Assembly: GCA_963814375.1 (NCBI GenBank)
Contig: CAWFCQ010000006.1
Location: forward strand, 64,001 to 128,000
Source of the DNA: an uncultured Chloroflexia bacterium
GTDB lineage: Bacteria; Chloroflexota; Limnocylindria; QHBO01
Direction of reading: 5' to 3'
DNA: 64,000 nucleotides
In this document: positions 1 through 64,000 of the stretch, one piece after another
How positions within the stretch are numbered: position 1 is the first letter of the stretch
Layout of the letters: each line of letters starts with the position of its first letter
The notes under the pieces: generated by a model
The model's database searches: none
The model's input: the letters and a program-made list of their open reading frames with translations, nothing else
What the model was told of the DNA's origin: nothing
Made by a program: the position numbers and the translations under genes

Positions 1-552
1 CGCGCCGGTCACGACGTGACCATCGCCGCGAAGCACCCGGAACACGCCCGAGCGGTCGCCGAGGCGACCGGCGCCCAGCCGGCCGATAACAACGCCACGG
101 CCGCTGCCGGCGCCGAGATCGTCATCCTCGCCGTCCCGCATGACGCGGCCGAGAACGAGGTGGCGCCCGAGATCGAGGCCGGGGTCGCCGGCAAGCCGGT
201 GATCGATGTCTCGAACCCGCTGAGGCCGGATCTCTCCGGGCTGGCAACGGACACCTCGGCCGCGGAGGAGATCCAGCAGCGTCTCCCCGAGGCAAAGGTC
301 GTCAAGGCGTTCAACACGATCTTCGCCTCACGCCAGGCTGATCCGAGTCGAGAGATCGATGCCTTCGTCGCTGCCGACGACGAGAAGGCGAAGCGGCAGG
401 TGATCTCGCTGGTCGAGTCGATGGGCTTCAGCCCGCTCGACGTCGGACCGCTCAGCACGGCCCGCTTCCTCGAGGGGATGGCCCTCATCAACATCGGCCT
501 CAACGCGCACAATGGCTGGGGCTGGACCTCGGCCTGGCACCTGGAGCGATAG
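1..552 (+). CDS. NADPH-dependent F420 reductase-like / NADP oxidoreductase (5' partial)
   Basis: Frame open from base 1; motifs ILAVP, VIDVSNPL, VVKAFNT typical of F420_oxidored family. Confidence 0.85.
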   Translation, partial: RAGHDVTIAAKHPEHARAVAEATGAQPADNNATAAAGAEIVILAVPHDAAENEVAPEIEAGVAGKPVIDVSNPLRPDLSGLATDTSAAEEIQQRLPEAKVVKAFNTIFASRQADPSREIDAFVAADDEKAKRQVISLVESMGFSPLDVGPLSTARFLEGMALINIGLNAHNGWGWTSAWHLER

Positions 553-559
553 GAAACCG

Positions 560-1039
560 ATGCCGATCACGAACCTCAACCACGCCGTCCTGTTTGTCCG
601 CGACGCCGATGCGGCGGCAGCCTTCTATGCGGAGGCGTTCGGGTTCGTCGAGCTGAGCCGGCCGCCGGGGATGCGCGCCGCCTTCATGCGGTCGCCGGCT
701 GGCGGCAACCATCACGACCTCGGGCTGTTCGAGGTCGGGCCGCAGGCGGGCCGCCCGCCACGGGGCTCGGTCGGCCTCTACCACCTGGCGTGGGAGATCG
801 ACACGATCGAGGGCCTCGCCGAGATGGCGGCCTCGCTGCGCGAGCTCGGTGCCCTCAGCGGCATGTCCGACCACGGCGTCAGCAAGTCGCTCTATGGACG
901 CGACCCCGACGGCAACGAGTTCGAGGTGATGTGGCGGGTGCCGCAGGAGGCATGGGGCCAATTCGAGGACGAGGCCACCGTCATGCCGCTCGACCTCGAG
1001 GCCGAAGTGAAGCGGTGGGGCGCGGGCACGCCGGCGTGA
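560..1039 (+). CDS. VOC/glyoxalase family protein
   Basis: LNHAVLFVRD, HHDLGL, GLYHLAW, DPDGNEFE; AGGA upstream of ATG560. Confidence 0.85.
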   Translation: MPITNLNHAVLFVRDADAAAAFYAEAFGFVELSRPPGMRAAFMRSPAGGNHHDLGLFEVGPQAGRPPRGSVGLYHLAWEIDTIEGLAEMAASLRELGALSGMSDHGVSKSLYGRDPDGNEFEVMWRVPQEAWGQFEDEATVMPLDLEAEVKRWGAGTPA

Positions 1040-1064
1040 TCACGGTTCCGTCTCGACGACGAGC

Positions 1065-1412
1065 TCAGTTGAGCTGGCTCTCCCAGTCCTGCGGGACACG
1101 CCCGGCCGGACCGGGGACGGGCTGATCGGCAGGGTGATGGTGCGGAGCGGCCAGCTCGGGGCCCTCACCGACCTGGTCTGACGGGAAGTCGTAGAACCAG
1201 TCCTCGCCCGGCTCGAAGGTCTGGATGATCGGATGCCCCTCGTCACTCGCGTGCTTGCGGGCATGCTGCGACGGAGACGTGTCGCAACAACCGATGTGGC
1301 CGCAGCGCGCGCACCGACGCAGGTGATACCACCATCCGTCGGTCGCCAGGCACTCCGCGCATCCTGTCCCGCTCGGCGGCACGGTCAGGTCGATCGCGTC
1401 GGCGTCCGGCAT
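1065..1412 (-). CDS. UBP-type zinc finger domain protein
   Basis: CAEC..W.HLRRCARCGHIGCCDTSPSQHARKH..GHPIIQTFEPGEDWF. Confidence 0.9.
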   Translation of the reverse strand: MPDADAIDLTVPPSGTGCAECLATDGWWYHLRRCARCGHIGCCDTSPSQHARKHASDEGHPIIQTFEPGEDWFYDFPSDQVGEGPELAAPHHHPADQPVPGPAGRVPQDWESQLN

Positions 1413-1416
1413 CGCC

Positions 1417-1905
1417 TCAGCCCTGGACGAGGCCGTCGAGCTGGTCGGCGTGCTCCTCGAGATGGTTGGCGATGAACGTCTCGAATATCTGCTGCACCGT
1501 CATCTCGCCGCGCACGGGGTGGATGCCGCGCGTCCGCCAGTCATCGGCGGACAGGCTTCGCGCCGTGTCGGTGACCTCCCCCAGCGAGGCACGCACCCGC
1601 TGAAGCAGCGCCGCCGGATCGGTGTGCCGCTCCCGCTCGATGCCGGCAAGCCGACCCGCATCGGTCTTGACCCGGCCGAAGGGGATCGGCTCGTTCGTGG
1701 GGCGAGCGACCACCCGTCGCGCCTGGCCCAGCCAGTAGTCGGGGAACTCGGCAAGGTGGGACCACACCTGGCCCGCTTCCCAGCGTTCCTCGCCACCCGG
1801 GTCGGGCTCGGTCAACCCCGACGGCACGGGTGCATCGGCATGCTCGGACAGGCGTCGCTCGGCGGCGGCGAGCCGGGCGATGAGGTCGTCGACGGCGGCG
1901 CTCAT
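1417..1905 (-). CDS. DinB family protein
   Basis: W..GQVWSHLAEFPDYW and NHLEEHADQL; ATGA overlap with upstream FAH gene. Confidence 0.8.
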   Translation of the reverse strand: MSAAVDDLIARLAAAERRLSEHADAPVPSGLTEPDPGGEERWEAGQVWSHLAEFPDYWLGQARRVVARPTNEPIPFGRVKTDAGRLAGIERERHTDPAALLQRVRASLGEVTDTARSLSADDWRTRGIHPVRGEMTVQQIFETFIANHLEEHADQLDGLVQG

Positions 1906-2891
1906 GCGGGCCGCTCCACGACGCTCGCCGTCAGCTCGCCGAGACGCTCGATCGCCAGGCTGACGCTGTCGCCCGGCTCCAGGTATCGCTTCAGCACCTC
2001 GTCCTTGATCTCCAGGAGGCACCCGGTACCCACGGTGCCCGAGCCGATGAGATCGCCGGGCCGCAGCCGAACGTCGGCGCTGGCGCGCTCGATCATCTGG
2101 CCGAAGCTGAAGTGGGCGCTCGACCACGTTCCACGCGAGAGCTCGACGCCGTTGACCGATGCCGTCATGGCCAGATCGTAGCCGGTGCCGCGCTTGACGT
2201 CGGCAAGCTCGTCGGGTGTGACCAGCCACGGGCCGATGGAGGAGGCGAAGTCCTTGCCCTTCGCCGGGCCGAGCCGAACGGTCGTCTCCTCGCGCTGGAG
2301 ATCGCGCGCGCTCCAGTCGTTGAGGATCGTGTAGCCACCGATCGCCTCCTCGCCACGCCCCTCCTCGAGGTCGCGGACCGGCGTGTCCACCACCGCGGCC
2401 ACCTCGAGCTCGTAGTCGAGCTCGGTGCTGCCCCGGGGTGCCCACACCGGCTCGCCGGGTCCACGGATCTCGGAGACATTGCTGAAGTAGAAGATCGGGA
2501 GCCGATACCAGGCCTCGGGAATCTCCATCTCGCGCCGCTTCCACATCGTGCCGACGTGGCGCTCGAAGGCGTAGAAGTCCCTGAACGTGGGCGGCGCCAG
2601 GATGGGCGGGCCGAAGTCGAGCGTTGACGCGTCGAGCGGGGCCCCCGGCTCGGCCTCGAGCAGGTCCGCCAGCGCGTCGACCCGCAGGCCGGCGGCGAGA
2701 TGTGCATCGAGGGTGGTGATCGGCTGGCGAAAGAGGGCACTGTTGTGGGCCCGTGCGGGCTCGGCGGCGACGAGGTGCCGGCGCGCACCCTCGAGATCGA
2801 GCCAGCCGGCGCCGGCGGGATCGAGCGATGCGGCGAGGCGCCATGGGGTCCCGGCGGGCGCCCGGCGCTCGCGGACGTGGGCGATCTTCAT
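1902..2891 (-). CDS. Fumarylacetoacetate hydrolase family protein
   Basis: RDFYAFERH, LDYELE, NDWSARDLQ, KGKDF, GSGT. Confidence 0.92.
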   Translation of the reverse strand: MKIAHVRERRAPAGTPWRLAASLDPAGAGWLDLEGARRHLVAAEPARAHNSALFRQPITTLDAHLAAGLRVDALADLLEAEPGAPLDASTLDFGPPILAPPTFRDFYAFERHVGTMWKRREMEIPEAWYRLPIFYFSNVSEIRGPGEPVWAPRGSTELDYELEVAAVVDTPVRDLEEGRGEEAIGGYTILNDWSARDLQREETTVRLGPAKGKDFASSIGPWLVTPDELADVKRGTGYDLAMTASVNGVELSRGTWSSAHFSFGQMIERASADVRLRPGDLIGSGTVGTGCLLEIKDEVLKRYLEPGDSVSLAIERLGELTASVVERPA

Positions 2892-2902
2892 CGGCGCCCA
2901 GT

Positions 2903-4240
2903 CTAGGGTGGCGCCTGGCGCCGGAGCCGCTGCCATCGGCTCAGGGCGCGATGGTTCTCCGCATCGGTGAGCACACGGTCGCCGTACTGAGCGAGCGCGT
3001 AGTCCGCCTGGAGCCCGGCCAGCTCGGGTCCGGCCACCACACGGCGTGCATGGGATCGGGGTGTCTCGTGCTCGGCGCGGGCGGCCGGCGGCCGACGGAC
3101 GGCAAGGTCGTCGAGCGCGGCGAGATAGGCGGTGACCGCGTCGTGCGGGGCCGCCCGCCGCGGGCCGGACACAGAGGGCCCACGCGCTGGTCGGACGCGC
3201 GACGAACGTTGCGGGATGCGGAATGAGCGCTCGTCAGTGCCGGCGCGCCCGAGCCGGCCGACCCTTCGCCGGAGCCAGACGCGCGCGAGCACGAGCACCA
3301 CCACGACGAGCACGATCCACAGCACGAGGAGCCCGGTGAGCGGCCCGCGGACCTGCTCGAACTCGTAGGCCTCCGGGAACGCCATGCGCCCGAGCTGCTC
3401 CGGCGTCATCGGCTGCGGCAGCTGGATCCCGAGCGAGCGAAGGGCCGATGCGAGCACGACTGCCACCAGCGCAGCCACGGTCAGTCCGCCGATCAGGAGG
3501 TAGCCGAAGCCGGTGACGATGGGGCCAAGGATGCCGCGGGCGACCGCGTCACCCGGCAGGCCGAGCAGCATGCTGGTCGGGATTCCGATCGCCAGCACCA
3601 CGACGATCACGCCGAAGACCGTGCCGAGCCACGACCTGTCGTGGCGCCAGTCCACGCCGGTCTCGCGGCCGATCTCGCGGAGGCGAGCCAGCCCGGCGGC
3701 GATGAAGCCGGCGGTCACGAACGTGAGGCTGGCGACGAACGCCTCCTCGGTGAAGACGGGCCGCAGCACGCCCGATCCGAGCTGGCCGATCACCCACGGG
3801 ATGGCAAGCAGCGGGATGCCAAACAGCACGAAGCGCGTGATCTCCCGGTCGTCGACCTCGATTCCGCGTCCGACTCCGCGCATGCCCGCGACGACCATCA
3901 GCCAACCGCCGGGATGCAGGGTGATCGCCGTCAGCGGGTCGCCGGCCAGGAGCGTCTCGCGGACTCGGTCATCCCACAGCCAGCCGACGAGGCCGAGGGC
4001 CGCAAGCAGGACGAGGAACCTTCCGAAATCGACGTCCGGGTCGAGCCAGCGCCGATGCACGAGCAACGCCGCGATCCCGGCGGCCAGGGCGAGCTCGAGC
4101 GTACCGAGCAGCGGCTGGCGATGGTCGACCGCGGTCTCGATGGCGACGTAGAAGACGGCGAGGAAGGCACCCTCGGCCACGATGGCCAGCGTCGGAAGCA
4201 GCCAGCCGAGGACGCGGTCAGCGGGCCAGGGCGAGCGCAT
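2903..4240 (-). CDS. Polytopic membrane protein with C-terminal DUF4129-like domain
   Basis: Many TM segments; C-terminal RAEHETP..HARR...Y..AQYG; follows DUF58. Confidence 0.7.
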   Translation of the reverse strand: MRSPWPADRVLGWLLPTLAIVAEGAFLAVFYVAIETAVDHRQPLLGTLELALAAGIAALLVHRRWLDPDVDFGRFLVLLAALGLVGWLWDDRVRETLLAGDPLTAITLHPGGWLMVVAGMRGVGRGIEVDDREITRFVLFGIPLLAIPWVIGQLGSGVLRPVFTEEAFVASLTFVTAGFIAAGLARLREIGRETGVDWRHDRSWLGTVFGVIVVVLAIGIPTSMLLGLPGDAVARGILGPIVTGFGYLLIGGLTVAALVAVVLASALRSLGIQLPQPMTPEQLGRMAFPEAYEFEQVRGPLTGLLVLWIVLVVVVLVLARVWLRRRVGRLGRAGTDERSFRIPQRSSRVRPARGPSVSGPRRAAPHDAVTAYLAALDDLAVRRPPAARAEHETPRSHARRVVAGPELAGLQADYALAQYGDRVLTDAENHRALSRWQRLRRQAPP

Positions 4241-5459
4241 CGGCCTCTCTCCAGGATGGGTCGAGCGAACCGGTCTCGGCATCGATCCCCGCCGCGGCCG
4301 CCGTCAACCGATGCTCGCCGCGCGCCGCGCCGGTCGCGACGAAGCGGACCGCGTAGCCGGAGCGCGCCAGCCTCCGCATCGGCTCGAGGTAGGGGCTCGG
4401 ATCTCGCGCGCTGATGACGAGGACGGTGCCGCCCGGGGCGAGACGGCGTGGCACGACCGCGAGGAGCTGCTCGAAGGGCAGGGAGAGGATCGGCTGAATG
4501 CGGGCGAGGAGGTCCTCGATCCGCCCGAGCTGTCCCGGCGCGCTCGACGGCGGCAGGTACGCCCAACGCCGGCCGCCGGCCAGCTGCGCGCCGATGAGGA
4601 GGCCGGCCGCCGCACCATCGCGCAGGAAGCGCCGCGAGAGCGAGGCAGCAGAGACACACAGTCCCTCGAGCTCGTCGTCATCGAACAGCATCAGCCAGTG
4701 CGGCCCGGGCACGGTCTGGAGATCGAGGGCGATCAGCACCTGTCGCTCGTTGACGGGCTCGAACCGACGGCTGACCGGCCGGCCGATGCGGGCGGTGGCG
4801 CGCCAGTGGATGCGGCGAGGCGGGTCGCCCGGCTGGTAGGCGCGCACCCCGGCGAAGCGCGATGGATCGCTGAACAGGCTGGTGGCGGTCCGCGTCGCGC
4901 CCAGCGGCGAGCGAGCAGGTTCGGTCGGGCGCACGGGCACGGTCCGCGGTCGGACGAGCAGCTCGCCGGGCAGCTCCCTCTCTTCGGCGTTCGTTCCTCG
5001 CTCGAAAAGGTCGCTGACGGTGAGACGCACCGGTCCGAACGTGAAGACCCCTCGGCGTCGGGCGTCGATCGCCAGGTGACGGACGACGCGCTCGTACCAG
5101 AGCAGGGACCACGCGTTCTGGAGCGTCGCGCGGCCAGGCCGGTCGCTCGGGCCGAGCTTTCGGCCGACGATGCGCAGTGAATCGGTGACGTGATCGTCCG
5201 CGACGAGCAGCGGGACCGGGAGCAGCTTCTGGTTCCAGACCTCGAGCTCGAGCGGGACCTCGTCGCCCCACACCGCGCGATCAGTGCCGATGCGACGCTC
5301 GAACACCACGCGCTCGAGCCCGTAGCGTGACCACAGCGTGGTGAGCCATCGGCTGAGGACGGTCAGCCCTCCGACCAGCAGCAGGCCCGGCGCGCCAACC
5401 GCCGCACCGACGAGGATCATCGCCAGGCCGATCAGCGTCCAGCCGCCCATGCTGGGCAT
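4218..5459 (-). CDS. DUF58 family protein
   Basis: GVRAYQPGDPPRRIHWRATAR motif; RRGVFTFGP. Confidence 0.92.
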   Translation of the reverse strand: MPSMGGWTLIGLAMILVGAAVGAPGLLLVGGLTVLSRWLTTLWSRYGLERVVFERRIGTDRAVWGDEVPLELEVWNQKLLPVPLLVADDHVTDSLRIVGRKLGPSDRPGRATLQNAWSLLWYERVVRHLAIDARRRGVFTFGPVRLTVSDLFERGTNAEERELPGELLVRPRTVPVRPTEPARSPLGATRTATSLFSDPSRFAGVRAYQPGDPPRRIHWRATARIGRPVSRRFEPVNERQVLIALDLQTVPGPHWLMLFDDDELEGLCVSAASLSRRFLRDGAAAGLLIGAQLAGGRRWAYLPPSSAPGQLGRIEDLLARIQPILSLPFEQLLAVVPRRLAPGGTVLVISARDPSPYLEPMRRLARSGYAVRFVATGAARGEHRLTAAAAGIDAETGSLDPSWREADALALAR

Positions 5460-6448
5460 CAGGCCACCGACGCGCCGACGCCCACCGAGACCTCCCCGAC
5501 GATCGTGGCCAGGGCGCCGGCCGCGGTCGCGCCGCGGAGCTCCCGATCGACATCCACCACGAGCCGATGGGTCAGCACCGGCGCGACGAGCTCGACCACA
5601 TCATCGGGCAGGACGAAGTCGCGTCCGGTCAGGTACGCGGACGCCTGTGCCGCGCGATAGAGCGCAACGCTGGCGCGCGGGCTCGCGCCGAGCTGGAGGT
5701 CCTCGTGCTCCCGGGTCGCGCGGACGAGCCTCACGAGGTAGCGCTCGACCTCGTCGCTCACGGTGACCGATCGGACCGCCTGACGGAGGGCCGGGAGCTC
5801 GTGCGTGTCGAGCACCGCCCCCACGGCGTCGAGCGGCTCGGCCGTCTCGCGATACCGGCGGGAGATTGCGCGCTCATCGGCCTCGTCCGGGTAGCCGATG
5901 GCGATCCGCACCAGGAACCGATCGAGCTGTGCCTCCGGCAGCGCGAAGGTGCCCTCGAGCTCGACGGGGTTCTGGGTCGCCATCACCAGGAACGGCGCCG
6001 GCAGCGGGCGGGTCTCACCGTCCACGCTCACCTGGCGCTCCTGCATCGCCTCGAGCAGGGCGGACTGCGTTCGCGGCGTGGCGCGGTTGATCTCGTCCAC
6101 CAACAGCACGTTGGTGAAGATCGGCCCGGGGATGAATCGGAAGGCGCCATCGGCCAGGACGCTGCTGCCGGTGACGTCGCTGGGCAGCAGGTCAGGCGTG
6201 CCCTGGATGCGTCCGAACGTCAGGCCGAGGGAGCGGGCGAACGCGTGCGCCAGCAGGGTCTTGCCCACGCCTGGCACGTCCTCGATCAACGCGTGACCCT
6301 CCGCCAGCAGAGCGACCGTCATGAGGCGAAGGGGCGCATCGGCGCCGATGACCGCACGGGCCACGGCGTCGCGCAGGCCGCCCCAGAGGCGTTCGCCGGC
6401 GTGCGGATCGGTCAAGGAGCTCTCCCGTCGTTCGTTCACACCGAGCAT
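5459..6448 (-). CDS. moxR: MoxR family AAA+ ATPase
   Basis: EDVPGVGKT, TPDLLPSD, DEINRATPRTQSALLEAM, ATQNP; start uncertain. Confidence 0.95.
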   Translation of the reverse strand: MLGVNERRESSLTDPHAGERLWGGLRDAVARAVIGADAPLRLMTVALLAEGHALIEDVPGVGKTLLAHAFARSLGLTFGRIQGTPDLLPSDVTGSSVLADGAFRFIPGPIFTNVLLVDEINRATPRTQSALLEAMQERQVSVDGETRPLPAPFLVMATQNPVELEGTFALPEAQLDRFLVRIAIGYPDEADERAISRRYRETAEPLDAVGAVLDTHELPALRQAVRSVTVSDEVERYLVRLVRATREHEDLQLGASPRASVALYRAAQASAYLTGRDFVLPDDVVELVAPVLTHRLVVDVDRELRGATAAGALATIVGEVSVGVGASVA

Positions 6449-6483
6449 AGGGGTCCGATGGGGTCCCGGTTCATGCGGGTATC

Positions 6484-7554
6484 GTGACGGCGACCGTGCC
6501 GATCCCTCTCATCGCCTCAGATCACCACCTCGAGCACGACGGCCTCGTCGAGCTCGTCGCCGGGCGCGAGGTTCCGTGCTACGAGTCGCCCGAGCGCGCG
6601 ACGGCCATCCGGGAGGCGCTGCTCGCCACCGGCGCCTACGCGCTGGAAGCGCCCGAGCAGCACGGTCCCGATCCGATCGCCGCCGTCCACGAGCTCGAGC
6701 TGATCGACCTCGTCGAGCATGTGTGGACCGATGCCGTGGCCGCCGGCCACGACCCAGGCCGGCCGATCCTGCCGGACACGTTCCTGCTGGGTGCATATGC
6801 CGGCGCCATGAGCCTTGAGCAGCTTCCCGTTTCGCGGCGTGACCGCCTCGGCGCGTACTGCTTCGACACAGCCACGCCGATCGTGGCCGGTACCGCCGAT
6901 GCCGCGCTGGCATCGGTCGACATCGCGCTCACGGCGCTCGACCGCGTGCTCACCGGAGCGCCGCTCGCCTACGGACTGTGCCGTCCGCCGGGCCATCACG
7001 CCGGGCGCAATCTCATCGGCGGCTACTGCTTCTTCAACAACGCCGCCATCGTGGCAGAGGCGGTCGTGGCGCGCGGGGCCGAGCGCGCGGCGATCCTCGA
7101 CATCGACTTCCACCACGGCAACGGCACGCAGCAGATCTTCTGGGATCGCGGAGACATCCTCTACGTCAGCCTGCATGGCGACCCGCGCGGGATCTACCCG
7201 TACTACTCGGGCTTCGCGACCGAGCGTGGCGCCGATGCCGGCGAGGGCGCCACCCTCAACCTGCCACTGCCGCCCGGGACCGATGGCGACGCCTACCTCG
7301 CCGCCCTCGAGGAGGCGCTCGCCGCCATCCGCAGCTTCGATGCCGATGCTCCGCTCATCGTGTCGCTCGGCTTCGACACCTACCACGCCGACCCGATCTG
7401 CAACCTCGCGCTCCAGACCGATGATTACGCACGGATCGGCGCGGCGATCGCGGGCCTGCGGATGCCGGTCGTCACGCTCCAGGAGGGCGGCTACGCGGTC
7501 GAGGCCCTCGGCGCCAACGCGGTTTCCTTCCTCGGCGGCCTCGGCTCGGTCTGA
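6484..7554 (+). CDS. Histone deacetylase family protein (acetylpolyamine amidohydrolase-like)
   Basis: ESPER, RPPGHHA, GGYCFFNNAA, DIDFHHGNGTQ, SLGFD, QEGGY. Confidence 0.92.
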   Translation: MTATVPIPLIASDHHLEHDGLVELVAGREVPCYESPERATAIREALLATGAYALEAPEQHGPDPIAAVHELELIDLVEHVWTDAVAAGHDPGRPILPDTFLLGAYAGAMSLEQLPVSRRDRLGAYCFDTATPIVAGTADAALASVDIALTALDRVLTGAPLAYGLCRPPGHHAGRNLIGGYCFFNNAAIVAEAVVARGAERAAILDIDFHHGNGTQQIFWDRGDILYVSLHGDPRGIYPYYSGFATERGADAGEGATLNLPLPPGTDGDAYLAALEEALAAIRSFDADAPLIVSLGFDTYHADPICNLALQTDDYARIGAAIAGLRMPVVTLQEGGYAVEALGANAVSFLGGLGSV

Positions 7555-7708
7555 TCGACGGCAACCAGGACGGCTCGCCACCGCGGTCGGAGCCTCCCAC
7601 CATTCTCTTCCTGACTATCGAGAGCAGCGCAGTCGAGTGAGGCGCGGCGGCGCTTGAGTCGTATCTCAGTCAGTGGCACCACGATTGCGAATGCGAGCAA
7701 CCCTTGGC

Positions 7709-7767
7709 TTGACACACCCTAGACAAACGCTGTAATCTCGCGACCGAATCTGTACAAACAATGGACA
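7709..7767 (+). promoter_or_regulatory. Sigma70-like promoter overlapped by CarH/LitR-type 11-bp TnnACA direct repeats
   Basis: TTGACA 7709, TAGACA 7720, TGTAAT 7731, then TGTACA 7751, TGGACA 7762; -10 TAATCT 7733-7738. Confidence 0.65.
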
Positions 7768-7799
7768 CTATGCTTCTCAGCGACGCACAGCCGAAGCGC

Positions 7800-8768
7800 T
7801 CAGGCTCCCGGATCCTCGATGCCGGCCAGACGCACGACCGCCTGCCACAGGAACCGCCGATCGCGCTCGCTCACGCGGGTCATCGGCACGCGGTCGTACG
7901 GACGCGCGGCTCGATCGTGGACGAAAGCGCCGGCCAGATGGGCGATGTCCGGTTCGGTCGCGAGCCAAACGAGCGTGTCGACGCCTTCCAGAGGCGTGCG
8001 CAGGATCGGCTTCATCGTCCCGGCAAAGCCTGGCAGGGAGGCCGACAGTCCGGGCGTTGCCGCCCAGCCCGGATGCATCGACGCGAACGTGATCCCGCTT
8101 CCCCGCAGCCGGCGAGCCCATTCGCGGATCAGCATCACCTGCGCCCGCTTGGCGTGGGCGTAGACGCGCGGGCCGGAGAACGGCCTCTCTTCCCACAGGA
8201 GGTCGTCGAGGAGGAGCGCCTGTGTGTACATCCCGCCGGAGCTGACGGAGAGGACCCGCGACCCGGGCGTCGCGCGGAGGATGGGCAAGAGGCCCGCGAT
8301 CAGCGCGAATGGGCCGACGACCATCACCCCGAGCGTCGACTCGATCCCGTCGGCCGTGACCGTGCGCTCGGGGAACATCGCCCCGGCGTTGTCGATCACG
8401 ACGTCGATCCGCGCCTCGGTCCGAGAGATCTCGCCCGCAGCGCCGCGCACCGACGACAGCGACGACATGTCGGCCACCACCGTGGCGAACCGATCCTCTC
8501 CGTGACGGGCCAGCAGCGCCTCGTGGACGGCACCCAGCCGCTCGGGGCTGCGGCCAACGAGGATGACGCGGGCGCCAAGGCCCGCGAGCACATCGGTCGC
8601 CGCTCGTCCGAGGCCCGAGGTCGGGCCCGTTATCACCACGGTCTTTCCGCGCAATGCTCCCGGCTCCGCGGCGTGCCATCCGAACAAGTGCTGGCGCGCC
8701 CGGATCCCGATGTTCGAGAAGCTCCCGATGACCGTGATCTCGAGCGCCACATCGATCAGCTTTCGCAC
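7800..8768 (-). CDS. SDR family oxidoreductase (DHRS12-like)
   Basis: ITGPTSGLG, DNAG, VSSGGMY, YAHAK, MHPGWAATPG. Confidence 0.9.
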   Translation of the reverse strand: MRKLIDVALEITVIGSFSNIGIRARQHLFGWHAAEPGALRGKTVVITGPTSGLGRAATDVLAGLGARVILVGRSPERLGAVHEALLARHGEDRFATVVADMSSLSSVRGAAGEISRTEARIDVVIDNAGAMFPERTVTADGIESTLGVMVVGPFALIAGLLPILRATPGSRVLSVSSGGMYTQALLLDDLLWEERPFSGPRVYAHAKRAQVMLIREWARRLRGSGITFASMHPGWAATPGLSASLPGFAGTMKPILRTPLEGVDTLVWLATEPDIAHLAGAFVHDRAARPYDRVPMTRVSERDRRFLWQAVVRLAGIEDPGA

Positions 8769-8803
8769 CCGCCCATCTTGCCCGCAATTGCCCGGAGGCA
8801 CAT

Positions 8804-9262
8804 GTGACCCGCCTGAACGAACGCATTCGCACGCGCCTTCCGATCGAGGAGGCATTCAGCTACCTGGCGGACTTCGCCAACTCGGAGGAGTGGGATCCGG
8901 GTACCGCGACCGCGGCGCGCATCGGGTCGGGCCCGGTCGGCGTCGGTTCTCGCTACGAGCTCGGTGTCCGGCAGGGCGATCGCGTCGTGCCGATGGAATA
9001 CCGGATCACCGTGCACGAGCCGCCAAGGCGCGTCGTGCTGGTCGGCTCCGGTTCGGGCATCGAGGCGACCGACGAGATCCGGTTCGAACGCGATGGCGAC
9101 GAGACCATCGTCGACTACACCGCCGATATTCGGCTCACGGGGCTCCTGAGGCTCGTTCAGCCCTTCCTGGGAGGCACGTTCCGAAAGATCGCCCAGGATG
9201 CGTCTGACGGGATCGAGCGCACGCTGGCGTCGCGGGCGGCAGGGCTCGAGGGCGGATCATGA
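8804..9262 (+). CDS. SRPBCC/polyketide cyclase family protein
   Basis: [24 protein letters not shown]; GGAGG RBS. Confidence 0.85.
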
Positions 9263-10543
9263 GGGTGGGGATCATCGGCTCGGGAGTCGGCGGACTGACC
9301 GCCGCCTACGCGCTGCACCGCGACGGCCACGACATCCGGCTGTTCGAGGGCGAGCCCGCGCCGGGCGGCCACGTCAAGACGGTCGAGGTGGACACGCCCG
9401 CGGGGCGCCTGGGGATCGACACCGGCTTCATCGTATACAACGAACGGACGTATCCCCGCTTCGTCGCCCTCCTCGCCGAGCTGGGGGTGGCGACGCAGCC
9501 CAGCGACATGTCGCTCGGCGCTTCGTGCAGCGCGTGCGACCTCGAGTGGAGCACTCGCGGCCTGCGCGGCTACTTCGCCCCACCCGCTTCGCTGGCGAGC
9601 CCGGGTCACTGGGGCATGCTCAATGACCTGCTGCGGTTCTATCGGGAGGCGCGTCGGCGACTCGACGCGATGCCGGCGCTGGAATCGACGACCACCCTCG
9701 GAGCATTTCTCGACGCGCATGGCTATCGGACCGCGTTCCGCAGCCACTTCATCCTGCCGCTCACGTCGGCCGTCTGGTCGACCGCCGCGAATCGGATCCT
9801 CGACTTCCCGGTCGACTACCTGCTCCGGTTCCTCGATCATCACGGCCTGATCGGCCACGGCAATGACCTCCAGTGGCGGACCGTCTCGGGCGGGTCGATG
9901 CGCTACGTCGACCGCATCCTCGCGGCCCTGCCCGTCCGCGGAGTGCGCAGCGGCGACCCGGTGGTGGACGTCGCCAGGAGATCGTCCGGATGCATGGTGC
10001 GCACCGCCTCAGGGCATGCGGAGGCGTTCGATGCGGTCGTCCTCGCGACCCACGCCGACGACGCCCTCTCCCTCCTCCACGACGGCGACGCCCGCGAGCG
10101 AGCTGCCCTGGGCGGGTTCGAGTACACGACGAATGATGTCGTCCTCCACACCGATGCGAGCCTGCTTCCGCGACGCCGAAGGGCGCGCGCATCGTGGAAC
10201 GTCGACCAGACCGACTGCCGCGTGCCGGGCGAGCGGCTCACGATGACGTATCACATGAACCGCCTACAGTCGTTACCGGGCGACACTCGAGTACTGCACC
10301 TCGGTCAACCCCGACCGGGACCGCCTGGACCCCGCCACGATCCTCGCGGAGCGCGCGATGCGCCACCCGCTCTACACCTTCCGAACGCTCCGGGCGCAGG
10401 CCGACGTCGAGGCGATCCAGGGTTGGCGGAACACCTTCTATGCCGGAGCCCACCTCGGGTACGGATTCCACGAGGACGGCTGCCGATCCGGCTTCGCCGC
10501 CGCCGAGATGATCGCGGCCGATGCAGCGGCGGCGGCCGCATGA
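9259..10543 (+). CDS. FAD-dependent oxidoreductase (UfaD-like desaturase), frameshift near 10288
   Basis: [25 protein letters not shown]; C-terminus [14 protein letters not shown] lies in the next frame (10358-10543). Confidence 0.88.
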
Positions 10544-11281
10544 GATCCCATCTCCTCGAGGGCAAGGTTCGGCACCGCCGCGCGAAGCCGTTCACCTACG
10601 CGCTCGAGCACGACGTCTTCTATCTCGGCCTCGATCTCGATGAGCTCGACGAGGTCCCGCGGCGGGTGCGGATCGTCGGCCGAAATCGCCCGAACCTGCT
10701 CACGTTCCGGGACGCGGACCATCTCGATCCGCCGGCGGAGGATCTCGCGGCATCGGTTCGCGACCATCTTCGCGACGCCGGAGAGCGGCCCGAAGGATGG
10801 CGCATCACGCTCGTCACCAATCTGCGTGTCCTCGGCTATGTCTTCAATCCCGCAAGCTTCTACCTGTGCCGCGACCTGGACGGCGTCCTGCGCGTGGTGA
10901 TCGTGGAGGTCCACAACACGCATGGCGAGCGGCACCTCTACACGCTGCGTCCGCAGCACTCAGGAGCGCACTTCACCTCGTCCATGGAGAAGAGGCTTCT
11001 ACGTCTCTCCGTTCATCGACGCAGCCGGCAGCTACACCGTGCGGGTCCGGGACGAGGCGCAGCGTCTCCGGATCACGATCAACGAGGAGAGCGAGGGATC
11101 GCTCCAGCTCCACACCAGCGTCGATTTGGCCAGACGCCGCTTGAGCTCGCGCGCCGTGGCAGGCATGTTGCTTCGGCACCCGTTCGTGACGCACAAGACG
11201 ATAGGCCTGATCCATCTCCACGCCCTGCGCCTGTGGCGCCGCGGTGCGCGATTCCAACGCCACGGGCAGGCAGCATCGTGA
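10540..11281 (+). CDS. DUF1365 family protein (UfaO-like), frameshift near 10996
   Basis: [27 protein letters not shown], then FYVSPF and [12 protein letters not shown] in next frame; ATGA overlap at start. Confidence 0.88.
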
Positions 11282-12522
11282 CCTCGGCTGCGTCCACCAA
11301 CCGGGTCGGCCGCGTTGCGGTGCCGGTCCTGGCGCATTCGGCGGAGCGCGCGCTCCTCGCAGCCGCCTCGAAGATTCGAATCGGCCGCCTCGAGGTCACG
11401 CTTCCGGACGGCTCGCGGCAGGCGTTCGGGGACGCCGAGGCGATCCAGCGGGGCGAGATCCATCTCCACGACCGCGCCGCCTATCTGCGGATGCTCATCG
11501 GCGGCGAGACCGGGGCCGGAGAGGCGTATGTCGACGGTCTCTGGTCGAGCCCGGACCTGCCCGCGCTCCTCCGCGTCGCGGCCCGCAACCGGGATGCGCT
11601 CGCGCTCTCGACGGGGCTGCTTCGAGCGCCGGACCAGCTGCGTCGAACGATCGCCCATCGGCTCCGGCGCAACACGAGATCGAACGCCCGACGCAACATC
11701 AGCGCCCATTACGACCTGGGCAACGACTTCTATCGCCTCTGGCTGGACGAGACGATGACCTACTCGAGCGCCGTCTTCGATTCACCGGACCAGTCCCTGG
11801 CCGATGCCCAGCGCAACAAGTACCGGCTGATCGCCGAGGGTGCCGGCCTGCGGCCGGGCTCGCATGTCCTGGAGATCGGGTCGGGGTGGGGCGGCTTCGC
11901 CCTCTACGCCGCCGGTGAGCTCGGTTGCCGGGTCACATCGATCACGATCTCGCGCGAGCAGGCGGACCTCGCACGTGCTCGGGTCCGCGCGGCCGGGTTG
12001 GCCGACCGGGTCGAGATCCAGCTGCGCGACTACCGCGACATCGAGGGCACCTACGACGCCGTGGTCTCGATCGAGATGCTCGAGGCAGTCGGCGCCGAGT
12101 ACTTCGCGGCATTCTTCCTCGCCTGCAGCCGCGCCCTGACCCCGGGGGGTCGCCTCAGCATCCAGACGATCACGGTCCCGGACGTCGGCTATCGCAGGCA
12201 GGTGAGCGGGGCGAACTGGATCCAGAGGTACATCTTCCCGGGCGGGGCCCTGCCTTCGCTGGCCGCCATCGAACGCTCGCTCCACGGCACCGGCTTCGTC
12301 GTCACCGGCGTGCGGGACATCGCGGCGGACTATGTGCGAACGCTCCGCGCCTGGCGATCGGCCTTCATGGCCCGGCGCGACGACGTCGTTGCGATGGGCT
12401 TCGACGACCGATTCATCAGGACCTGGGACTACTACCTCGCCCTCAGCGAGGCCGGCTTTGCGACGGGCGTGACGCAGGACCTTCAGATCGTGCTGGAGAA
12501 GCGCCTGGCCGCCAACGGCTGA
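11278..12522 (+). CDS. cfa: Cyclopropane-fatty-acyl-phospholipid synthase family methyltransferase (UfaM-like)
   Basis: [42 protein letters not shown]; GTGA overlap. Confidence 0.92.
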
Positions 12523-12578
12523 CGCTCGGACCGTAGGCGCAGCGGCGTCTACAGATAACCCATCGGTAGAATCGGCCG

Positions 12579-13605
12579 GTGACCAAGCGCATCGGGTTCC
12601 TGTCGTTCGGGCACTGGTCGGACTCGGCCTATTCGCAGGTCCGTTCGGCGTCGGATGCACTGACCCAGTCGATCGAGCTGGCGGTCGCGGCAGAGGAGCT
12701 CGGCGCCGACGGCGCCTACTTCCGCGTCCACCACTTTGCCCGCCAGCTTGCGTCCCCTTTCCCGCTGCTGGCGGCAGTGGGCGCGCGCACCAGCCGGATC
12801 GAGATGGGCACCGCGGTCGTCGACATGCGCTACGAGAACCCCTTCTACATGGCCGAGGACGCCGGCGCGGCCGACGTCATTGCCGGCGGGCGGCTCCAGC
12901 TCGGCATCAGCCGCGGGTCGCCCGAGCAGGTGATCGACGGCTTCCGCCACTTCGGCTACGTCCCGGGTGAGGGCGAGACCGATGCCGACATGGCCCGCCG
13001 CCACGCCGAGGTCTTCCTCGAGCTCCTCAAGGGCGAGGGTTTCGCCGAGCCGAACCCGCAGACCGATGTTCCCCAACCCGCCGGGCCTCCTCCGCCTCGA
13101 GCCCCACGCGCCCGGGCTCCGAGAGCGAATCTGGTGGGGAGCCGCCTCGATCGCCACGGCCGAATGGGCGGCCAGGCTCGGCATGAACATCCAGAGCTCG
13201 ACGCTGGTGTTCGACGAGAGTGGCGAGCCGTTGCACGTCCAGCAGCGCCGCCAGATCGATGCGTATCGCGCGGCCTGGAAGGAGGCCGGCCACGCGCGCG
13301 AGCCGCGCGTGTCGGTCAGCCGCAGCATCTTCGCCATCGTGGACGACCGTGATCGCGCCTACTTCGGCCGCGGACAGCAGGAGCACGACCAGATCGGCTA
13401 CCTCGACGAGCAGACCCGGGCGATCTTCGGCCGCTCCTACGCAGCCGAGCCCGACGTCCTCGTCCGCGAGCTTGCCAAGGACACCGCGATCGCGGCCGCC
13501 GACACGCTGCTCCTCACCGTCCCGAACCAGCTCGGCGTCGACTACAACGCCCACGCCATCGAGAGCATCCTGAAGCACGTGGCTCCCGAGCTCAGCTGGC
13601 GCTGA
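12579..13605 (+). CDS. LLM class flavin-dependent oxidoreductase, frameshift near 13059
   Basis: GFLSFGHW, AYFRVHHFARQ, DMRYENP; continues PMFPNPPG...TVPNQLG in next frame. Confidence 0.88.
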
Positions 13606-14396
13606 TGGGTCCCCGGCGACCACGCTCCGCAGCGGCCGGCGAGACGAGCTGGGAGCGGGTGGCGACCTGGTACGACGGCTGGGTCGGCGACCGCGGCTCG
13701 GCGTACCACCGGCAGCTCGCGATCCCGGCGGTGCTCGATCTGCTCCAGCCGGAGCACGACGAGGAGGTCCTCGACATCGGCGGCGGCCAAGGGGTTCTGG
13801 CGACGTACCTGGCCGATGCGGGCGCGTCGGTCACGGTCTTGGACGCATCGGCGAAGCTCATCTCCGCCGCGAAGCGGCGGCATCGGTCCGTGCGCGGCGC
13901 GCGCTTCCTCGTCGGTGATGCTCGTCGCCTTCAGGCGGTCGCTGACCTACAGGCGGGCAGCTTCGACGCGGCCGTCTTCCTCCTCTCGATCCAGGACATG
14001 GACCCGCTCGATGATGTGGTCGCCGGGGTCGACTGGGCGCTGAAGCCCGTGTCCCGGGTCGTGATGCTGATGACGCATCCGGCGTTCCGTCAGCCTCGGC
14101 ACTCGGGCTGGGGCATCGATGAGGGCCGCAAGCTCACCTTTCGGCGCATCGACGGCTATCTCGGCGAGATGGCGGTCCCGATGAAGTCGCTCGGCGGAGG
14201 GCCGCCCACGCGGTCTTTCCATCGGCCGATCAGCACCTACGTCAACGCCCTCGCCGAGGCTGGCTTCGCGACCGATGCGATGCTCGAGGTCCCCGACCTG
14301 CCGCCCGACCGCCGGCCGGGGCGTGCAGCGCGAGGCGATGCGCGCGCAAACGCCGAGATCCCGATCTTCCTCGGGCTGCGCGCCGTCCGGGCCTGA
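13605..14396 (+). CDS. Class I SAM-dependent methyltransferase
   Basis: VLDIGGGQG, THPAFRQPRHSGW, FHRP. Confidence 0.85.
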   Translation: MGPRRPRSAAAGETSWERVATWYDGWVGDRGSAYHRQLAIPAVLDLLQPEHDEEVLDIGGGQGVLATYLADAGASVTVLDASAKLISAAKRRHRSVRGARFLVGDARRLQAVADLQAGSFDAAVFLLSIQDMDPLDDVVAGVDWALKPVSRVVMLMTHPAFRQPRHSGWGIDEGRKLTFRRIDGYLGEMAVPMKSLGGGPPTRSFHRPISTYVNALAEAGFATDAMLEVPDLPPDRRPGRAARGDARANAEIPIFLGLRAVRA

Positions 14397-14471
14397 CGCC
14401 GCGGGCGCATCAGGCGGATTCGGGGCAGAATGCGCCTCCGCGTGCCCTCCTCCGTATCACAGGACAGACCG

Positions 14472-15797
14472 ATGACTGCCACCCCGACCCCTCGACGCTC
14501 GCCCGTCGCCAGCGCCCTCCTGCTGCTTGCGGTGCTGCTGCTGTTCGGCGCTGCCACTTTCGTGGCCGGGCTGGCCGTCGCTGGTAGCGATGCCGGTGTC
14601 GGTGGCGCGCCGTCGGTTTCGGCGGATCCGACGGTGGCGGTGCCGTCGCAGGCGGAGACCCCGGGCGCGACGCCGGTGCTCGAGACCATCTCATGCGCGG
14701 AGCCGTCGGAGGCCTTCGCCGTCCTGTGCGAGACCTACGCGCGCATCAAGAGCGACTTCGTCGACGAGGTGACGGACGAGGATCTCGTCGACGGGGCGGT
14801 GCGGGGGATGATCGAGTTCGGGCTCGAGGACCCGTACTCGGGCTACCTGCCTCCTGAGCAGTACGGATCCGCCCTCGACGATCTCTCGGGCGAGTTCAGC
14901 GGCATCGGCGCAGAGGTGGGGATGGAGAATCTGACCGATCCGGAGGATCTCGCCTCGTGCACGGTGGTGACGGCGAACTGCGCGATGGTCATCGTCGCGC
15001 CGCTGGACGGGTCTCCGGCCGAGGCGGCCGGGCTGCGCCCGGGCGACCAGATCCTTGCGATCGACGGCACGTCCACCACCGGTGAGTCGGTGAGCTCCCT
15101 CGTGTACGTCGTGCGAGGGGAGGCCGGCACGGACGTCACGCTGACGATCCGCCGCGGCGACGAGGAAAGCGACATCACCGTCACCCGGGCGGTCATCAAC
15201 CTGGAGGAGGTCAGCTCAGAGCTGCTCGATGACGGCGTCGGCTACCTTCGACTGAGCTCGTTCACTGATCGGGCGAGCGGCCTCTTCTCCGACGCCCTCG
15301 CGTCGCTGCTCGACCAGGGGGCGACCTCCATCGCCTTCGACCTGCGCGGCAATCCGGGCGGCTACATCGTTGCGGCGCAGGGCATCGGCTCGCAGTTCGT
15401 GCCAGAGGGCGAGCTGCTCTTCACGGTCGAGTCCGGCGACGATGTCCAGGAGTGGCGGTCTGAGAGCGGCATCCTCCAGAACGACGTGCCGGTGGCGGTC
15501 CTCGTCGACGGCGGGTCGGCATCGGCCTCCGAGATCGTGGCGGCCGCGCTCCAGGAGCACGATCGCGCGACGATCGTCGGTGAGCCGACCTTCGGCAAGA
15601 ACACGGTCCAGATCTGGAGCGAGCTGCCGAATGGCGGCGGGCTTCGCCTCACCACCGACCGATGGTTCACCCCCGAGCACAACTCGGTGGCGCCCGACGG
15701 GGTTCAGCCCGACGTCGATGTCGCCTCACCCGCCGATCCAACCGGCGACGAGGACCCCCAGCTCGACCGGGCGATCGAGATCTTGCTCGAGGGCTGA
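14472..15797 (+). CDS. ctpA: S41 family C-terminal processing peptidase with PDZ domain
   Basis: N-terminal TM, FSGIG, DLRGNPGG, SASASEI, TFGK. Confidence 0.92.
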   Translation: MTATPTPRRSPVASALLLLAVLLLFGAATFVAGLAVAGSDAGVGGAPSVSADPTVAVPSQAETPGATPVLETISCAEPSEAFAVLCETYARIKSDFVDEVTDEDLVDGAVRGMIEFGLEDPYSGYLPPEQYGSALDDLSGEFSGIGAEVGMENLTDPEDLASCTVVTANCAMVIVAPLDGSPAEAAGLRPGDQILAIDGTSTTGESVSSLVYVVRGEAGTDVTLTIRRGDEESDITVTRAVINLEEVSSELLDDGVGYLRLSSFTDRASGLFSDALASLLDQGATSIAFDLRGNPGGYIVAAQGIGSQFVPEGELLFTVESGDDVQEWRSESGILQNDVPVAVLVDGGSASASEIVAAALQEHDRATIVGEPTFGKNTVQIWSELPNGGGLRLTTDRWFTPEHNSVAPDGVQPDVDVASPADPTGDEDPQLDRAIEILLEG

Positions 15798-15811
15798 TTC
15801 ACGCGCGCCGA

Positions 15812-15927
15812 CCGATAGATCGGTCAGGATTTCACTCAAGCGCCGGTTCCCGCGTCTCCCGATCCGATATATCGGCCGATTCTTCTCAGGAACGGCCCTT
15901 GGCGTGAAGAATTGCCCGATCTATCGG
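15812..15927. repeat. 116-bp concentric imperfect palindrome (REP/REPIN/MITE-like) between convergent genes
   Basis: CCGATAGATCGG 15812-15823 is the reverse complement of CCGATCTATCGG 15916-15927; central CCGATATATCGG 15864-15875 shares the same symmetry axis. Confidence 0.75.
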
Positions 15928-15939
15928 ACCCGCGGCGGA

Positions 15940-16911
15940 TCAGCCGCTCAGGATTCGGACGTACAGCTCGGGGTCCACGTTTCCGCCGCTGATCACGACC
16001 ACCCGCGCGTCGTCGCCGGCGGTCCGCGGGACCGAGCCCGCGAGGTGGGCGCCCATGGCGGCGGCGCCGGACGGCTCGACGACGAGGCGCGCTCGGCGGG
16101 CGAGCTGGCGCATGGCCTCGGCCATCTCCTGCTCGGCGACGGTGACGATCCCGTCCATGAAGCGACGCAGATGCTCGAACGGGAGTGGGCCGAGCGAGTT
16201 CGTGCGCAGACCATCGGCCATCGTTCGGCCGGTCTGCTCCGCGGTCCAGGTCACGAGCCGGCCCGACTCGAGCGACTCCTTCGCATCGGCCGCCAGCTCC
16301 GGCTCGACGCCGATGACCCGCGCGGCCGGCACGAGCGCCTTGATCGCCGTCGCGACGCCGGCCGACAGCCCTCCGCCGGAGGTCGGGATGACGACGCTGG
16401 TGACGCCGGGAAGGTCCTCGGCGATCTCGAGTCCGCAGGTGCCCTGGCCGGCGATGATGGCCGGGTCGTCGTACGGCTCGACCATGACCAGACCGCGCTC
16501 CTCGACCAGCCGCAGTGCCAGGACGTGGCGTTCTTCCGAGTCCATGCCGGTGAACTGGATCTCGGCACCATCGGCCTGGACGCCCTCGATCTTGATGCGC
16601 GGCGCGTCCCGAGGCATGCAGATGACGGCCTGGGCGCCGAGCAGGCGGGCGGCACGCGCCACAGCCTGGGCGTGGTTGCCGGACGAGTAGGTGACGACTC
16701 CGCGGGCACGCTCGGCATCGGTCAGCGAGGCGATCTTGTTGTAGGCGCCGCGCATCTTGAAGGCGCCGACGGGCTGGAGCGACTCCGGCTTCAGCCACGT
16801 CGTGTCGTCCCAGCGCAGGAGCGGGGTGCGGGTGGCGACGCCGCGGATGCGCTCGGCAGCCTCGCGGATCTCATCGATCGAGACGATGTGCGGCTCGATG
16901 GTGGTGCTCAC
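15940..16911 (-). CDS. Threonine/serine dehydratase (PLP fold II, no ACT domain)
   Basis: KPESLQPVGAFKMRGA, SSGNHAQ, SGGGL, VEPSGA, SGGNVD. Confidence 0.92.
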   Translation of the reverse strand: MSTTIEPHIVSIDEIREAAERIRGVATRTPLLRWDDTTWLKPESLQPVGAFKMRGAYNKIASLTDAERARGVVTYSSGNHAQAVARAARLLGAQAVICMPRDAPRIKIEGVQADGAEIQFTGMDSEERHVLALRLVEERGLVMVEPYDDPAIIAGQGTCGLEIAEDLPGVTSVVIPTSGGGLSAGVATAIKALVPAARVIGVEPELAADAKESLESGRLVTWTAEQTGRTMADGLRTNSLGPLPFEHLRRFMDGIVTVAEQEMAEAMRQLARRARLVVEPSGAAAMGAHLAGSVPRTAGDDARVVVISGGNVDPELYVRILSG

Positions 16912-16969
16912 GGGCCGATGCTAGCGCCTGGCCTCACGAGACGGGGCAGGACGGAGTCAGGCGCCGGGC

Positions 16970-18096
16970 TTATCCGTCGGTGCGGGCGATCCGGTAGATG
17001 AAGCCGGACTTGTCGTCGCTCACGTAGAGCGCGCCGTCGGAGCCAACGGCCAGGCCGGCCGGGCGGCCGAGCGCCACGTCGGCATCGTCGGGCAGGAAGC
17101 CGGTCGCGAAAGGCTCCGGATCGCCGGCCGGCGCGCCGTCCCACGGCAGCCACCACACGGCATAGCCGACCTTGACCGACGAGTTCCACGAGCCGTGCAG
17201 GGCCACGACGAGGTGGTCCTCCCAGCCGACGAGTGCGAGCGGGGCGGTGTGTGGGGGAAACGTCGCGGCCGGAGCCGCGACGCCGGAGCATGCCTCGGCC
17301 CCGGTTCCGAACTCGGGGTCGGCAGCGAGCCCGCGTGGCAGCGCGGCCAGCCGGCATCGGCGCCCTCGATCAGCTCGTAGACCGTCTCGGGCGGCCGGTC
17401 GTCGCCGAGCATGTCGCGACCCATGTTCGTCGCCCACGCCCGCCCGGTGTCGTCGTCGACCCAGATGCCGACGGCGTTGCGCAGCCCGACCATGTACGGG
17501 CTGAGGCCCGAGGTCGTCAGCGCCTGGACGGTGGCGCGGCGGTCGTCCTCCTCCTCGCACACGTTGCAGGAGGAGCCGATGGACAGGAGGATCGTCCCGT
17601 CGCCCAGGACCTCGACGGTCTTCGTGCTGTGGCCGCCGACGGGGAGGTTCCCGTAGAGGACGGCGCGATCGGCCTCCACGAGTCCATCGAGCGCAACGGT
17701 GTAGAGCGCCGACTCAGCAGCGACGAGGAGATCACCTCCGAGGCCGAACTCGATGTCGTGAGCGCCGCCGTAGCCGGCTCCGACCTCGACCACCTCGTCG
17801 GCGCGACCGTCACCGTCCGCGTCCGGAAGTGCGACCACTCGGTCCGCTCCTCGCTCGGCCACGTACAGGACGCCCTCCGGCGAGACAGCCATGAACCGCG
17901 GGCCGGCCAGCCCGCTGGCGAAGACCGATGCCTCGAACCCGTCCGGGACGACAAGCGCCGCCTCACCGCCGCCGGGCAGGTCGAAGCTGACGCCAAGAAG
18001 CCGGCCGAAGATCTGGTTCCGAAAGAGCAGGGCGCCGCCACCCAGCACGAGTAGCGCGACGATGCCGAAGAGCGCGAGGTTACGAGTGCGGCGCAT
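16970..18096 (-). CDS. PQQ-dependent sugar/sorbosone dehydrogenase family protein, frameshift near 17322
   Basis: N-terminal TM, PDGFEA, GSSCNVCEE, GLRNAVG, GWPRC; then HTAPL, HGSWN, GRPAG, YVSDD in another frame. Confidence 0.88.
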
Positions 18097-18119
18097 GCAT
18101 CGAGTGGATCCCTGCGTTT

Positions 18120-18392
18120 CTACAACGGCTGCGGTTGCACGAAGAACGCGAAGACGATCACGAGCACGACAATGACCGTCAGCCAGATCCGACCGGGGAC
18201 GCGTCCGAGCAGGCCAGGGTCGACCGGCCGCTCAGCGTCGATCTGCCTCGCGGCGTGGATCTCGGGCATCTGATCCGCGCCGAAGGCCGCACCGCCGACC
18301 GCGACGTCGTCCGCCAGCCGTTGAACTTTCGAGCGTTTCCGCGTGTGGCTCTCAGGTGCGGCGGGTACCTCGAGCAAATTCGGATCAGTCAT
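18120..18392 (-). CDS. Small hypothetical protein with C-terminal TM helix
   Basis: 90-aa ORF filling the gap in a minus-strand run; hydrophobic C-terminus. Confidence 0.6.
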   Translation of the reverse strand: MTDPNLLEVPAAPESHTRKRSKVQRLADDVAVGGAAFGADQMPEIHAARQIDAERPVDPGLLGRVPGRIWLTVIVVLVIVFAFFVQPQPL

Positions 18393-18410
18393 CGGTCCGA
18401 AGGCGGCGAG

Positions 18411-18797
18411 TCAGCGTGGCGGTTTCGTCGTTGAAAAGCCGAGATATCGTCCGGCCGGATCGGTGAACGCCGACCACCAGCCCATGTCTCCGCCAATCTC
18501 GGACCGCGGCGTCAGGACGGTGCCTCCCGCGGCGGTCACCCGGTCGAGCGCGGCCTCCATGTCATCGGTGCTGAAGGTGATCCGAACGCCATTCCCCAGC
18601 TCCGCGGCAGACGCCTTGAAGATGCCGCCGAGCATGTTGCCGTCCGGGCCGAGGGCCGCGAAGTAGTCGTCGCCGAACGGGCTGAACGTCCAACCGAACA
18701 CCTCACCGTAGAAGCGCTGCGCGTCGTCCAGATCGGGGACCGGGATTTCCCACCAGTCCATCCTGGTGATGACCGCTTCGGTGATTGCGCCTGTCAT
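18411..18797 (-). CDS. VOC family protein
   Basis: WWEIPVPD, FYGEVFGW, FTDPAG; GGAGG RBS. Confidence 0.88.
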   Translation of the reverse strand: MTGAITEAVITRMDWWEIPVPDLDDAQRFYGEVFGWTFSPFGDDYFAALGPDGNMLGGIFKASAAELGNGVRITFSTDDMEAALDRVTAAGGTVLTPRSEIGGDMGWWSAFTDPAGRYLGFSTTKPPR

Positions 18798-18817
18798 GTG
18801 CCTCCCCGTATCTCGAA

Positions 18818-19984
18818 CTACAGGTTGCCGCGCCGGGCCTGCTCGATCTCGATGGCCTCGAACAGCGCCTTGAAGTTGCCGACTCCAAAACCGCGTGAGC
18901 CGTGGCGCTCGATGATCTCGAAGAAGAAGGTCGGCCGATCCTGCACCGGGCGCGTGAAGATCTGGAGCAGGTAGCCCTCCTCGTCGCGATCGGCCTCGAT
19001 GCCAAGCTCCTCCAGCGTGTCGATCGGCACGCCGACGTCGCCGACCCGGTCGGGCAGCGACTCGTAGTAGGCGTGCGGCATGCCCAGGAACTCGACGCCG
19101 CGCTCCCGGAGGAGACGCACCGTGCCGACGATGTCCTCCGTCCGCAGGGCGATGTGCTGCGTCCCGGCGTCGAGGTAGTAGTCGAGGAACTCCTGGATCT
19201 GGCTCTTCTTCTTGCCGGCCGCGGGCTCGTTGATGGGGAACTTGATCCGGCCGTTCCCGTTCTGCATCACCTTGCTCATCAGCGCCGAGTAGTCGGTGTG
19301 GATGACCTTGTCGTCGTAGTGGATGAGCTGGGCGAAACCCAGCGTCTCCTTGTAGAAGTCGACGAATCGGTTCATGTCACCGAGCCCGACGTTGCCGACG
19401 CAGTGATCGACCTCGAGCAGGCTCTGACCGGCAGCTGCCGCCGCGGGGGCGGTGATGCGGTGGTAGCCCGGCGCGAAGGTGCCGTCATAGTCCGACCGAT
19501 CGACGAAGGAGTGGATCACCTCGCCGTAGGTGTGGATCGCGCTTCGGCGCAGGGTTCCCTTCTTGCCCTCGTTCTCGGTCGGCTCGAGCGCGCTTCGCGC
19601 CCCGCGCTTCGTCGTCTCCTCCCACGCGGAGGCCACATCGTCGACCGCGAAGGCGATGTCGTGGACGCCGTCGCCGTGCTTCGCCACGTGCTCGGCGATC
19701 TCGCCATCGGGCGACAGCGGAGCCGTGAAGACGAAGCGGATGTCGTTCTGGACCATCACGAAGCTGGACCGATCCCGCACGCCCGTCTCGAGCCCCGCGT
19801 AGGCCACGGGCGTGAAACCCCACAGGGCGCGGTAGTAGTGCGCGGCCTGCCTGGCGTTGCCGACCCAGAACTCGACGTGGTCGATCCCCTTCAGCGGCAG
19901 GAAGTCCTGCGCCTCGGCGGCCGCATTCGGATTGATGATCGCGCCGGCCTGGTTGGCGGCGCCGCGCGGGAGCGTATCGGTCAT
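18818..19984 (-). CDS. hppD: 4-hydroxyphenylpyruvate dioxygenase
   Basis: DHVEFWVGNA, HGDGV, DHCVGN, SQIQEF, QHIAL, LLQIFT, FGVGNFKALFEAIE. Confidence 0.96.
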   Translation of the reverse strand: MTDTLPRGAANQAGAIINPNAAAEAQDFLPLKGIDHVEFWVGNARQAAHYYRALWGFTPVAYAGLETGVRDRSSFVMVQNDIRFVFTAPLSPDGEIAEHVAKHGDGVHDIAFAVDDVASAWEETTKRGARSALEPTENEGKKGTLRRSAIHTYGEVIHSFVDRSDYDGTFAPGYHRITAPAAAAAGQSLLEVDHCVGNVGLGDMNRFVDFYKETLGFAQLIHYDDKVIHTDYSALMSKVMQNGNGRIKFPINEPAAGKKKSQIQEFLDYYLDAGTQHIALRTEDIVGTVRLLRERGVEFLGMPHAYYESLPDRVGDVGVPIDTLEELGIEADRDEEGYLLQIFTRPVQDRPTFFFEIIERHGSRGFGVGNFKALFEAIEIEQARRGNL

Positions 19985-19995
19985 GGCTCGCGAGT

Positions 19996-20731
19996 CTACC
20001 GCAGGACCGATGCCGTCCCAGCCTCGAGTGCCACGCCGATCATGCGGTCGATCGCCCGATCCAGCTCGTCGAGCGGCAGGTAGCTTTCCTCGGTGGTGAC
20101 GTCGTCGCCGAGGACGTCACTGATCGTCAGCGCGCACGCCGCCTGGACGCCCGCGCGGGCCGCCAGGAAGAAGAGCGCTGACGCCTCCATCTCGAAGGCC
20201 AGCACGCCGCGATCGCGCCAGCGCTGGGCGTAGTCGGCATCGGTGTTGTAGAAGACATCGACCGATGCGACGAGCCCCGTGCGAGCCTCAACTCCCGCTG
20301 CGCCCGGCTGCATCCACCAGCGCCCGCGTCAGGCCGAAGTCGGCGGCGGGGGCATAGGCCTCGCCATGGAGGTAGGTCTGGGTGGCGCCGTCAACCGGGC
20401 ACGCCGCGGTGGCGATCACCAGCTCCCCGGTCTTCATGCCCTTGGCGATGCCGCCGCAGGTTCCCACGCGGATGAGGCGCTTCGCCCCGAGTCGCAACAG
20501 CTCCTCGACGACGATGCTCAGGCTCGGCGTGCCCATGCCGCTGGTCTGGACGCTCACCGGGACGCCGTTGAAGGTGCCGGTGAAGCCGAAGAGGCCGCGG
20601 TGATCGTTGACCTGCTTCACCGAGCCGGCGTCAAAGCGCTCGCTGATTCGGCGAGATCGGTTGGGGTCGCCGGGAAGGAGGACCAGGGGGGCATAGTCAC
20701 CCTCATCGGCGCGGAGGTGGATCTGTGGCAT
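19996..20731 (-). CDS. deoD: Purine-nucleoside phosphorylase, frameshift near 20293
   Basis: PGDPNR, TSGMGTPS, IRVGTCG; then DVFY, EMEASALF, LTISD in another frame. Confidence 0.9.
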
Positions 20732-20776
20732 GTGGCTAGCGTACAGAATGGCGCATCACGTGCATGGTGAGCGTCT

Positions 20777-21673
20777 GTGAGCAAGTCGCGCCCGGCCCGG
20801 ACGGACTCAGCCAAGGCCACGCTTCGCGACCTTGTGCGCGCGGCTGGCGGCGGCCTCCTGATCGGGCTGCCGCTCCTCTTCACGATGGAGATGTGGTGGC
20901 ACTCCTTCCTCCTCCCGTCGTGGAAGATCATCGTCCTGATTGGCGTCGCCTTCGTGGTCGTGATCGGCTACTCCGCGCTGAGTGGATTCAGGCGCGATCG
21001 GACATGGCGCGAGCTGCTCATCGACTCGGTGGAAACGATGGGCATCGCCGCGGTAGTGTCGACCGCGGCTCTGCTGCTGCTGGGCAGGATCGGCATCGAG
21101 ACCGGGCTGCGCGACGCCATCGGCAAGGTAGCGCTCGAGATGATCCCGGTCGCATTCGGCGTGTCGCTGGCGGCGACGCAGCTCGCGTCGGCGGATGACG
21201 ATCCTGAGGAACAGGGCAGCGCCGTAGGCGACGGGGCCGGCGTCGGCGCCTTCGGGCGCCTCTTCATCGCGGCGGGCGCAGCCCTGTTGTTCGCGCTCAA
21301 CATCGCGCCCACCGAGGAGCCGATGATCCTGGGGATCGAGGCCGATTGGTGGGCGCTGCTGCTCGTGATCCCCGCCTCGATGGCCATGACGTTCGCGATC
21401 GTGTTCTATGCCGACTTCCGCGGCGGCCGTTCGCTCGACGTCGGCGACGGCCCGCTGGACCATCCGCTGACCGAGACGATCGTTGCCTACACGATCAGCC
21501 TGCTCGTCAGCCTCCTGCTCCTGTGGGCCTTCGGACGGACCGACGGTGTCTCGCCGCCGGCGATCGCCGGGCAGACGATCCTCCTCGCCGTGGTCGCGTC
21601 GTTCGGTGCGGCGGCGGGACGGTTGCTTTTGGGCGGCAGCAATAGCACGCAACGGCCATCGGAGGCGACGTAG
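20777..21673 (+). CDS. TIGR02587-like (DUF2391) integral membrane protein
   Basis: RAAGGGLLIGLPLLFTMEMWW, NIAPTEE, GAAAGRLLL. Confidence 0.88.
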   Translation: MSKSRPARTDSAKATLRDLVRAAGGGLLIGLPLLFTMEMWWHSFLLPSWKIIVLIGVAFVVVIGYSALSGFRRDRTWRELLIDSVETMGIAAVVSTAALLLLGRIGIETGLRDAIGKVALEMIPVAFGVSLAATQLASADDDPEEQGSAVGDGAGVGAFGRLFIAAGAALLFALNIAPTEEPMILGIEADWWALLLVIPASMAMTFAIVFYADFRGGRSLDVGDGPLDHPLTETIVAYTISLLVSLLLLWAFGRTDGVSPPAIAGQTILLAVVASFGAAAGRLLLGGSNSTQRPSEAT

Positions 21674-21676
21674 CAG

Positions 21677-22051
21677 GTGCGACAGAATTGGCTCGAATGG
21701 GTCGTCCTCGGCGTCAGCGTCGCGGCGGTCATCGGCCTGGTCGGGTTTCTGCTCATCGACGGCATCACGGACCAGGGCCGCCCGCCGACTCCAGCCGTCG
21801 AGCTGATGACCGACGCCGCCTACGACACTCCCGAGGGCTGGGTCCTGCCCGCCGTGGCGACGAACGAAGGGGATGTGGCCGCCGAAGAACTCGCTTTCCG
21901 CGTGACCGCAACGGTCGAGGGTGTCGAAGAGGAGAGCGAGGTTGCGATCGACTTCCTCCCGGCGGGCAGTGACGTGGAGATCTCGTTCGGGTTCAGCGGC
22001 CCGCCGGACGGCGAAGTCACCGTGACGCTGGTGGGCTTCCGGCTACCCTGA
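21677..22051 (+). CDS. TIGR02588-like protein
   Basis: WLEWVV + TM, NEGD.AA, IDFLP; usual partner of TIGR02587. Confidence 0.82.
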   Translation: MRQNWLEWVVLGVSVAAVIGLVGFLLIDGITDQGRPPTPAVELMTDAAYDTPEGWVLPAVATNEGDVAAEELAFRVTATVEGVEEESEVAIDFLPAGSDVEISFGFSGPPDGEVTVTLVGFRLP

Positions 22052-22056
22052 CACCT

Positions 22057-22887
22057 GTGACCAGCCGATGGGCCGATGAGCTCGCGTTCGCCACCGAGCT
22101 CGCCCGCCGAGCCGGATCCCTGCTCGTCGACAGCTACGAGCGGCTCGAGCAGATCGACTACAAGAGCAAGCGCGACGTCGTCACGAACGCCGACTACGCC
22201 TCCGAGAAGCTCGTCATCGACGCGATCCGCACGACCTTCGATGGCGATGCGATCCTGGCCGAGGAGTCGGGCGAGCATGCCGGCGTCCTGCGCGACGATG
22301 GCTCGCACAACGGCCGGACGTGGGTGATCGACCCGCTGGACGGCACCGTCAACTACGCGAACGGCATTCCGTTCTACTGCGTCAGCATCGGTCTTGTGGT
22401 GGACGACCGGCCGACGGTGGGCGTGATCTTTGACCCGGCTCGCGACGACATGTACACCGCCGCGGTCGACGGGCCGGCCTGCCTCGACGGTGAGGCGGTC
22501 CGCGCCTCGACCAAGGAAACCCTGTCCGACTACGTCGTCAGCCTCGCCGTCATTGGACGTGGCGGCCTCGCGCGAGAGCGACGGATCACCCCGCAGATCC
22601 GAATCCATCGGCGCATGGGGAGCGCGGCGCTGGCACTCGCCTACGTCGCCAACGGGCGCTTCGACGCCTTCGTCCAGAACGGCGGCCTATCGCCCTGGGA
22701 CGTCGCCGCCGCCGGTCTCATCGCGGAGCGGTCGGGCGCGGTCGTCACCGACCTCACCGGCGGGCCATGGTGGAACCCGGCGCTGCGTGGCCCGCGCACC
22801 AGCGTCGTGGCGGCGCCGGCGGCGCAGCATCAGCCGCTGCTGGCTGCGCTGGCGGCGGAGAAGACGACCGTCCAGACCCGACGCTAG
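22057..22887 (+). CDS. suhB: Inositol monophosphatase family protein
   Basis: DVVTNAD, AEES, WVIDPLDGTVNY, GSAAL, WDVAA. Confidence 0.9.
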   Translation: MTSRWADELAFATELARRAGSLLVDSYERLEQIDYKSKRDVVTNADYASEKLVIDAIRTTFDGDAILAEESGEHAGVLRDDGSHNGRTWVIDPLDGTVNYANGIPFYCVSIGLVVDDRPTVGVIFDPARDDMYTAAVDGPACLDGEAVRASTKETLSDYVVSLAVIGRGGLARERRITPQIRIHRRMGSAALALAYVANGRFDAFVQNGGLSPWDVAAAGLIAERSGAVVTDLTGGPWWNPALRGPRTSVVAAPAAQHQPLLAALAAEKTTVQTRR

Positions 22888-23543
22888 GCGCCGTCGAGGA
22901 CCGTCGCGAGCATCCCGAGAGTCATCGCCGTGGCGCCCCACACGACGACCCCGCCATATCGGTACGCGCCGGCTCGCAGCCGGACGCCGCGCACGTCGAT
23001 CTCCTCGACACCGAGCACATCGGGGTCCCAGAGGGCGGCCAGCGGCAGCTCGACGATTGCGGTGACCTCGGCGTCGTGCGGAACGAGCGTCGGCCGCTCG
23101 GCGAGGGTCCCGACGAACGGCCGCAGCTCGAAGTTGCTGACGGGGATCCACACGTCGTCGAGCGCGCCGGCGATCGTGACGTCGGCCGGCGGGAGCCCGA
23201 CCTCCTCCCACGCCTCGCGCAGCGCTGCTGCCTGGTGCGAGACGTCGGTCTCGTCGACGGCGCCGCCGGGCAGCGAGACCTCGCCGGCGTGGGAGCGCAG
23301 GTCGCCATGGCGGACGGTCAGCGGCACGGTGAGCTCGCCGTCGTCGCCGGGGTAGATCGCCAACAGCGTCGAGGCCGGTCGCGCCGGGGGAAACGTGCTC
23401 CGGTCGTAGGTGTTCCTGCGGACCTCGCCGTCGAGGCTGCGCGGCAGGAGGCGCTCGTCGCGGGGGATCGGCCGCGGCGTGCTGGCCAGCACCTCGGCGA
23501 TGGCTTTCGCCCATCCGCTGCCGGCGGCTAAGATGCGATCCAT
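22884..23543 (-). CDS. Nudix hydrolase (CoA pyrophosphatase-like); start uncertain
   Basis: LRSHAGEVSLPGG, AALREAWEEVGL, VWGATA. Confidence 0.88.
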   Translation of the reverse strand: MDRILAAGSGWAKAIAEVLASTPRPIPRDERLLPRSLDGEVRRNTYDRSTFPPARPASTLLAIYPGDDGELTVPLTVRHGDLRSHAGEVSLPGGAVDETDVSHQAAALREAWEEVGLPPADVTIAGALDDVWIPVSNFELRPFVGTLAERPTLVPHDAEVTAIVELPLAALWDPDVLGVEEIDVRGVRLRAGAYRYGGVVVWGATAMTLGMLATVLDGA

Positions 23544-24248
23544 ATGACCCAGGCCCACCTCGATCGTGACGGTCGTGTCCGCGACGCCATCTATCGCACC
23601 CGCCTCCTCGTCAACCGTACCCCCCATTTCAACAAGGCGACACGCAAGGAGGCAAACCGGGCTCTGGACATCCTCGACCGCCAGCTGGGCCTGAACCAGG
23701 TCAACGCAGTCGAGGCGTCCCGCGGCATCGAGATGCTCAACCGGGCGCACTCGTCGCTGACGTTCGGGCTCCTGCGCAGCCAGGACTTCGCCGATCGCTT
23801 CGCCGCCGCGCTTCGGCGGCTGGGCCTGCGCAGCATCAATGACCGGCTGGACGAGGTCCCGGCGTCGGTGATGGCGCTGCCGATCCACGGCCCGCTCGGC
23901 GCGCGAGAGCATCGCGACGACCTCGTGGCCGAAGAGCGCGTCGACGCGCAGGGCAACCCCCTGCCACCCCTACCCGGCTTCGGGACGCTGCGCACGGCGG
24001 AGCTCGCCGGCACGGCCCGGCCGGCCGGCCAATCCGCCGCGGAACGAGGAAGGAGTCAGCAGGTGCGGGGCTTTCACGCGTTTGCGCTGTGGGTGGCGAT
24101 CATCGGGCTGCTCGCCATCGCGGCGATCACCGTGGTCGAGGGCTTCCAGGACGGCTTCAGCCTCTGGGACTGGCTCGTCATCGGCGTGGCGGCGCTCGCC
24201 GTCCTCATCGGTGTCGTGGCGTCGATCGGAGCGCTGATCAGGCGCTGA
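23544..24248 (+). CDS. Hypothetical protein with two C-terminal TM helices
   Basis: 234-aa ORF, TAAGAT just upstream, helical N-terminus plus hydrophobic hairpin. Confidence 0.7.
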   Translation: MTQAHLDRDGRVRDAIYRTRLLVNRTPHFNKATRKEANRALDILDRQLGLNQVNAVEASRGIEMLNRAHSSLTFGLLRSQDFADRFAAALRRLGLRSINDRLDEVPASVMALPIHGPLGAREHRDDLVAEERVDAQGNPLPPLPGFGTLRTAELAGTARPAGQSAAERGRSQQVRGFHAFALWVAIIGLLAIAAITVVEGFQDGFSLWDWLVIGVAALAVLIGVVASIGALIRR

Positions 24249-25044
24249 GGGCGCGGATCAGGTCGGCGTCGGTTGGCGTGGACCCCAATCCGAGGCGCTG
24301 GCCCACCGTGGCTGCCAGCGGAGGCTCGAGATAGGTCGAGCGCAACGCTTCCCACGATTGCTCCGCGAACACCGATGCTGGCGGGCCATCGAGGATGACG
24401 CGACCCGCCCCCATCACCACCACCCGCTCGAACGTCTCGGCCACGAAGCGCATGTCGTGGCTGATGGCAATGACGGTTCGCCCGGACGCCGCGGCCGACT
24501 CGACGATGGTGCGCACGCGCGCGACGCCCCGTGCGTCCTGGCCGGTTGTGGGCTCGTCGAGGATGAGGACCGGCGTCTCCATCGCGAGGACGGAGGCGAG
24601 GGAGAGGAGCTTGCGGCGCGCAGCCCCGAGGTCGTAGGGATTCGTGCGCTCCTCGCCGGCCAACCCGGCCGCCTCAAGCGCCACCCGTACCACGTGGTGC
24701 AGCTCGTCTCCCGAGCGTCCCAGATTGCGCGGGCCGAACTCGACCTCGGCCCGGACCGAGCCGGCGAAGATCTGCCGATCTGGGTCCTGGAAGACCAGGC
24801 CCACGCGATGTGCGAGCTCTGCGACGGTCATGCCGGCCGCGTCCGCCCCGCCGATGGTGACGCGCCCCTGGGTGGGACGCAGCAGACCGTTCAGATGGCG
24901 CACGAGGGTCGTCTTCCCGCTGCCGTTCTGGCCCACGAGCGCGACACGCTCGCCGGAGTCGATCTCCAGGTCCACCCCGTCGAGCGCGCGGACGGCGCCG
25001 TCGCGATAGACGTGGACGAGTCCTTCGGCGCGAAGCTCAGCCAC
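24238..25044 (-). CDS. ecfA: ECF transporter ATP-binding component
   Basis: GQNGSGKT, FQDPDRQIF, LDEPTTGQD, SHDM. Confidence 0.9.
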   Translation of the reverse strand: MAELRAEGLVHVYRDGAVRALDGVDLEIDSGERVALVGQNGSGKTTLVRHLNGLLRPTQGRVTIGGADAAGMTVAELAHRVGLVFQDPDRQIFAGSVRAEVEFGPRNLGRSGDELHHVVRVALEAAGLAGEERTNPYDLGAARRKLLSLASVLAMETPVLILDEPTTGQDARGVARVRTIVESAAASGRTVIAISHDMRFVAETFERVVVMGAGRVILDGPPASVFAEQSWEALRSTYLEPPLAATVGQRLGLGSTPTDADLIRALSA

Positions 25045-25849
25045 GGAGCGCCTCCGCCAGGAGATCGGGGTCGACGCCCGCATCGGCAGCGATGCGTCGC
25101 AGGCCGACTGTTGCCGGCGGCTCGACGCCCAGGTCGACGAGGGTCGGGTCGGCCAGCACCTCCGCGGCCGGACCGCGCAACCCGATGCGACCGCCCTGGA
25201 GCACTACCACCTCCGCGGCAACCGAGGCCAGCAGATCCGCCTTCTGCTCGACCACCAGGATGCTGGCCCCATCTTCCGCCAGCCGTGCGATCGCCTCGGC
25301 GACGAGCCGGGTTCCGGCCGGGTCGAGCTGCGCGGTCGGCTCGTCGAGGATGAGATGCTTCGGGCGCATCGCCAGGAGGCCGGCGATGGCTACGAGCTGC
25401 TGCTGGCCGCCCGAGAGCCGGGCCGGGTCACGCTCGGCGAGTCCGTCGATGCGCATCGCCGCCAGCGCCTCCCACGTGCGCTCGATGACCTGGCCACGGT
25501 CGATGCCGTGGTTCATCGGTCCGAAGGCGACCTCCTCGAATACCGTCGACGCGACCTGGGAGAGCTGGGTCGCCGGGTTCTGGAAGGAGATCCCGATGTG
25601 CTGGCTGAGCCGATGCATCGGCCATGCGTCGACGTCCTCGCCGTCGAGCGCGACGCGACCGCGGATGCGGCCGCCGATTGCCCGCGGCGCCAGGCCGCTC
25701 GCAACCAGGCACAGCGTGGTCTTGCCCGACTCGGAGGCACCGGCAACGCCGATGATCGCGCCATCGGTCAGCTCCAGGTCGATATCGAGCAGCGCGGCAC
25801 TCGAGGCTCCGGCATAGCGGTAGCCGACGCCGGCAAGCGTGAGCGTCAC
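25037..25849 (-). CDS. ecfA: ECF transporter ATP-binding component
   Basis: GASESGKTT, FQNPATQL, LSGGQQQ, LDEPTAQLD; GTGA overlap with ecfT stop. Confidence 0.9.
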   Translation of the reverse strand: MTLTLAGVGYRYAGASSAALLDIDLELTDGAIIGVAGASESGKTTLCLVASGLAPRAIGGRIRGRVALDGEDVDAWPMHRLSQHIGISFQNPATQLSQVASTVFEEVAFGPMNHGIDRGQVIERTWEALAAMRIDGLAERDPARLSGGQQQLVAIAGLLAMRPKHLILDEPTAQLDPAGTRLVAEAIARLAEDGASILVVEQKADLLASVAAEVVVLQGGRIGLRGPAAEVLADPTLVDLGVEPPATVGLRRIAADAGVDPDLLAEALRG

Positions 25850-26625
25850 GCCAGCCACCCGGTGATCCGGAGGCCGATGAGCGCAGCCAGCCCGGCGACC
25901 ATTGCCCAGCGCGCCGCGGCCTGCAACCCGGAGTCGGCGGGTGCCCAGAGGAGCGTCCGGCGTCCGGGCCGTCCGAAGCCCCGCGCCTCGAGCGCAAGGG
26001 TGCGTTCCTCGACTTCCGAGATGGCGCCCAGGATCACCGGCCCGACGATCGGCACGATCCCACGCACGCGACGCCAGACGGACCCTTCCGTGTCGAGCCC
26101 GCGGGCACGCTGAGCCGCTGTGATCTGGGCCGCGCGCTCAACCATCGCGGGGACCGTCTGCACCGATGCATTAGCCACGAAGCCAATTCGTGAGCTCACC
26201 CCGCGACGCTCGAGGTCCAGGACCAGGTCCGCCGGCCGGGTCGTCAGGTAGAAGAGCGTGACCGCGCCGCTGATCGCGAGGATGCGGACGAGGATTTCGA
26301 CCGCGAAGGCCAGTCCTTCCGCGGTCGCCGTGATCGGCCCGATCGCGAACAGCACCGTCTCCCCGCCGGGAAAGAAGAAGAGGTTCACGAGCACGGCCGA
26401 GACCGCGATCGGCAGCGAGAGGAGGAGGGTCGTGCGGAGGAGCCCACGGAGCACGCCCGCCACGATCGCCGGGGCCAGGATGGCGGCCCCGACGAGAACG
26501 AGCGGGCCGACGAGGCCGCCCAGGACGACCGCCGCGATCGCGGTGGCGGTCGCCAGCGTCGCCTTCGTCAGCGGGTTGAGCCGATGGAATGAGCTCGGGC
26601 CGGGCCGTCCGACGACGTCAGGCAT
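25846..26625 (-). CDS. ecfT: ECF transporter T component
   Basis: LNPLTK, AQRARG and ALEARGF motifs; start uncertain. Confidence 0.9.
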   Translation of the reverse strand: MPDVVGRPGPSSFHRLNPLTKATLATATAIAAVVLGGLVGPLVLVGAAILAPAIVAGVLRGLLRTTLLLSLPIAVSAVLVNLFFFPGGETVLFAIGPITATAEGLAFAVEILVRILAISGAVTLFYLTTRPADLVLDLERRGVSSRIGFVANASVQTVPAMVERAAQITAAQRARGLDTEGSVWRRVRGIVPIVGPVILGAISEVEERTLALEARGFGRPGRRTLLWAPADSGLQAAARWAMVAGLAALIGLRITGWLA

Positions 26626-26651
26626 CCCCCGCGCGGTGGGGGCGGCAGCGC

Positions 26652-27758
26652 TCAGGCGGTCGCTCCCCTCCACTCGCCCTCCTCGCCGGGGCCCTCGATC
26701 TCCCCGGGCTCGATGAGCTGCTCACCCTGCGGGAAACGAGCCTTCGTGCGATTGGCCATCGCCGACAGGATCAGGTAGACGACGAAGAACGTCGTGATCT
26801 TGTCGATCGGGTCGCTGATGAGCCCCTGCCCCAGCGTTGCCGCCCCGATGTCAGCCCCACCCTGGCGGAACGCGGCCACGAGAAAGTCGGTGCCGGAACC
26901 GGTCACCCCGCCGAACACGCCGGCGGCGATGGGGGCGCTGATCAGCGCCGCCACGATCCCGGTCACCATCCCGGCAACGACGACGTACGTCGCGGTCAGG
27001 TCGCGCCGGATGATGAGGAGGGCGAAGACGCCGACGACGGTGATGAGCACGAGCCCGAGGGCCACCCAGCCGAGGATGACGAAGATCGTGTTGTCCGAGG
27101 TCGGCGCGAGGCTCGCCGGGCCGATGGCCGCCGTGTACCCGAGGTACCCGACGTAGGCCAGCAGCCCCACGATGACGGCCGTGACGGCTCCACCGATGGC
27201 CAGCTCGCCGACCGGACGGTCCAGCCGCGGCCGCATGACGCCGCGCTGGCCGGCGACGCCGGCGAGGAGACCGATGACGGCGGCGACGATCGCGAATGCC
27301 GCAGCCGGCGGGTACTGGAATGGCGGCGGGATGACGTACGCCCACAGCAGGTTGGCGAGCAGGCCGGTGGCGGCGCCGGCGAGCGGCCCGGCGAGGACAC
27401 CTACCAGGATCGTACCGATCGAGTCGAGATAGATCGGGATCTTGAGAGCCGCGGCAACGGTCTGGCCCAGGATGATGTTGAGCGCGATGGCGATCGGCAT
27501 GAGGATCAGCGTGCGCGTCGTGAACTGGCGTGTCGCCGACGCGATGCTGCCGGTCTGGACACGCTCCACCACGAGGTACACCGCGATGGCGACGAGCAGC
27601 GCGACGCTCAGGACGAGCGCGAGCACATCCGCGACGGCCTGGTAGGCGAAGGTCACGGGATCGGCCTCGCCGGGGTCGGGGATCCCGCCCGCCAGGGCGA
27701 CTCCGGCCCCGACGACGATCGCGAACGCGACCAGCGCCGCGACCCAACGAATGATCAT
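26652..27758 (-). CDS. ECF transporter S component (enlarged)
   Basis: LKIPIYLDSIGTILVGVLAGP..GAATG, GGVTGSG, DPIDK; GGAGGAGG RBS. Confidence 0.82.
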   Translation of the reverse strand: MIIRWVAALVAFAIVVGAGVALAGGIPDPGEADPVTFAYQAVADVLALVLSVALLVAIAVYLVVERVQTGSIASATRQFTTRTLILMPIAIALNIILGQTVAAALKIPIYLDSIGTILVGVLAGPLAGAATGLLANLLWAYVIPPPFQYPPAAAFAIVAAVIGLLAGVAGQRGVMRPRLDRPVGELAIGGAVTAVIVGLLAYVGYLGYTAAIGPASLAPTSDNTIFVILGWVALGLVLITVVGVFALLIIRRDLTATYVVVAGMVTGIVAALISAPIAAGVFGGVTGSGTDFLVAAFRQGGADIGAATLGQGLISDPIDKITTFFVVYLILSAMANRTKARFPQGEQLIEPGEIEGPGEEGEWRGATA

Positions 27759-27789
27759 GAGATGACCCTCCTCCAGTTCCGGTGGCGTC

Positions 27790-28776
27790 TCAGCTATACG
27801 GGGCGCTGACCGCGCGGCTCAGGCGCGTGATGAGCTCGGCCTTCATCCCATCGGCGTCGATGGCGGTGGCAACCCGCACCGGACGCCGGTCGGCATCGTC
27901 GACGCGATACAGGCTGCCGGCGAGGTACGCATCGGTGCTCGTGTCGCAGGCCAGGGTTTCGGTCACGGTCTCGGTCACGAGGTCGGGCCGCAGGAGGGCC
28001 GCGATGACGACGACCGGGTCGTGCAGGTAGGCGCCGTCGATTCCGTCCGCCTTCTTGTGGAAGCCGACGTAGAAGCGGACCGCGTCCCGAACGACGCCGG
28101 CGAGGTGGGTGTCGGGCAACGCCTTCAGATCGTCCATCGTGAAGACGACGTCCTGGGTCGCATCCAGCGGAAAGATCCGATGCAGGGCACCGGCCCCCAG
28201 GCACACCTCCGCCGCTTCGGGGTCGACGCACGCGTTCCACTCGCCGGTCTCGGTCGTGTTGCCGCGCTCCTCGAGCGTGCCCCCCATCCAGATCACGTCG
28301 TGTGCCCCGCCCGCCAGGTCGACACCGTGCTGCGTCGCCGCCGCCAGGTTCGTCAGCGGGCCGAGCGCGACGATCGTCACCTCCCCAGGGTGGCGGGTGA
28401 CGTGCGCGCCGATGTAGCGGCTGGCGGGGATGGCCGTGTACTCGGTCGTCCCGAGCTGGCGGTCCTCGCCGCGCAGCTCGACGAAGCCGGTGCCCGTTGG
28501 GCCGTGCGTGTCCGGCGCAGTTCGCAGGCGGCGCTGAAGGGGCCGCGCCGCGCCGATGCTGACCGGGACGTCGCCGCGGCCGACCATGCGCAGGAGCTTG
28601 CCGGTGTTGCGTGCGACGTGGTGGATCTCGACGTTGCCGGCGACGCAGGTGACGCCGCGCAGGTTGAGCTCGGGGCTGGTGGCGGCGATGAGCAGGGCGA
28701 TCATGTCGTCGATCCCGGTGTCAACGTCCAGCACGAGCGGACGCTGCGCGGACTGCGGGGACTCGTCGGTCGCCAT
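27790..28776 (-). CDS. Nucleoside hydrolase (IUNH family)
   Basis: DVDTGIDD, AGN, LGPLTNLA, WMGG, EWN..DPEAA, LHDP. Confidence 0.93.
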   Translation of the reverse strand: MATDESPQSAQRPLVLDVDTGIDDMIALLIAATSPELNLRGVTCVAGNVEIHHVARNTGKLLRMVGRGDVPVSIGAARPLQRRLRTAPDTHGPTGTGFVELRGEDRQLGTTEYTAIPASRYIGAHVTRHPGEVTIVALGPLTNLAAATQHGVDLAGGAHDVIWMGGTLEERGNTTETGEWNACVDPEAAEVCLGAGALHRIFPLDATQDVVFTMDDLKALPDTHLAGVVRDAVRFYVGFHKKADGIDGAYLHDPVVVIAALLRPDLVTETVTETLACDTSTDAYLAGSLYRVDDADRRPVRVATAIDADGMKAELITRLSRAVSAPYS

Positions 28777-28783
28777 CGGCGGC

Positions 28784-29689
28784 CTATGGTAGCCGCCAGC
28801 CGCCCGCCTGGCCGACCTTTGTGCCCAGGCTTCGGCCGAGGACCGTGCTGACGTGCCGCGCCGCCTCGAGCAGCGCGTCGAGGTCGACGCCGTGGCTGAA
28901 CCCCTCGCGGTCGAGGAGGTACACGAGGTCCTCCGTGGCGAGGTTGCCCGCAGCGCCGGGCGCGTAGGGGCAGCCCCCGGTGCCGCCGGCGGACGCATCG
29001 AAGCAGCGGACCCCGAGATCGAGGGCCGTGGCCACGTTGGCGAGCGCGGTGCCGCGCGTGTCGTGGAAGTGCATCGCCAGCCGCTCCGCGCCGATGCCCG
29101 CTTCGAGCAGCGCGCCGACCACGCGGCGCACGTCCGACGGTGCGGCGACGCCGATCGTATCCCCGATGCTGAGCTCGTCCACGCCCAGGTCCAGCAGCCG
29201 ATGCGCGACGTCGACCACGGCGGCCGCGTCGACCTCTCCCTGGTACGGGCACCCGAACGCCGTGCTGACGTAGCCGCGGCTCCACCAGCCGCGCCGGCGA
29301 GCGCCGGAGACGACCGGCCGGAACGCGTCGATCGACTCGTCGATCGACATGTTGATGTTGTGGCGCGTGAACTCCTCCGAGGCCGCGGTGAAGACGCACA
29401 CGGCGTCGACGCCGGCCTGCTCGGCGCGCTGCAGGCCGCGCTCGTTCGGTACCAGCGCCGGGTAGCGGACACCGGGGCGTCGTTCGAGGCGAGCCATCAG
29501 GTCATCCGCGTCGGCGAGCTGCGGGATGGCTCGCGGCGAGACGAAGCTGGTCGTCTCGATCTCCCGCAGGCCGGCAATCGCGAGCAGCTCGATGAAGCGC
29601 AGCTTCGCATCGGTCGGGATGGGCGCAGCCTCGTTCTGGAGCCCGTCCCGTGGCCCGACCTCGTAGATCCGGACGTCGCGCTCAGCCAT
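28784..29689 (-). CDS. liuE: Hydroxymethylglutaryl-CoA lyase
   Basis: EVGPRDGLQNE, HFHDTRG, GGCPYAPGAAGN. Confidence 0.93.
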   Translation of the reverse strand: MAERDVRIYEVGPRDGLQNEAAPIPTDAKLRFIELLAIAGLREIETTSFVSPRAIPQLADADDLMARLERRPGVRYPALVPNERGLQRAEQAGVDAVCVFTAASEEFTRHNINMSIDESIDAFRPVVSGARRRGWWSRGYVSTAFGCPYQGEVDAAAVVDVAHRLLDLGVDELSIGDTIGVAAPSDVRRVVGALLEAGIGAERLAMHFHDTRGTALANVATALDLGVRCFDASAGGTGGCPYAPGAAGNLATEDLVYLLDREGFSHGVDLDALLEAARHVSTVLGRSLGTKVGQAGGWRLP

Positions 29690-31715
29690 CGGCGCCATCG
29701 TAGGCCGCGACCTCGCCGAGCGGGTCGCCACGCTGGACCTGCTGCCCGACTCCCACCGCCACCCGCCGCAGGATGCCGGCATGCGGGGCGACGACCGCGT
29801 GCTCCATCTTCATCGCCTCGATGACCACGAGCGGCTCGTGCGCGGCCACCAGCGCACCCTCGACGGCCCGGATGGCGATCACGCGCCCCGGCATTGGCGC
29901 CACCAGGAGCGCGGTTGCATCCGCGCCGGCGGCCGCCGCGTGGCGAACCGCCTCGTCGACCGTCGGAGCGCTCGCGAGGGCGAATTCGAGGGACTGGCCG
30001 TCGACGTCGACGTGCGCCACGCCGCCGGCGGCGATTGCGGCCGGCTCGCCGGCCGCATCGTCCGGTTCGGTGTCGACCCGCACCCGGCGCTCCTCGTCCC
30101 CGTGCCGCACGCGGATGATCGGCGCGGAGTTCAGGCGCCACCCGTCGCTCCACGGCCCGGCCGCGTCGGGCCTCAGGGCCCGGCCGGCAGCTTCCCAGTG
30201 CGCGTCTGACACGGTCGGCGGACCAGGCAGCGGGATGGACGCCAACGTATCGGTGCGCATCTGGCCGTCGCGCATAACGGGCTGGTCGAGCAGCCAGCGC
30301 AGGAAACGCAGGTTGGTACGGACTCCGAGCACCGTCGTCTCGGCCAGCGCGCGTAGGAGTCGCTCGACGGCCTCCGCGCGGCTCCCGCCGTGAGCGATGA
30401 GCTTGGCCAGCATCGGGTCATACCGATCGCTGACGGTGATCCCGGCGCGGGCCGCGGTGTCGATGCGGACGCCGTCGGGCCAGGCAACCAGCGCGAGCAC
30501 TCCGCTGGCGGGCAGGAAGCCGGATTCGGGGTCCTCGGCGTAGAGGCGAGCCTCGATCGCATGGCCGTGCATGGGTGGCGCCGCTCGCAGGCCGAGCTCC
30601 TCGAGCGTCGCGCCCCCGGCCACGAGGATCTGGTCTGCGACGAGGTCGCGGGCGGTGACCGCTTCCGTGACCGGGTGCTCCACCTGGAGCCGTGTGTTCA
30701 TCTCCAGGAAGTACGCCTCGCCGTCGTCGGAGAGCAGCATCTCGACCGTCCCGGCCCCGCGGTAGCCGACCGAGCCGGCGACAGTGAGCGCCATCTCGCC
30801 CATCCGCCCACGGAGCTCGGGCGTCATGCCAGGGGCGGGCGCCTCCTCGACGATCTTCTGGTTGCGACGCTGGCTGCTGCAGTCGCGCTCGCCGAGATGG
30901 ACCCCCTGGCCGTCGGCGTCGAACAGGACCTGGATCTCGACGTGCCGCGGCCCCGGGAGGAAGCGCTCGAGGATCAGGCGGTCATCGCCGAACGACCGTG
31001 CCGCCTCCCGGCGTGCCCCGGCCAGCGCATCGGTGAGGTCGTCGGCGTGATGGACGACGCGCATTCCCTTGCCGCCCCCGCCCGCCGACGGCTTGACCAG
31101 CAACGGAAAGCCGATCTCTCCTGCCGCCTCGGCCAGTGCCGCGTCGCCCTGGTCATCGCCGTCGTAGCCCGGCAGCACCGACACGCCGAGCTCGGCGGCG
31201 CGCCGTCGCGCGGCGGCCTTGTCGCCCATCGCCGCGATCGCCTCGGGCGGAGGACCGATCCAGGCCAGCCCGGCGGCAATGGCCGCGCGCGCGAACCCCG
31301 GGTTCTCGGCCAGGAACCCGTACCCCGGGTGAATCGCCTCGACCCCGGCGGCGCGGGCGACGGCCAGGATCTCGCCGCCGTCGAGATAGCTGGAGATCTC
31401 GTGGGCTTCATCGGCGCCATCCGGCGCCGCCTCGTCGGGGGCGTGAACGGCGACGACCCGAAGCCCCATGCGGCGCGCGGTCCGCACGATGCGAACGGCG
31501 ATCTCGCCGCGGTTGGCGACGAGAACGGATCGGATCGCCGCCTGTGGCGGGCGGGCGATGGTGGAGACGCCTCCGAGCGACGAACGCGACACGCGCACGC
31601 GGCTGCCGACCCGTTCCGCGGGCAGACGCCCGTCGGCGATCCAGCGCTGGACCGTCCTGACCGTCACGCCGAGCTCGCTCGCGATCTCTCGTGGCGTGAG
31701 TTGGTCGTCGGTCAT
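29682..31715 (-). CDS. liuD: Methylcrotonyl-CoA carboxylase alpha subunit (biotin carboxylase + BCCP) with N-terminal excisionase-like HTH
   Basis: ANRGEIA, HPGYGFLAEN, EMNTRLQVEHP, EAMKME; N-terminal LTPREIASELGVTVRTVQRWIADGRLPA. Confidence 0.9.
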   Translation of the reverse strand: MTDDQLTPREIASELGVTVRTVQRWIADGRLPAERVGSRVRVSRSSLGGVSTIARPPQAAIRSVLVANRGEIAVRIVRTARRMGLRVVAVHAPDEAAPDGADEAHEISSYLDGGEILAVARAAGVEAIHPGYGFLAENPGFARAAIAAGLAWIGPPPEAIAAMGDKAAARRRAAELGVSVLPGYDGDDQGDAALAEAAGEIGFPLLVKPSAGGGGKGMRVVHHADDLTDALAGARREAARSFGDDRLILERFLPGPRHVEIQVLFDADGQGVHLGERDCSSQRRNQKIVEEAPAPGMTPELRGRMGEMALTVAGSVGYRGAGTVEMLLSDDGEAYFLEMNTRLQVEHPVTEAVTARDLVADQILVAGGATLEELGLRAAPPMHGHAIEARLYAEDPESGFLPASGVLALVAWPDGVRIDTAARAGITVSDRYDPMLAKLIAHGGSRAEAVERLLRALAETTVLGVRTNLRFLRWLLDQPVMRDGQMRTDTLASIPLPGPPTVSDAHWEAAGRALRPDAAGPWSDGWRLNSAPIIRVRHGDEERRVRVDTEPDDAAGEPAAIAAGGVAHVDVDGQSLEFALASAPTVDEAVRHAAAAGADATALLVAPMPGRVIAIRAVEGALVAAHEPLVVIEAMKMEHAVVAPHAGILRRVAVGVGQQVQRGDPLGEVAAYDGADG

Positions 31716-31740
31716 GTCGCGATTGTCGCAGGGTGCGGCG

Positions 31741-32529
31741 TCAGTCGCCCTCCCACGAGGGATTGCGCTTCGCGAGGAAGGCGCTGAGGCCCTCTTGCCC
31801 CTCGGCCGACGTGCGTTGCTGAGCGATGTGCCGGACCGTGTGGCGGCGAGCCTCGTCCGCCGGCAGCGCGCGCAGCTCCCGCACGAGGGACTTCGCCGCG
31901 CGGGCGGCGGTGGGGCCGGCCAGCTGAAGCTCGGCCACGATCTCGGCGGCCCTGGCGTCGAGCGCCGCCTCGTCGGTCACGATCTCGTGCACCAGGCCGA
32001 TGCGAAGGGCTCGATCGGCGTCGAACGGAGCACCCGACGCGAACAGTGCGCGGGCTTGCGACTCGCCGATCTTGGGCAGCACGAAGGTGCTGATCACCGC
32101 CGGGATGATGCCAAGGCGGGTCTCGGGGAACCCGAAGGTCGTGCCGGCGGTCGCAATCACGATGTCCGCGACCGCGCAGAGGCCCATGCCGCCGCCGAGC
32201 GCCGCTCCCTGCACGCGGGCCACGACCGGGACGGGGCAGGTGTCGATGGCGGTGAGCATGGCCTGCATCGCCGCCGCGTCTCGCTCGTTCTCGTCGATGG
32301 ACAGCCCGATCGAGCCCCGCATCCACTCGACATCCGCCCCGGCGCAGAACACGGCGCCGGACCCGCCCAGGACGACCGCGCGCAACGCGCCGGCCGGCTC
32401 GCGGCCGAACGCCTCGAACGTCACGCGCAGCTCTCCGATCAGCTCCGCGTTGAAGGCGTTGCGGACCTCGGGGCGGTCGAGCGTTACCCGCGCGAGCGAG
32501 CCCTCACGTGAGACCTCGAGCACGCTCAT
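31741..32529 (-). CDS. liuC: Enoyl-CoA hydratase (methylglutaconyl-CoA hydratase-like)
   Basis: RPEVRNAFN, FCAGAD, ALGGGMGL, PETRLGIIP; liu context. Confidence 0.85.
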   Translation of the reverse strand: MSVLEVSREGSLARVTLDRPEVRNAFNAELIGELRVTFEAFGREPAGALRAVVLGGSGAVFCAGADVEWMRGSIGLSIDENERDAAAMQAMLTAIDTCPVPVVARVQGAALGGGMGLCAVADIVIATAGTTFGFPETRLGIIPAVISTFVLPKIGESQARALFASGAPFDADRALRIGLVHEIVTDEAALDARAAEIVAELQLAGPTAARAAKSLVRELRALPADEARRHTVRHIAQQRTSAEGQEGLSAFLAKRNPSWEGD

Positions 32530-33335
32530 CGGCCGCGTCGTCGATGGAATGGCTCGGCGACGGCGCGCACCTGCGTCAGCAGTGGTTCCTCCAGCCACAC
32601 GACGTCGGTCCCATCGGGCACGTCGACCGTGGCCGACGCGCCAACGTCACCGACCAGGCCGAGCATCAGCCTCGGCGTGCCGTCACTCGCATCGGTCTCG
32701 ACCAGGTATGCCGCCTCGACGGCCGTGTCGCGCAGCTCGTCGGAGATGGTCGTCTCGAGGGGTCGGGTGTCGGTCGAGGCGAGGCGGACCCTGATCGAGA
32801 TGCGGGAGGTCGGCTCGAAGAGCGGCTCGCCGCTGCCGGGGATGTTGCCCGCGGCGAGCGCGGCAAGCTCGCCGAGGTCGAATCGATACGGAACCGGGCC
32901 CGCCGGATCCATGATCGCCGGCATGCCGGCGGCCGCAAGGTTGGCAACGGCGATGCGCGCCGGGAGCGGGAGATTGCCGGTTTGCGCCGGTGCCCAGGCG
33001 GCGAGCGCCGCGAACGAGCCGAAGACCACGCTCACGGTCTCGCCACCGCTCTCGCGGGCCAGCATGACGCTGATCTCGACCTGCTCGTCGTCGGTGACGG
33101 CCGATGCCAGCGCCGCCTTCGCCTCATCGCCGTGCTCGGGCGGGACGGGAAGCAGAAGCGTCCCGCTCATCAGGGTCCGGTAGAAGGCGACGAGCGGCCC
33201 GCGATCGCCGCGCGTCTCCGCCTCGCGAGCGGCGAGCATGGCGTCGAACAGGTTCGCGGCGCTCTCCTCCAGCGATCCTGAGGGCGTGGAGCGATCGTGT
33301 GAGCCCGGCGCCGGGCGGTCATTGCCAGGATCCAT
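32526..33335 (-). CDS. SseB-like family protein
   Basis: TLLLPV, VFGSFAALAAW, DPAGP, then SseB_C-like VEAAYL..LMLGL. Confidence 0.65.
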   Translation of the reverse strand: MDPGNDRPAPGSHDRSTPSGSLEESAANLFDAMLAAREAETRGDRGPLVAFYRTLMSGTLLLPVPPEHGDEAKAALASAVTDDEQVEISVMLARESGGETVSVVFGSFAALAAWAPAQTGNLPLPARIAVANLAAAGMPAIMDPAGPVPYRFDLGELAALAAGNIPGSGEPLFEPTSRISIRVRLASTDTRPLETTISDELRDTAVEAAYLVETDASDGTPRLMLGLVGDVGASATVDVPDGTDVVWLEEPLLTQVRAVAEPFHRRRGR

Positions 33336-33375
33336 CGGTCGGGTGAGCCTAGCGGATGCTGCTAGCATCGGCTCC

Positions 33376-34164
33376 ATGATCCGTGGCATCGATCACCTCG
33401 TCATCGCCAGCCCTGATCCTGACGTGGCCGCGACCGAGCTCGAGTCGAACCTGGGCCTCGCGGCCGTCGGCGGCGGACGCCACCCCGGGCGCGGGAGCTT
33501 CAACCGGATCGTCTGGCTGGCCGACGGCAGCTACCTCGAGCTGGTCGGCGTCGACGATCCGGAGCTGGCGCGCCAGGGCGCTGTGGGCGCCGCGGTGGTC
33601 CATGCGCTCGAGGCTCACGGCGGCGGGCTTGCGACGTACGCCCTCCGCGACGATGACCTCGAGGCCACCGCGACCGCGCTCGGGGCGATCGGGACGTTCG
33701 GTCCGGTGGCCCACGGCAGCCGCACGCGGCCCGATGGCGAGCTCGTCGAGTGGTGGACGGCGCTGCCGGTCTCGGAGCTCGCTCCTGACGCCACGCCATT
33801 CCTCATCCAGCACGCCTACACCGGCGCCGAGTGGAGCCACGACGCGCTCGCCGAGCGTGCAACTTACCGCCACCCGATCGGCGCCCCCGTCGCCCTCGCC
33901 CGCCTGGACATCGCAACGGCCGAACCTCCGGCCACGGCAGCGACGATCCACGACGCGCTGGGGATGGACTTCTGGGCCGTCGCCGACCTGGCGGTGGCGG
34001 AGACGGGGCCGCACGTCATCCGCCTCGTCCCGCGCCGCGAGATGCCGGTGCCCGCGGTCGTCACGCTCGCGGCCGACGTGGACGCTCCCCGCACGGCGGA
34101 GCTGCTCGGCCTCCGATTCGACGTGGAGCGCGCCGAGCTCCCCGTCCGCGTCGCAGATCGCTGA
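33376..34164 (+). CDS. VOC (glyoxalase-like 3) family protein
   Basis: IDHLVI, GGRHPG, N.IVWL.DGSYLEL, RTRPDG, PFLIQH. Confidence 0.88.
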   Translation: MIRGIDHLVIASPDPDVAATELESNLGLAAVGGGRHPGRGSFNRIVWLADGSYLELVGVDDPELARQGAVGAAVVHALEAHGGGLATYALRDDDLEATATALGAIGTFGPVAHGSRTRPDGELVEWWTALPVSELAPDATPFLIQHAYTGAEWSHDALAERATYRHPIGAPVALARLDIATAEPPATAATIHDALGMDFWAVADLAVAETGPHVIRLVPRREMPVPAVVTLAADVDAPRTAELLGLRFDVERAELPVRVADR

Positions 34165-34177
34165 CGGATCCCTCCGG

Positions 34178-34498
34178 CTATCGGTCGGGCGGGGGCACCT
34201 CGGAGTCGCCCTGGCCCGCGGGCACGTCGTGGCTGTCCGCCTGGATCGGCTCACTCGCGGGGGCCGGCTCCGCGGCAGCCGGATCGTTCGCCGGCGCCGC
34301 GGCCGACGTCCCCACCGCGTCGCTCGCGCCGCGATTCATGCCGACCAGGACCATCGCGGCGCCGATGATTGCGACCAAGATCCCGGCGAACGGCTGGAAG
34401 TCGTCGACGAGCTCCATCAGGCTGAACTGAAAGCCGACCAGCGGCAGCAGCAGCGAGCCGGCACCGATGATGATGAGAAAGACGCCCCATCCGACCAT
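34178..34498 (-). CDS. Small membrane protein
   Basis: Two TM helices plus Ala/Pro tail; GGAGG RBS. Confidence 0.7.
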   Translation of the reverse strand: MVGWGVFLIIIGAGSLLLPLVGFQFSLMELVDDFQPFAGILVAIIGAAMVLVGMNRGASDAVGTSAAAPANDPAAAEPAPASEPIQADSHDVPAGQGDSEVPPPDR

Positions 34499-34575
34499 CT
34501 GAACGATTCCTCCCTCGGCCGACGGGCGCTCACCGTGACGCGTCCGGGCTCGGCGCGGGTCAGTCTAGCGCCGGC

Positions 34576-36174
34576 TCACATGCGGAAGAGGCTGAAGCCC
34601 GGCTCGGGGATCGGTGCGTTGAGAGCGGCGCTGATGCCCATGGCCAGGATGCGCCGCGTGTCGACCGGGTCGATGACCCCATCGTCCCACAGCCGAGCCG
34701 TCGAGTGGTACGGGGACCCCTCGCGCTCGTACTTGGCGAGGATCGGCGCTTCGAAGGCGTCACGATCCGCATCGGTCGCGAACTCGCCGCGCACCGTGGA
34801 CAGGACGCGGGCGGCCTGGGCTCCGCCCATCACGCTGATCCGGGCGTTCGGCCACATCCATAGCTGGCGAGGCCCGTACGCCCGGCCCGCCATGCCGTAG
34901 TTCCCGGCCCCGAAGCTGCCGCCGATGATGACCGTGAACTTCGGCACGTTGGTCGTGCTGACCGCGGTGACGAGCTTCGCTCCATCGCGGGCAATGCCGC
35001 CAGCCTCGTACTCGCGTCCGACCATGAATCCGGTGATGTTCTGGAGGAAGACGAGCGGGATCCGCCGTTGCGAGGCGAGCTCCACGAAGTGCGCCCCCTT
35101 CAGCGCCGACTGGCTGAAGAGAATCCCGTTGTTGGCGATGATCCCGACCGGGTAGCCGTGGAGACGGGCGAAGCCCGTCACCAGCGTCTCGCCATAGCGC
35201 GCCTTGAACTCGTGGAAGTCGGAGCCATCGACGAGTCGTGCGATCACCTCGCGGACGTCGTAGGACTGGCGCGCATCGGCCGGGATGACTCCATACAGGC
35301 TCTCGGCTGATGCCGAGGGCTCGCGAGGCTCGGCCACGTCCCATGGCGGATCAGGCTTGCGCCATGCCAGGTTGCGCACGATCTGCCGGCCGAGGGCCAG
35401 AGCGTGCTCATCGTCCAGGGCATAGTGGTCGGCCACGCCCGAGGTGGTGGTATGGACCTCCGCGCCACCCAGCTCCTCCGCGCTCACCTCCTCGCCGGTT
35501 GCTGCCTTCACCAACGGCGGGCCGCCGAGGAAGATCGTGCCGGTGCCCTTCACGATGACCGTCTCGTCGCTCATGGCCGGCACGTACGCGCCACCGGCGG
35601 TGCACGAGCCCATGACCAGCGCGACCTGCGGAATGCGCCGCGCCGATAGCTGAGCCTGGTTGTAGAAGATCCGCCCGAAGTGGTCGCGGTCCGGGAAGAC
35701 CTCGTCCTGAAGCGGCAGGAACGCGCCCCCGCTGTCGACCAGGTAGAGGCACGGGAGCCGATTCTCGAGCGCGATCTCCTGCGCGCGGAGATGCTTGCGC
35801 ACGGTGATCGGGTAGTACGTGCCGCCCTTGACCGTCGCGTCGTTGGCAACGATCACGCACTCGACGCCCTCGACGTGGCCGATGCCGGTCACGATGCCTG
35901 CACCCGGCGCCTCATCGTCGTAGAGGCCGTTGGCGGCGAGAGCCGAGAGCTCGAGAAAGGCGCTGCCCGGATCGATCAGCAGGTCGATCCGTTCGCGGAC
36001 GGGGAGCTTCCCCCGTTCTCGATGCCGCGCGATCGAGCGGTCATCGCCTCCCGCGCCCCGGTCAGCCAGAGCCGCGGTTCGCCGGCGGAGGTCGGCGACC
36101 AGCGCGCGCATGGCGTCGGCGTTGGTGCCCGTGTCCGCGGAGTCGGGCTGGAGCGCAGTCTGGATGACGGCCAT
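34576..36174 (-). CDS. liuB: Methylcrotonyl-CoA carboxylase beta subunit (carboxyltransferase)
   Basis: [44 protein letters not shown]. Confidence 0.93.
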
Positions 36175-36196
36175 CGCCGCCGATTATGGCCCGGCG

Positions 36197-36772
36197 TCAG
36201 GCGAGGGTGACGAGCGACACGATCTGGGTGATGTGGGCGGCGTTGAGGATCGCGACGCTGACGACATGCTCGAATGGCGGGTCGCCCTCGTGCAGCAGGT
36301 AGGCATCGGTCAGCGGCAGGAACCGCTGGTTGCGCAGCAGGTGAGGACCGACCTCGACGCCGGGTGCCAGGTGGATGTTTCCCGTGATCGTGAATGGACC
36401 GGCGACGATCGCGGCGCGCTTCAGGCGTCGGTGCAGGCGCAGCTGGCGGCTGGCGCGCCACTCGGGCGGCATCGCCATCACCACCCGTGCCGTCGCGAGG
36501 GTCTCCCACTCGCCGTTCGTACCGCCGGGCTCTCCCCCGTCGCGCGGGGGATCCGTTCGGTCGAGCGGACCCGGGCTGGGCCTCCAGAGGCGGAGCTCAT
36601 CCTGGGAGAGGAGCAGGTCGGTGACGCGTTGGCCATTTGGCGCGATCCAGCCCACGATCCGCGAGTCGGCCGTGTAGATCTCGATCGGGGCCAGGTCGAG
36701 ACTCAACGCCATGGCCGCGGTCCCCTGGATGTCAGCCGGACCGGGACCCCTCCGCCAGTTCCAGAACGTCAC
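36197..36772 (-). CDS. Hypothetical protein, tandem DUF6812-like beta domains
   Basis: IEIYT..SRIVG..RVTDLL and AGPFTITGNIHL..FLPLTDA; AGGAGG before GTG 36772. Confidence 0.6.
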   Translation of the reverse strand: MTFWNWRRGPGPADIQGTAAMALSLDLAPIEIYTADSRIVGWIAPNGQRVTDLLLSQDELRLWRPSPGPLDRTDPPRDGGEPGGTNGEWETLATARVVMAMPPEWRASRQLRLHRRLKRAAIVAGPFTITGNIHLAPGVEVGPHLLRNQRFLPLTDAYLLHEGDPPFEHVVSVAILNAAHITQIVSLVTLA

Positions 36773-36879
36773 GTTGCCTCCTGCTCGGAACGGCCGCCCG
36801 AGCACTCGGGCGACCTCCACCGCAACCGTATGCTTCCGCGCGGGCTCGACCAACGGGCCGATAGTCCTACCCTGCTCCC

Positions 36880-37215
36880 ATGATCGAATTCGACCAGTTC
36901 CTCCTCGTCGACATGCGCGTCGGGCGCATCCTGTCGGCCGAGCCCCTGATCGGCGCGCGCAAGCCCTCCTACGAGCTGCGCATCGACTTCGGCGGGGACC
37001 TCGGCGAGCGCAGCAGCTCGGCGCAGCTGACGGTCACCTACCCCGACCCTTCCGCCCTGGTCGGCCGTCAGGTTGTGGCGGTGGTGAACTTTCCGCCTCG
37101 ACGGATCGCTGGATTCTCGAGCGAGGTCCTCGTCCTCGGAGCGATGGGAGACGGCGGGCAGGTCCACCTCCTCGTGCCGGATCCGCCGTGCGCGGAAGGC
37201 CTTCGCATCGGCTGA
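36880..37215 (+). CDS. csaA: tRNA-binding protein / CsaA chaperone
   Basis: DMRVGRI, IDFG, SSAQLT, VVNFPPRRIAGF.SEVLVLG. Confidence 0.92.
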   Translation: MIEFDQFLLVDMRVGRILSAEPLIGARKPSYELRIDFGGDLGERSSSAQLTVTYPDPSALVGRQVVAVVNFPPRRIAGFSSEVLVLGAMGDGGQVHLLVPDPPCAEGLRIG

Positions 37216-37292
37216 TGAGCGCGCCGTCTGGGATACTCGAGCCATGACCGACGCCTCGACTGCGCCCCTTCGTCGGGGACGCCCCCGACGGC

Positions 37293-37688
37293 ATGCCCCA
37301 GCTCGACCTGGCGCCACCGCAGATCGCCCGCAGCGGCGACCCGTTCGCCGCGCTCCGGATCGTTCACTTCGTGTCGCGGCTCAGACGGAACGAAACGCTC
37401 CAGCTTCGCGACGTCGTCGCGGCACTGAATGCGGAGCTGCTCGACTGGTCATTCAGCGAGAAGGTGGTGATCGCGGAGCTCGTGCAGCTCCAGGCCAACT
37501 GGGGCATCAGCTTCCATGGCGACGACCGGATCGTCCTGGATCGCAATGAGCGCGGTCACACGCTGCTCATCGTCGACTCGACGAAGATGACCTCGTTCCT
37601 CGTCAACGAGGCGCGCCGCCTGCGCGAGGCCTGCGAGGAGGAGCTCCGCCGCTTCACTCTCGGCGACGGGGTGACGACCGACTACTGA
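37293..37688 (+). CDS. Hypothetical protein
   Basis: 131-aa ORF with protein-like composition; true start may be 37244 across an indel. Confidence 0.7.
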   Translation: MPQLDLAPPQIARSGDPFAALRIVHFVSRLRRNETLQLRDVVAALNAELLDWSFSEKVVIAELVQLQANWGISFHGDDRIVLDRNERGHTLLIVDSTKMTSFLVNEARRLREACEEELRRFTLGDGVTTDY

Positions 37689-37717
37689 GCCGTCCGCGGG
37701 CACTCAGATCGGGCGTC

Positions 37718-38653
37718 TCAGACGCGGTCCGCGTCTCCCGCCGACTCACTGGCGGCAACGACGGGTCGGGAGGGCACATCCTCGTCGCCGATGACGGGCA
37801 AAGGCACCCGGCGCGGCCGGGGTCGGAACGGGCTCGTCTCGGGCACGACCGGGCCATCGGTCTCGGTGAGGGCGCCGCCGCGATAGGCCTCCCATACCGC
37901 CATGACCGTGTCGCGATGCGGCTTGATGCGACAGTGCTCGTCACGGTTGCCCATCTCGTCGCAATAGCCGAGCGGCACGCACTTCGGGACGAGGAAGGAG
38001 CCGAAGAAGGGGCTGACCCGGAAGACCTCGTGCCTGATCTGCTTGAACAGCTGGCGGATCTCCCACTGAGCCATCGTGCACAGGCGCAGGCCCGACATGT
38101 GGATCAGCTGGCGGAGGTTCACCGTCATGATGAGATTGGTCTGCATCGCGTTCGGGAAGATGAACCGCGCGTCCTCCGCCGGCACCTCCGCCTGGAGCAG
38201 CTGGCCGTACAGCTCCAGGTTGTCGTCGATCGCGCGCTGGAAGCGGCCGGCCAGGTCGTCGGGCAGGTCGCCATCCGTGATCGACTCGGGGATCGTGTAG
38301 TTGTCCCGCTTCTTGAAGCTCACGTAGCGCTGCGACTGCTGGTCGAAGGCGGTCCCCGCGCGGTGTCGCACGAGCTGGTGAGAGAGCGTGCGTGTCACCC
38401 CGCTGATCGCGAACGTGAAGTTGACGTGCTCGATGGTCGAGCCGTGACCCGACTCCATCACCTTGCGCACGAGGTTCTGCTGCTTCTCGTCCGCGACCTC
38501 GCGGCTCACCGCCTTGCCCCAGATCTGGTCGGGCACCTGCTCGGAGTAGCAGGTCCGGCAGGCGGTGTAGATGATCGGGAGGTAGTACTCCTCGACGATC
38601 TCCTTGGTCGGGAAGATGAGCTTGGCGGAGAGGGCGGTTGAGGTCGACGGCAT
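37718..38653 (-). CDS. thyX: FAD-dependent thymidylate synthase
   Basis: GHGSTIEH, SHQLVRHRAGTAFDQQSQRY, EDARF, AQWEIR. Confidence 0.96.
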   Translation of the reverse strand: MPSTSTALSAKLIFPTKEIVEEYYLPIIYTACRTCYSEQVPDQIWGKAVSREVADEKQQNLVRKVMESGHGSTIEHVNFTFAISGVTRTLSHQLVRHRAGTAFDQQSQRYVSFKKRDNYTIPESITDGDLPDDLAGRFQRAIDDNLELYGQLLQAEVPAEDARFIFPNAMQTNLIMTVNLRQLIHMSGLRLCTMAQWEIRQLFKQIRHEVFRVSPFFGSFLVPKCVPLGYCDEMGNRDEHCRIKPHRDTVMAVWEAYRGGALTETDGPVVPETSPFRPRPRRVPLPVIGDEDVPSRPVVAASESAGDADRV

Positions 38654-38693
38654 CCCCCGAAGTCTACCAAAGGGAACGGCCGATCCCACACGG

Positions 38694-38743
38694 TTATCCA
38701 CAAGATGTGGGGGTGTGGATTATCCGACGCCGCTATGTTGTGG
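38694..38743. promoter_or_regulatory. DnaA boxes plus tandem NrdR-like boxes upstream of thyX
   Basis: TTATCCACA 38694-38702; TGTGGATTA 38714-38722; CCACAAGATGTGGGGG 38698-38713; CGCCGCTATGTTGTGG 38728-38743. Confidence 0.6.
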
Positions 38744-38793
38744 TCTTTCGCCCCGCGTGGTCTCCCGGGTCCGGCTCCCTATACTCGCGCTCC

Positions 38794-39159
38794 ATGTCCG
38801 AGGGTCGGCCCGCCGTCATGTCGCGATCGGCGTTCCTCGAGGCGACGGACGAGCTCATCGCGACGGGCGAGGGCCTCGTCGTCAGCCCCGACTGGGACGC
38901 GTTCCGAGGGTGGCTGCTGGCGTCCGACCAGCTCCTCGAGCGGGTCTGGGGCAGGATGGACCGCTATCACCTGGCGTGGCTGAACGTGGGCCGCGACAGC
39001 GCACCACCCGGGTCCTCGCTGGATGAAGCCGGAACGCGAAGATTCGTTGCGGAGGTCGCGAGCGCCAAGCTGGCTGTCCTGCGTACGATGAGGTCGTCGG
39101 TGGAGCGACGGGGCTGGACACTGCTCTCCGATGACGACGCCGAAGAGGAGGCCCGATGA
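38794..39159 (+). CDS. Hypothetical protein
   Basis: TATACT 8 nt upstream; ATGA-coupled to the next gene. Confidence 0.7.
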   Translation: MSEGRPAVMSRSAFLEATDELIATGEGLVVSPDWDAFRGWLLASDQLLERVWGRMDRYHLAWLNVGRDSAPPGSSLDEAGTRRFVAEVASAKLAVLRTMRSSVERRGWTLLSDDDAEEEAR

Positions 39160-39881
39160 GCTACCAGATCGCGCCCGGCGGCCTGGCGGCGGTGCTCGCT
39201 CATCCCGACGACGAGAGCTTCGGCTGCGCCGGCGCGCTGGCCCTGGCGCACGCGGCGGGAAAGACGACACGCCTGCTGGTCGCGACCCGGGGCGAGGCCG
39301 GCACGGCCGACGGGATTCCCGATGCTTCCTTCGGTGACACGCGCGAGGCCGAGCTCATCTGCGCCGCACGGACGATAGGGCTCGACGAGGTGTCGATCCT
39401 CGACGGCTATGCGGACGGGGGCATCGCGGACGAGCCATTCGATCGCCTGGTGGACGAGATCGCCGCCTGGCTCGCCGATCGCCGCCCCGCCGCCGTGATC
39501 ACCTTCGGGCCGCACGGGGTGACGGGGCACCCCGACCACGTCGTGGTGGGCAGCGCGACCCGCTGGGCGGTGGAGAAGCTGTCCGAGAGCGGCGTCGCCC
39601 CGAACTCCATCTATGTGATCTCGCCGATCTTCGACCCCGGCGGCAACCTCTACGACCTCTCCGCCGAGGAGCAGGCGGCGACGCACCGGATCGAGATCAC
39701 CGGCTTCGCGCCCACGAAACTCGCTGCCCTCGAGTGCCACGCCAGCCAGACCGATACCGCGCGCGAGATCGCGGCCATTCGCGCCGCCATCGAGTCGGGG
39801 GAGGCGGTCTACGAGGGCTACCAGCGGGTCAGGCCGATCGTTCCTGCCCCACACCCCGTGTTCGACGAGGCCCTGCTCTAG
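39156..39881 (+). CDS. PIG-L family deacetylase (MshB/BshB-like)
   Basis: AHPDDE, TRGEAG, GHPDH, HASQ. Confidence 0.92.
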   Translation: MSYQIAPGGLAAVLAHPDDESFGCAGALALAHAAGKTTRLLVATRGEAGTADGIPDASFGDTREAELICAARTIGLDEVSILDGYADGGIADEPFDRLVDEIAAWLADRRPAAVITFGPHGVTGHPDHVVVGSATRWAVEKLSESGVAPNSIYVISPIFDPGGNLYDLSAEEQAATHRIEITGFAPTKLAALECHASQTDTAREIAAIRAAIESGEAVYEGYQRVRPIVPAPHPVFDEALL

Positions 39882-39930
39882 CAAAGGTGCCGTTTCGGTG
39901 CTTCCCCGCGCTTGAGGGTATCCTTGCCGC

Positions 39931-40221
39931 ATGGCAATCGACTCCGACCTCGCCAAGGTGGACGAGGTCATGACCGCCCTCTACGACATCCACGATCCGG
40001 AAATCGGGATGAGCATCGTCGACCTCGACCTCATCAAGGCCGTCGACCTCGGGACCGATGGGAATCCGACCGAGATCAAGATGGTGCTGACCACCCCGTT
40101 CTGCCCATGGGCGGGAGAGCTGATCCAGACCGTGAAGACGAAGACCGAAGAGGTGGTCGGACCGCCGGTCAAGGTGACCCTGCTGGCCGAGCGCTGGGAG
40201 CCTCCGCCCGGCCTCTTCTAG
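39931..40221 (+). CDS. DUF59/SufT-like metal-sulfur cluster assembly factor
   Basis: DPEIGMSIVDL, LTTPFCP. Confidence 0.9.
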   Translation: MAIDSDLAKVDEVMTALYDIHDPEIGMSIVDLDLIKAVDLGTDGNPTEIKMVLTTPFCPWAGELIQTVKTKTEEVVGPPVKVTLLAERWEPPPGLF

Positions 40222-40682
40222 GCCGGCATTTTCTCCACCAGGTCCGCCGCGTTGGGCGCTCCACCGTGGCCCTCCACCATCAGAGCCTGGAGCACCGCCT
40301 CCTCGAGCTGGGTCACCACGAACGGCTTGACCACGATCATCACCTTCTGCTCGGTGAGGTAGCCTTGGAGGTCGCTCAGCACCCGGAGGGCAGCGCTGCA
40401 CACGATCACCGGCACGCGCTCGAGCTGCCGGTCCATCCGCACCTTTTGAAGGAGCTGCCACCCCAGCAGCTCCTTCTCGCCGAAGACAAAGTCCAGGATG
40501 ATGAGGTCCGGCTTGGCGGCGCGCACTCGGTCGAGCTCGCGTGGCGCGTAGCTCATCTGGACCACCTCGAGCCCCATCTCGCTCAGGATGTCGTCGAACA
40601 GCTCGAGGATCTCCTGGGTGTCGTTGACCACGAGCACGCGCTTGCCGCGCAGCTCGGCGTGCTTCCCGGCGTCCTGGGTCAT
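40218..40682 (-). CDS. Single-domain response regulator
   Basis: VLVVND, PDLIILD, VIVCSA, KPF. Confidence 0.85.
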   Translation of the reverse strand: MTQDAGKHAELRGKRVLVVNDTQEILELFDDILSEMGLEVVQMSYAPRELDRVRAAKPDLIILDFVFGEKELLGWQLLQKVRMDRQLERVPVIVCSAALRVLSDLQGYLTEQKVMIVVKPFVVTQLEEAVLQALMVEGHGGAPNAADLVEKMPA

Positions 40683-40740
40683 GGTGCGACGTACCATGCA
40701 CGGGCGGTGCCACCGGCACCGGCTCGAGGGAGATGCGGTG

Positions 40741-41304
40741 GTGCGGATCTACACGCGAAAGGGTGATACGGGCACTACGGGCCTGCTGTTCGGAGGGAAG
40801 CGCGTGAGCAAGGCCGATGCGCGTACCGAGGCTTACGGGACCACCGATGAGGCCGTCTCGGCCCTCGGGCTGGCACGCGCATCCATCGGTTCCGCCACTG
40901 ACCGAACCGAGGCCCGGCTGACCGAGCTGATCGTCCGGCTCCAGCGCGAGCTGTTCGTGGTCGGCGCCGAGCTCGCCACCGGCCTCGATCGACGCGACCG
41001 GCTGACGGACGGCGTCTCGCGAGTCACCCCCGAGATGGTGAGCGCCCTGGAGGCCGAGATCGATGCGCTGGAAGGGCTGGTCGAGCAGCCGAAGGAGTTC
41101 GTCGTGCCCGGCGAGTCGGCGACCGGCGCCGCGTTGGACCTGGCGCGGACGACGACCCGCCGCGCCGAGCGCCGCGCCGTGGGCCTGGCCGAGATGGGCG
41201 AGCTCCCCGACTCCCAGGTCGTGCCGTACCTCAACCGGCTGGCGGACCTGCTATTCGTGGCCGCCCGCGCCGCCGATGGAGGCTTCCTTCCGGTCCGCGA
41301 CTGA
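40741..41304 (+). CDS. pduO: ATP:cob(I)alamin adenosyltransferase (PduO type)
   Basis: IYTRKGDTGTT, AYGTTDE, RRAER, YLNRLADLLF. Confidence 0.93.
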   Translation: MRIYTRKGDTGTTGLLFGGKRVSKADARTEAYGTTDEAVSALGLARASIGSATDRTEARLTELIVRLQRELFVVGAELATGLDRRDRLTDGVSRVTPEMVSALEAEIDALEGLVEQPKEFVVPGESATGAALDLARTTTRRAERRAVGLAEMGELPDSQVVPYLNRLADLLFVAARAADGGFLPVRD

Positions 41305-41443
41305 GGCGTCAGCCCATCCGCGGAATCCGCGGCAATCGATGGCTCGGCGCCATGGAATCCGGAGTTGTGACGAGTAGAATCGGCGGCATGGGTGGCCGGA
41401 TTGGCCGAGCCTGCCCGCTCATCCGAGCCGAGGAACACACCAC

Positions 41444-42889
41444 ATGACCGTGACCGCGCCGCGCCAGCGGATGTTCATCGACGGCGATTGGGCCGATGCA
41501 GGCAGCGGCGAGACCGCGGCCGTGATCAACCCCGCCACGGAGGAGGAGATCGCCCAGGTCCCGAAGGGAGACGCTTCCGACGTCGACCGCGCGGTGGCCG
41601 CCGCCCGGGCCGCGTTCGAGTCGTGGTCGCAGTCGACGCCGCAGGATCGGTCGAAGGCCCTCTACGCCTTCGCCGATGCCATCGAGAAGGACACTGAGAC
41701 GCTCTCACTGCTCGAGCAGCAGAACGTCGGCAAGCCCAAGGGGACCGCCGACTTCGACGTCGAGTTCACCGTCGACAACGTCCGCTTCTTCGCGGGCGCC
41801 GCCCGTGTCGTCGAAGGCAAGGCCGCCGGCGAGTACGTCAGCACGCATACCAGCATGATTCGGCGCGAGGCGGCCGGGGTAGTCGGCCAGGTGGCCCCGT
41901 GGAACTACCCGCTGATGATGGCGATCTGGAAGCTGTGCCCGGCCATCGCCGCCGGCTGCACCGTCATCCTCAAGCCGTCTTCGATGACTCCTCTCTCGGC
42001 GATCCGCCTGGCCGAGCTCGCCGCCGACATCTTTCCCAAGGGCGTCTTCAACGTGGTCACCGGGCCTGGCTCGGTGGTGGGCGATCGGCTCATCCGCCAT
42101 CCCGACGTCGACATGGTCAGCCTCACGGGCGACACCGCGACCGGGAAGGAGATCGCAGCGGCAGCTGCGCAGACGGTGAAGCGCGTGCATCTCGAGCTCG
42201 GCGGCAAGGCCCCGGTGCTCGTCTACGACGACGCCGACATGGATGCGCTGGCGGAGACGATCAAGCTTGCCGGCTTCTTCAACACGGGGCAGGACTGCAC
42301 CGCCGCGACCCGGATCATCGTGATGGGCGACGGCTACGACCGGGCGCTGGAGGCGCTGGTCCCGGCGGTCGAGTCGATCAGGGCCGGCGATCCGGCCTCC
42401 GACCCCGAGCTCGACATGGGCCCACTGGTCAGCAAGGCACAGCAGGACCGGGTTGCCGGCTTCATCGACCGGGCGCGAGGCTACGGGGCCGAGATCGCGG
42501 CCGGCGGCGAGGCCTTCGGCGATCGCGGCTTCTTCTACAAGCCGTCCATCGTGACCGGCGTCGCCCAGGACGCGGAGATCGTCCAGAGCGAGGTCTTCGG
42601 TCCGGTCGTCACGGTCCAGCGTTTCGACGACGAGGCTGACGGCCTCGCCTGGGCCAACGGCGTCCCGTATGGGCTGGCCGCATCGGTCTGGACCAAGGAC
42701 ATCAAGCGCGCGCTGCGCGCCGCGAAGGCGCTGCGCTACGGGACGGTCTGGATCAACGACCACCTCACGATCGCCTCGGAGATGCCGCACGGTGGCTTCG
42801 GACAGTCCGGATACGGGAAGGACATGAGCTCCTACTCGATCGAGGACTACACCATCGTGAAGCACGTGATGGCGAAGATCGCCGACTGA
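41444..42889 (+). CDS. patD: Gamma-aminobutyraldehyde dehydrogenase-like ALDH
   Basis: [45 protein letters not shown]. Confidence 0.85.
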
Positions 42890-42970
42890 GCTCGAGTGGT
42901 GCCGCTGGGCCGGTCGATCGAGGAGTTCACGATCGATGACCGCACGTCGCGGACCGGGGCGTGAAGGCAA

Positions 42971-43405
42971 ATGGCGACGCATACGATCGAGATCCGGCGG
43001 CCAATGGCGGACGTGTTCGACGTCCTCACCAACGTCGAGCTGACCGGTAGGTGGTATCCGGCCAAGGTGGAGGAGTGGTGGACCTCGCCGCCACCCCACG
43101 GGATCGGCTCGACCCGCCGAGCGCGGACGTGGGTGCTGGGCCGGGCGATCGAGAACGACGCGGTCGTGACCGCGTATGAGCCGCCTCGCCTGGCGGCAAT
43201 GAAGGGCCTGTCCAGGAGTGCCCCGTTCGAGGCGACGCTCAGGTTCGAGCCGGTCAACGGTGGGACGCGTGCCACGGTCGAGACGGTTTTCACCCTCTCC
43301 GGCGCCATGCGCCTCATCGGGCCGCTCTTCATTCCAGCTTACGAGCGCGGATGGGAACGCGGGCTCGAGCGGCTCAGGGCGATGATGGAGTCGGGTGAGC
43401 TCTGA
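42971..43405 (+). CDS. SRPBCC family protein
   Basis: IRRP..DVFD.L, VTAYEPP, GGTR, C-terminal helix. Confidence 0.8.
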   Translation: MATHTIEIRRPMADVFDVLTNVELTGRWYPAKVEEWWTSPPPHGIGSTRRARTWVLGRAIENDAVVTAYEPPRLAAMKGLSRSAPFEATLRFEPVNGGTRATVETVFTLSGAMRLIGPLFIPAYERGWERGLERLRAMMESGEL

Positions 43406-45022
43406 TCAGATGCGCTCGACCACAACCCCCTCGTTGGGTCGAAGCTCGATCGCGTCCTCCACACGCGTGGCGTCGCGGTCGCGGTGGGTGCCGATCAATA
43501 CGCTGCCGGGTCCCGTTCCCGGCACGGTCCGCATGTTTGCGGTGAGGTTGAGGATGACGTCCACCCGGCCCTGAGCCGTGACGCGTCGGAAGGCAAACGT
43601 GCCGTCGGGCGTCTGGCCGAACGGTTGAAAGTCGCCGAGCCGCAGGACCGGATGGTCTCGGCGCAGAGCGATGAGGCGGCGCGTCAGGGTGAGGATCGAG
43701 TCGGGATCTTCCGCCTGACCGGCAACGTTCGTCCGGACCGCGTCCGGTGCGAGCGGAAGCCACGGCGTCGTCCCGGGAGGCGCGAAGCCGGCGTTCGGCG
43801 AGGCGTCCCATTGCATGGGTGATCGAGCGCCGTCCCGTCCGCGACCGGGCTCGCGCCTCTCGAGCGGATCGCGCGAGTCAGTCAACGCAACCGGGACGTC
43901 GACCATGCCGATCTCCTCGCCGTAGTAGATGGTCGGCGTGCCGCGGAGGGTGAGCAGGAGAAGCATCCCGACTTTCGCCTGATCGCGACCGGCGCGCTTC
44001 GGCGAAGCGAACCGCGGCTGGTCATGGTTGCCAAGGACCCAGCTGGCCCAGGCGCCGAGTGGAAGCACGCGCTGCACGCCCTCCACCGCGGCACGGATCG
44101 CATCGGCTGTCCAGGGGCTGTAGGTGACGTGGAAGTTGAAGGGCACGTGGATCTCGTCGAGCTCCTCGCCGTAGGACTCGGCCCAGCGGTCGAAGTCCGG
44201 ATGATGGAGCTCGCCGATGCTGACCCGATCGCCGGGATAGCCGTCGAGCATGCGGTGGAAGTCCCGATACAGCGCGTGGATGTCGGGGTGGCCGAGGTCG
44301 TTTTCGTGGAGCTGCGTGATCCACGGGCCCAGCCTCTCGAGCTCGCCGGGCATCGGCGACGGGTTCGGCGGGTTATCGCGCAGCAACGGGTCCTTGAGAA
44401 TGAGCTGCGCGACGTCGATGCGGAAGCCATCCACCCCGCGGTCGAGCCAGAAACGGGCAGCATCGAACATGGCCGCCCTGACCTCCGGGTTGCGCCAGTT
44501 GAGGTCGGGCTGCTCCTTGAGAAAGGTGTGGAGGTAGAACTGCGACGTCGTCTCGTCCCACTCCCAGGATGGCCCACCGAAGAGGCTGAGCCAGTTGTTC
44601 GGCAGCTCCCCGTTCTGGCCCGCGTCGCGCCAGAAATACCAGTCGCGCTTCGGGTTGTCCCGGCTCGAGCGCGACTCGACGAACCACGGGTGCTGATCGC
44701 TGGTGTGGTTGGGAACGTAGTCGACGAGGACGCGGATGCCCCGCCGATGGGCTCCGGCCAGCAGCTCGTCGAAGTCCGCCAGCGTTCCGAAGAGCGGGTC
44801 GACGTCGGTGTAGTCGCTGACGTCGTAGCCGAAGTCGGCCATCGGCGAGGGATAGAAGGGCGAGATCCAGATGGCATCGACGCCCAGCCAGGCGAGGTAG
44901 TCGAGCCGGCTGGTGATGCCGGCAAGGTCGCCGGTGCCGTCGCCATCGGCATCGGCGAACGAGCGTGGATAGACCTGGTACACGACGCCGGTCTGCCACC
45001 AGCGCGGTGCGCTCCGCTGCAT
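43406..45022 (-). CDS. GH13 alpha-glucosidase
   Basis: WWQ.GVVYQVYPRSF, DFGYDVSDY, VPNHTSDQH, GFRIDV, GNHD. Confidence 0.93.
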   Translation of the reverse strand: MQRSAPRWWQTGVVYQVYPRSFADADGDGTGDLAGITSRLDYLAWLGVDAIWISPFYPSPMADFGYDVSDYTDVDPLFGTLADFDELLAGAHRRGIRVLVDYVPNHTSDQHPWFVESRSSRDNPKRDWYFWRDAGQNGELPNNWLSLFGGPSWEWDETTSQFYLHTFLKEQPDLNWRNPEVRAAMFDAARFWLDRGVDGFRIDVAQLILKDPLLRDNPPNPSPMPGELERLGPWITQLHENDLGHPDIHALYRDFHRMLDGYPGDRVSIGELHHPDFDRWAESYGEELDEIHVPFNFHVTYSPWTADAIRAAVEGVQRVLPLGAWASWVLGNHDQPRFASPKRAGRDQAKVGMLLLLTLRGTPTIYYGEEIGMVDVPVALTDSRDPLERREPGRGRDGARSPMQWDASPNAGFAPPGTTPWLPLAPDAVRTNVAGQAEDPDSILTLTRRLIALRRDHPVLRLGDFQPFGQTPDGTFAFRRVTAQGRVDVILNLTANMRTVPGTGPGSVLIGTHRDRDATRVEDAIELRPNEGVVVERI

Positions 45023-45081
45023 GGTGTGAAGGCTAGACGGATGCACCGACCCCTCGCAGGCGCCTGCTACGATCGAAATGA

Positions 45082-45537
45082 ATGACTGAGACAACGCCGC
45101 CGCCGGCAGACCCGGCTGCACCGGGGACATTGCCGGCCGGACGGACCGATCCGCTCGATCCCGCCGAGGCAGAGCGCCTCTTCCGCCGCGGTGTGGCGCT
45201 CTTCAACGGGGTGCGCTACTGGCATGCCCACGAGGCCTGGGAGACCCTGTGGCGCGCCGCGCCGGACGACGAGCGGGACTTCTTTCAGGGCCTGATCCAG
45301 GTCGCCGCCGGCCTCCTCCACCTCCAGCGCCGCAACCTGCGTGGCGCCCGCAACAAGCTGCGAGACGGCCTCGATCGGCTGGCGCCATATCAGCCGGCGT
45401 ATCAGGGCGTCTTCGTGAACGAGCTGATCGGCGAGGCCAGGCGGCTTCTCGACGACCTCGAGTCCGGCTTCCTGCCGTACCTTATTCCGCCCGTGATCCG
45501 CTTCACCGAGGCCGACGAGCCCGACTTCAGCCGATGA
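45082..45537 (+). CDS. DUF309 family protein
   Basis: [20 protein letters not shown]. Confidence 0.9.
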
Positions 45538-46920
45538 CCGACGAGCGCGTCGAGCGCGACTCGATGGGAGAGGTTCACGTGCCGGCCAACGCCAGATGGG
45601 GCGCCCAGACGCAGCGAGCCGTCGAGAATTTCCCGATCTCGGGGACCGGCCTCGAACGTGCGCAGATCCGAGGCGCTGGCACAGATCAAGGCAGCGGTCG
45701 CATCGGTCAAGGCCGACGAGGGCCTCATGGATCGGGAGCTCGCCGATGCGATCGTCGCATCCGCCGACGCCGTCGCCCGAGGAGAGCACGACGACCAGTT
45801 CCCGATCGACATCTTCCAGACCGGGTCGGGCACCAGCAGCAACATGAACATGAACGAGGTGCTGGGCTCCCTGGCGCGGGACCAGCTTGGTCGCGACGTC
45901 CATCCCAACGACGACGTCAACCACCCGATGTCGTCGAACGACATGTTTCCCGCCTCGATTCATATCGCCGCCACCGCGGGCGTGCTGCGCGAGCTGGTCC
46001 CGGCACTCGAGCACCTCGCCGCCTCTCTCGAGCGCAAGGCCACCGAGTTCGCCGATGTCGTGAAGTCCGGTCGGACCCACCTCATGGACGCGACGCCGGT
46101 GACGCTCGGCCAGGAGTTCGGCGGCTACGCGGCGCAGGTCCGCATGGGGGTGGAGCGCCTCGACGCGAGCCTGCCGCGGGTGGCGGAGCTGCCGCTCGGC
46201 GGGACGGCGGTCGGCACCGGCATCAACTCACCAGCGGGGTTCGGCGGGCGCGTGATCGCCAGGATCGCCGCCAGCACCGGCCTGCCGCTGACCGAGGCTC
46301 GCGACCACTTCGAGGCCCAGGGCGCCCGCGACGGCCTCGTCGAGCTTTCCGGCCAGCTGCGAACCATCGCGGTGAGCCTCACGAAGATCGCGAACGACCT
46401 GCGCTGGATGGGCTCCGGACCGCGTGCCGGCCTGGGCGAGATCGCCATCCCCGACCTGCAGCCGGGGAGCAGCATCATGCCCGGCAAGGTGAACCCGGTG
46501 ATCCCCGAGGCCACGCTGATGGTGTGCGCCCAGGTCATCGGTAACGACGCCGCGATCGCCTGGGGCGGCGCGGCCGGGAACTTCGAGCTCAACGTCATGC
46601 TCCCGATGCTCGGCCGCAACGTGCTCGAGTCGATCCGGCTCCTCAGCTCCGTGAGCCGTCTCCTCGCCGACCGATGCGTGGACGGCATCACTGCCAACGT
46701 CGAGCGGCTGCGCGAGTACGCCGAGGGTTCGCCCGCCATCGTGACCCCGCTGAATGCGATCCTCGGCTACGAGGAGGCGGCGAGCATCGCCAAGCAGTCG
46801 CTCTCCGAGCGCAAGACGATCCGCCAGGTTGTCCTCGAGCGCGGCCACGTGCGAGACGGGCGCCTGACCGAGGCGGACCTCGACGAGGCGCTGGATGTCA
46901 TGCGGATGACCCGACCCTAG
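45534..46920 (+). CDS. fumC: Class II fumarate hydratase, frameshift near 45672
   Basis: [16 protein letters not shown]; then [25 protein letters not shown] in next frame. Confidence 0.93.
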
Positions 46921-48164
46921 CGATCGTCCGTGCGCTCGGTCCCAGCGGCCGGGAGGTACGCATAGCGGAGCTCGCTCGTGTTGGTGGCGTTGTCGACCTC
47001 CATCCAGACCAGGAGATCGCCGGAGACGTGCGCCCGAATCGTGCTCCGCAGTGCATCTCCCTGCTGGATCTCGATCAGGCGCGCTCGATCGAGACCGAGG
47101 TCGTACACGCCGAACTTCGCGGAGTCGGCACCCCACCAGGCGACGAAGCGAGCACCCATGCTCGGGTAGTTGACGTACTCCTGGGGCCAGGCCGAGAGCG
47201 GTGAGGTCAGTCCGCTCTGCAGATCGTGGTGGTACATCGTTCCCCAGTTGAACATGTTGAACCCGGGATCGGCCTCCTTCCAGAGGATGTCGTCGTCGCG
47301 GATGAGGGGCATCGTCGCGCGTCCGGACGAATCGAGGCGTCGAGGCTCCGCGGCTGGGTCCGCGAGGTCGAGCAGATAGACGAAGCGCTCATCCGTCGTG
47401 CGATCGGCCGAGTAGCGCACCTCGCAGTAGACGAGCGATGAGCCGTAGAGGGACGGCAGCCAGAGCTCGGCCTCGGCTGCCAGACGCTCTGCGATGAGGA
47501 CCGGCTCCCAGTCGGGCGCGGTGGCCATCAGCAGCTGCGAGACCGGGCCCTGCGGCCCGCGGTCGAAGGCGGTCCAGACGACGAGGGGCCGATAGACGCT
47601 CACGCTCGGGACCAGGCTCGAGACGTCGTCGTCGCCGGGGTGCGTGTCGAGGAGGATCGCGTCCGCTCCGTCATCCGGGATGAGCCAGAGGTTCCAGGCT
47701 CGCTCGCCGCTCATCGGGAACTCGACGAAGGCGATCATCCCCAGGTCGCCGGTGATCCTCGGGATGGTGTGGTTGCGCTCCGGGTTTCGCCAGAGCAGCT
47801 CGGGGACGGCGTCGGGGCCAGGCGTGTAGCGCCAGAGGTCGGGAGCGGCCTCGAGTCCGCTGCCCTCGCCCCTGCCCGACGAATACAGGATCGACGCCCC
47901 GTCGCTGACGAAGTCGAGCATCGGATCGGTGAGCGCGGAGTCGAGGGTCTGGATGTCGAGCTCGGCACCGAGGTCCCCTCCGCCCTCGGACGCGGTCGGC
48001 CGCTGCGAAGCTGCTACCGAGCTCGCGCTCGCGTTCGCGCTCGGCTCCCGATCCGGTGAAGGAGTGGGGAGCGGGGTCGGGCTTGGGATGGTGGCCGTGC
48101 AGGCCACCATCCCGGCGACGCAGAACGCGGCCGCTGTCGCGGGCAGGCGCCGCACTCGGCTCAC
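46917..48164 (-). CDS. Predicted lipoprotein with beta-propeller-like body
   Basis: Basic N-terminus, lipobox MVAC, Pro/Ser linker, repeated beta-rich motifs; GTGA overlap with upstream stop. Confidence 0.7.
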
Positions 48165-49024
48165 CACACGAGCCGCTTGGTGTGGGCCATGATCATCGCC
48201 GCGATGTGGCGCATCGGGTCCCAGTACTTGCCGGTCGCGCCGCCCTCGTCCTTCGAGGAATCGGCGTAGTAGAGGCGGGAGGAGTCGGTCCCGGTCCAGA
48301 GACCGACCCATCCGTAGGCCGCGATCCAGTGGCCGGGTGAGGACACCGGACGGCTCCAGCTGGTCAGGTGGTAGGTGCCGCGGACGTCGTACGGCTTCAC
48401 GGCGATCGCCAACGGCATCTTGGAGCTGCTGATGTTCGAGCGGACCATCGCATGCAGCTGATCGGAGACCGTCCCGTCCCCGTCGTTGTCCAGGAGCGGC
48501 GACACGACCCAGTCCCAGCCGGCCGGTCGACGCGGAGCGTTGACCGTCGAGGACTCGAGACCGTCTTCCAGCTCCGGTGCGTTCGTCAGGCCGTTGACAT
48601 CGGTCTTCATCCAGCCCGCGATGGTCGTCTGCAGGTACTTGTTGGCGCCCGGCCCGGTGGCCCAGGCGTAGTTCGAGATGACCTGCCCGGTGGCGGGGCC
48701 GCAGTAGTGGCCCTTGATCTGGTCCCGGGCCTCCACGGCGAGAAATCCCTGCGGGATGGCACAGGCGTTGGGTGCGACCGCGTTTGGGGAGCTCGTCGGA
48801 GTCACGCAGTCGAGCCCGACGAGGTTGAGGCCCTGGGCTTCGACCTGGGCCACGTAGGCCTCGGCGGCCGCGACCCTCCGATCCGAGGCGGCCTGCTCCT
48901 GCGGTGTGAGTGGTCGCTCCGCGCTTGGCGGCCGAAGCGGCTTGGCGGCAGCGGCGGGACCGGCGCCAAAGGCGATGGTCAGCATGGCGATGAGCGTGGC
49001 CATGACGATACGGCTCGAGAACAT
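48161..49024 (-). CDS. Secreted C39-like (papain-fold) peptidase
   Basis: Signal peptide; Q....YCGPA, GHW, YYADS catalytic pattern. Confidence 0.75.
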   Translation of the reverse strand: MFSSRIVMATLIAMLTIAFGAGPAAAAKPLRPPSAERPLTPQEQAASDRRVAAAEAYVAQVEAQGLNLVGLDCVTPTSSPNAVAPNACAIPQGFLAVEARDQIKGHYCGPATGQVISNYAWATGPGANKYLQTTIAGWMKTDVNGLTNAPELEDGLESSTVNAPRRPAGWDWVVSPLLDNDGDGTVSDQLHAMVRSNISSSKMPLAIAVKPYDVRGTYHLTSWSRPVSSPGHWIAAYGWVGLWTGTDSSRLYYADSSKDEGGATGKYWDPMRHIAAMIMAHTKRLVW

Positions 49025-49026
49025 GT

Positions 49027-49099
49027 GGGCAGCCTCCTGATCGTTGGAGGCGAGCCGGCGTTCGAAAGGGCGAACGGATGTTCGACGCTCATCCTGCCC
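49027..49099 (-). promoter_or_regulatory. Structured 5' leader (four-way junction) sequestering the GGAGG RBS
   Basis: Outer stem GGGCA/TGCCC closes hairpins GATG/CATC, CGTTCG/CGAACG and GCCTCC/GGAGGC. Confidence 0.5.
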
Positions 49100-49438
49100 G
49101 ACAGTCTCTTCGCCGCCACTTACCAGCCGCTTACCGGACCGACGCGAGCGTACGAAACGCCGGCCACGCTCATCGCGGACCGGCGCATCGTGTCAAGCCG
49201 TCACGACGGGGTGCCACTACTTCAGCCCCGTATCGTTCGATATCAGGATCCCGCCGCGACGGTTCTTCGGTTGTGACCCGATCCTCGCGGATCCCGGAGG
49301 CGCCGCCCAAGGGGCGAATGTCCCGATCCCACCGGGAACTCGCCGGTTGGGCAAATCGGAGCCCGAGGCCGTGTCGGGCTAGAATCGAGCCCCGCGCCAT
49401 CCGCCGGCGCCCACGCCCTTCGAGGAGACCGATCCGTC

Positions 49439-50938
49439 GTGACCAAGACGTACCAGAACCTGATCGGTGGCGACTGGAAGGCCGCCGGCTCGGGCGCAAC
49501 CTTCACGAGCGTCAGCCCGGCCAACCACGACGACGTGATCGGTGAGTTCGCCGCCTCCGGGCCCGCGGACGTCGAGGCGGCCGTCGCGGCGGCGAAGCGC
49601 GCCTTCGGCCCCTGGAGCGCGATGCCGGCGCCGAAGCGTGGCGAGATCCTGTTCCGCATCGCCCGCCTCCTGGCCGAGCACAAGGAAGAGCTCTCGCGCC
49701 TCATGACGCGCGAGATGGGCAAAGTGCTGCCCGAGGCGCGAGGCGACGTGCAGGAGGCGATCGACGTCGCCTACTACATGGCCGGCGAGGGACGCCGACT
49801 GTTCGGCCAGACGGTCCCGTCGGAGATGCCCGACAAGTTCGCGATGGCCATCCGCCGGCCGATCGGCGTGGTCGGAGTCATCACGCCGTGGAACTTCCCG
49901 GTCGCCATCCCCGGCTGGAAGCTGTTCCCCGCCCTGATCTGCGGCAACACGGCCGTGATCAAGCCCGCGAGCGATACGCCCGCCTGCCTCGTCCGCTTCG
50001 TGGAGCTCCTCGCCGAGGGCGGGCTTCCCGACGGCGTCGTCAACGTGGTCACCGGCTCCGGCGCGGAGGTCGGAAACGCGATCGTCGATCACCCCGACAT
50101 CAGGGTCATCTCGTTCACCGGCCACACGGACACGGGAGTCGAGATCAGCACGCGCGCCGCGAAGACGCTCAAGCGCGTCAGCCTCGAGCTGGGCGGCAAG
50201 AACCCGATCGTTGTCTGGGAGGACGCCGATCTCGATCTCGCCCTCGACTCCGTGGTGTGGTCGGCGTTCGGGACTTCCGGGCAGCGCTGCACCGCGGCGT
50301 CGCGCCTGATCGTGCATCGGAGCATCCATGACGACTTCGTCCATCGGCTCCGCGATCGGGTCGGCAAGCTCGTGCTCGGCGACGGGCTGGACGACAAGAC
50401 CGATGTTGGGCCGGTCATCAACGAGACTGCCGTCGAGCGCATCGCGTCGTATGCCGCCATCGGTCGCGACGAGGCCGATCTCGTCATCGGCGGCGAGCCG
50501 GCGCGCGACGGGGACCTCGGCAAGGGGAGCTTCTTCCAGCCGACCATCTTCACCGAGGTCAAGCCCGATGCGCGCATCGCGCAGGAGGAGATCTTCGGCC
50601 CGGTCACCTCGGTCATCCCCGTCGACGACTGGGACGAGACCGTTCGGATCGTCAACTCGGTGAAGTACGGCCTGTCGACCTCGCTCTTCACCAACGACAT
50701 CAACCTCGCCTTCCGCTCGATCCGCGACTTCGACTCCGGGCTCGGCTACGTCAATCACGGAACGATCGGCGCCGAGGCGCATCTTCCGTTCGGCGGGACG
50801 AAGGCGACCGGCAACGGCCACCGTGAGGTGGGGCAGGCGTCGCTCGACTTCTTCAGCGAGTGGAAGAGCGTGTACATCGACTACTCCGGCAAGCTCCAGC
50901 GCGCACAGATCGACATGACCTTCATCGACGACGAGTAG
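49439..50938 (+). CDS. Aldehyde dehydrogenase family protein
   Basis: TPWNFP, FTG, ELGGKN, SGQRCTA, EEIFGP. Confidence 0.93.
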   Translation: MTKTYQNLIGGDWKAAGSGATFTSVSPANHDDVIGEFAASGPADVEAAVAAAKRAFGPWSAMPAPKRGEILFRIARLLAEHKEELSRLMTREMGKVLPEARGDVQEAIDVAYYMAGEGRRLFGQTVPSEMPDKFAMAIRRPIGVVGVITPWNFPVAIPGWKLFPALICGNTAVIKPASDTPACLVRFVELLAEGGLPDGVVNVVTGSGAEVGNAIVDHPDIRVISFTGHTDTGVEISTRAAKTLKRVSLELGGKNPIVVWEDADLDLALDSVVWSAFGTSGQRCTAASRLIVHRSIHDDFVHRLRDRVGKLVLGDGLDDKTDVGPVINETAVERIASYAAIGRDEADLVIGGEPARDGDLGKGSFFQPTIFTEVKPDARIAQEEIFGPVTSVIPVDDWDETVRIVNSVKYGLSTSLFTNDINLAFRSIRDFDSGLGYVNHGTIGAEAHLPFGGTKATGNGHREVGQASLDFFSEWKSVYIDYSGKLQRAQIDMTFIDDE

Positions 50939-51006
50939 CCGTTCCTCTGGCCCGCAAGGGCGTCTCGCTTGCCGGTGAGCGGGCGCGGATGCGACGATGC
51001 GCCGCG

Positions 51007-51720
51007 ATGCGCCTGCCCCACTTCCCGCTGCACACGGTGCTCTTCCCGCACCTGCCGCTGCCGCTCCACATCTTCGAGGAGCGCTACCGGACGATGGCCA
51101 CCGACCTCATGGCCGATGGCTCGCCATACGGTGGACGGTTCGTGGTGAGCATGATCAGCGAGGGTCGGGAGGTCGGCGGCGCCGCCACCACGCGGGCGAT
51201 CGGCACGATCTGCGAGGTCCACAGCGCCGAGCAGTTTCCGGATGGCCGATGGTTGCTCCTCGTGGTCGGCGTGGCGCGCGCGCGTCTCGGATCGGTCGAT
51301 CACAACGGTCCGTACGCCGTCGTCGATGTCGAGGAGCTGCCCGATCCTCAGGGCGGCGAGGCGGTGGCCCTGGTGCCGTCGGTGCAGCACGCGCTGGATG
51401 CGTACCTCGCCACGGTGAAACGTTTCGTGGCCCGCACCGCGTCTGCACGGGACGAAGCTGCGGAGACCGTTGACGTGCGCGCATCCCTCGACGAAGTGCT
51501 GAAGCCCATTCGGCTGCCGGACGATCCGGTTGCCGCGAGCTACGCCGTCGCCGGCGTCCTCCAGGTCGAGCTGACCCGCAAGCAGCTGCTCCTCGAGCTC
51601 CCGGATGCCGCGGCACGGCTCCGGGCAGAGCTCGAGCTCCTGCGTCGCGAGGTCCGGCTGCTCGACGACGGCGCCATGCCGCCGATCCCCGCGAGCGATC
51701 TCGGCTACCACCCGAACTGA
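51007..51720 (+). CDS. LON peptidase substrate-binding domain protein
   Basis: LPHFPLHTVLFP..PLPLHIFEERY, PDGRW, KQLLLE. Confidence 0.9.
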   Translation: MRLPHFPLHTVLFPHLPLPLHIFEERYRTMATDLMADGSPYGGRFVVSMISEGREVGGAATTRAIGTICEVHSAEQFPDGRWLLLVVGVARARLGSVDHNGPYAVVDVEELPDPQGGEAVALVPSVQHALDAYLATVKRFVARTASARDEAAETVDVRASLDEVLKPIRLPDDPVAASYAVAGVLQVELTRKQLLLELPDAAARLRAELELLRREVRLLDDGAMPPIPASDLGYHPN

Positions 51721-51723
51721 CCG

Positions 51724-52866
51724 ATGCGGGCCACGCGCCTCGGCCCGATCAGCCTCGCGGCCGTCCTGCTCCTTGCCGCGTGTGGGGGCACGGACCCGTC
51801 GGCGACGCCGTCGAGCTCCGCTCCGCCGGCTTCCGCCGCGCCCTCGCCCAGCGTCGTACCATCCGAACTCTCTCCGTCGCCTGAGCCGTCGACCTCCGCA
51901 CCGACGCCGTCCGCACCGATCGGGACGGAGCACATCGTCCAGCCCGGTGAGGGATTGGCGGCCATCGCTCGCGCCTACGACACGACCGTCGAGCAGCTCC
52001 AGGCCTGGAATGCGGGTCGCTACCCGTCGATCGCCACGAACCCGAATCTCATCGAGCCGGGCTGGGTCATCATCGTGAGGGGCGATCCGGGCGTCACGCC
52101 GCTGCCGACTCCATCGCCGCCTCCGGCGACACCTCGTCCCACCCCGCCGTCGACGGGGGGTGGTGGCTGCACCGCCGGCAACCGCGTCGCTTCCGGATCC
52201 GCGCAGGTCTTCCGCACGATCCCGAACGCCGGCCCGGGCGTGGCCCTCACCTTCGACATGGGCGGTCGCATGGATCCGGCGGTCGACATCATGAGCTTCC
52301 TCGTCGCCAATGACGTGTGCGCCACGATCTTCGCCACCGGCGTGATGAGCCAGACGCCGCAGGGGCAGCAGGTCATGGCGATCATCCGCGCCCATCCCGA
52401 GCTGTTCGAGATCGCCAATCACACGATGTACCACTGCGACCTGGCGCGTGGCGGCGGCGGCTCCCCGTCGACGGCGCCGTGCGCCGGGACCTTCGACGCC
52501 GCGCGCATCGGTCGCGAGTTGACCGAGGCGGAGGCGATCCTGCGCAACGGCACGGGCCAGGCGTCGCAGCCGTATTGGCGCCCGCCGTACGGCTCGATCA
52601 ACCCGGCCGTGCTCGAGGCCGTCGCAGCTGCCGGATACACGAAGACATTCCTGTGGGACATCGACACCGTCGATTGGAAGCCGATTTCTGACGGCGGCCC
52701 CACCGCGGCGCAGATCGCCGCAAAGGTCGTGAACAATGCGGTCAACGGATCGAACGTGCTCTTCCACCTCGGTGGCTACGAGACGCTCGACTCGCTCCAG
52801 CTGATCGTCCCCGGACTCCGCGACCGCGGGTTTACACTGACCAGCCTCTCAGACCTGCTCCAATGA
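51724..52866 (+). CDS. Lipoprotein with LysM and polysaccharide deacetylase (NodB/CE4) domains
   Basis: LAAC lipobox; HIVQPGEGL.AIA..Y..TV..LQAWN; LTFDMG, NHTMYH, WRPPYG, LFH. Confidence 0.9.
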   Translation: MRATRLGPISLAAVLLLAACGGTDPSATPSSSAPPASAAPSPSVVPSELSPSPEPSTSAPTPSAPIGTEHIVQPGEGLAAIARAYDTTVEQLQAWNAGRYPSIATNPNLIEPGWVIIVRGDPGVTPLPTPSPPPATPRPTPPSTGGGGCTAGNRVASGSAQVFRTIPNAGPGVALTFDMGGRMDPAVDIMSFLVANDVCATIFATGVMSQTPQGQQVMAIIRAHPELFEIANHTMYHCDLARGGGGSPSTAPCAGTFDAARIGRELTEAEAILRNGTGQASQPYWRPPYGSINPAVLEAVAAAGYTKTFLWDIDTVDWKPISDGGPTAAQIAAKVVNNAVNGSNVLFHLGGYETLDSLQLIVPGLRDRGFTLTSLSDLLQ

Positions 52867-52886
52867 TCGACCGGGGGATCTCACCG

Positions 52887-54168
52887 ATGCGTCGCACGCT
52901 GATTCGAGTCATGGTGGCGATGCTGCTCGTGGGGCCGATGACAGCCGTGCCCGCGCTCGTCAACCCCGCGCCAGCGGCCGCGGTGACGCCGACGCCATCG
53001 GCGCCGATGCGGGTCGTCTTCGAGGCGGGCGCGCATACCGGGTACACCTTCAACCTGGCCACTGGCGCCATCACAGGTTCCAGATCGGCGACCCTCGCAA
53101 GGCCGTCGGGCGCCACCACGACACGCCGCGCCTCGATCCCCGGGCGAGGCGTGCACCTCCTCATCTCCAATGGCATCTGGGCCGGGTACTGGGTGCGCGA
53201 GTCGATCGTCGCTCATGTCGATGGAGTCGTTGGCGAGACGTCCTATGCGCCGGCGCGCCGCCTCGCGTTCCCGCCCGGTAACGTCGTTGGCTATCGCTTC
53301 GATGCGGCCTGGGGCCTGACGACCGCCAAGGTGATGACGATTGCCCGCACGTCTGGAGCCGACGCCGCCCAGGCCGCGGTGATCAACGGCATCCTCAGCT
53401 ACCGGATCGTGAACGGCGGCCTGGCCGGGTACTGGGTCCCGGCCGGCTCGTCCGGGGCGGTGCAGGCCTCTCGCCTGCCACACGGGTCCGCGCGCCGGCG
53501 GCAGCCAGCAGGTCCTGCGCACGGTCCCAGGCGCCGGCCCCGAGGTCGCCCTCACCTTCGACATGGGCGGCCGCCTCGACCCGGCCCTGTCGATCCTGCG
53601 CCGGCTCCTCCTCAATGGCGTCTGCGCGACGCTCTTCCCGACCGGCAGCGCGTCGCAGACCCCGATCGGGCAGCAGGTCCTCGCCATGGTGCGCGCTTAT
53701 CCGCAGCTGTTCGAGGTCGGGAACCACACGATGCATCACTGCGACCTCGCCGCCGGCGGAGGGGGAGCGGCATGTCCCGCCGGACCGCCGTCGCGCACCT
53801 TCGTGCAGGCCGAGCTGGCCGATGCCGCGACGATCATCCAGGCCGGCAGCGGCCAGTCGCCGATCCCGTACTGGCGTCCGCCGTACGGCTCGACCAATGC
53901 CACCGTCCAGGGGTATGCCGCCCAGATCGGCTACACCAAGACCCTGCTCTGGGACATCGACACGATCGACTGGCGGCCGCTCGCCGACGGCGGGCCGACG
54001 GCCGCACAGTCGGCGGCCAAGGTGACGGCCAACGCCGTGAACGGCTCGAACGTCCTCATGCACCTCGGCGGCTGGACCACGTTCGACGCGCTGCCGTCCA
54101 TGATCCATGGCCTCCGCGTCCGGGGCCTGACGCCGTCGACGATCTCCGACCTGCTCGACGGCTCCTGA
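52887..54168 (+). CDS. Secreted polysaccharide deacetylase with two N-terminal beta repeats, frameshift near 53470
   Basis: Signal peptide, two GY.F...AGYWV repeats; LTFDMG, NHTMHH, WRPPYG, LMH in next frame. Confidence 0.85.
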
Positions 54169-54176
54169 CTGCCGGC

Positions 54177-55541
54177 TCAGCCTCCGGTGATCGGCGCCTG
54201 GCGCTCCTGGACCTCGTCCAGCGCCTCGGCGAAGATCGCCAGGGCGGTGTCGACGTCCGTCTCCGTCGCGATCAGCGGTGGGCTGAAGCGCAGCGACGCC
54301 TCTCCACACTCGAGGACGAGCAGGCCGCGCTGGAAGGCCGCGTCCTGCACCGCCTCCGCCGCCTCGTGCGACCCGAACTCGACGCCGAGCATCAGGCCGA
54401 TGCCGCGAATGTCGCGGATCGCATCGGTCCCATCGGCGATGCGCTCGAGGCCGATGCGCAGCCGGTCACCGGCGACCGTGGCGTTCGAGAGCCCCTCGGA
54501 CTCGATGATGTCGAGGGTCGCGAGGCCGGCAGCCGCGCAGACGGGGTTCCCCGCGAAGGTCGAGCCGTGGGCTCCGGCCGACCAGGTCCACACCGACTCG
54601 CGCGCGATGAACGCGCCGATTGGCATGCCCGAGGCGATGCCCTTGGCCGTCGTGAGGATGTCCGGCTCCACGCCGGCATGCTCGATGGCCCACCAGCGCC
54701 CGGTGCGGCCCATGCCCGACTGGATCTCATCGGCGACGAGGAGAATGCCGTGCTCGTCGCAGATCTGGCGCAGCCCCTGGAGGAAGGTGGCCGGCGCGGG
54801 GAAGTAGCCCCCCTCGCCCTGGATCGGCTCGACCACGATGGCGGCGACGTCGGCCGGCGAGATCTGTCGCCCGAAGATCGTCCGCCGCAGGTGGTCGAGC
54901 TCGGCCGAGCCATCGCCTCCCGAACCCTCGCGCCAGGCGCGAATGCGCGGGAACGGGGCGTGGTGGACCATCGGCACCAGGGGCCCGAAGCCGGCCCGCT
55001 GCTTCACCTTCGAATTGGTGAGCGACAGGGCGCCCATGGTCCGCCCGTGGAAGCCGCCCTCGAAGGCGATGATTCCCGGCCGATGAGTGTGGTATCGCGC
55101 CAGCTTGATGGCGCCCTCGACCGCCTCGGTGCCGGAGTTGGTGAGGAAGACTCGCGCCCGCTCGCTGAACGGCGCGATCGAGGCCAGGCGCTCACTGAAC
55201 TCCAGGTATCGCGGCTCGTAGAAGTCGGTCGCGGCGATATGGATCAGCCGATCGGCCTGGTCCTTGATCGCCTGCACGACGCGCGGGTGCGAATGGCCGG
55301 TCGAGCAGACGGCGATGCCGGCGGCGAAGTCGAGGAAGCGGTTGCCGTCCACGTCGGTCACGACCAGACCCGATCCCGACTCGGCGACAAGTGGATAGGC
55401 GCGCGTCAGCGATGGGCTGGCGACGGCCTCGTCGCGCGCGATGATCGCCCGCGCCTTGGGACCGGGCAGCTCGGTGACGATGTGCGGCGCGGTCGGCTTC
55501 AGGGCAGCCGCAGCTGAGGAGGTAGCCTCCATGGTGGTCAT
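54177..55541 (-). CDS. gabT: Class III aminotransferase (4-aminobutyrate aminotransferase-like)
   Basis: DVDGNRFLDF, SGTEAVE, FHGRT, EPIQGEGG, DEIQSGMGRTG, TAKG. Confidence 0.82.
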   Translation of the reverse strand: MTTMEATSSAAAALKPTAPHIVTELPGPKARAIIARDEAVASPSLTRAYPLVAESGSGLVVTDVDGNRFLDFAAGIAVCSTGHSHPRVVQAIKDQADRLIHIAATDFYEPRYLEFSERLASIAPFSERARVFLTNSGTEAVEGAIKLARYHTHRPGIIAFEGGFHGRTMGALSLTNSKVKQRAGFGPLVPMVHHAPFPRIRAWREGSGGDGSAELDHLRRTIFGRQISPADVAAIVVEPIQGEGGYFPAPATFLQGLRQICDEHGILLVADEIQSGMGRTGRWWAIEHAGVEPDILTTAKGIASGMPIGAFIARESVWTWSAGAHGSTFAGNPVCAAAGLATLDIIESEGLSNATVAGDRLRIGLERIADGTDAIRDIRGIGLMLGVEFGSHEAAEAVQDAAFQRGLLVLECGEASLRFSPPLIATETDVDTALAIFAEALDEVQERQAPITGG

Positions 55542-55640
55542 TGGGGTAGCACTCCGGATTCGGAGCGGCGCGTCCTGCCCGCGCACCTTGGCTAGATCGA
55601 AGCATCCTAGCAGGCGACCCTTCAGGGCCGCCCGAGCGAC

Positions 55641-56684
55641 CTAGGACGACGAGCGAGACGAGTGCGCCGCCGTTGACGCGATTGACTCACCGATGAGCCC
55701 TGGTCCGGCGTAGATCATCCCCGTCCACAGCTGGACGAGATCCGCGCCCGCGGCCAGAAGACGGGCCGCGTCCGCGCCAGAGCCGATGCCTCCCGACGCA
55801 ATGACCGCCAATCGCGGATCACGCGGGGCGGCGACCGCGCCGGCGGTGCGCTCGAGCAGCGGGCGTCCCGAAAGCCCGCCGGGCTCACCGGCGTCGGGTG
55901 AGTCGAGCCAGGCCCGCGTGGTGGTCGTGTTGGAGAGGATCATGCCGGCGGCGCCGGCATCGGCGAGGGCGCCGACCAGCCGCGCGCGATCCGCGTGGAT
56001 CATGTCGGGCGAGACCTTGACCAGCAGCGGCCGCGCGGGGGCGGCTTCGGCGACCGCCGCCAGGAGCGAGGTGAGCCGGGCCGGGTCCTGGAGGTCGCGC
56101 AGGCCGGGGGTGTTGGGGCTGCTGACGTTGATGGCGAGATAGTCGGCCTCGCCCGCCACGCGCTCGGCGGCTGCGACGTAGTCCTCGACTGACCGCTCGT
56201 CGGGCGTGTCCCGGTTGCGCCCGATGTTCACGCCGATGACGAAGCCATCCGGCAGCCTCGGCCGCGCAGCCGCGATGCGGCGGGCGAGGGCATCGGCGCC
56301 TTCATTGTTGAATCCCATGCGGTTGACGAGTGCGCCGTCCTCCGGCAGCCGCACCATGCGTGGACGCGGATTGCCCGGCTGCGGCCGCGGCGTCACGGTC
56401 CCGAGCTCGACGAAGCCGAAGCCGAGCGCGGCCCAGCCCGCGATCGCCGCGCCGTCCTTGTCGAAGCCCGCGCCGAGCCCGACCCGGTTGCGGAAGCGGA
56501 GTCCCATCAGCTCGACCGGCGCCGCGTCGGCCATGCGGGTCCCCGCGACGAAGCCGCAGAGCCTCGGTGCCATGCGCCCGGTCGCGCCGAGCAGGCGCAG
56601 GGTCAGGTGATGGATGCGTTCCGGATCGGTACGGAAGAGGAGTGGGCGCACCGTGTGGTAGGCCGAGACGCGCCAGCTCGGCAT
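55641..56684 (-). CDS. pyrD: Quinone-dependent dihydroorotate dehydrogenase
   Basis: AGFDKDG, NRMGFNNEG, NVSSPNTPGLR, KVSPD, GGLSG. Confidence 0.95.
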   Translation of the reverse strand: MPSWRVSAYHTVRPLLFRTDPERIHHLTLRLLGATGRMAPRLCGFVAGTRMADAAPVELMGLRFRNRVGLGAGFDKDGAAIAGWAALGFGFVELGTVTPRPQPGNPRPRMVRLPEDGALVNRMGFNNEGADALARRIAAARPRLPDGFVIGVNIGRNRDTPDERSVEDYVAAAERVAGEADYLAINVSSPNTPGLRDLQDPARLTSLLAAVAEAAPARPLLVKVSPDMIHADRARLVGALADAGAAGMILSNTTTTRAWLDSPDAGEPGGLSGRPLLERTAGAVAAPRDPRLAVIASGGIGSGADAARLLAAGADLVQLWTGMIYAGPGLIGESIASTAAHSSRSSS

Positions 56685-56687
56685 CGG

Positions 56688-57104
56688 TCAGTCGTCGTGG
56701 GCGCGCGGGAAGGCCATCTCCTCCGGGTACACCGGCGGCAACGGCTCGGCATCCTCGCCGGGCGCGGGCCGCGTCGGGTCGGGCGTCATGAATTCGTGCC
56801 ACACCTCGGTGCCCGCCGAGGGCGGGTCGTCGAGCTCCTTGATGGCCACGATCCCCTCGAAGCGAATCGATCCAGCTTCGCCGTCGTCGGTCTCGTAGTC
56901 GTCCTCGTAGTCCGGGGCCATCTCGACCGCGCGTCCGAGCGCCGCCTCCTCGTCGCTGCCGTCGATCAGGACGACGCGATCCTCGACGAGGGTCACCGCC
57001 TCCGGGTCGCCGGCCATGTACGCGTACCTGAGCTGGACGGCGAACCATCCCGAGGGCTCGACGAGGGTCTCGTCGATCGGGGGCATGGCGGAGCGCGCCG
57101 TCAC
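56688..57104 (-). CDS. DUF4288-like protein
   Basis: WFAV, VEDRVVLI...EEAA..RA, F.GI, GTEVW. Confidence 0.65.
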   Translation of the reverse strand: MTARSAMPPIDETLVEPSGWFAVQLRYAYMAGDPEAVTLVEDRVVLIDGSDEEAALGRAVEMAPDYEDDYETDDGEAGSIRFEGIVAIKELDDPPSAGTEVWHEFMTPDPTRPAPGEDAEPLPPVYPEEMAFPRAHDD

Positions 57105-57114
57105 CGCGGTGCCC

Positions 57115-58680
57115 TCACTCGCCGACGACGGTCTGCGACTGTTCGCGCAGGAACTGCTGGACGTAGTACGGGCCGAGGCCGCCCTTGCCTGAGGAGCCCG
57201 ACCCCTTCCAGCCGCCGAAGCTCTGGATCCCGGGCCACGCGCCGGTGGTGGCGCCCGCCCGGCGGTTCACGTACACGACGCCGGCCTGGATCGTGTCGAG
57301 GAAGCGCTGGACCTCGGCCTCGTCGCGGCTGAAGATCCCGGCGGTCAGCCCGTACGCGGTGTCGTTCGCCTCGCTGAGCGCCTCGTCGAGCGAATCGACC
57401 TCGCCGACGACGAGGAAGGGAACGAAGAGCTCGTCGCGGAAGAGACGGTGCTCGAGCGGGAGGCCGGTGACGACCGTCGGGGTGGGGTAGAAGCCACGTT
57501 CCGTATCCGCCTCGCCGCCGACCTCGACCGTGCCGCCGTCGGCCTTCGCCTCGTCCACCGCGGCGGTGAACTTGGAGAGGGCGCGCTCGTTGATGACCGG
57601 GCCCATCCAGTTCTCGCGCCGGGTCGGGTCACCGACGGCGATGCCGCGGGTCTTCTCGACCAACCTCTCGACGAACTCGCGCGCGACCGGCCGCTCCACG
57701 TAGACGCGCGAGTTGGCCGAGCACTTCTGGCCGTCGAAGCCGAAGGCGGATCGCATGACCCCCTCGGCCGCCTCGTCGAGGTCGGCGTGGCGGGTCACGA
57801 TCGCCGGGTTCTTCCCGCCCATCTCGGTGATGATCGGGCGCGGATAGTCCTTCGTGAAGCTGCGGTACAGGTCCATCCCGACCTCGTAGCTTCCGGTGAA
57901 CACCAGGCCATCGATGCCTGGGTTGGACTCCAGCTCGGCACCGACCGTCTCGCCCGGCCCGGTGACCAGGTTGAACACCCCGTCGGGAAGCCCCGCCTCG
58001 CGCAGCGCCTCGCCGAACTTCCAGCCCATGAGCGGAGCGTCCGACGACGGCTTGAGCACGACGGTGTTGCCGGCGATGAGGGCACCACCGGCCGGCCCGC
58101 CCGCCAGCGCCATCGGGAAGTTGAACGGGCTGATCACGCCGAAGACGCCATACGGACGCAGGACGGATCGCGTCTTCTCGGCTGCCGACAGGGAGCCCAT
58201 CGGCTTGACGAACCCGTCGGCCTTCTCGAACTCGTCGGCGTAGTAGCGCAGCAGGTCGGCGGTCTCCTCGACATCGCCAAGCGCCTCGAGCCGATTCTTG
58301 CCCACCTCGAGCGCCATCAGCGCCGCATGGTCGAACTGCCGCTCGCTGATGAGCTCGGCCGCGCGGCGCAGGATCGCGAGACGGTCGCGCCACGGCGTGT
58401 CGCGCCATCCGGGGAACGCGGCTCGGGCGGCAGCAATCGCGTCGCGAACGTCCTGCGCATCGCCCTTCGGGAACCGCGCCACCAGGATGTCGCGGTCGAT
58501 CGGCGAGCGGTCGTCGAAGGTCTCGTCGGCGAGGCGCTCCTCGGCGCCGATGATCATCGGGTAGGTGCGACCCAGCTCGTCGCGCGCGCGGGCGAGGGCG
58601 GCGTCGAACGCCGACTGGAGGTCCTCGTTGTCGGCAGACAGCGTGGCGTAGGTGATCTTCATGCGGGACGTGGTGGCCAT
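57115..58680 (-). CDS. Aldehyde dehydrogenase (1-pyrroline-5-carboxylate dehydrogenase-like)
   Basis: SPFNFP, EMGGKN, GQKCSANSR, YGLTAG, TTGAW.G.QSFGGWK.SG. Confidence 0.85.
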   Translation of the reverse strand: MATTSRMKITYATLSADNEDLQSAFDAALARARDELGRTYPMIIGAEERLADETFDDRSPIDRDILVARFPKGDAQDVRDAIAAARAAFPGWRDTPWRDRLAILRRAAELISERQFDHAALMALEVGKNRLEALGDVEETADLLRYYADEFEKADGFVKPMGSLSAAEKTRSVLRPYGVFGVISPFNFPMALAGGPAGGALIAGNTVVLKPSSDAPLMGWKFGEALREAGLPDGVFNLVTGPGETVGAELESNPGIDGLVFTGSYEVGMDLYRSFTKDYPRPIITEMGGKNPAIVTRHADLDEAAEGVMRSAFGFDGQKCSANSRVYVERPVAREFVERLVEKTRGIAVGDPTRRENWMGPVINERALSKFTAAVDEAKADGGTVEVGGEADTERGFYPTPTVVTGLPLEHRLFRDELFVPFLVVGEVDSLDEALSEANDTAYGLTAGIFSRDEAEVQRFLDTIQAGVVYVNRRAGATTGAWPGIQSFGGWKGSGSSGKGGLGPYYVQQFLREQSQTVVGE

Positions 58681-58765
58681 CGGAGCGGCGAGCGCCTCCT
58701 GTTGCGGGGCGACGAAATCACGATGCGGTGCCGGTCATTATCGCACCGGCGAAACGCCGGACATG

Positions 58766-58806
58766 CCGAAGGCCAGGCTCCGGGGGGAGAAGAGCCTGGC
58801 CTTCGG
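58766..58806 (-). other. Perfect 15-bp-stem hairpin with C-rich loop (terminator or small RNA candidate)
   Basis: CCGAAGGCCAGGCTC / GAGCCTGGCCTTCGG with an 11-nt loop. Confidence 0.6.
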
Positions 58807-58896
58807 ACGCGTCGATGATATCCGCGCCGATCCGCGCTCGCAAGGATTTCTGCGCACTGATTACGCAGGGTCGGCCCCGAGTTTCCACCCGATCCG

Positions 58897-59601
58897 TCAG
58901 TTGGCCTCAGCCGGCACGACCCGGTGATAGAGCCCGAGATTGAGGCGCAGGTAGTCCCGATGGGGTCCCATCAGGTAGGCGCGGCCGCGATCGCCGTAGA
59001 GGCGGGGCAGCAGCTCATGCGCGAGTTCAGCATCCGTGAGATCGACCCTGGCGTGGACGACCTTGATCTTGAACCGGTTGCGCAGCCACCAGCCGGTGCG
59101 CCTGTGTGTCGCCTCGATCGACTGCGCCACCACCTCCGGTTCGAGCAGCGCCGCGACGTCGTCCCTGCCGTAATAGCCGATGGCGATGAGGCGTCCTCCA
59201 GGCCGAAGCACGCGGAGCGCCTCATCCACCGCCGGCAGCGAGTCGTCATCGGGTCCGATCGCGCTCGTGAGCACGATATCGACCACGGCGTCGCGCAGCG
59301 GGAGATGAGTCGGCCCGCCCTCGACGATGCGGATGTTGGGTTGGTGGGCCTCCCCCGCCAGCCGCCTCGCCTCGGCGAGCAGCGCCGGATCGGACTCGAT
59401 GCCGTACATCCGGCCGGTGCGTCGGGCGAGGAGCATCGGATAGTGGCCGATCCCGGTGCCGACGTCCGCGATCCGCTTTCCGCTCAGCGGGACGATCCGC
59501 TCGAGAGCCTGGAGCACCTTGCGATCGGGGTCGATGGCCGCGGAGAGGCGAGCGTGGAGATCCGGATCGGCCTCGGTCCAGGCGGGCAGGATGGCCGGCA
59601 T
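58897..59601 (-). CDS. Class I SAM-dependent methyltransferase
   Basis: IADVGTGIG, LPL.D..VDIV, LRVLRPGG; TGATG overlap. Confidence 0.85.
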   Translation of the reverse strand: MPAILPAWTEADPDLHARLSAAIDPDRKVLQALERIVPLSGKRIADVGTGIGHYPMLLARRTGRMYGIESDPALLAEARRLAGEAHQPNIRIVEGGPTHLPLRDAVVDIVLTSAIGPDDDSLPAVDEALRVLRPGGRLIAIGYYGRDDVAALLEPEVVAQSIEATHRRTGWWLRNRFKIKVVHARVDLTDAELAHELLPRLYGDRGRAYLMGPHRDYLRLNLGLYHRVVPAEAN

Positions 59602-60239
59602 CAGGGAAGCTCCACGCGCAGCTCCGCCGGCGTGCCGTCCGGCAGCTGGAGAATTGCGTTGCCAGCGAGCACCTGGAGGTCGAAGCCGGCCGGCCCGTCC
59701 TGGCGGCGCGTGACGCTGATCGGCATCGCCAGCGTCGCCCCGGGGAGCAGCGGCCCGTAGCCGAGCGACACGGTGCCCGCCGGCTCCCCTCGCTCGCCCG
59801 GGCCGAAGACCCATTTGGTCCACGCCTGCACGAGGGGCGGCCCGCCTTCGCGGATGCGCTCCTCGGACGGCACGAACGGGGCGAGGAAGAACGAGTCGCC
59901 CAGCTCGGCGGGCCAGCGGAGGACGAGCTCATCGATCCGTGCGTCCGCCTGGCTGGTCACGGTGACGAGCAGCTCGCCGCTTCCCCCCGCAGCGACATCC
60001 GTCTCCACCGTGACCGCCACGACCCGGGCGTCCGACTCCGCGGGAAGCTCGAGGGCGAGGGACGGCTCCGGCGATGGGGTCGGCGCAAGGGTGATCGTGG
60101 CCGTCGCGCTCGGCGAGGGAAGTCTGGTGGGCGCCGCGGTCGGGCTGCGGGGAGTCGCCGGTGTCGGCGTGGGGGATGGGCCGCAGGCCGCGAGCGCGAA
60201 CGCTGCGACGATCATGGCCCGAGCCGCGCCGGCCCTCAT
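59601..60239 (-). CDS. Hypothetical lipoprotein
   Basis: LAAC lipobox, Pro/Thr linker, beta-rich domain; ATGA overlap. Confidence 0.75.
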   Translation of the reverse strand: MRAGAARAMIVAAFALAACGPSPTPTPATPRSPTAAPTRLPSPSATATITLAPTPSPEPSLALELPAESDARVVAVTVETDVAAGGSGELLVTVTSQADARIDELVLRWPAELGDSFFLAPFVPSEERIREGGPPLVQAWTKWVFGPGERGEPAGTVSLGYGPLLPGATLAMPISVTRRQDGPAGFDLQVLAGNAILQLPDGTPAELRVELP

Positions 60240-60931
60240 GCCTCGCTCGGGCCCAGCTCGGGGAGGCGATTGCGGATCGCGTAGGCGGCGGCCTGGGAGC
60301 GGCTCTCGAGCTCGAGCTTGGCGAGGATGCTCGAGACGTAGTTGCGTACCGTCTTCTCCGCCAGGCCCATCCGCTCGGCGATGGCGCGGTTCGAGGCACC
60401 CTGGGCCAGGTGCGACAGCACCCGCCGTTCCTGCTCGGTCAGGTCGGCGAAAGCGCCTGACTCCTCGAGACGCGACGCGTTCCGGATCCGGTCAAGGACG
60501 CGACGAGCGACCGCCGGGTCGAGCAGCGAGCCGCCCGATGCGACGGTCCTGACCGCCTCCACCAGCTCGCCGGAGCCGATCCGCTTCAGGACATAGCCGG
60601 ACGCCCCGGCGTCGATCGCGTCGAAGAGCGCGTCGGAGTCGGCGTGGCTGGTGAGCATGATCACGTGGGCGTCGGGCAGCTCCGCGGTGATGGTCCGACA
60701 GGCGTCGATGCCGCTGCCATTCGGCATGCGGATGTCCAGCACGACGACGTCCGGCCGATGCGTCCTGGCCTGGCGCACCGCCTCCTCCCCGGAGCCTGCC
60801 TGCGCGACCACCTCGAAGCCCGACTGCGCGTCGAGCAGGGCGGCGAGGCCGATGCGGACCACCTCGTGGTCATCGGCTATCAGGATCCGGATGGCCGCAG
60901 CGGGGGCGGCCGCAATGGGGGGCTCGGTCAT
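60236..60931 (-). CDS. NarL/LuxR family response regulator
   Basis: IADDHEVVR, DVVVLDIRMP, LTEQE, SNRAIA, KTVRNYVS. Confidence 0.94.
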   Translation of the reverse strand: MTEPPIAAAPAAAIRILIADDHEVVRIGLAALLDAQSGFEVVAQAGSGEEAVRQARTHRPDVVVLDIRMPNGSGIDACRTITAELPDAHVIMLTSHADSDALFDAIDAGASGYVLKRIGSGELVEAVRTVASGGSLLDPAVARRVLDRIRNASRLEESGAFADLTEQERRVLSHLAQGASNRAIAERMGLAEKTVRNYVSSILAKLELESRSQAAAYAIRNRLPELGPSEA

Positions 60932-62454
60932 GTGGGTCGGCGCACGGTGGCCACCGGCATCGTAAGGGAGAGCCGCGTGCCGCGTCCCGGCGCGCTCTCG
61001 AGCTCCACCGTTCCCTCCAGCAGCTCCGCGCGACGACGGATGTTGTCGAGCCCCTGCGCCCGCCCGCGCCTGCCGCGGTCCTGAACGGCGGACGGATCGA
61101 AGCCGACGCCGTCGTCGCGGATCTCCAGGGTGAATCGCCGCTGCGTGCACGCCATTCGCACCGCCACCGTCGTGGCGTGCGCATGACGCAGCACGTTGCT
61201 GAACGCCTCGGTCACGACGTGGTGGAGCTGGTCGGCCTGGTCCGGCGCGAGGCGCGGGCGGAAGAGACCCTCGGACTCGACCCGGAGCTCGACGAGCGTG
61301 TGCGCCTGGAGCTCGTCGGCCACCGCGAGCACGATCGCCTCCGCGTCGCGAGCCTCGAGCTCGCCGGAACGGAGGTCGAAGATCGTGCTGCGGATGTCAC
61401 CGGTGATCCGATTCAGCTCCGTCATCACCGTTCCGATCCGCTCCCGGGTCGGACTGGCCGACGGGCCGATCTCGGCCGATGCCTGCTCGAGATGGAGGCC
61501 GGCCGCGTAGATCGACTGGATGATCCCGTCGTGAAGGTCGCGACCGATCCGCTCGCGCTCGCGCAGGAGGAGCTCGCGGCGCCGGGCATCGGCGAGCGCG
61601 CGATCGGTCTCCTCGTCGAACAGCTCGAGGCTGCGGATGACCGCGAGCGCGATGGCGAGTCCGGTGATGGAGCGAAACACCTCGATCGGCACGCCGAAGG
61701 TATCGAGGAAGGTCTGCTCGTTCAGTACCGACGCGAGCGGGAACGGAGCCGGCATCGGGACCAGGCCAGCGAGCAGCGCGTAGACGGCGAAGGCCATCGA
61801 CGCCGCCGCCAGCGCGGTCCGAACGCCGGGCCCGGCCATCGGCGCCAGGAGGCCGGTCGTGCGACGCAGGGCGAACGCGACGAGAAGCGCGGCGGGGAGC
61901 GCGATCATCGCGCGGGCGAGCACGTCGCCGACGGCCAGGGGCGCGCCGACGCCCGCGAGCGCCGGGCCGATCTCCGGCGATGGCAGCCACGAGCCCGGGT
62001 CCGGGACGAATCCGGCGGCGACGGTCGAGGATAGCGCGAGCGTTCCGACCAGCCACAGCGCGACCACCGCCGATGGCACGAGGCGCAGCCACGGCTGGCC
62101 GCCGATCATCGGCAGGGGCCGATCGGCCGGACGGGTGCTGAGGATGAGCTCGACCCCGAACTGGAAGAGGAAGGCGAAGCTGATCGGCTTCATGAGCAGC
62201 TGCACGACCAGCAGCAGCTCGATCACCGGTTGGGGCAGGAATCCGGCCTGGATCGGGACGAACAGGTAGCCCCACTCCATCAGGCCGTGGACGATGCCGA
62301 ACCCGGCGAGCCAGACCAGCGGGCGGGCCAGCGGAAGCTGTGATCCGTGGCGACGCTGGAGCGCGACCGCCAGCCCCATCACGAAGAAGACCTGCCCGGC
62401 GACGAACAGGACGATGATGCGGTTGGTCTCGAACAGCTCGGCGAGCCAGCTCAC
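60928..62454 (-). CDS. HisKA_3 sensor histidine kinase with polytopic membrane sensor
   Basis: About 7 TM helices with FGIVHGLMEW; ERERIGRDLHDG, EAFSNVLRHA, DDGVGF. Confidence 0.92.
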   Translation of the reverse strand: MSWLAELFETNRIIVLFVAGQVFFVMGLAVALQRRHGSQLPLARPLVWLAGFGIVHGLMEWGYLFVPIQAGFLPQPVIELLLVVQLLMKPISFAFLFQFGVELILSTRPADRPLPMIGGQPWLRLVPSAVVALWLVGTLALSSTVAAGFVPDPGSWLPSPEIGPALAGVGAPLAVGDVLARAMIALPAALLVAFALRRTTGLLAPMAGPGVRTALAAASMAFAVYALLAGLVPMPAPFPLASVLNEQTFLDTFGVPIEVFRSITGLAIALAVIRSLELFDEETDRALADARRRELLLRERERIGRDLHDGIIQSIYAAGLHLEQASAEIGPSASPTRERIGTVMTELNRITGDIRSTIFDLRSGELEARDAEAIVLAVADELQAHTLVELRVESEGLFRPRLAPDQADQLHHVVTEAFSNVLRHAHATTVAVRMACTQRRFTLEIRDDGVGFDPSAVQDRGRRGRAQGLDNIRRRAELLEGTVELESAPGRGTRLSLTMPVATVRRPT

Positions 62455-62484
62455 GGGCGCCGATGGTAGCGAGCGGGTGAGTCG

Positions 62485-63333
62485 TCAGCCCTTGATGCCG
62501 CCCGTCGAGAGGCCGCTGATCAGGTAGCGCTGGGCGAGGTAGAAGAAGATCACGACCGGAATGGTGACGACCACGGAGAGGGCCATCGTCCCGCCCCAGT
62601 TCTGCGTGAACTGGTTGATGAAGAGGCGCACGCCGATCGGCAGGGTGAACGCCTCCGGCCGGGTGAGGAACACGAGCGCGTAGAGGAACTCGTTCCACGC
62701 GGTGATGAAGGCATAGAAGGCGGTCACCGCGATGCCCGGGGTCGAGAGCGGGATGACGATCCGCCAGAACGCTCCGAACGGCCCGAGCCCGTCGATCTTG
62801 GCCGCCTCCTCGAGCTCGATCGGCAGCGTATCGAAGTAGCTCTTCAGCATGAGGACGCAGAACGGGATGGCGGTCGTGGCGTAGGCCAGGACGAGCGCCC
62901 ACGGCGTGTTGAGCAGGCCGAGGCGAATCGCCAGGAGCTGGAACAGCGGGACGAGCAGGATGACGGCGGGGAACATCTGGCTGGTCAGGAAGAAGCTCGT
63001 CGCGCCGCGCTTGCCGAAGAACCGATAGCGACTGAGCGCATAGGCGGCGGTCGACGCGAGGAACACGGACAGCACGGTCGTGAGCACGCTGATCAGCAGC
63101 GAGTTCCCGAACCAGTTCCAGAAGAAGCCGCCGGTCGCCGTGGTCGGGTCGAACAGGTTCTGGTAGTTCTCGAGCGTCGGGTCGCGCGGGATCAGCTCGA
63201 TCTCGGTGGAGAGGACGTCGAACTGGTTCTTGAACGAGGTCGAAACGATCCACAGGACCGGGAAGAGGGCGATCGCGCAGGCGATGATCAGGACGACGTG
63301 CGTCGCGATGCGCTCCCAGAGTGGCTGCTTCAT
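62485..63333 (-). CDS. Carbohydrate ABC transporter permease (MalG-like)
   Basis: EEAAKIDG EAA loop, AWNEFL. Confidence 0.93.
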   Translation of the reverse strand: MKQPLWERIATHVVLIIACAIALFPVLWIVSTSFKNQFDVLSTEIELIPRDPTLENYQNLFDPTTATGGFFWNWFGNSLLISVLTTVLSVFLASTAAYALSRYRFFGKRGATSFFLTSQMFPAVILLVPLFQLLAIRLGLLNTPWALVLAYATTAIPFCVLMLKSYFDTLPIELEEAAKIDGLGPFGAFWRIVIPLSTPGIAVTAFYAFITAWNEFLYALVFLTRPEAFTLPIGVRLFINQFTQNWGGTMALSVVVTIPVVIFFYLAQRYLISGLSTGGIKG

Positions 63334-64000
63334 CGGGACACGTCCTCAGTGCGGAACACTCGCTGGTAGGCCGTCACGAACAGGAGCAGGATCGACAGGA
63401 TGATCACCGAGTAGGTCGAGGCCAGGGCGAACTCGCCGGCCTGGAACAGGTTGTAGGACTCGGTGACGAGGATGTCGGTCTTGCCGGCCGGGCCGCCGCC
63501 GGTGGTCAGGAAGATGACGACGAACAGGTTGAAGGTCCAGATGATGCCGAGCATCGTGACGGCGACCGAGACTGACTTGAGCTGAGGAATCGTGACGTTC
63601 CAGAAGCTCTGTCGCCGGCTCGCGCCGTCAACCCGGGCAGCTTCGTAGAGATCCTGCGGAATGGACTGCATCCCGCCGAGCAGCGCGATCATCATGAACG
63701 GCACCCCGAGCCAGACGTTGACGATGATCGGGGCGATGTACGCGTACGGGAGCTCGAGAGCCAGTTCGGGCCGTCGATCCCGAAATTCTCGAGGAACAGG
63801 TTCAGGAAGCCGTAGTCCCCGTTGAAGATGTAGCGCCACGCGACGGCGCTGACGAATGCGGGCACCGCCCACGGAAGCATGAGGACGAGGCGGTAGGCGG
63901 TGCGCCCCCGGAAGCGCTGGTTGAGCAGCAGCGCAAGCCCAAGGCCGATCGTGAAGTGGAAGACGACGTTGACGACGGTCCAGACGATCGTCCAGGTGAG
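63330..64000 (-). CDS. Carbohydrate ABC transporter permease (MalF-like), 5' partial, frameshift near 63758
   Basis: LPWAVP, NVWLGVPFMM, YEAARVDGA, TGGGP. Confidence 0.88.
   Translation of the reverse strand, partial: HLDDRLDRRQRRLPLHDRPWACAAAQPALPGAHRLPPRPHASVGGARIRQRRRVALHLQRGLRLPEPVPREFRDRRPELALELPYAYIAPIIVNVWLGVPFMMIALLGGMQSIPQDLYEAARVDGASRRQSFWNVTIPQLKSVSVAVTMLGIIWTFNLFVVIFLTTGGGPAGKTDILVTESYNLFQAGEFALASTYSVIILSILLLFVTAYQRVFRTEDVSR

Follow-up and report, generated by a model that had tools for sequence, protein, structure and literature searches.

What does a regulated promoter control when the first thing it meets downstream is the wrong end of a gene on the other strand? This question is raised by a locus in the window, the whole 64,000-base stretch of DNA analysed here, which comes from the genome of an uncultured Chloroflexota bacterium (G000; 2.52 Mb in 8 contigs, 89% complete). 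A promoter-like element on the + strand occupies a 245-bp gap between two convergent genes (6484-7554 on the + strand and 7800 to about 8771 on the - strand). It faces the 3' end of the second of these, an opposite-strand short-chain dehydrogenase (SDR) gene, and lacks an ordinary downstream gene, a layout that an earlier, sequence-only reading of the stretch had missed. The elements within the gap are the following.

7709-7725, + strand: operator pair 1, a direct repeat of 11-bp units whose TnnACA-type cores are TTGACA (7709-7714) and TAGACA (7720-7725)
7731-7738, + strand: degenerate third repeat, TGTAAT (7731-7736), overlapping the -10-like TAATCT (7733-7738)
7751-7767, + strand: operator pair 2 (TGTACA at 7751-7756, TGGACA at 7762-7767)

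A direct reading of the letters confirms each hexamer, with its coordinate, that had been picked out in the sequence-only reading. The AT-richer patch in which they had been placed is real, since the GC content is 0.53-0.54 at 7650-7799 against 0.70 overall. The pattern TNNACA-N5-TNNACA matches twice in the 64,000 bases, both times at 7709..7767. Dinucleotide shuffles of the window contain 0.13 matches on average, and only 1 shuffle in 100 contains at least two. Together with the genome-wide count and the weight-matrix scores given below, these shuffles rule out a chance origin of the repeats. The exact 11-bp period that had been claimed holds within each pair and breaks down across the pairs, which lie 42 bp (3 x 11 + 9) apart and are thus not in one 11-bp register. 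The distance amounts to about four helical turns, 2 bp off register. In the proposed promoter, the first core of pair 1, TTGACA, doubles as the -35 hexamer. The -10, TAATCT, which follows 18 bp after the -35, is weak and agrees with TATAAT at 3 of 6 positions (TAnnnT). It aligns with the TGGTATCGT/TGCTAGAGT-type -10 elements of relatives. A consensus scan of 7000-9400 returned neither promoters nor terminators and left the TAATCT promoter unflagged. If transcription starts about 7 nt past the -10, pair 2 would span about +5 to +22.

Published CarH operators consist of tandem 11-bp repeats of the form nnnnTnnACAn, in which the -35 lies within one repeat and pseudo-repeats are tolerated; PMC9304148 gives three repeats for the Thermus operator and four for that of Bacillus megaterium. 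The site resembles the CarH operators of Thermus thermophilus, B. megaterium and the myxobacteria both in its TnnACA 11-bp repeats and in the TTGACA -35 lodged in one of them. It holds at least two tandem nnnnTnnACAn repeats, which overlap the -35/-10 of the predicted promoter. It does not hold three to five contiguous repeats in one register. Unlike those operators, it is built of two separated pairs that bracket the -10, at a distance of 42 bp here and of 52-54 bp elsewhere. The stretch 7709-7767 is very probably a CarH-family operator-promoter.

A CarH/LitR homolog, which the sequence-only reading had made a condition of its proposal, is indeed encoded in the genome, at C6:167543-168460, outside the window and 96 kb from the site on the same contig. 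The protein (306 aa) is the sole frame in G000 with both B12-binding_2 and B12-binding domains. Its N-terminus carries a MerR_1 domain (PF13411, E 1.1e-13, residues 2-66) and aligns with the N-terminus of Thermus CarH. The four-helix-bundle part is recognised as PF02607 (E 1e-11), while the Rossmann part is borderline (PF02310, 32.3 and 31.2 bits in two runs, at a cut-off of 32.1). The best solved relatives are the structures of T. thermophilus CarH (3WHP, 5C8D/E/F; E 3.5e-25). In Thermus CarH, the W-x9-EH motif covers the upper face of adenosylcobalamin (AdoCbl) and a histidine serves as the lower axial ligand. Both W-x9-EH and the His of RHExG align residue for residue with 5C8D/3WHP. An enzyme that makes AdoCbl, the chromophore needed by CarH, is encoded in the window itself.

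40747-41271 (C6:104747-105271), + strand: PduO-type ATP:cob(I)alamin adenosyltransferase (PF01923, E 9e-51)

In the 2.52-Mb genome, the pattern TNNACA-N5-TNNACA has 13 matches on both strands, of which 7 fall in four loci.

Locus 1: the 7709..7767 site, two matches
Locus 2: the intergenic region from which carH and a DUF4397 gene diverge, two matches within five repeats in steps of 11, 12, 11 and 11 bp
Locus 3: C6:171599, directly upstream of an SRPBCC-epimerase gene
Locus 4: C7:3906/3852, upstream of a gene for a 103-aa secreted-looking protein, divergent from a PNPOx-like gene

The remaining six matches resemble chance occurrences or DnaA boxes. A contiguous repeat array is found in G000 only at the carH promoter. 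The C7:3906/3852 site and 7709..7767 are alike in having one pair over the -35, then a -10 and, 12-13 nt beyond it, a second pair. Scored with a weight matrix derived from 26 sites, the seven clustered matches reach 22.4-29.8 bits, the next best site in the genome 17.5 bits, and no site in a simulated genome more than 18 bits; since the seven are among the training sites, this shows only that a further strong site is absent. Pair 2 scores 29.4 bits, the second best value genome-wide. A DnaA-box reading of TGGACA/TGTCCA was dropped, only 6 of 9 positions agreeing with the box; real tandem TTATCCACA boxes are located elsewhere, at C7:238877. Within the genus, 28 of the 30 loci of carH homologs have a relaxed pair no more than 200 nt upstream, with fixed offsets of about -40 and of -74 or -92. 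A carH match is present in all 12 genus genomes that have the promoter on the SDR side, whereas 35 of the 61 genomes as a whole have one. The unpublished genome G006 enters only the denominators of some of these counts, and nothing claimed here depends on it. The four repeat loci show no carotenoid genes.

The genes around the site are arranged as follows.

4218-6448, - strand: DUF58-like and MoxR-like gene pair (GC3 phase, Pfam)
6484-7554, + strand: histone-deacetylase-family gene (GC3 phase, Pfam)
7800-8771, - strand: SDR gene (Pfam adh_short, E 1.5e-24; GC3 frame)
8804-9262, + strand: SRPBCC (Polyketide_cyc2) gene, GTG start preceded by GGAGG
9259-12522, + strand: FAD amine-oxidase-like, DUF1365 and CMAS/cfa-like genes, in one run-on frame of 1087 codons

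The start of the SDR gene, at about 8771, is deduced from alignment with relatives. Only about 32 bp separate it from the SRPBCC start, and there is little room for divergent promoters between the two. At the other end of the SDR gene, 33 nt lie between pair 2 and its stop codon. The sequence-only reading had associated the operator with cfa, DUF1365 and FAD-oxidoreductase genes. Such genes are indeed nearby, at 9259-12522; they do not follow the promoter directly and begin 1.0-1.5 kb beyond it, past the SDR gene that it faces. In G000, the DUF1365 gene is broken across two frames near 10980-10996, and the operon may therefore be decaying in this genome, unless the split reflects an indel in the assembly.

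No known RNA family was found in 7300-8100 (Rfam, E up to 10), where the matches are at chance level (sR15, 16 bits; CDKN2B-AS, 12.9 bits), and no hairpin or terminator in 7690-7840. Predicted folding is no better than that of shuffled sequences, either on the + strand (7745-7840, z +1.2) or on the - strand (7690-7805, z +1.4), and these z-scores rule out a terminator or structured RNA in the gap. None of the small open reading frames in the gap (20-74 aa) is convincing.

The surroundings of the SDR gene were compared among relatives with the SDR protein as query, which gave 22 orthologous loci in 19 genomes of the genus. They fall into four classes.

Class C (8 genomes: G000, G062, G053, G066, G008, G061, G041, G070): double-pair promoter directly 3' of the SDR gene, no gene between
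Class B (6 loci in 4 genomes: G072 twice, G022, G045 twice, G021): the operator drives a gene for an ECF sigma factor of about 205 aa
Class A (1 locus: G021 C18): pairs between the SDR and SRPBCC genes
Class D (7 loci: G055, G005, G074, G017, G076, G054, G001): no pair within 1.5 kb

The two-pair architecture 3' of the SDR gene is thus found without an intervening gene in 8 of the 19 genus genomes that have an SDR ortholog. Conservation of the repeats in relatives, on which the sequence-only reading had also staked its proposal, is borne out: they occupy the same place in 7 further genomes of the genus and in G346, a member of another family. In an alignment of the eight class-C genomes, the TnnACA cores and two -10 positions account for the invariant columns, and the columns between them vary. 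The class-C SDR proteins are 61-74% identical to that of the window. In class B, the ECF sigma gene (identified by Pfam) stops just before the SDR stop codon and a carH paralog is divergent from it. In other genera of the class, such a promoter is separated from the 3' end of the SDR gene by a carH, DUF4397 or sigma gene. In G346, which has a divergent carH, no gene separates the promoter from the SDR gene that it faces. The sequence-only reading had stressed that no regulator is adjacent to the operator; this is true of G000 and does not extend to the relatives, which have a carH paralog, an ECF sigma gene or both at the promoter. The best match in G000 to the relatives' ECF sigma factor is 42% identical and is probably not its ortholog, which argues against a light-linked sigma of this kind elsewhere in the genome.

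A promoter in this position may send its transcript across the whole SDR gene in antisense. That stretch holds an open frame.

7761-8807, + strand: open frame of 348 codons, codon-aligned antisense to the SDR gene, whose TGA overlaps the GTG of the SRPBCC gene (GTGA)

The frame is open from a TGA inside the -35 hexamer to the TGA at the SRPBCC start, and in-frame ATGs at 7761..7763 and at 7770 on the + strand open it. No Shine-Dalgarno-like stretch precedes either ATG, whereas the SRPBCC gene has GGAGG. An in-frame ATG just past pair 2 is present in 6 of the 8 class-C genomes; the other two, G053 and G070, have only GTG, CTG or TTG in frame. From the first ATG past pair 2 to the SDR stop codon, the distance is 27-33 nt, in multiples of three, in 5 of the 6 genomes with such an ATG and 9 nt in G062. 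The class-B loci have an in-frame GTG, which the stop codon of the sigma gene overlaps or abuts.

By itself, an antisense-open frame is common: 183 of the 529 G000 genes of 280-400 codons do without TTA, CTA and TCA, the codons that read as stops on the other strand. The pattern among genomes is nevertheless non-random. The SDR genes of 11 class B and C loci (one locus per genome; G021 C16 was left out) have none among 3554 codons, 247 of them A-ending. About 18 would be expected from the flanking genes of the same loci, in which 24 of 323 A-ending codons are of this kind. The 8 loci of classes A and D have 12, against 9-13 expected. With 58 further loci added from across the class, zero antisense stops are found in 20 of the 22 loci whose pairs are all upstream and on the + strand and in 17 of the 56 others (Fisher 1.7e-6, a value that overstates the case since related genomes are not independent). 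These 17 are made up of 10 of the 38 loci that have no pair, 6 of the 16 in which every pair lies between the SDR and SRPBCC genes, and 1 of the 2 that combine both positions. Outside the genus of the window, the corresponding figures are 8 of 10 and 15 of 47 (p 0.01, overstated for the same reason of kinship). Left out of these counts were G328:C179 (at a contig edge), G132:C29 (partial) and the second copies in G128, G072 and G045. Two loci, in G326 and G101, have the upstream promoter yet carry one antisense stop each.

The frame is also usually locked to the gene that follows. Of the stop-free loci with an SRPBCC neighbour, those that have the upstream promoter show an overlap (A/GTGA) of frame stop and SRPBCC start in 11 of 16 cases, and those that lack it in 0 of 11. 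In the 11 overlap loci, the spacer between the SDR and SRPBCC starts measures 33-99 nt and is always a multiple of three. Shared ancestry does not explain the missing stops, since four-fold sites have diverged to the same degree in the SDR genes (0.475, n=8698) and in their flanking genes (0.463, n=9409). The near-saturation of synonymous sites speaks against the stop-free state having simply been inherited. The equal divergence of the four-fold sites also indicates that the antisense amino-acid sequence is not under selection. Indeed, the frame matches no Pfam family, and its amino-acid sequence shows no conservation beyond what the SDR imposes, the N-terminal stretch outside the SDR gene being unconserved as well. 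On these grounds, the frame was rejected as a conserved protein.

Several other accounts of the locus have been weighed. The CarH promoter might make only a light-induced antisense RNA against the SDR gene, a separate promoter, within the SDR gene or immediately past it, serving the genes from SRPBCC onward. The orientation of the promoter towards the SDR 3' end, with 33 nt from pair 2 to the stop codon, is what such an RNA would call for, and the principle of the excludon is established (PMC7154746). In addition, the SDR-SRPBCC spacer is also short (45-89 nt) in the class-D genomes of the genus, which lack the upstream promoter. Another promoter must serve the operon there, and one within the SDR gene could do so everywhere. 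A pure antisense RNA needs no open frame, however, so that 0 stops where about 18 are expected, the A/GTGA overlap in 11/16 versus 0/11 loci and the spacers in steps of three are left unexplained; we regard this account as unlikely. Alternatively, the 348-codon frame could encode a functional protein, as a true antisense overlapping gene. It is stop-free and frame-locked and has its in-frame ATG in 6/8 genomes, but neither a Pfam family nor conservation of the N-terminal stretch outside the SDR gene accompanies these features. The SDR four-fold sites, which are the first codon positions of the antisense frame, show no extra conservation (0.475 vs 0.463 in the flanks), and a functional product is very improbable.

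The promoter could also be a leftover, orphaned and useless since the carH gene, the ECF sigma gene or both were deleted in this lineage. Such an origin is suggested by the 4 genus genomes (6 loci) in which the double-pair operator drives the sigma of about 205 aa with a carH paralog divergent from it, by the other genera that have carH or the DUF4397 gene between promoter and SDR gene, and by the low identity (42%) of the best G000 match to that sigma. A dead promoter, however, would hardly keep invariant cores in 8 genus genomes whose SDR proteins are 61-74% identical and whose four-fold sites are near saturation, nor would the gene-less layout be expected to recur in another family, or to come with stop avoidance downstream. 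The leftover account therefore appears quite improbable. Finally, a different regulator might bind the repeats, carH being merely one of its targets. Response regulators of the OmpR/PhoB type, for instance, also use 11-bp direct repeats. The cores can equally be read as GTnAC-N6-GnnAC, which we take to resemble actinobacterial response-regulator boxes. The spacing between pairs (34-54 bp) is unlike the contiguous arrays of the studied CarH operators, and binding of the repeats by CarH is itself a prediction. Nevertheless, the motif fits the published CarH consensus, including the -35 overlap; it stands upstream of 28/30 carH genes and adjoins a photolyase remnant and singlet-oxygen-type genes. 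In the loci read, the motif has no other regulator gene as a regular neighbour. There is accordingly very little to be said for another regulator.

The reading that we prefer is that of a CarH-repressed, light-induced promoter with a translated antisense leader that feeds the SRPBCC/ufaD-ufaO-ufaM-like operon. As a whole, this reading of the genomic comparisons is reasonably probable. Its central element, read-through by way of the translated antisense leader, is favoured by a narrow measure. We infer how binding, light response, transcript extent, translation, Rho and the SDR gene might fit together as follows. In the dark, oligomers of AdoCbl-bound CarH would occupy both TnnACA pairs, one over the -35 and the other just past the -10, and jointly block RNA polymerase. 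Light would break the CarH oligomer, as is known of the family, and the promoter would fire. The + strand transcript would then cross the whole SDR gene in antisense and continue into the SRPBCC gene (8804) and the FAD-oxidase, DUF1365 and cfa-like methylase genes. The 1-kb antisense stretch (7761/7770-8807) would be kept open and translated, its stop overlapping the SRPBCC start. If so, ribosomes would trail the polymerase across the stretch, shield the transcript from Rho and pass on to SRPBCC, the first real gene. The same transcript should oppose expression of the SDR gene, by the logic of excludons and noncontiguous operons.

Rho is encoded in the genome. Together with NusG, it terminates untranslated transcripts, antisense RNA included (PMC11551753), and this provides a reason to keep the spacer translatable. 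A bolder version holds that translation itself is the function. About 350 codons would be kept stop-free and frame-locked while the product is free to drift, expression of the SDR gene would be shut off by the transcript in the light, and a B12/light-switched excludon would extend across several genera of an uncultured class of Chloroflexota. This version is offered tentatively, as falling somewhat short of an even chance. One metatranscriptome run (X1) contains 0.05 of the sampled words and, at 90% likeness, yields contigs of 151-352 nt at depth 2-3, which hold no information on strand, start or continuity. These contigs are mostly 90-95% alike and hence come from relatives.

Like the known CarH systems, the one described here has a regulator that joins a MerR helix-turn-helix to a B12-binding module, with repeats at its own promoter that would allow autoregulation. 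It differs from them in its uncultured Chloroflexota host, in the lack of carotenoid genes at the four loci and in having no conventional gene downstream of the promoter. CarH has been studied in detail as a photoreceptor and serves as a tool in optogenetics; its natural regulons beyond a few cultured bacteria are mostly predicted. The four loci, none of them linked to carotenoids, make up a compact and testable candidate CarH regulon in an uncultured soil lineage.

In the LitR-LitS system of Streptomyces, a B12-type MerR regulator stands beside a light-induced ECF sigma factor. G072, G022, G045 and G021 present a similar picture: a carH paralog and an ECF sigma gene diverge, and the operator lies between them. 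The G000 locus is unlike LitR-LitS in that both genes are missing; the operator-promoter stands alone, and the single CarH would act on it in trans.

In excludons and noncontiguous operons, a co-directional set of genes is interrupted by a gene on the opposite strand (PMC7154746, PMC11034616), to which the long mRNA of the set would at the same time be antisense. The locus resembles the excludons and noncontiguous operons of Listeria and Staphylococcus aureus, the SDR gene lying on the opposite strand between the promoter and the co-directional genes (as judged by GC3 and Pfam). It is unlike them in that its antisense stretch bears the marks of translation, namely absence of stops, frame lock and indels in threes, and in that its transcript is a predicted one. 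A limited search of titles and abstracts in the excludon and noncontiguous-operon literature found no description of stop-free, translated antisense spacers. The operator as such adds one more CarH operator to those already known. What sets the locus apart is the layout and its antisense sequence signature: a regulated promoter behind a backwards gene whose antisense frame, on comparative evidence, has been maintained without stops and in phase with the gene that follows. Both the target, reached across the SDR gene, and the mechanism differ from what the sequence-only reading had assumed. If the proposal is confirmed, noncontiguous operons can leave a signature in sequence alone, composed of antisense stop avoidance and frame locking, and any genome could be screened for it with no need of RNA data. 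The locus would then be an example of selection on a reading frame and not on its product.

The genes at the far end of the presumed transcript bear on what light would be inducing. The ufaD, ufaO and ufaM genes make furan fatty acids and UfaO carries a DUF1365 domain (PMC7380195); the Rhodobacter pathway was studied there in chrR-deleted cells, which accumulate more furan fatty acid. By Pfam domains and gene order alone, the triad downstream of SRPBCC resembles ufaD-ufaO-ufaM of Rhodobacter sphaeroides and Rhodopseudomonas palustris, with an FAD-dependent enzyme, DUF1365 and a SAM-dependent cfa-like methylase in the same order. It probably constitutes the furan-fatty-acid pathway, guarding membranes from singlet oxygen. 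Here, unlike in those bacteria, control would be exerted by CarH and not by the singlet-oxygen response via ChrR, and the SRPBCC gene and the backwards SDR gene are extra. B12-dependent light sensing would in this way be tied to a probable pathway for a scavenger of singlet oxygen.

Two further predicted CarH-type operators are found elsewhere in the genome, one on another contig and one on the same contig as the window, in the locus that also holds a photolyase fragment.

Contig C7, 3797-3932 (locus L005): second double-pair operator, with the layout of that at window 7709-7767
Contig C6, 171569-171615 (locus L006): single repeat pair, ending about 13 nt 5' of the start codon of an SRPBCC + NAD-epimerase fusion gene
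Contig C6, 169394-169627 (L006 3394-3627): DNA photolyase domain fragment in a 77-aa frame, adjoining carH

The operator on C7 consists of a repeat pair, TTGACA, 18 bp, TAGCAT, 13 nt and another pair. Its predicted target is a secreted-looking protein of 103 aa without a Pfam family, from whose gene a PNPOx-like gene (general stress protein 26-type) diverges. The fusion gene behind the single pair encodes 314 aa and is the predicted regulon's fourth member; its mRNA is possibly leaderless. Another match, at C7:238877, is of a different kind. Here two TTATCCACA boxes lie in tandem, 11 bp apart, and were retrieved solely because they match the TnnACA pattern. They are classic DnaA boxes, and the site is a candidate replication origin.

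Close to carH, the predicted CarH-controlled DUF4397 gene is followed by the photolyase fragment and then by a DUF427 gene. The fragment covers only the first 56 positions of the domain and looks like a photolyase remnant within a light-regulated island.

In relatives G008 and G041 an inserted gene for a luciferase-like monooxygenase separates the operator from the deacetylase gene (L013/L031, 339-1340, in G008; L033 in G041), indicating that the operator moves with the 3' end of the SDR gene and not with the upstream gene. The carH-sigma-SDR-SRPBCC locus occurs as two near-identical copies on separate contigs in G072 (L035/L053) and G045 (L039/L054), either because the locus was duplicated recently or because the bins contain redundant contigs.

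Within the window, three more features were recorded on the two sides of the operator.

4218-5459, minus strand: DUF58-like gene, named by the look of its sequence only
5459-6448, minus strand: MoxR-type AAA ATPase gene
9259-12522: FAD amine-oxidase-like, DUF1365 and CMAS genes, spanned by one open frame of 1087 codons

The first two (4218-6448) are the immediate upstream neighbours of the deacetylase gene, and one gene's stop abuts the other's start. Pfam matches in the long frame are partial, and profile positions 137-233 of DUF1365, its C-terminal half, are read in a different frame, at 10922-11281. The two halves thus place a frame shift near 10980-10996; either the gene is truly disrupted there or the assembly contains an indel.

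Follow-up and report, generated by a model that had tools for sequence, protein, structure and literature searches.

Trigger enzymes that carry a DNA-binding domain in the same polypeptide are represented by BirA, PutA, NadR and the archaeal RbkR; to our knowledge, there is no biotin-dependent carboxylase among them, and the DNA-binding domains that they carry are of classes other than the one described here. The subunits of Escherichia coli acetyl-CoA carboxylase control their own expression without a fused helix-turn-helix (HTH) domain. Leucine-catabolic genes are controlled by LiuR, a MerR-class HTH protein that is separate from the enzymes, has a dimerisation helix and recognizes palindromic sites. 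According to PMC5859096, BldC binds head to tail to a 9-bp unit, AATTXXXX(C). In RacA, as described in PMC4914108, an N-terminal winged HTH (wHTH) is followed by a disordered linker and an oligomerising C-terminal part that raises the affinity from 9.2 uM to 58 nM on a GC-rich site, and the base-contacting residues are K15 and R19.

Here, we describe a fused gene, HTH-mccA, from the window, a 64,000-nucleotide stretch of contig CAWFCQ010000006.1 of an uncultured Chloroflexia bacterium. The carriers of this gene are uncultured soil and freshwater bacteria of one group.

The fused gene and its distribution

The reading frame at 29682-31715 of the minus strand is uninterrupted, and its 677-aa product comprises, in this order, an HTH_17 winged helix, a flexible linker and a complete methylcrotonyl-CoA carboxylase (MCC) alpha subunit:

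29682..31715, minus strand: HTH-mccA coding sequence, 677 aa, with N-terminal HTH_17, biotin carboxylase, BT region and biotinyl carrier
31575..31700, minus strand: HTH_17/MerR-like winged HTH, aa 6-47, recognition helix TVRTVQRW; Pfam and TIGR01764 scores above cut-offs
31536..31574, minus strand: linker, aa 48-60, of varying length and sequence, with low conservation in columns 48-60
30240..31535, minus strand: biotin carboxylase part, aa 61-492, including the GGGGKG loop; Pfam Biotin_carb_N, CPSase_L_D2 and Biotin_carb_C
29715..29903, minus strand: biotinyl carrier domain, aa 605-667, with the AMKM motif (K636 at 29808-29810); Pfam Biotin_lipoyl

The first Pfam match, HTH_17, covers aa 6-47 (E 2.2e-10; 41.1 bits, with the PF12728 cut-off at 27) and is followed by Biotin_carb_N (61-160), CPSase_L_D2 (165-373), Biotin_carb_C (388-492) and Biotin_lipoyl (605-667). 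The NCBIfam model for excisionase-family DNA-binding domains, TIGR01764, gives 46.8 bits, with its cut-off at 28.8. The original prediction described the first ~50 aa as an HTH_17/MerR-like domain, in frame with a complete carboxylase alpha subunit and with no Met between the HTH and ANRGEIA. All of this is borne out: by both profile matches and matches to BldC-like winged-helix folds (see below), by the open frame with its Pfam domains in order and its conservation in two families, and by the absence of any ATG from the HTH up to ANRGEIA in the mccA frame, where the only GTG codons (V17, V40 and V42) each lie within the HTH.

In a 69-sequence alignment, the GGGGKG motif and the E338-x-N340-x-R342 block, which we take to be catalytic in the biotin carboxylase of MccA, are invariant, and EAMKMEH, including A634, M635, K636 and M637, shows conservation of 90% or more. 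The AF2 model of the full-length protein has a pLDDT of >90 for the biotin carboxylase part and <50 for residues 37-57. The nearest solved structure is the alpha subunit of Pseudomonas aeruginosa MCC (3u9s_A, E 1.4e-145, query 56-669). By its intact ATP-grasp domains, its biotinyl carrier and its MCC-type beta partner (see below), the protein would be classified as an MCC alpha subunit.

The fusion is present in 130 of the 301 genomes of the class, in two families only (f1 and f3), and in none of the ~80 other Chloroflexota families sampled. Given its recurrence in 130 genomes, the fusion is not an assembly artefact, which removes the concern, raised with the original prediction, that it might stem from an indel or be unique to this assembly. 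A scan of genome contigs for related loci was dominated by LVANRGEI, a sequence common to all biotin carboxylases, and its 80 loci were left out of the results. A literature search, with supplements left aside, returned no paper on an HTH-carboxylase fusion.

Gene neighbourhood

The genes around HTH-mccA and the promoter upstream of them are the following:

28784..29689, minus strand: HMG-CoA lyase gene, the ATG of which overlaps the mccA stop (ATGGCTGA); NF004283, 397.7 bits against a cut-off of 246
31741..32598, minus strand: enoyl-CoA hydratase (methylglutaconyl-CoA hydratase-like) gene; Pfam ECH_1, E 3.4e-50
32526-33389, minus strand: SseB-like protein gene, between mccB and the hydratase gene; Pfam SseB, E 2.3e-10
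33349-34254, minus strand: ORF without a family match, between mccB and the hydratase gene
34576..36174, minus strand: MCC-type carboxyltransferase (beta) subunit gene; P. aeruginosa MCC beta 3u9r_B, E 7.3e-235, full length
36197..36772, minus strand: DUF6812 gene, first in the upstream operon, with a GTG start behind AGGAGG
36825..36869, minus strand: upstream operon promoter, with the -35 TTGGTC inside the conserved block TAGGACTATCGGCCCGTTGGTC, a spacer of 17 nt that varies in sequence and the -10 TACGGT

Through the overlap of its start with the mccA stop, the lyase gene would be co-expressed with mccA, and the synteny of the two is held in 19 of 20 related loci. The mccA ATG follows the hydratase stop at a distance of 25 nt. 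The match of the beta subunit to MCC beta compares with 1.9e-135 for geranyl-CoA carboxylase beta and ~1e-78 for PCC beta. The SseB-like gene and the ORF at 33349-34254 are both syntenic within the genus. The MCC-type beta subunit, the enoyl-CoA hydratase and the HMG-CoA lyase of the proposed liu-like cluster were found as described.

Fold and conservation of the HTH domain

Modelled alone with AF2 (pLDDT 88.3), the HTH domain has the topology H-H-b-b-H (H3-10, H14-23, E28-31, E34-37, H39-46), that is, an HTH followed by a two-strand wing. The top Foldseek matches (TM 0.80-0.85 overall) all belong to the excisionase-type MerR-like winged HTH class and include Xis gp37 (TM 0.84), RacA (0.82) and BldC (0.80-0.82), the latter two as structures of DNA complexes. 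Compared with solved structures, the profile of 79 fused HTHs matches the same three proteins, with E values of 4.4e-9, 1.3e-7 and 1.2e-4, respectively.

PF12728 is matched by 79/79 fused HTH segments, and R20, Q23, R24 and W25 are invariant in all 79. The HTH is the most conserved region of the fusion, with 23 of the 41 positions at 7-47 invariant in the 69-sequence alignment. Across 49 f1 genomes, its residues are fixed while its codons vary freely (R20 alone is encoded by six codons), which indicates that the domain is translated and under purifying selection. In our reading of the profile alignment, K15 and R19 of RacA would correspond to R20 and R24 of HTH-MccA.

By homology and modelling, the HTH of MccA has a DNA-binding fold, and we infer that it binds DNA. 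The wing, modelled with low confidence in the full-length AF2 prediction, counts against this reading and would suit an alternative in which the HTH has lost its nucleic-acid binding and instead mediates protein-protein contacts or assembly in the carboxylase, with the DNA element described below being unrelated. We consider such a role extremely unlikely: the positions of the RacA base contacts are occupied by invariant arginines, no other part of the protein is as conserved as the HTH, and its tight co-occurrence with the element would have to be a coincidence.

The protein differs from classical MerR regulators, LiuR included, in what follows the HTH. PF00376 and PF13411 match the HTH part alone, with scores below their cut-offs, and the HTH is followed by a ~13-residue low-confidence linker and then by the biotin carboxylase, with no long coiled-coil dimerisation helix or C-terminal effector pocket. 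Being fused, it also differs from the small free-standing wHTH of the BldC family. A search for shorter relatives gave 72 matches, mostly truncated copies of the fusion; ~16 of the 72 show no carboxylase domain and are mainly short or contig-end fragments. P0136 and P0137 (71-72 aa, on long contigs) appear free-standing and may be frameshift products, comparable to the split gene in G076. Two partial proteins among the 72 matches are labelled Methylomirabilota. When the 60-aa HTH was compared with protein representatives, 1218 proteins were matched at E<=1e-3, the best being fragments and proteins with several HTH_17 repeats.

A repeat element at the mccA start

Two related 15-nt sites were identified, one at the start of mccA and the other within it:

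31716..31730, minus strand: site 1, TGCGACAATCGCGAC, proposed promoter and operator, 15 nt, flush with the mccA ATG
31576..31590, plus strand: site 2, AGCGACGAACGCGAC (as read on the plus strand), in the opposite orientation to site 1; within codons 42-47 (V S R S S L), covering +125 to +139 as counted from the ATG

In site 1, an extended -10 (TG-c-GACAAT, with its hexamer at 31722-31727) is followed by a discriminator of 6 nt. The site also contains two GCGAC units with a period of 9 bp, which overlap the -10 box, the discriminator and the putative transcription start; direct repeats, as originally predicted, thus exist at this position. Through this promoter-like element of its own (TG-n-GACAAT, 6 nt, ATG), mccA resembles many leaderless genes of its own genome, G000. 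The geometry of site 1 is that of the leaderless signature of G000, in which the gap from TANNNT to the start of long ORFs peaks at 6 (198) and 7 (137) over a background of ~30; no Shine-Dalgarno sequence precedes the mccA ATG.

Among the 49 f1 genomes, site 1 was found in 48 (exact in 40, with one mismatch in 5, with two mismatches in 3, absent from 1). In all 48, the start codon follows directly, and the 11 nt upstream of the site are random in f1. Variants of site 1 precede mccA in 33/33 fused f3 genomes. GCGAC-N4-GCGAC was found in none of the 21 unfused f2 loci (300 nt upstream searched), where mccA is translationally coupled to the hydratase gene. Altogether, the element and the fused HTH occur together and the unfused orthologues lack the element, a co-occurrence that amounts to few independent events (f1 plus part of f3 versus f2). 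One exception, G059, which has the HTH and site 2 without site 1, counts against self-repression as proposed below. In the five genomes of unfused f3 genera that were searched, there was no clear MccA orthologue, only matches to the biotin carboxylase domain (to ~aa 450).

With up to one mismatch allowed, the 15-mer of site 1 occurs only once in G000. Exactly one exact copy is present in 49 of 61 f1 genomes and two copies in none; copies with one mismatch across genomes number 72, against 8 control matches. Two of the four extra copies examined are in G076, where the copy is the gyrA array, and in G051, before another leaderless-looking gene.

The discriminator of site 1 is invariant in f1, whereas that of the DUF6812 promoter in the same loci varies; among 12 loci, both the spacer and the discriminator of the latter diverge, which provides a within-locus control. 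In f3, the repeat pair is kept while the promoter register shifts (TTGYS-17-GACAAT in 11 loci; TTGACR-N5-element-ATT in 5, plus L147). Because of the invariant discriminator in f1 and the retention of the repeat pair under the f3 register shift, the conservation of site 1 appears to exceed promoter needs.

Two other treatments of the element were rejected. The first was a palindromic reading, GCGAcaaTCGC; in f3, the variants AAACGC and GAACGC retain the direct repeat but not the palindrome. The second was a loose genome-wide scan for GCGAC-N4-GCGAC as evidence of a regulon, which is uninformative because its 93 matches follow codon periodicity (spacers 1, 4, 7 and 10 are enriched).

In site 2, the codons are nearly fixed among the 49 f1 genomes (GTG 43/44, TCG 44/45, CGT 35/45, TCG 44/44 and TCG 44/46), and codon choice is free at other invariant R, V, G and T residues in the same genomes. 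On this codon evidence, site 2 is kept in f1 by synonymous-codon constraint at codons 42-46. It is absent from most of the 33 fused f3 genomes, so that a two-site scheme would not be general.

That the two sites are inverted copies raises the alternative of control at the RNA level, whereby read-through mRNA would pair site 1 with site 2 (12/14 positions) and hide the start codon, or the HTH would bind its own mRNA. An ATG without a preceding Shine-Dalgarno sequence is in line with such control, as is one contig of the RNA library, X1 (31579-31774, depth 3.9), which bridges the hydratase-mccA junction; the RNA data consist of contigs only, and X1, which also counts against the self-repression proposed below, may reflect read-through transcripts or DNA carry-over. 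However, site 1 occurs without site 2 in most of the fused f3 genomes and site 2 without site 1 in G059, which argues against obligate pairing. Furthermore, transcription starting at the ATG would leave site 1 out of the mRNA, and the solved relatives of the HTH fold bind DNA. With both sites nearly invariant, no covariation between them is visible. We regard RNA-level control as highly improbable.

Proposed self-repression

The reading that we favour, and consider somewhat probable, is that HTH-MccA is an MCC alpha subunit that represses its own promoter in the manner of BldC and RacA, with the oligomer lending several HTHs; the binding is predicted. The protein would be bifunctional, an active alpha subunit and a repressor. 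Two HTH domains would occupy the two GCGAC units head to tail, comparably to BldC on its 9-bp repeats, and block RNA polymerase; the repeats are direct, conserved and have a 9-bp period, as in BldC-type head-to-tail binding, the binding mode itself being predicted. As the HTH lacks a dimerisation helix, multivalency is proposed to come from the oligomeric enzyme, in analogy to RacA, in which the HTH gains affinity through the C-terminal domain. A second site ~140 bp downstream could be provided in f1 by the inverted copy (codons 42-47) and allow cooperative binding or looping or act as a roadblock. Feedback on the quantity of the alpha subunit and the coupled HMG-CoA lyase would be the likely output; assembly with beta, substrate, ATP and biotinylation are candidate input signals.

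The distribution of the repeats, which are found only at the start of mccA itself (and in its coding sequence in f1) and are absent from the upstream promoter, together with the uniqueness of the 15-mer, points to autoregulation of mccA and the coupled lyase through a candidate operator rather than to control of the whole liu cluster. The original suggestion that the carboxylase may directly regulate leucine catabolism is partly supported: there are repeats at its own gene start and none at the promoter of the DUF6812-mccB...hydratase operon (12 loci anchored on the conserved block). With an enzyme and a DNA-binding domain in one polypeptide, and with a candidate operator on its own promoter that co-occurs with the fusion, HTH-MccA would count as a trigger enzyme.

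In f1, GCGAC arrays with a 9-bp period are found at gyrA as well: 23 of 29 loci have them upstream of the gene, and 25 of 29 have them within it. The intragenic array covers codons ~303-310 and is held by rare codons. These f1-specific arrays hint at a wider role. We think it quite improbable that the carboxylase is a multivalent BldC/RacA-like DNA scaffold that, by predicted binding, also reads the f1 arrays upstream of and inside gyrA; if it were, leucine/acyl-CoA catabolism or the assembly state of a biotin enzyme would be coupled to DNA gyrase expression or local chromosome structure.

The gyrA arrays also bear on self-repression, against which they count, because a separate repeat-binding factor could serve both gyrA and mccA. 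Site 1 could then be a promoter only, or the site of such a factor, with the HTH acting elsewhere on DNA (nucleoid tethering or other targets), an explanation that we find unlikely. It draws on the complete extended -10 geometry of site 1, on the arrays as signs of a repeat-reading system that reaches past mccA, and on the close HTH relative RacA, which PMC4914108 presents as an architectural protein and not a regulator. Against it, the discriminator and non-consensus bases of site 1 are invariant far beyond the neighbouring promoter, the repeats survive the change of promoter register and the unfused orthologues lack the element. Moreover, the recognition helix of HTH-MccA was found in no other HTH_17 protein of G000, these having different ones, and fused f3 genomes, which possess the mccA element, contain gyrA arrays in 0/9 cases. 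Self-repression by HTH-MccA remains our preferred reading.

Comparison with known systems

Like BldC of Streptomyces (PDB 6ama, 6amk), the N-terminal domain of HTH-MccA is a MerR-like winged HTH without a coiled coil or effector domain, with a similar fold at 31% identity and, going by PMC5859096, the same 9-bp repeat period. Unlike HTH-MccA, BldC is free and ~68 aa long, its unit, AATTXXXXC, is AT-rich, and its regulon is developmental; HTH-MccA is fused to an enzyme, its unit, GCGAC, is GC-rich, and its evident candidate target is its own gene. RacA of Bacillus subtilis (PDB 5i41, 5i44) is the nearest or second-nearest solved relative by sequence (E 4.7e-5 and 1.3e-7) and has the TVQRW recognition helix in common with HTH-MccA. 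HTH-MccA can be likened to it in the succession of a wHTH, a linker and an oligomerising C-terminal part and in a GC-rich site, bound in the case of RacA and predicted in the case of MccA. In contrast to HTH-MccA, RacA is a chromosome anchor and not an enzyme, its site is the palindrome TGACGCCGGCGTCA, and its C-terminal coiled coil binds DivIVA. The top match of the HTH, Xis gp37 of mycobacteriophage Pukovnik (PDB 4j2n; rmsd 1.1, 40% identity), is a phage recombination directionality factor, whereas mccA has no integrase or att context. On the enzyme side, P. aeruginosa MCC (PDB 3u9r, 3u9s, 3u9t) is the best solved match of both subunits, but its alpha subunit begins at aligned residue 56 and has no counterpart to the first 55 residues of HTH-MccA.

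As in BirA, PutA, NadR and RbkR, a metabolic enzyme and a DNA-binding domain share one polypeptide, with a proposed target in the own pathway; unlike in these proteins, the proposed operator of HTH-MccA is its own leaderless promoter, and no co-repressor is known. Compared with LiuR, the HTH is fused, the repeats are direct and there is no dimerisation helix. HTH-MccA would be the first biotin-dependent carboxylase to carry its own DNA-binding domain and a clean natural example in which a monomeric BldC-type HTH gains multivalency from an oligomeric enzyme. With one protein, one 15-bp site and one leaderless promoter, the proposed circuit is minimal; all of it could be tested in vitro or in a heterologous host, an advantage for an uncultured lineage. 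The system further provides a defined candidate DNA motif for an HTH_17 subfamily and shows a route by which a subunit of a two-gene enzyme leaves its operon and comes under proposed feedback control.

An HTH domain fused to a carboxylase subunit

The alpha subunit of methylcrotonyl-CoA carboxylase (MCC) encoded in the window carries an N-terminal HTH_17 domain, and the NCBIfam excisionase-type DNA-binding domain TIGR01764 also scores above its cut-off in this protein (HTH-MccA).

Features of HTH-mccA and the operon upstream
29682-31715, minus strand: HTH-mccA, open ORF of 677 aa
aa 6-47: HTH_17 (Pfam, E 2.2e-10; score 41.1 bits, cut-off 27)
aa 61-160: Biotin_carb_N (Pfam)
aa 165-373: CPSase_L_D2 (Pfam)
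aa 388-492: Biotin_carb_C (Pfam)
aa 605-667: Biotin_lipoyl (Pfam)
32526-34254, minus strand: mccB-hydratase interval, with an SseB-like gene and a conserved ORF without a family match
36825-36869, minus strand: promoter region of the DUF6812-mccB operon

The ORF contains no ATG between the HTH and the ANRGEIA motif, and its only in-frame GTG codons (V17, V40 and V42) all lie within the HTH. The closest solved structures for both subunits are those of Pseudomonas aeruginosa MCC. The window beta subunit aligns over its full length with 3u9r_B (E 7.3e-235), with the geranyl-CoA and propionyl-CoA carboxylase beta subunits far behind; the alignment of the alpha subunit with 3u9s_A (E 1.4e-145) starts only at query residue 56, so residues 1-55 represent an extension of what is otherwise an ordinary MCC alpha subunit. 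On the minus strand, the gene order is DUF6812, mccB, an unknown ORF, the SseB-like gene, enoyl-CoA hydratase, HTH-mccA, HMG-CoA lyase and nucleoside hydrolase, and the start ATG of the lyase gene overlaps the mccA stop. Within this liu-like cluster, the SseB-like gene and the ORF without a family match are syntenic across the genus.

The original prediction, which proposed this fusion as a candidate trigger enzyme for leucine catabolism, allowed that it might be an indel artefact or unique to this assembly. Neither turned out to be the case. A search in which residues 1-62 alone were scored (proteins of 372-1185 aa, E<=1e-3) yielded 421 clusters, and PF12728 and carboxylase domains occur together in all 120 of those listed; the named sources among the listed matches are Candidatus Limnocylindria or Chloroflexota. 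Within the genus, matches span the HTH-carboxylase junction in 24/24 genomes. A survey of 301 genomes of the class, including that of the window (G000), identified 130 with the fusion, counted by family (f1, to which G000 belongs, 95/103; f3, 34/91; f2, 0/92; f4, 0/12; f5, 0/2). Across the phylum (401 genomes), all 21 fused genomes belong to f1 (16/16) or f3 (4/23), and none was found in about 80 other families. These tallies include the unpublished-flagged genomes G006, G144, G312, G109, G266, G178 and G118, which are excluded from the locus-level analyses. In some assemblies (genomes G003 and G076, loci L106 and L108), mccA is frameshifted or split, which fits the earlier remark on indels and leaves the conclusion unaffected. 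No paper on an HTH-carboxylase fusion was found in the literature searched.

The HTH is a predicted DNA-binding fold

HTH_17 matches every one of the 79 fused HTH segments, and a profile of these segments retrieves mycobacteriophage Xis gp37 (4.4e-9), RacA (1.3e-7) and BldC (1.2e-4). Modelled alone (pLDDT 88.3), the domain has the topology helix-helix-strand-strand-helix, with Xis, RacA-DNA and BldC-DNA as the best Foldseek matches (TM 0.80-0.85) at weak E-values, as expected at 48 residues. As modelled, it has a DNA-binding fold. Full-length modelling gives a confident enzyme part but pLDDT <50 for residues 37-57, suggestive of a flexible tether.

Of the 41 positions from 7 to 47, 23 do not vary among 69 aligned sequences, a share much above that in the rest of the protein, and across 49 f1 genomes the HTH amino acids are fixed as their codons vary, R20 being written with six. 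Judged from these sequences, the HTH is under strong selection. In RacA, the base contacts are K15 and R19 (PMC4914108); by our own reading of the alignment, these correspond to R20 and R24 of HTH-MccA, both invariant among the fused HTH sequences. A purely structural role of the HTH fits poorly with the conservation of base-contacting positions. The recognition helix is shared by none of the other HTH_17 proteins of G000. In a 50%-identity library, many of the nearest HTH relatives carry 5-7 tandem HTH_17 repeats, which suggests that HTH_17 arrays may more widely serve to read repeated DNA.

A conserved element at the mccA start

Alignment of upstream regions revealed a 15-nt element, TGCGACAATCGCGAC (site 1), flush with the mccA start codon regardless of the sequence further upstream. 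Among 49 f1 genomes from many genera, it is exact in 40, has one mismatch in 5 and two in 3, and is absent from one (G059); a start codon follows directly in all 48 element-bearing genomes (ATG in 41, GTG in 7), and positions -2 to -12 upstream of the element are random. G000 has no second copy at 0 or 1 mismatch. Among 61 f1 genomes, exactly one exact copy is present in 49 and two in none; at <=1 mismatch, there are 72 matches versus 8 for the reversed control. Wherever the position of mccA is known, the exact copy adjoins it (coordinates compared by eye rather than by script). In 33/33 fused f3 genomes, variants of the form (T/C)GCGAC-N4-GCG(A/C/T)C lie a few bases before the start. The constant feature of the f1 and f3 elements is two GCGAC units 9 bp apart. 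An apparent palindrome in the element is broken in AAACGC variants, and this reading was rejected.

As a contrast set, we used 21 loci with unfused MccA orthologues from 20 f2 genomes. None has GCGAC-N4-GCGAC within 300 nt upstream of mccA, and the best 15-mer matches have 3-7 mismatches. Many of these unfused genes overlap the hydratase stop, a case of classic translational coupling. No clear MccA orthologue was found in the unfused f3 genera searched, and the fused/unfused contrast therefore rests on few independent events.

Several loci depart from the common arrangement. In G059 (locus L131), the hydratase stop TAG runs straight into the mccA ATG; the HTH and the internal site 2 (see below) are retained despite the absence of site 1, and C2:31111, elsewhere in that genome, carries a one-mismatch copy that no obvious gene start follows. 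At L096, L103, L105 and L109, from four genomes of the genus, an additional gene of about 1 kb separates hydratase and mccA (4243-5433 in L096, S66 LD-carboxypeptidase family), with the 15-nt element remaining flush with the mccA start. In L157 (G174), the element occurs upstream of mccA in tandem, as two copies of CGCGACAATCGCG(G/C)C 26 nt apart. L209 (G051 C12) has a one-mismatch element, TGCGACAATCGCGGC, one base ahead of the ATG of a different ORF, beginning MVGNAPSIHVNRDQ; this element may act as another leaderless promoter of the mccA type.

Site 1 as a probable promoter and possibly more

The mccA start has leaderless-promoter geometry: TG-c-GACAAT, then 6 nt, then ATG. In G000, TANNNT precedes the start of ORFs of at least 120 codons at a gap of 6 in 198 cases and of 7 in 137 (335 combined, versus about 30 per other spacing); hence leaderless genes appear to be very common in this genome. 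Promoters usually trade an extended -10 element against a -35 box. This is the distribution across the f1 and f3 loci: in 11 f3 loci, the TG is missing and GACAAT has a TTGYS box 17 nt upstream, and the f1 loci together with 13 'TA-TGCGAC' f3 loci have the TG without a -35 box.

Site 1 shows no variation in its discriminator CGCGAC or its non-consensus bases, in contrast to the DUF6812-mccB promoter of these loci, whose spacer and discriminator differ freely from locus to locus. A TTGACR-N5-element-ATT promoter precedes mccA in five f3 loci (plus L147), and its -10 box (GACATT) is formed by the second GCGAC unit, not the first; these loci retain the repeat pair in a shifted register relative to the promoter. 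On sequence grounds, site 1 is probably more than a promoter. Strong conservation in the DUF6812-mccB promoter region itself marks a block, TAGGACTWTCGRCCCGTTGGT, that takes in the -35 box and may be bound by another regulator; the DUF6812 GTG start is preceded by a GC-rich 5' leader and a perfect AGGAGG.

Further copies of the repeat

An inverted copy of the site 1 repeat pair (site 2, window 31576-31590) lies inside mccA, about 140 bp downstream of site 1, where the antisense strand reads GCGACGAACGCGAC. Across the 49 f1 genomes, codons 42-46 (V S R S S) are nearly fixed (GTG 43/44, TCG 44/45, CGT 35/45, TCG 44/44, TCG 44/46), and codon choice at other invariant Arg, Val, Gly and Thr residues varies. 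Site 2 is missing from most f3 genomes, with a look-alike at +138 to +157 in 3/33. Sites 1 and 2 may form an RNA stem, given that they pair at 12/14 positions and that one RNA-library contig spans the hydratase-mccA junction; however, each site is also found without the other.

In f1, GCGAC arrays are present also at gyrA. In G000, three units with a 9-bp period lie between a thioesterase-like stop and the gyrA ATG (C3:198978-199000, minus strand, outside the window). Two to four (G/A)CGAC units with this period occur <=170 nt upstream of gyrA in 23/29 f1 loci, 13 of these under the strict GCGAC definition, and in 0/20 loci of f3, f4 and f5, 9 fused f3 genomes among them; gyrA keeps its array even next to a different upstream gene (L241 and L242, in the set L213-L242). 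Within gyrA (C3:198017-198039, minus strand, outside the window), the DIRDESD peptide is written GCGACATTCGCGACGAAAGCGAC in 25/29 f1 loci, with ATT, GAA and AGC, codons presumed uncommon given 70% G+C; 17 f3, f4 and f5 loci have CTG, GAG and TCS instead (loci L213-L242 and L271-L290). This pattern points to a synonymous constraint in f1 that creates three 9-bp repeats. A three-unit search of 53 f1 genomes retrieved mainly the gyrA sites and the mccA start, the remainder being GC-rich coding repeats at control level. HTH-MccA may read the gyrA arrays as well. It is chiefly because of these further arrays that a separate repeat-binding factor may instead act at site 1, or that site 1 may be purely a promoter.

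Proposed autorepression by HTH-MccA and known systems

The best-supported reading is autorepression by HTH-MccA, for which we infer binding, transcription start and repression alike. Two HTHs would bind the two GCGAC units head to tail, covering the -10 box, the discriminator and the start site. In f1, binding may be made cooperative, or a loop formed, through the inverted site 2. Control would act on mccA together with the coupled lyase gene and not on the upstream operon, whose DUF6812-mccB promoter contains no GCGAC repeats. HTH-MccA can be classed as a candidate trigger enzyme with a fused DNA-binding domain, a known kind. The proposed head-to-tail binding on a 9-bp unit resembles that of BldC, reported to bind head to tail on the 9-bp unit AATTXXXX(C) (PMC5859096). 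The HTH of HTH-MccA has no dimerisation helix, and the oligomeric carboxylase would supply its avidity, much as in RacA, where the C-terminal domain raises the affinity of the HTH from 9.2 uM to 58 nM (PMC4914108).
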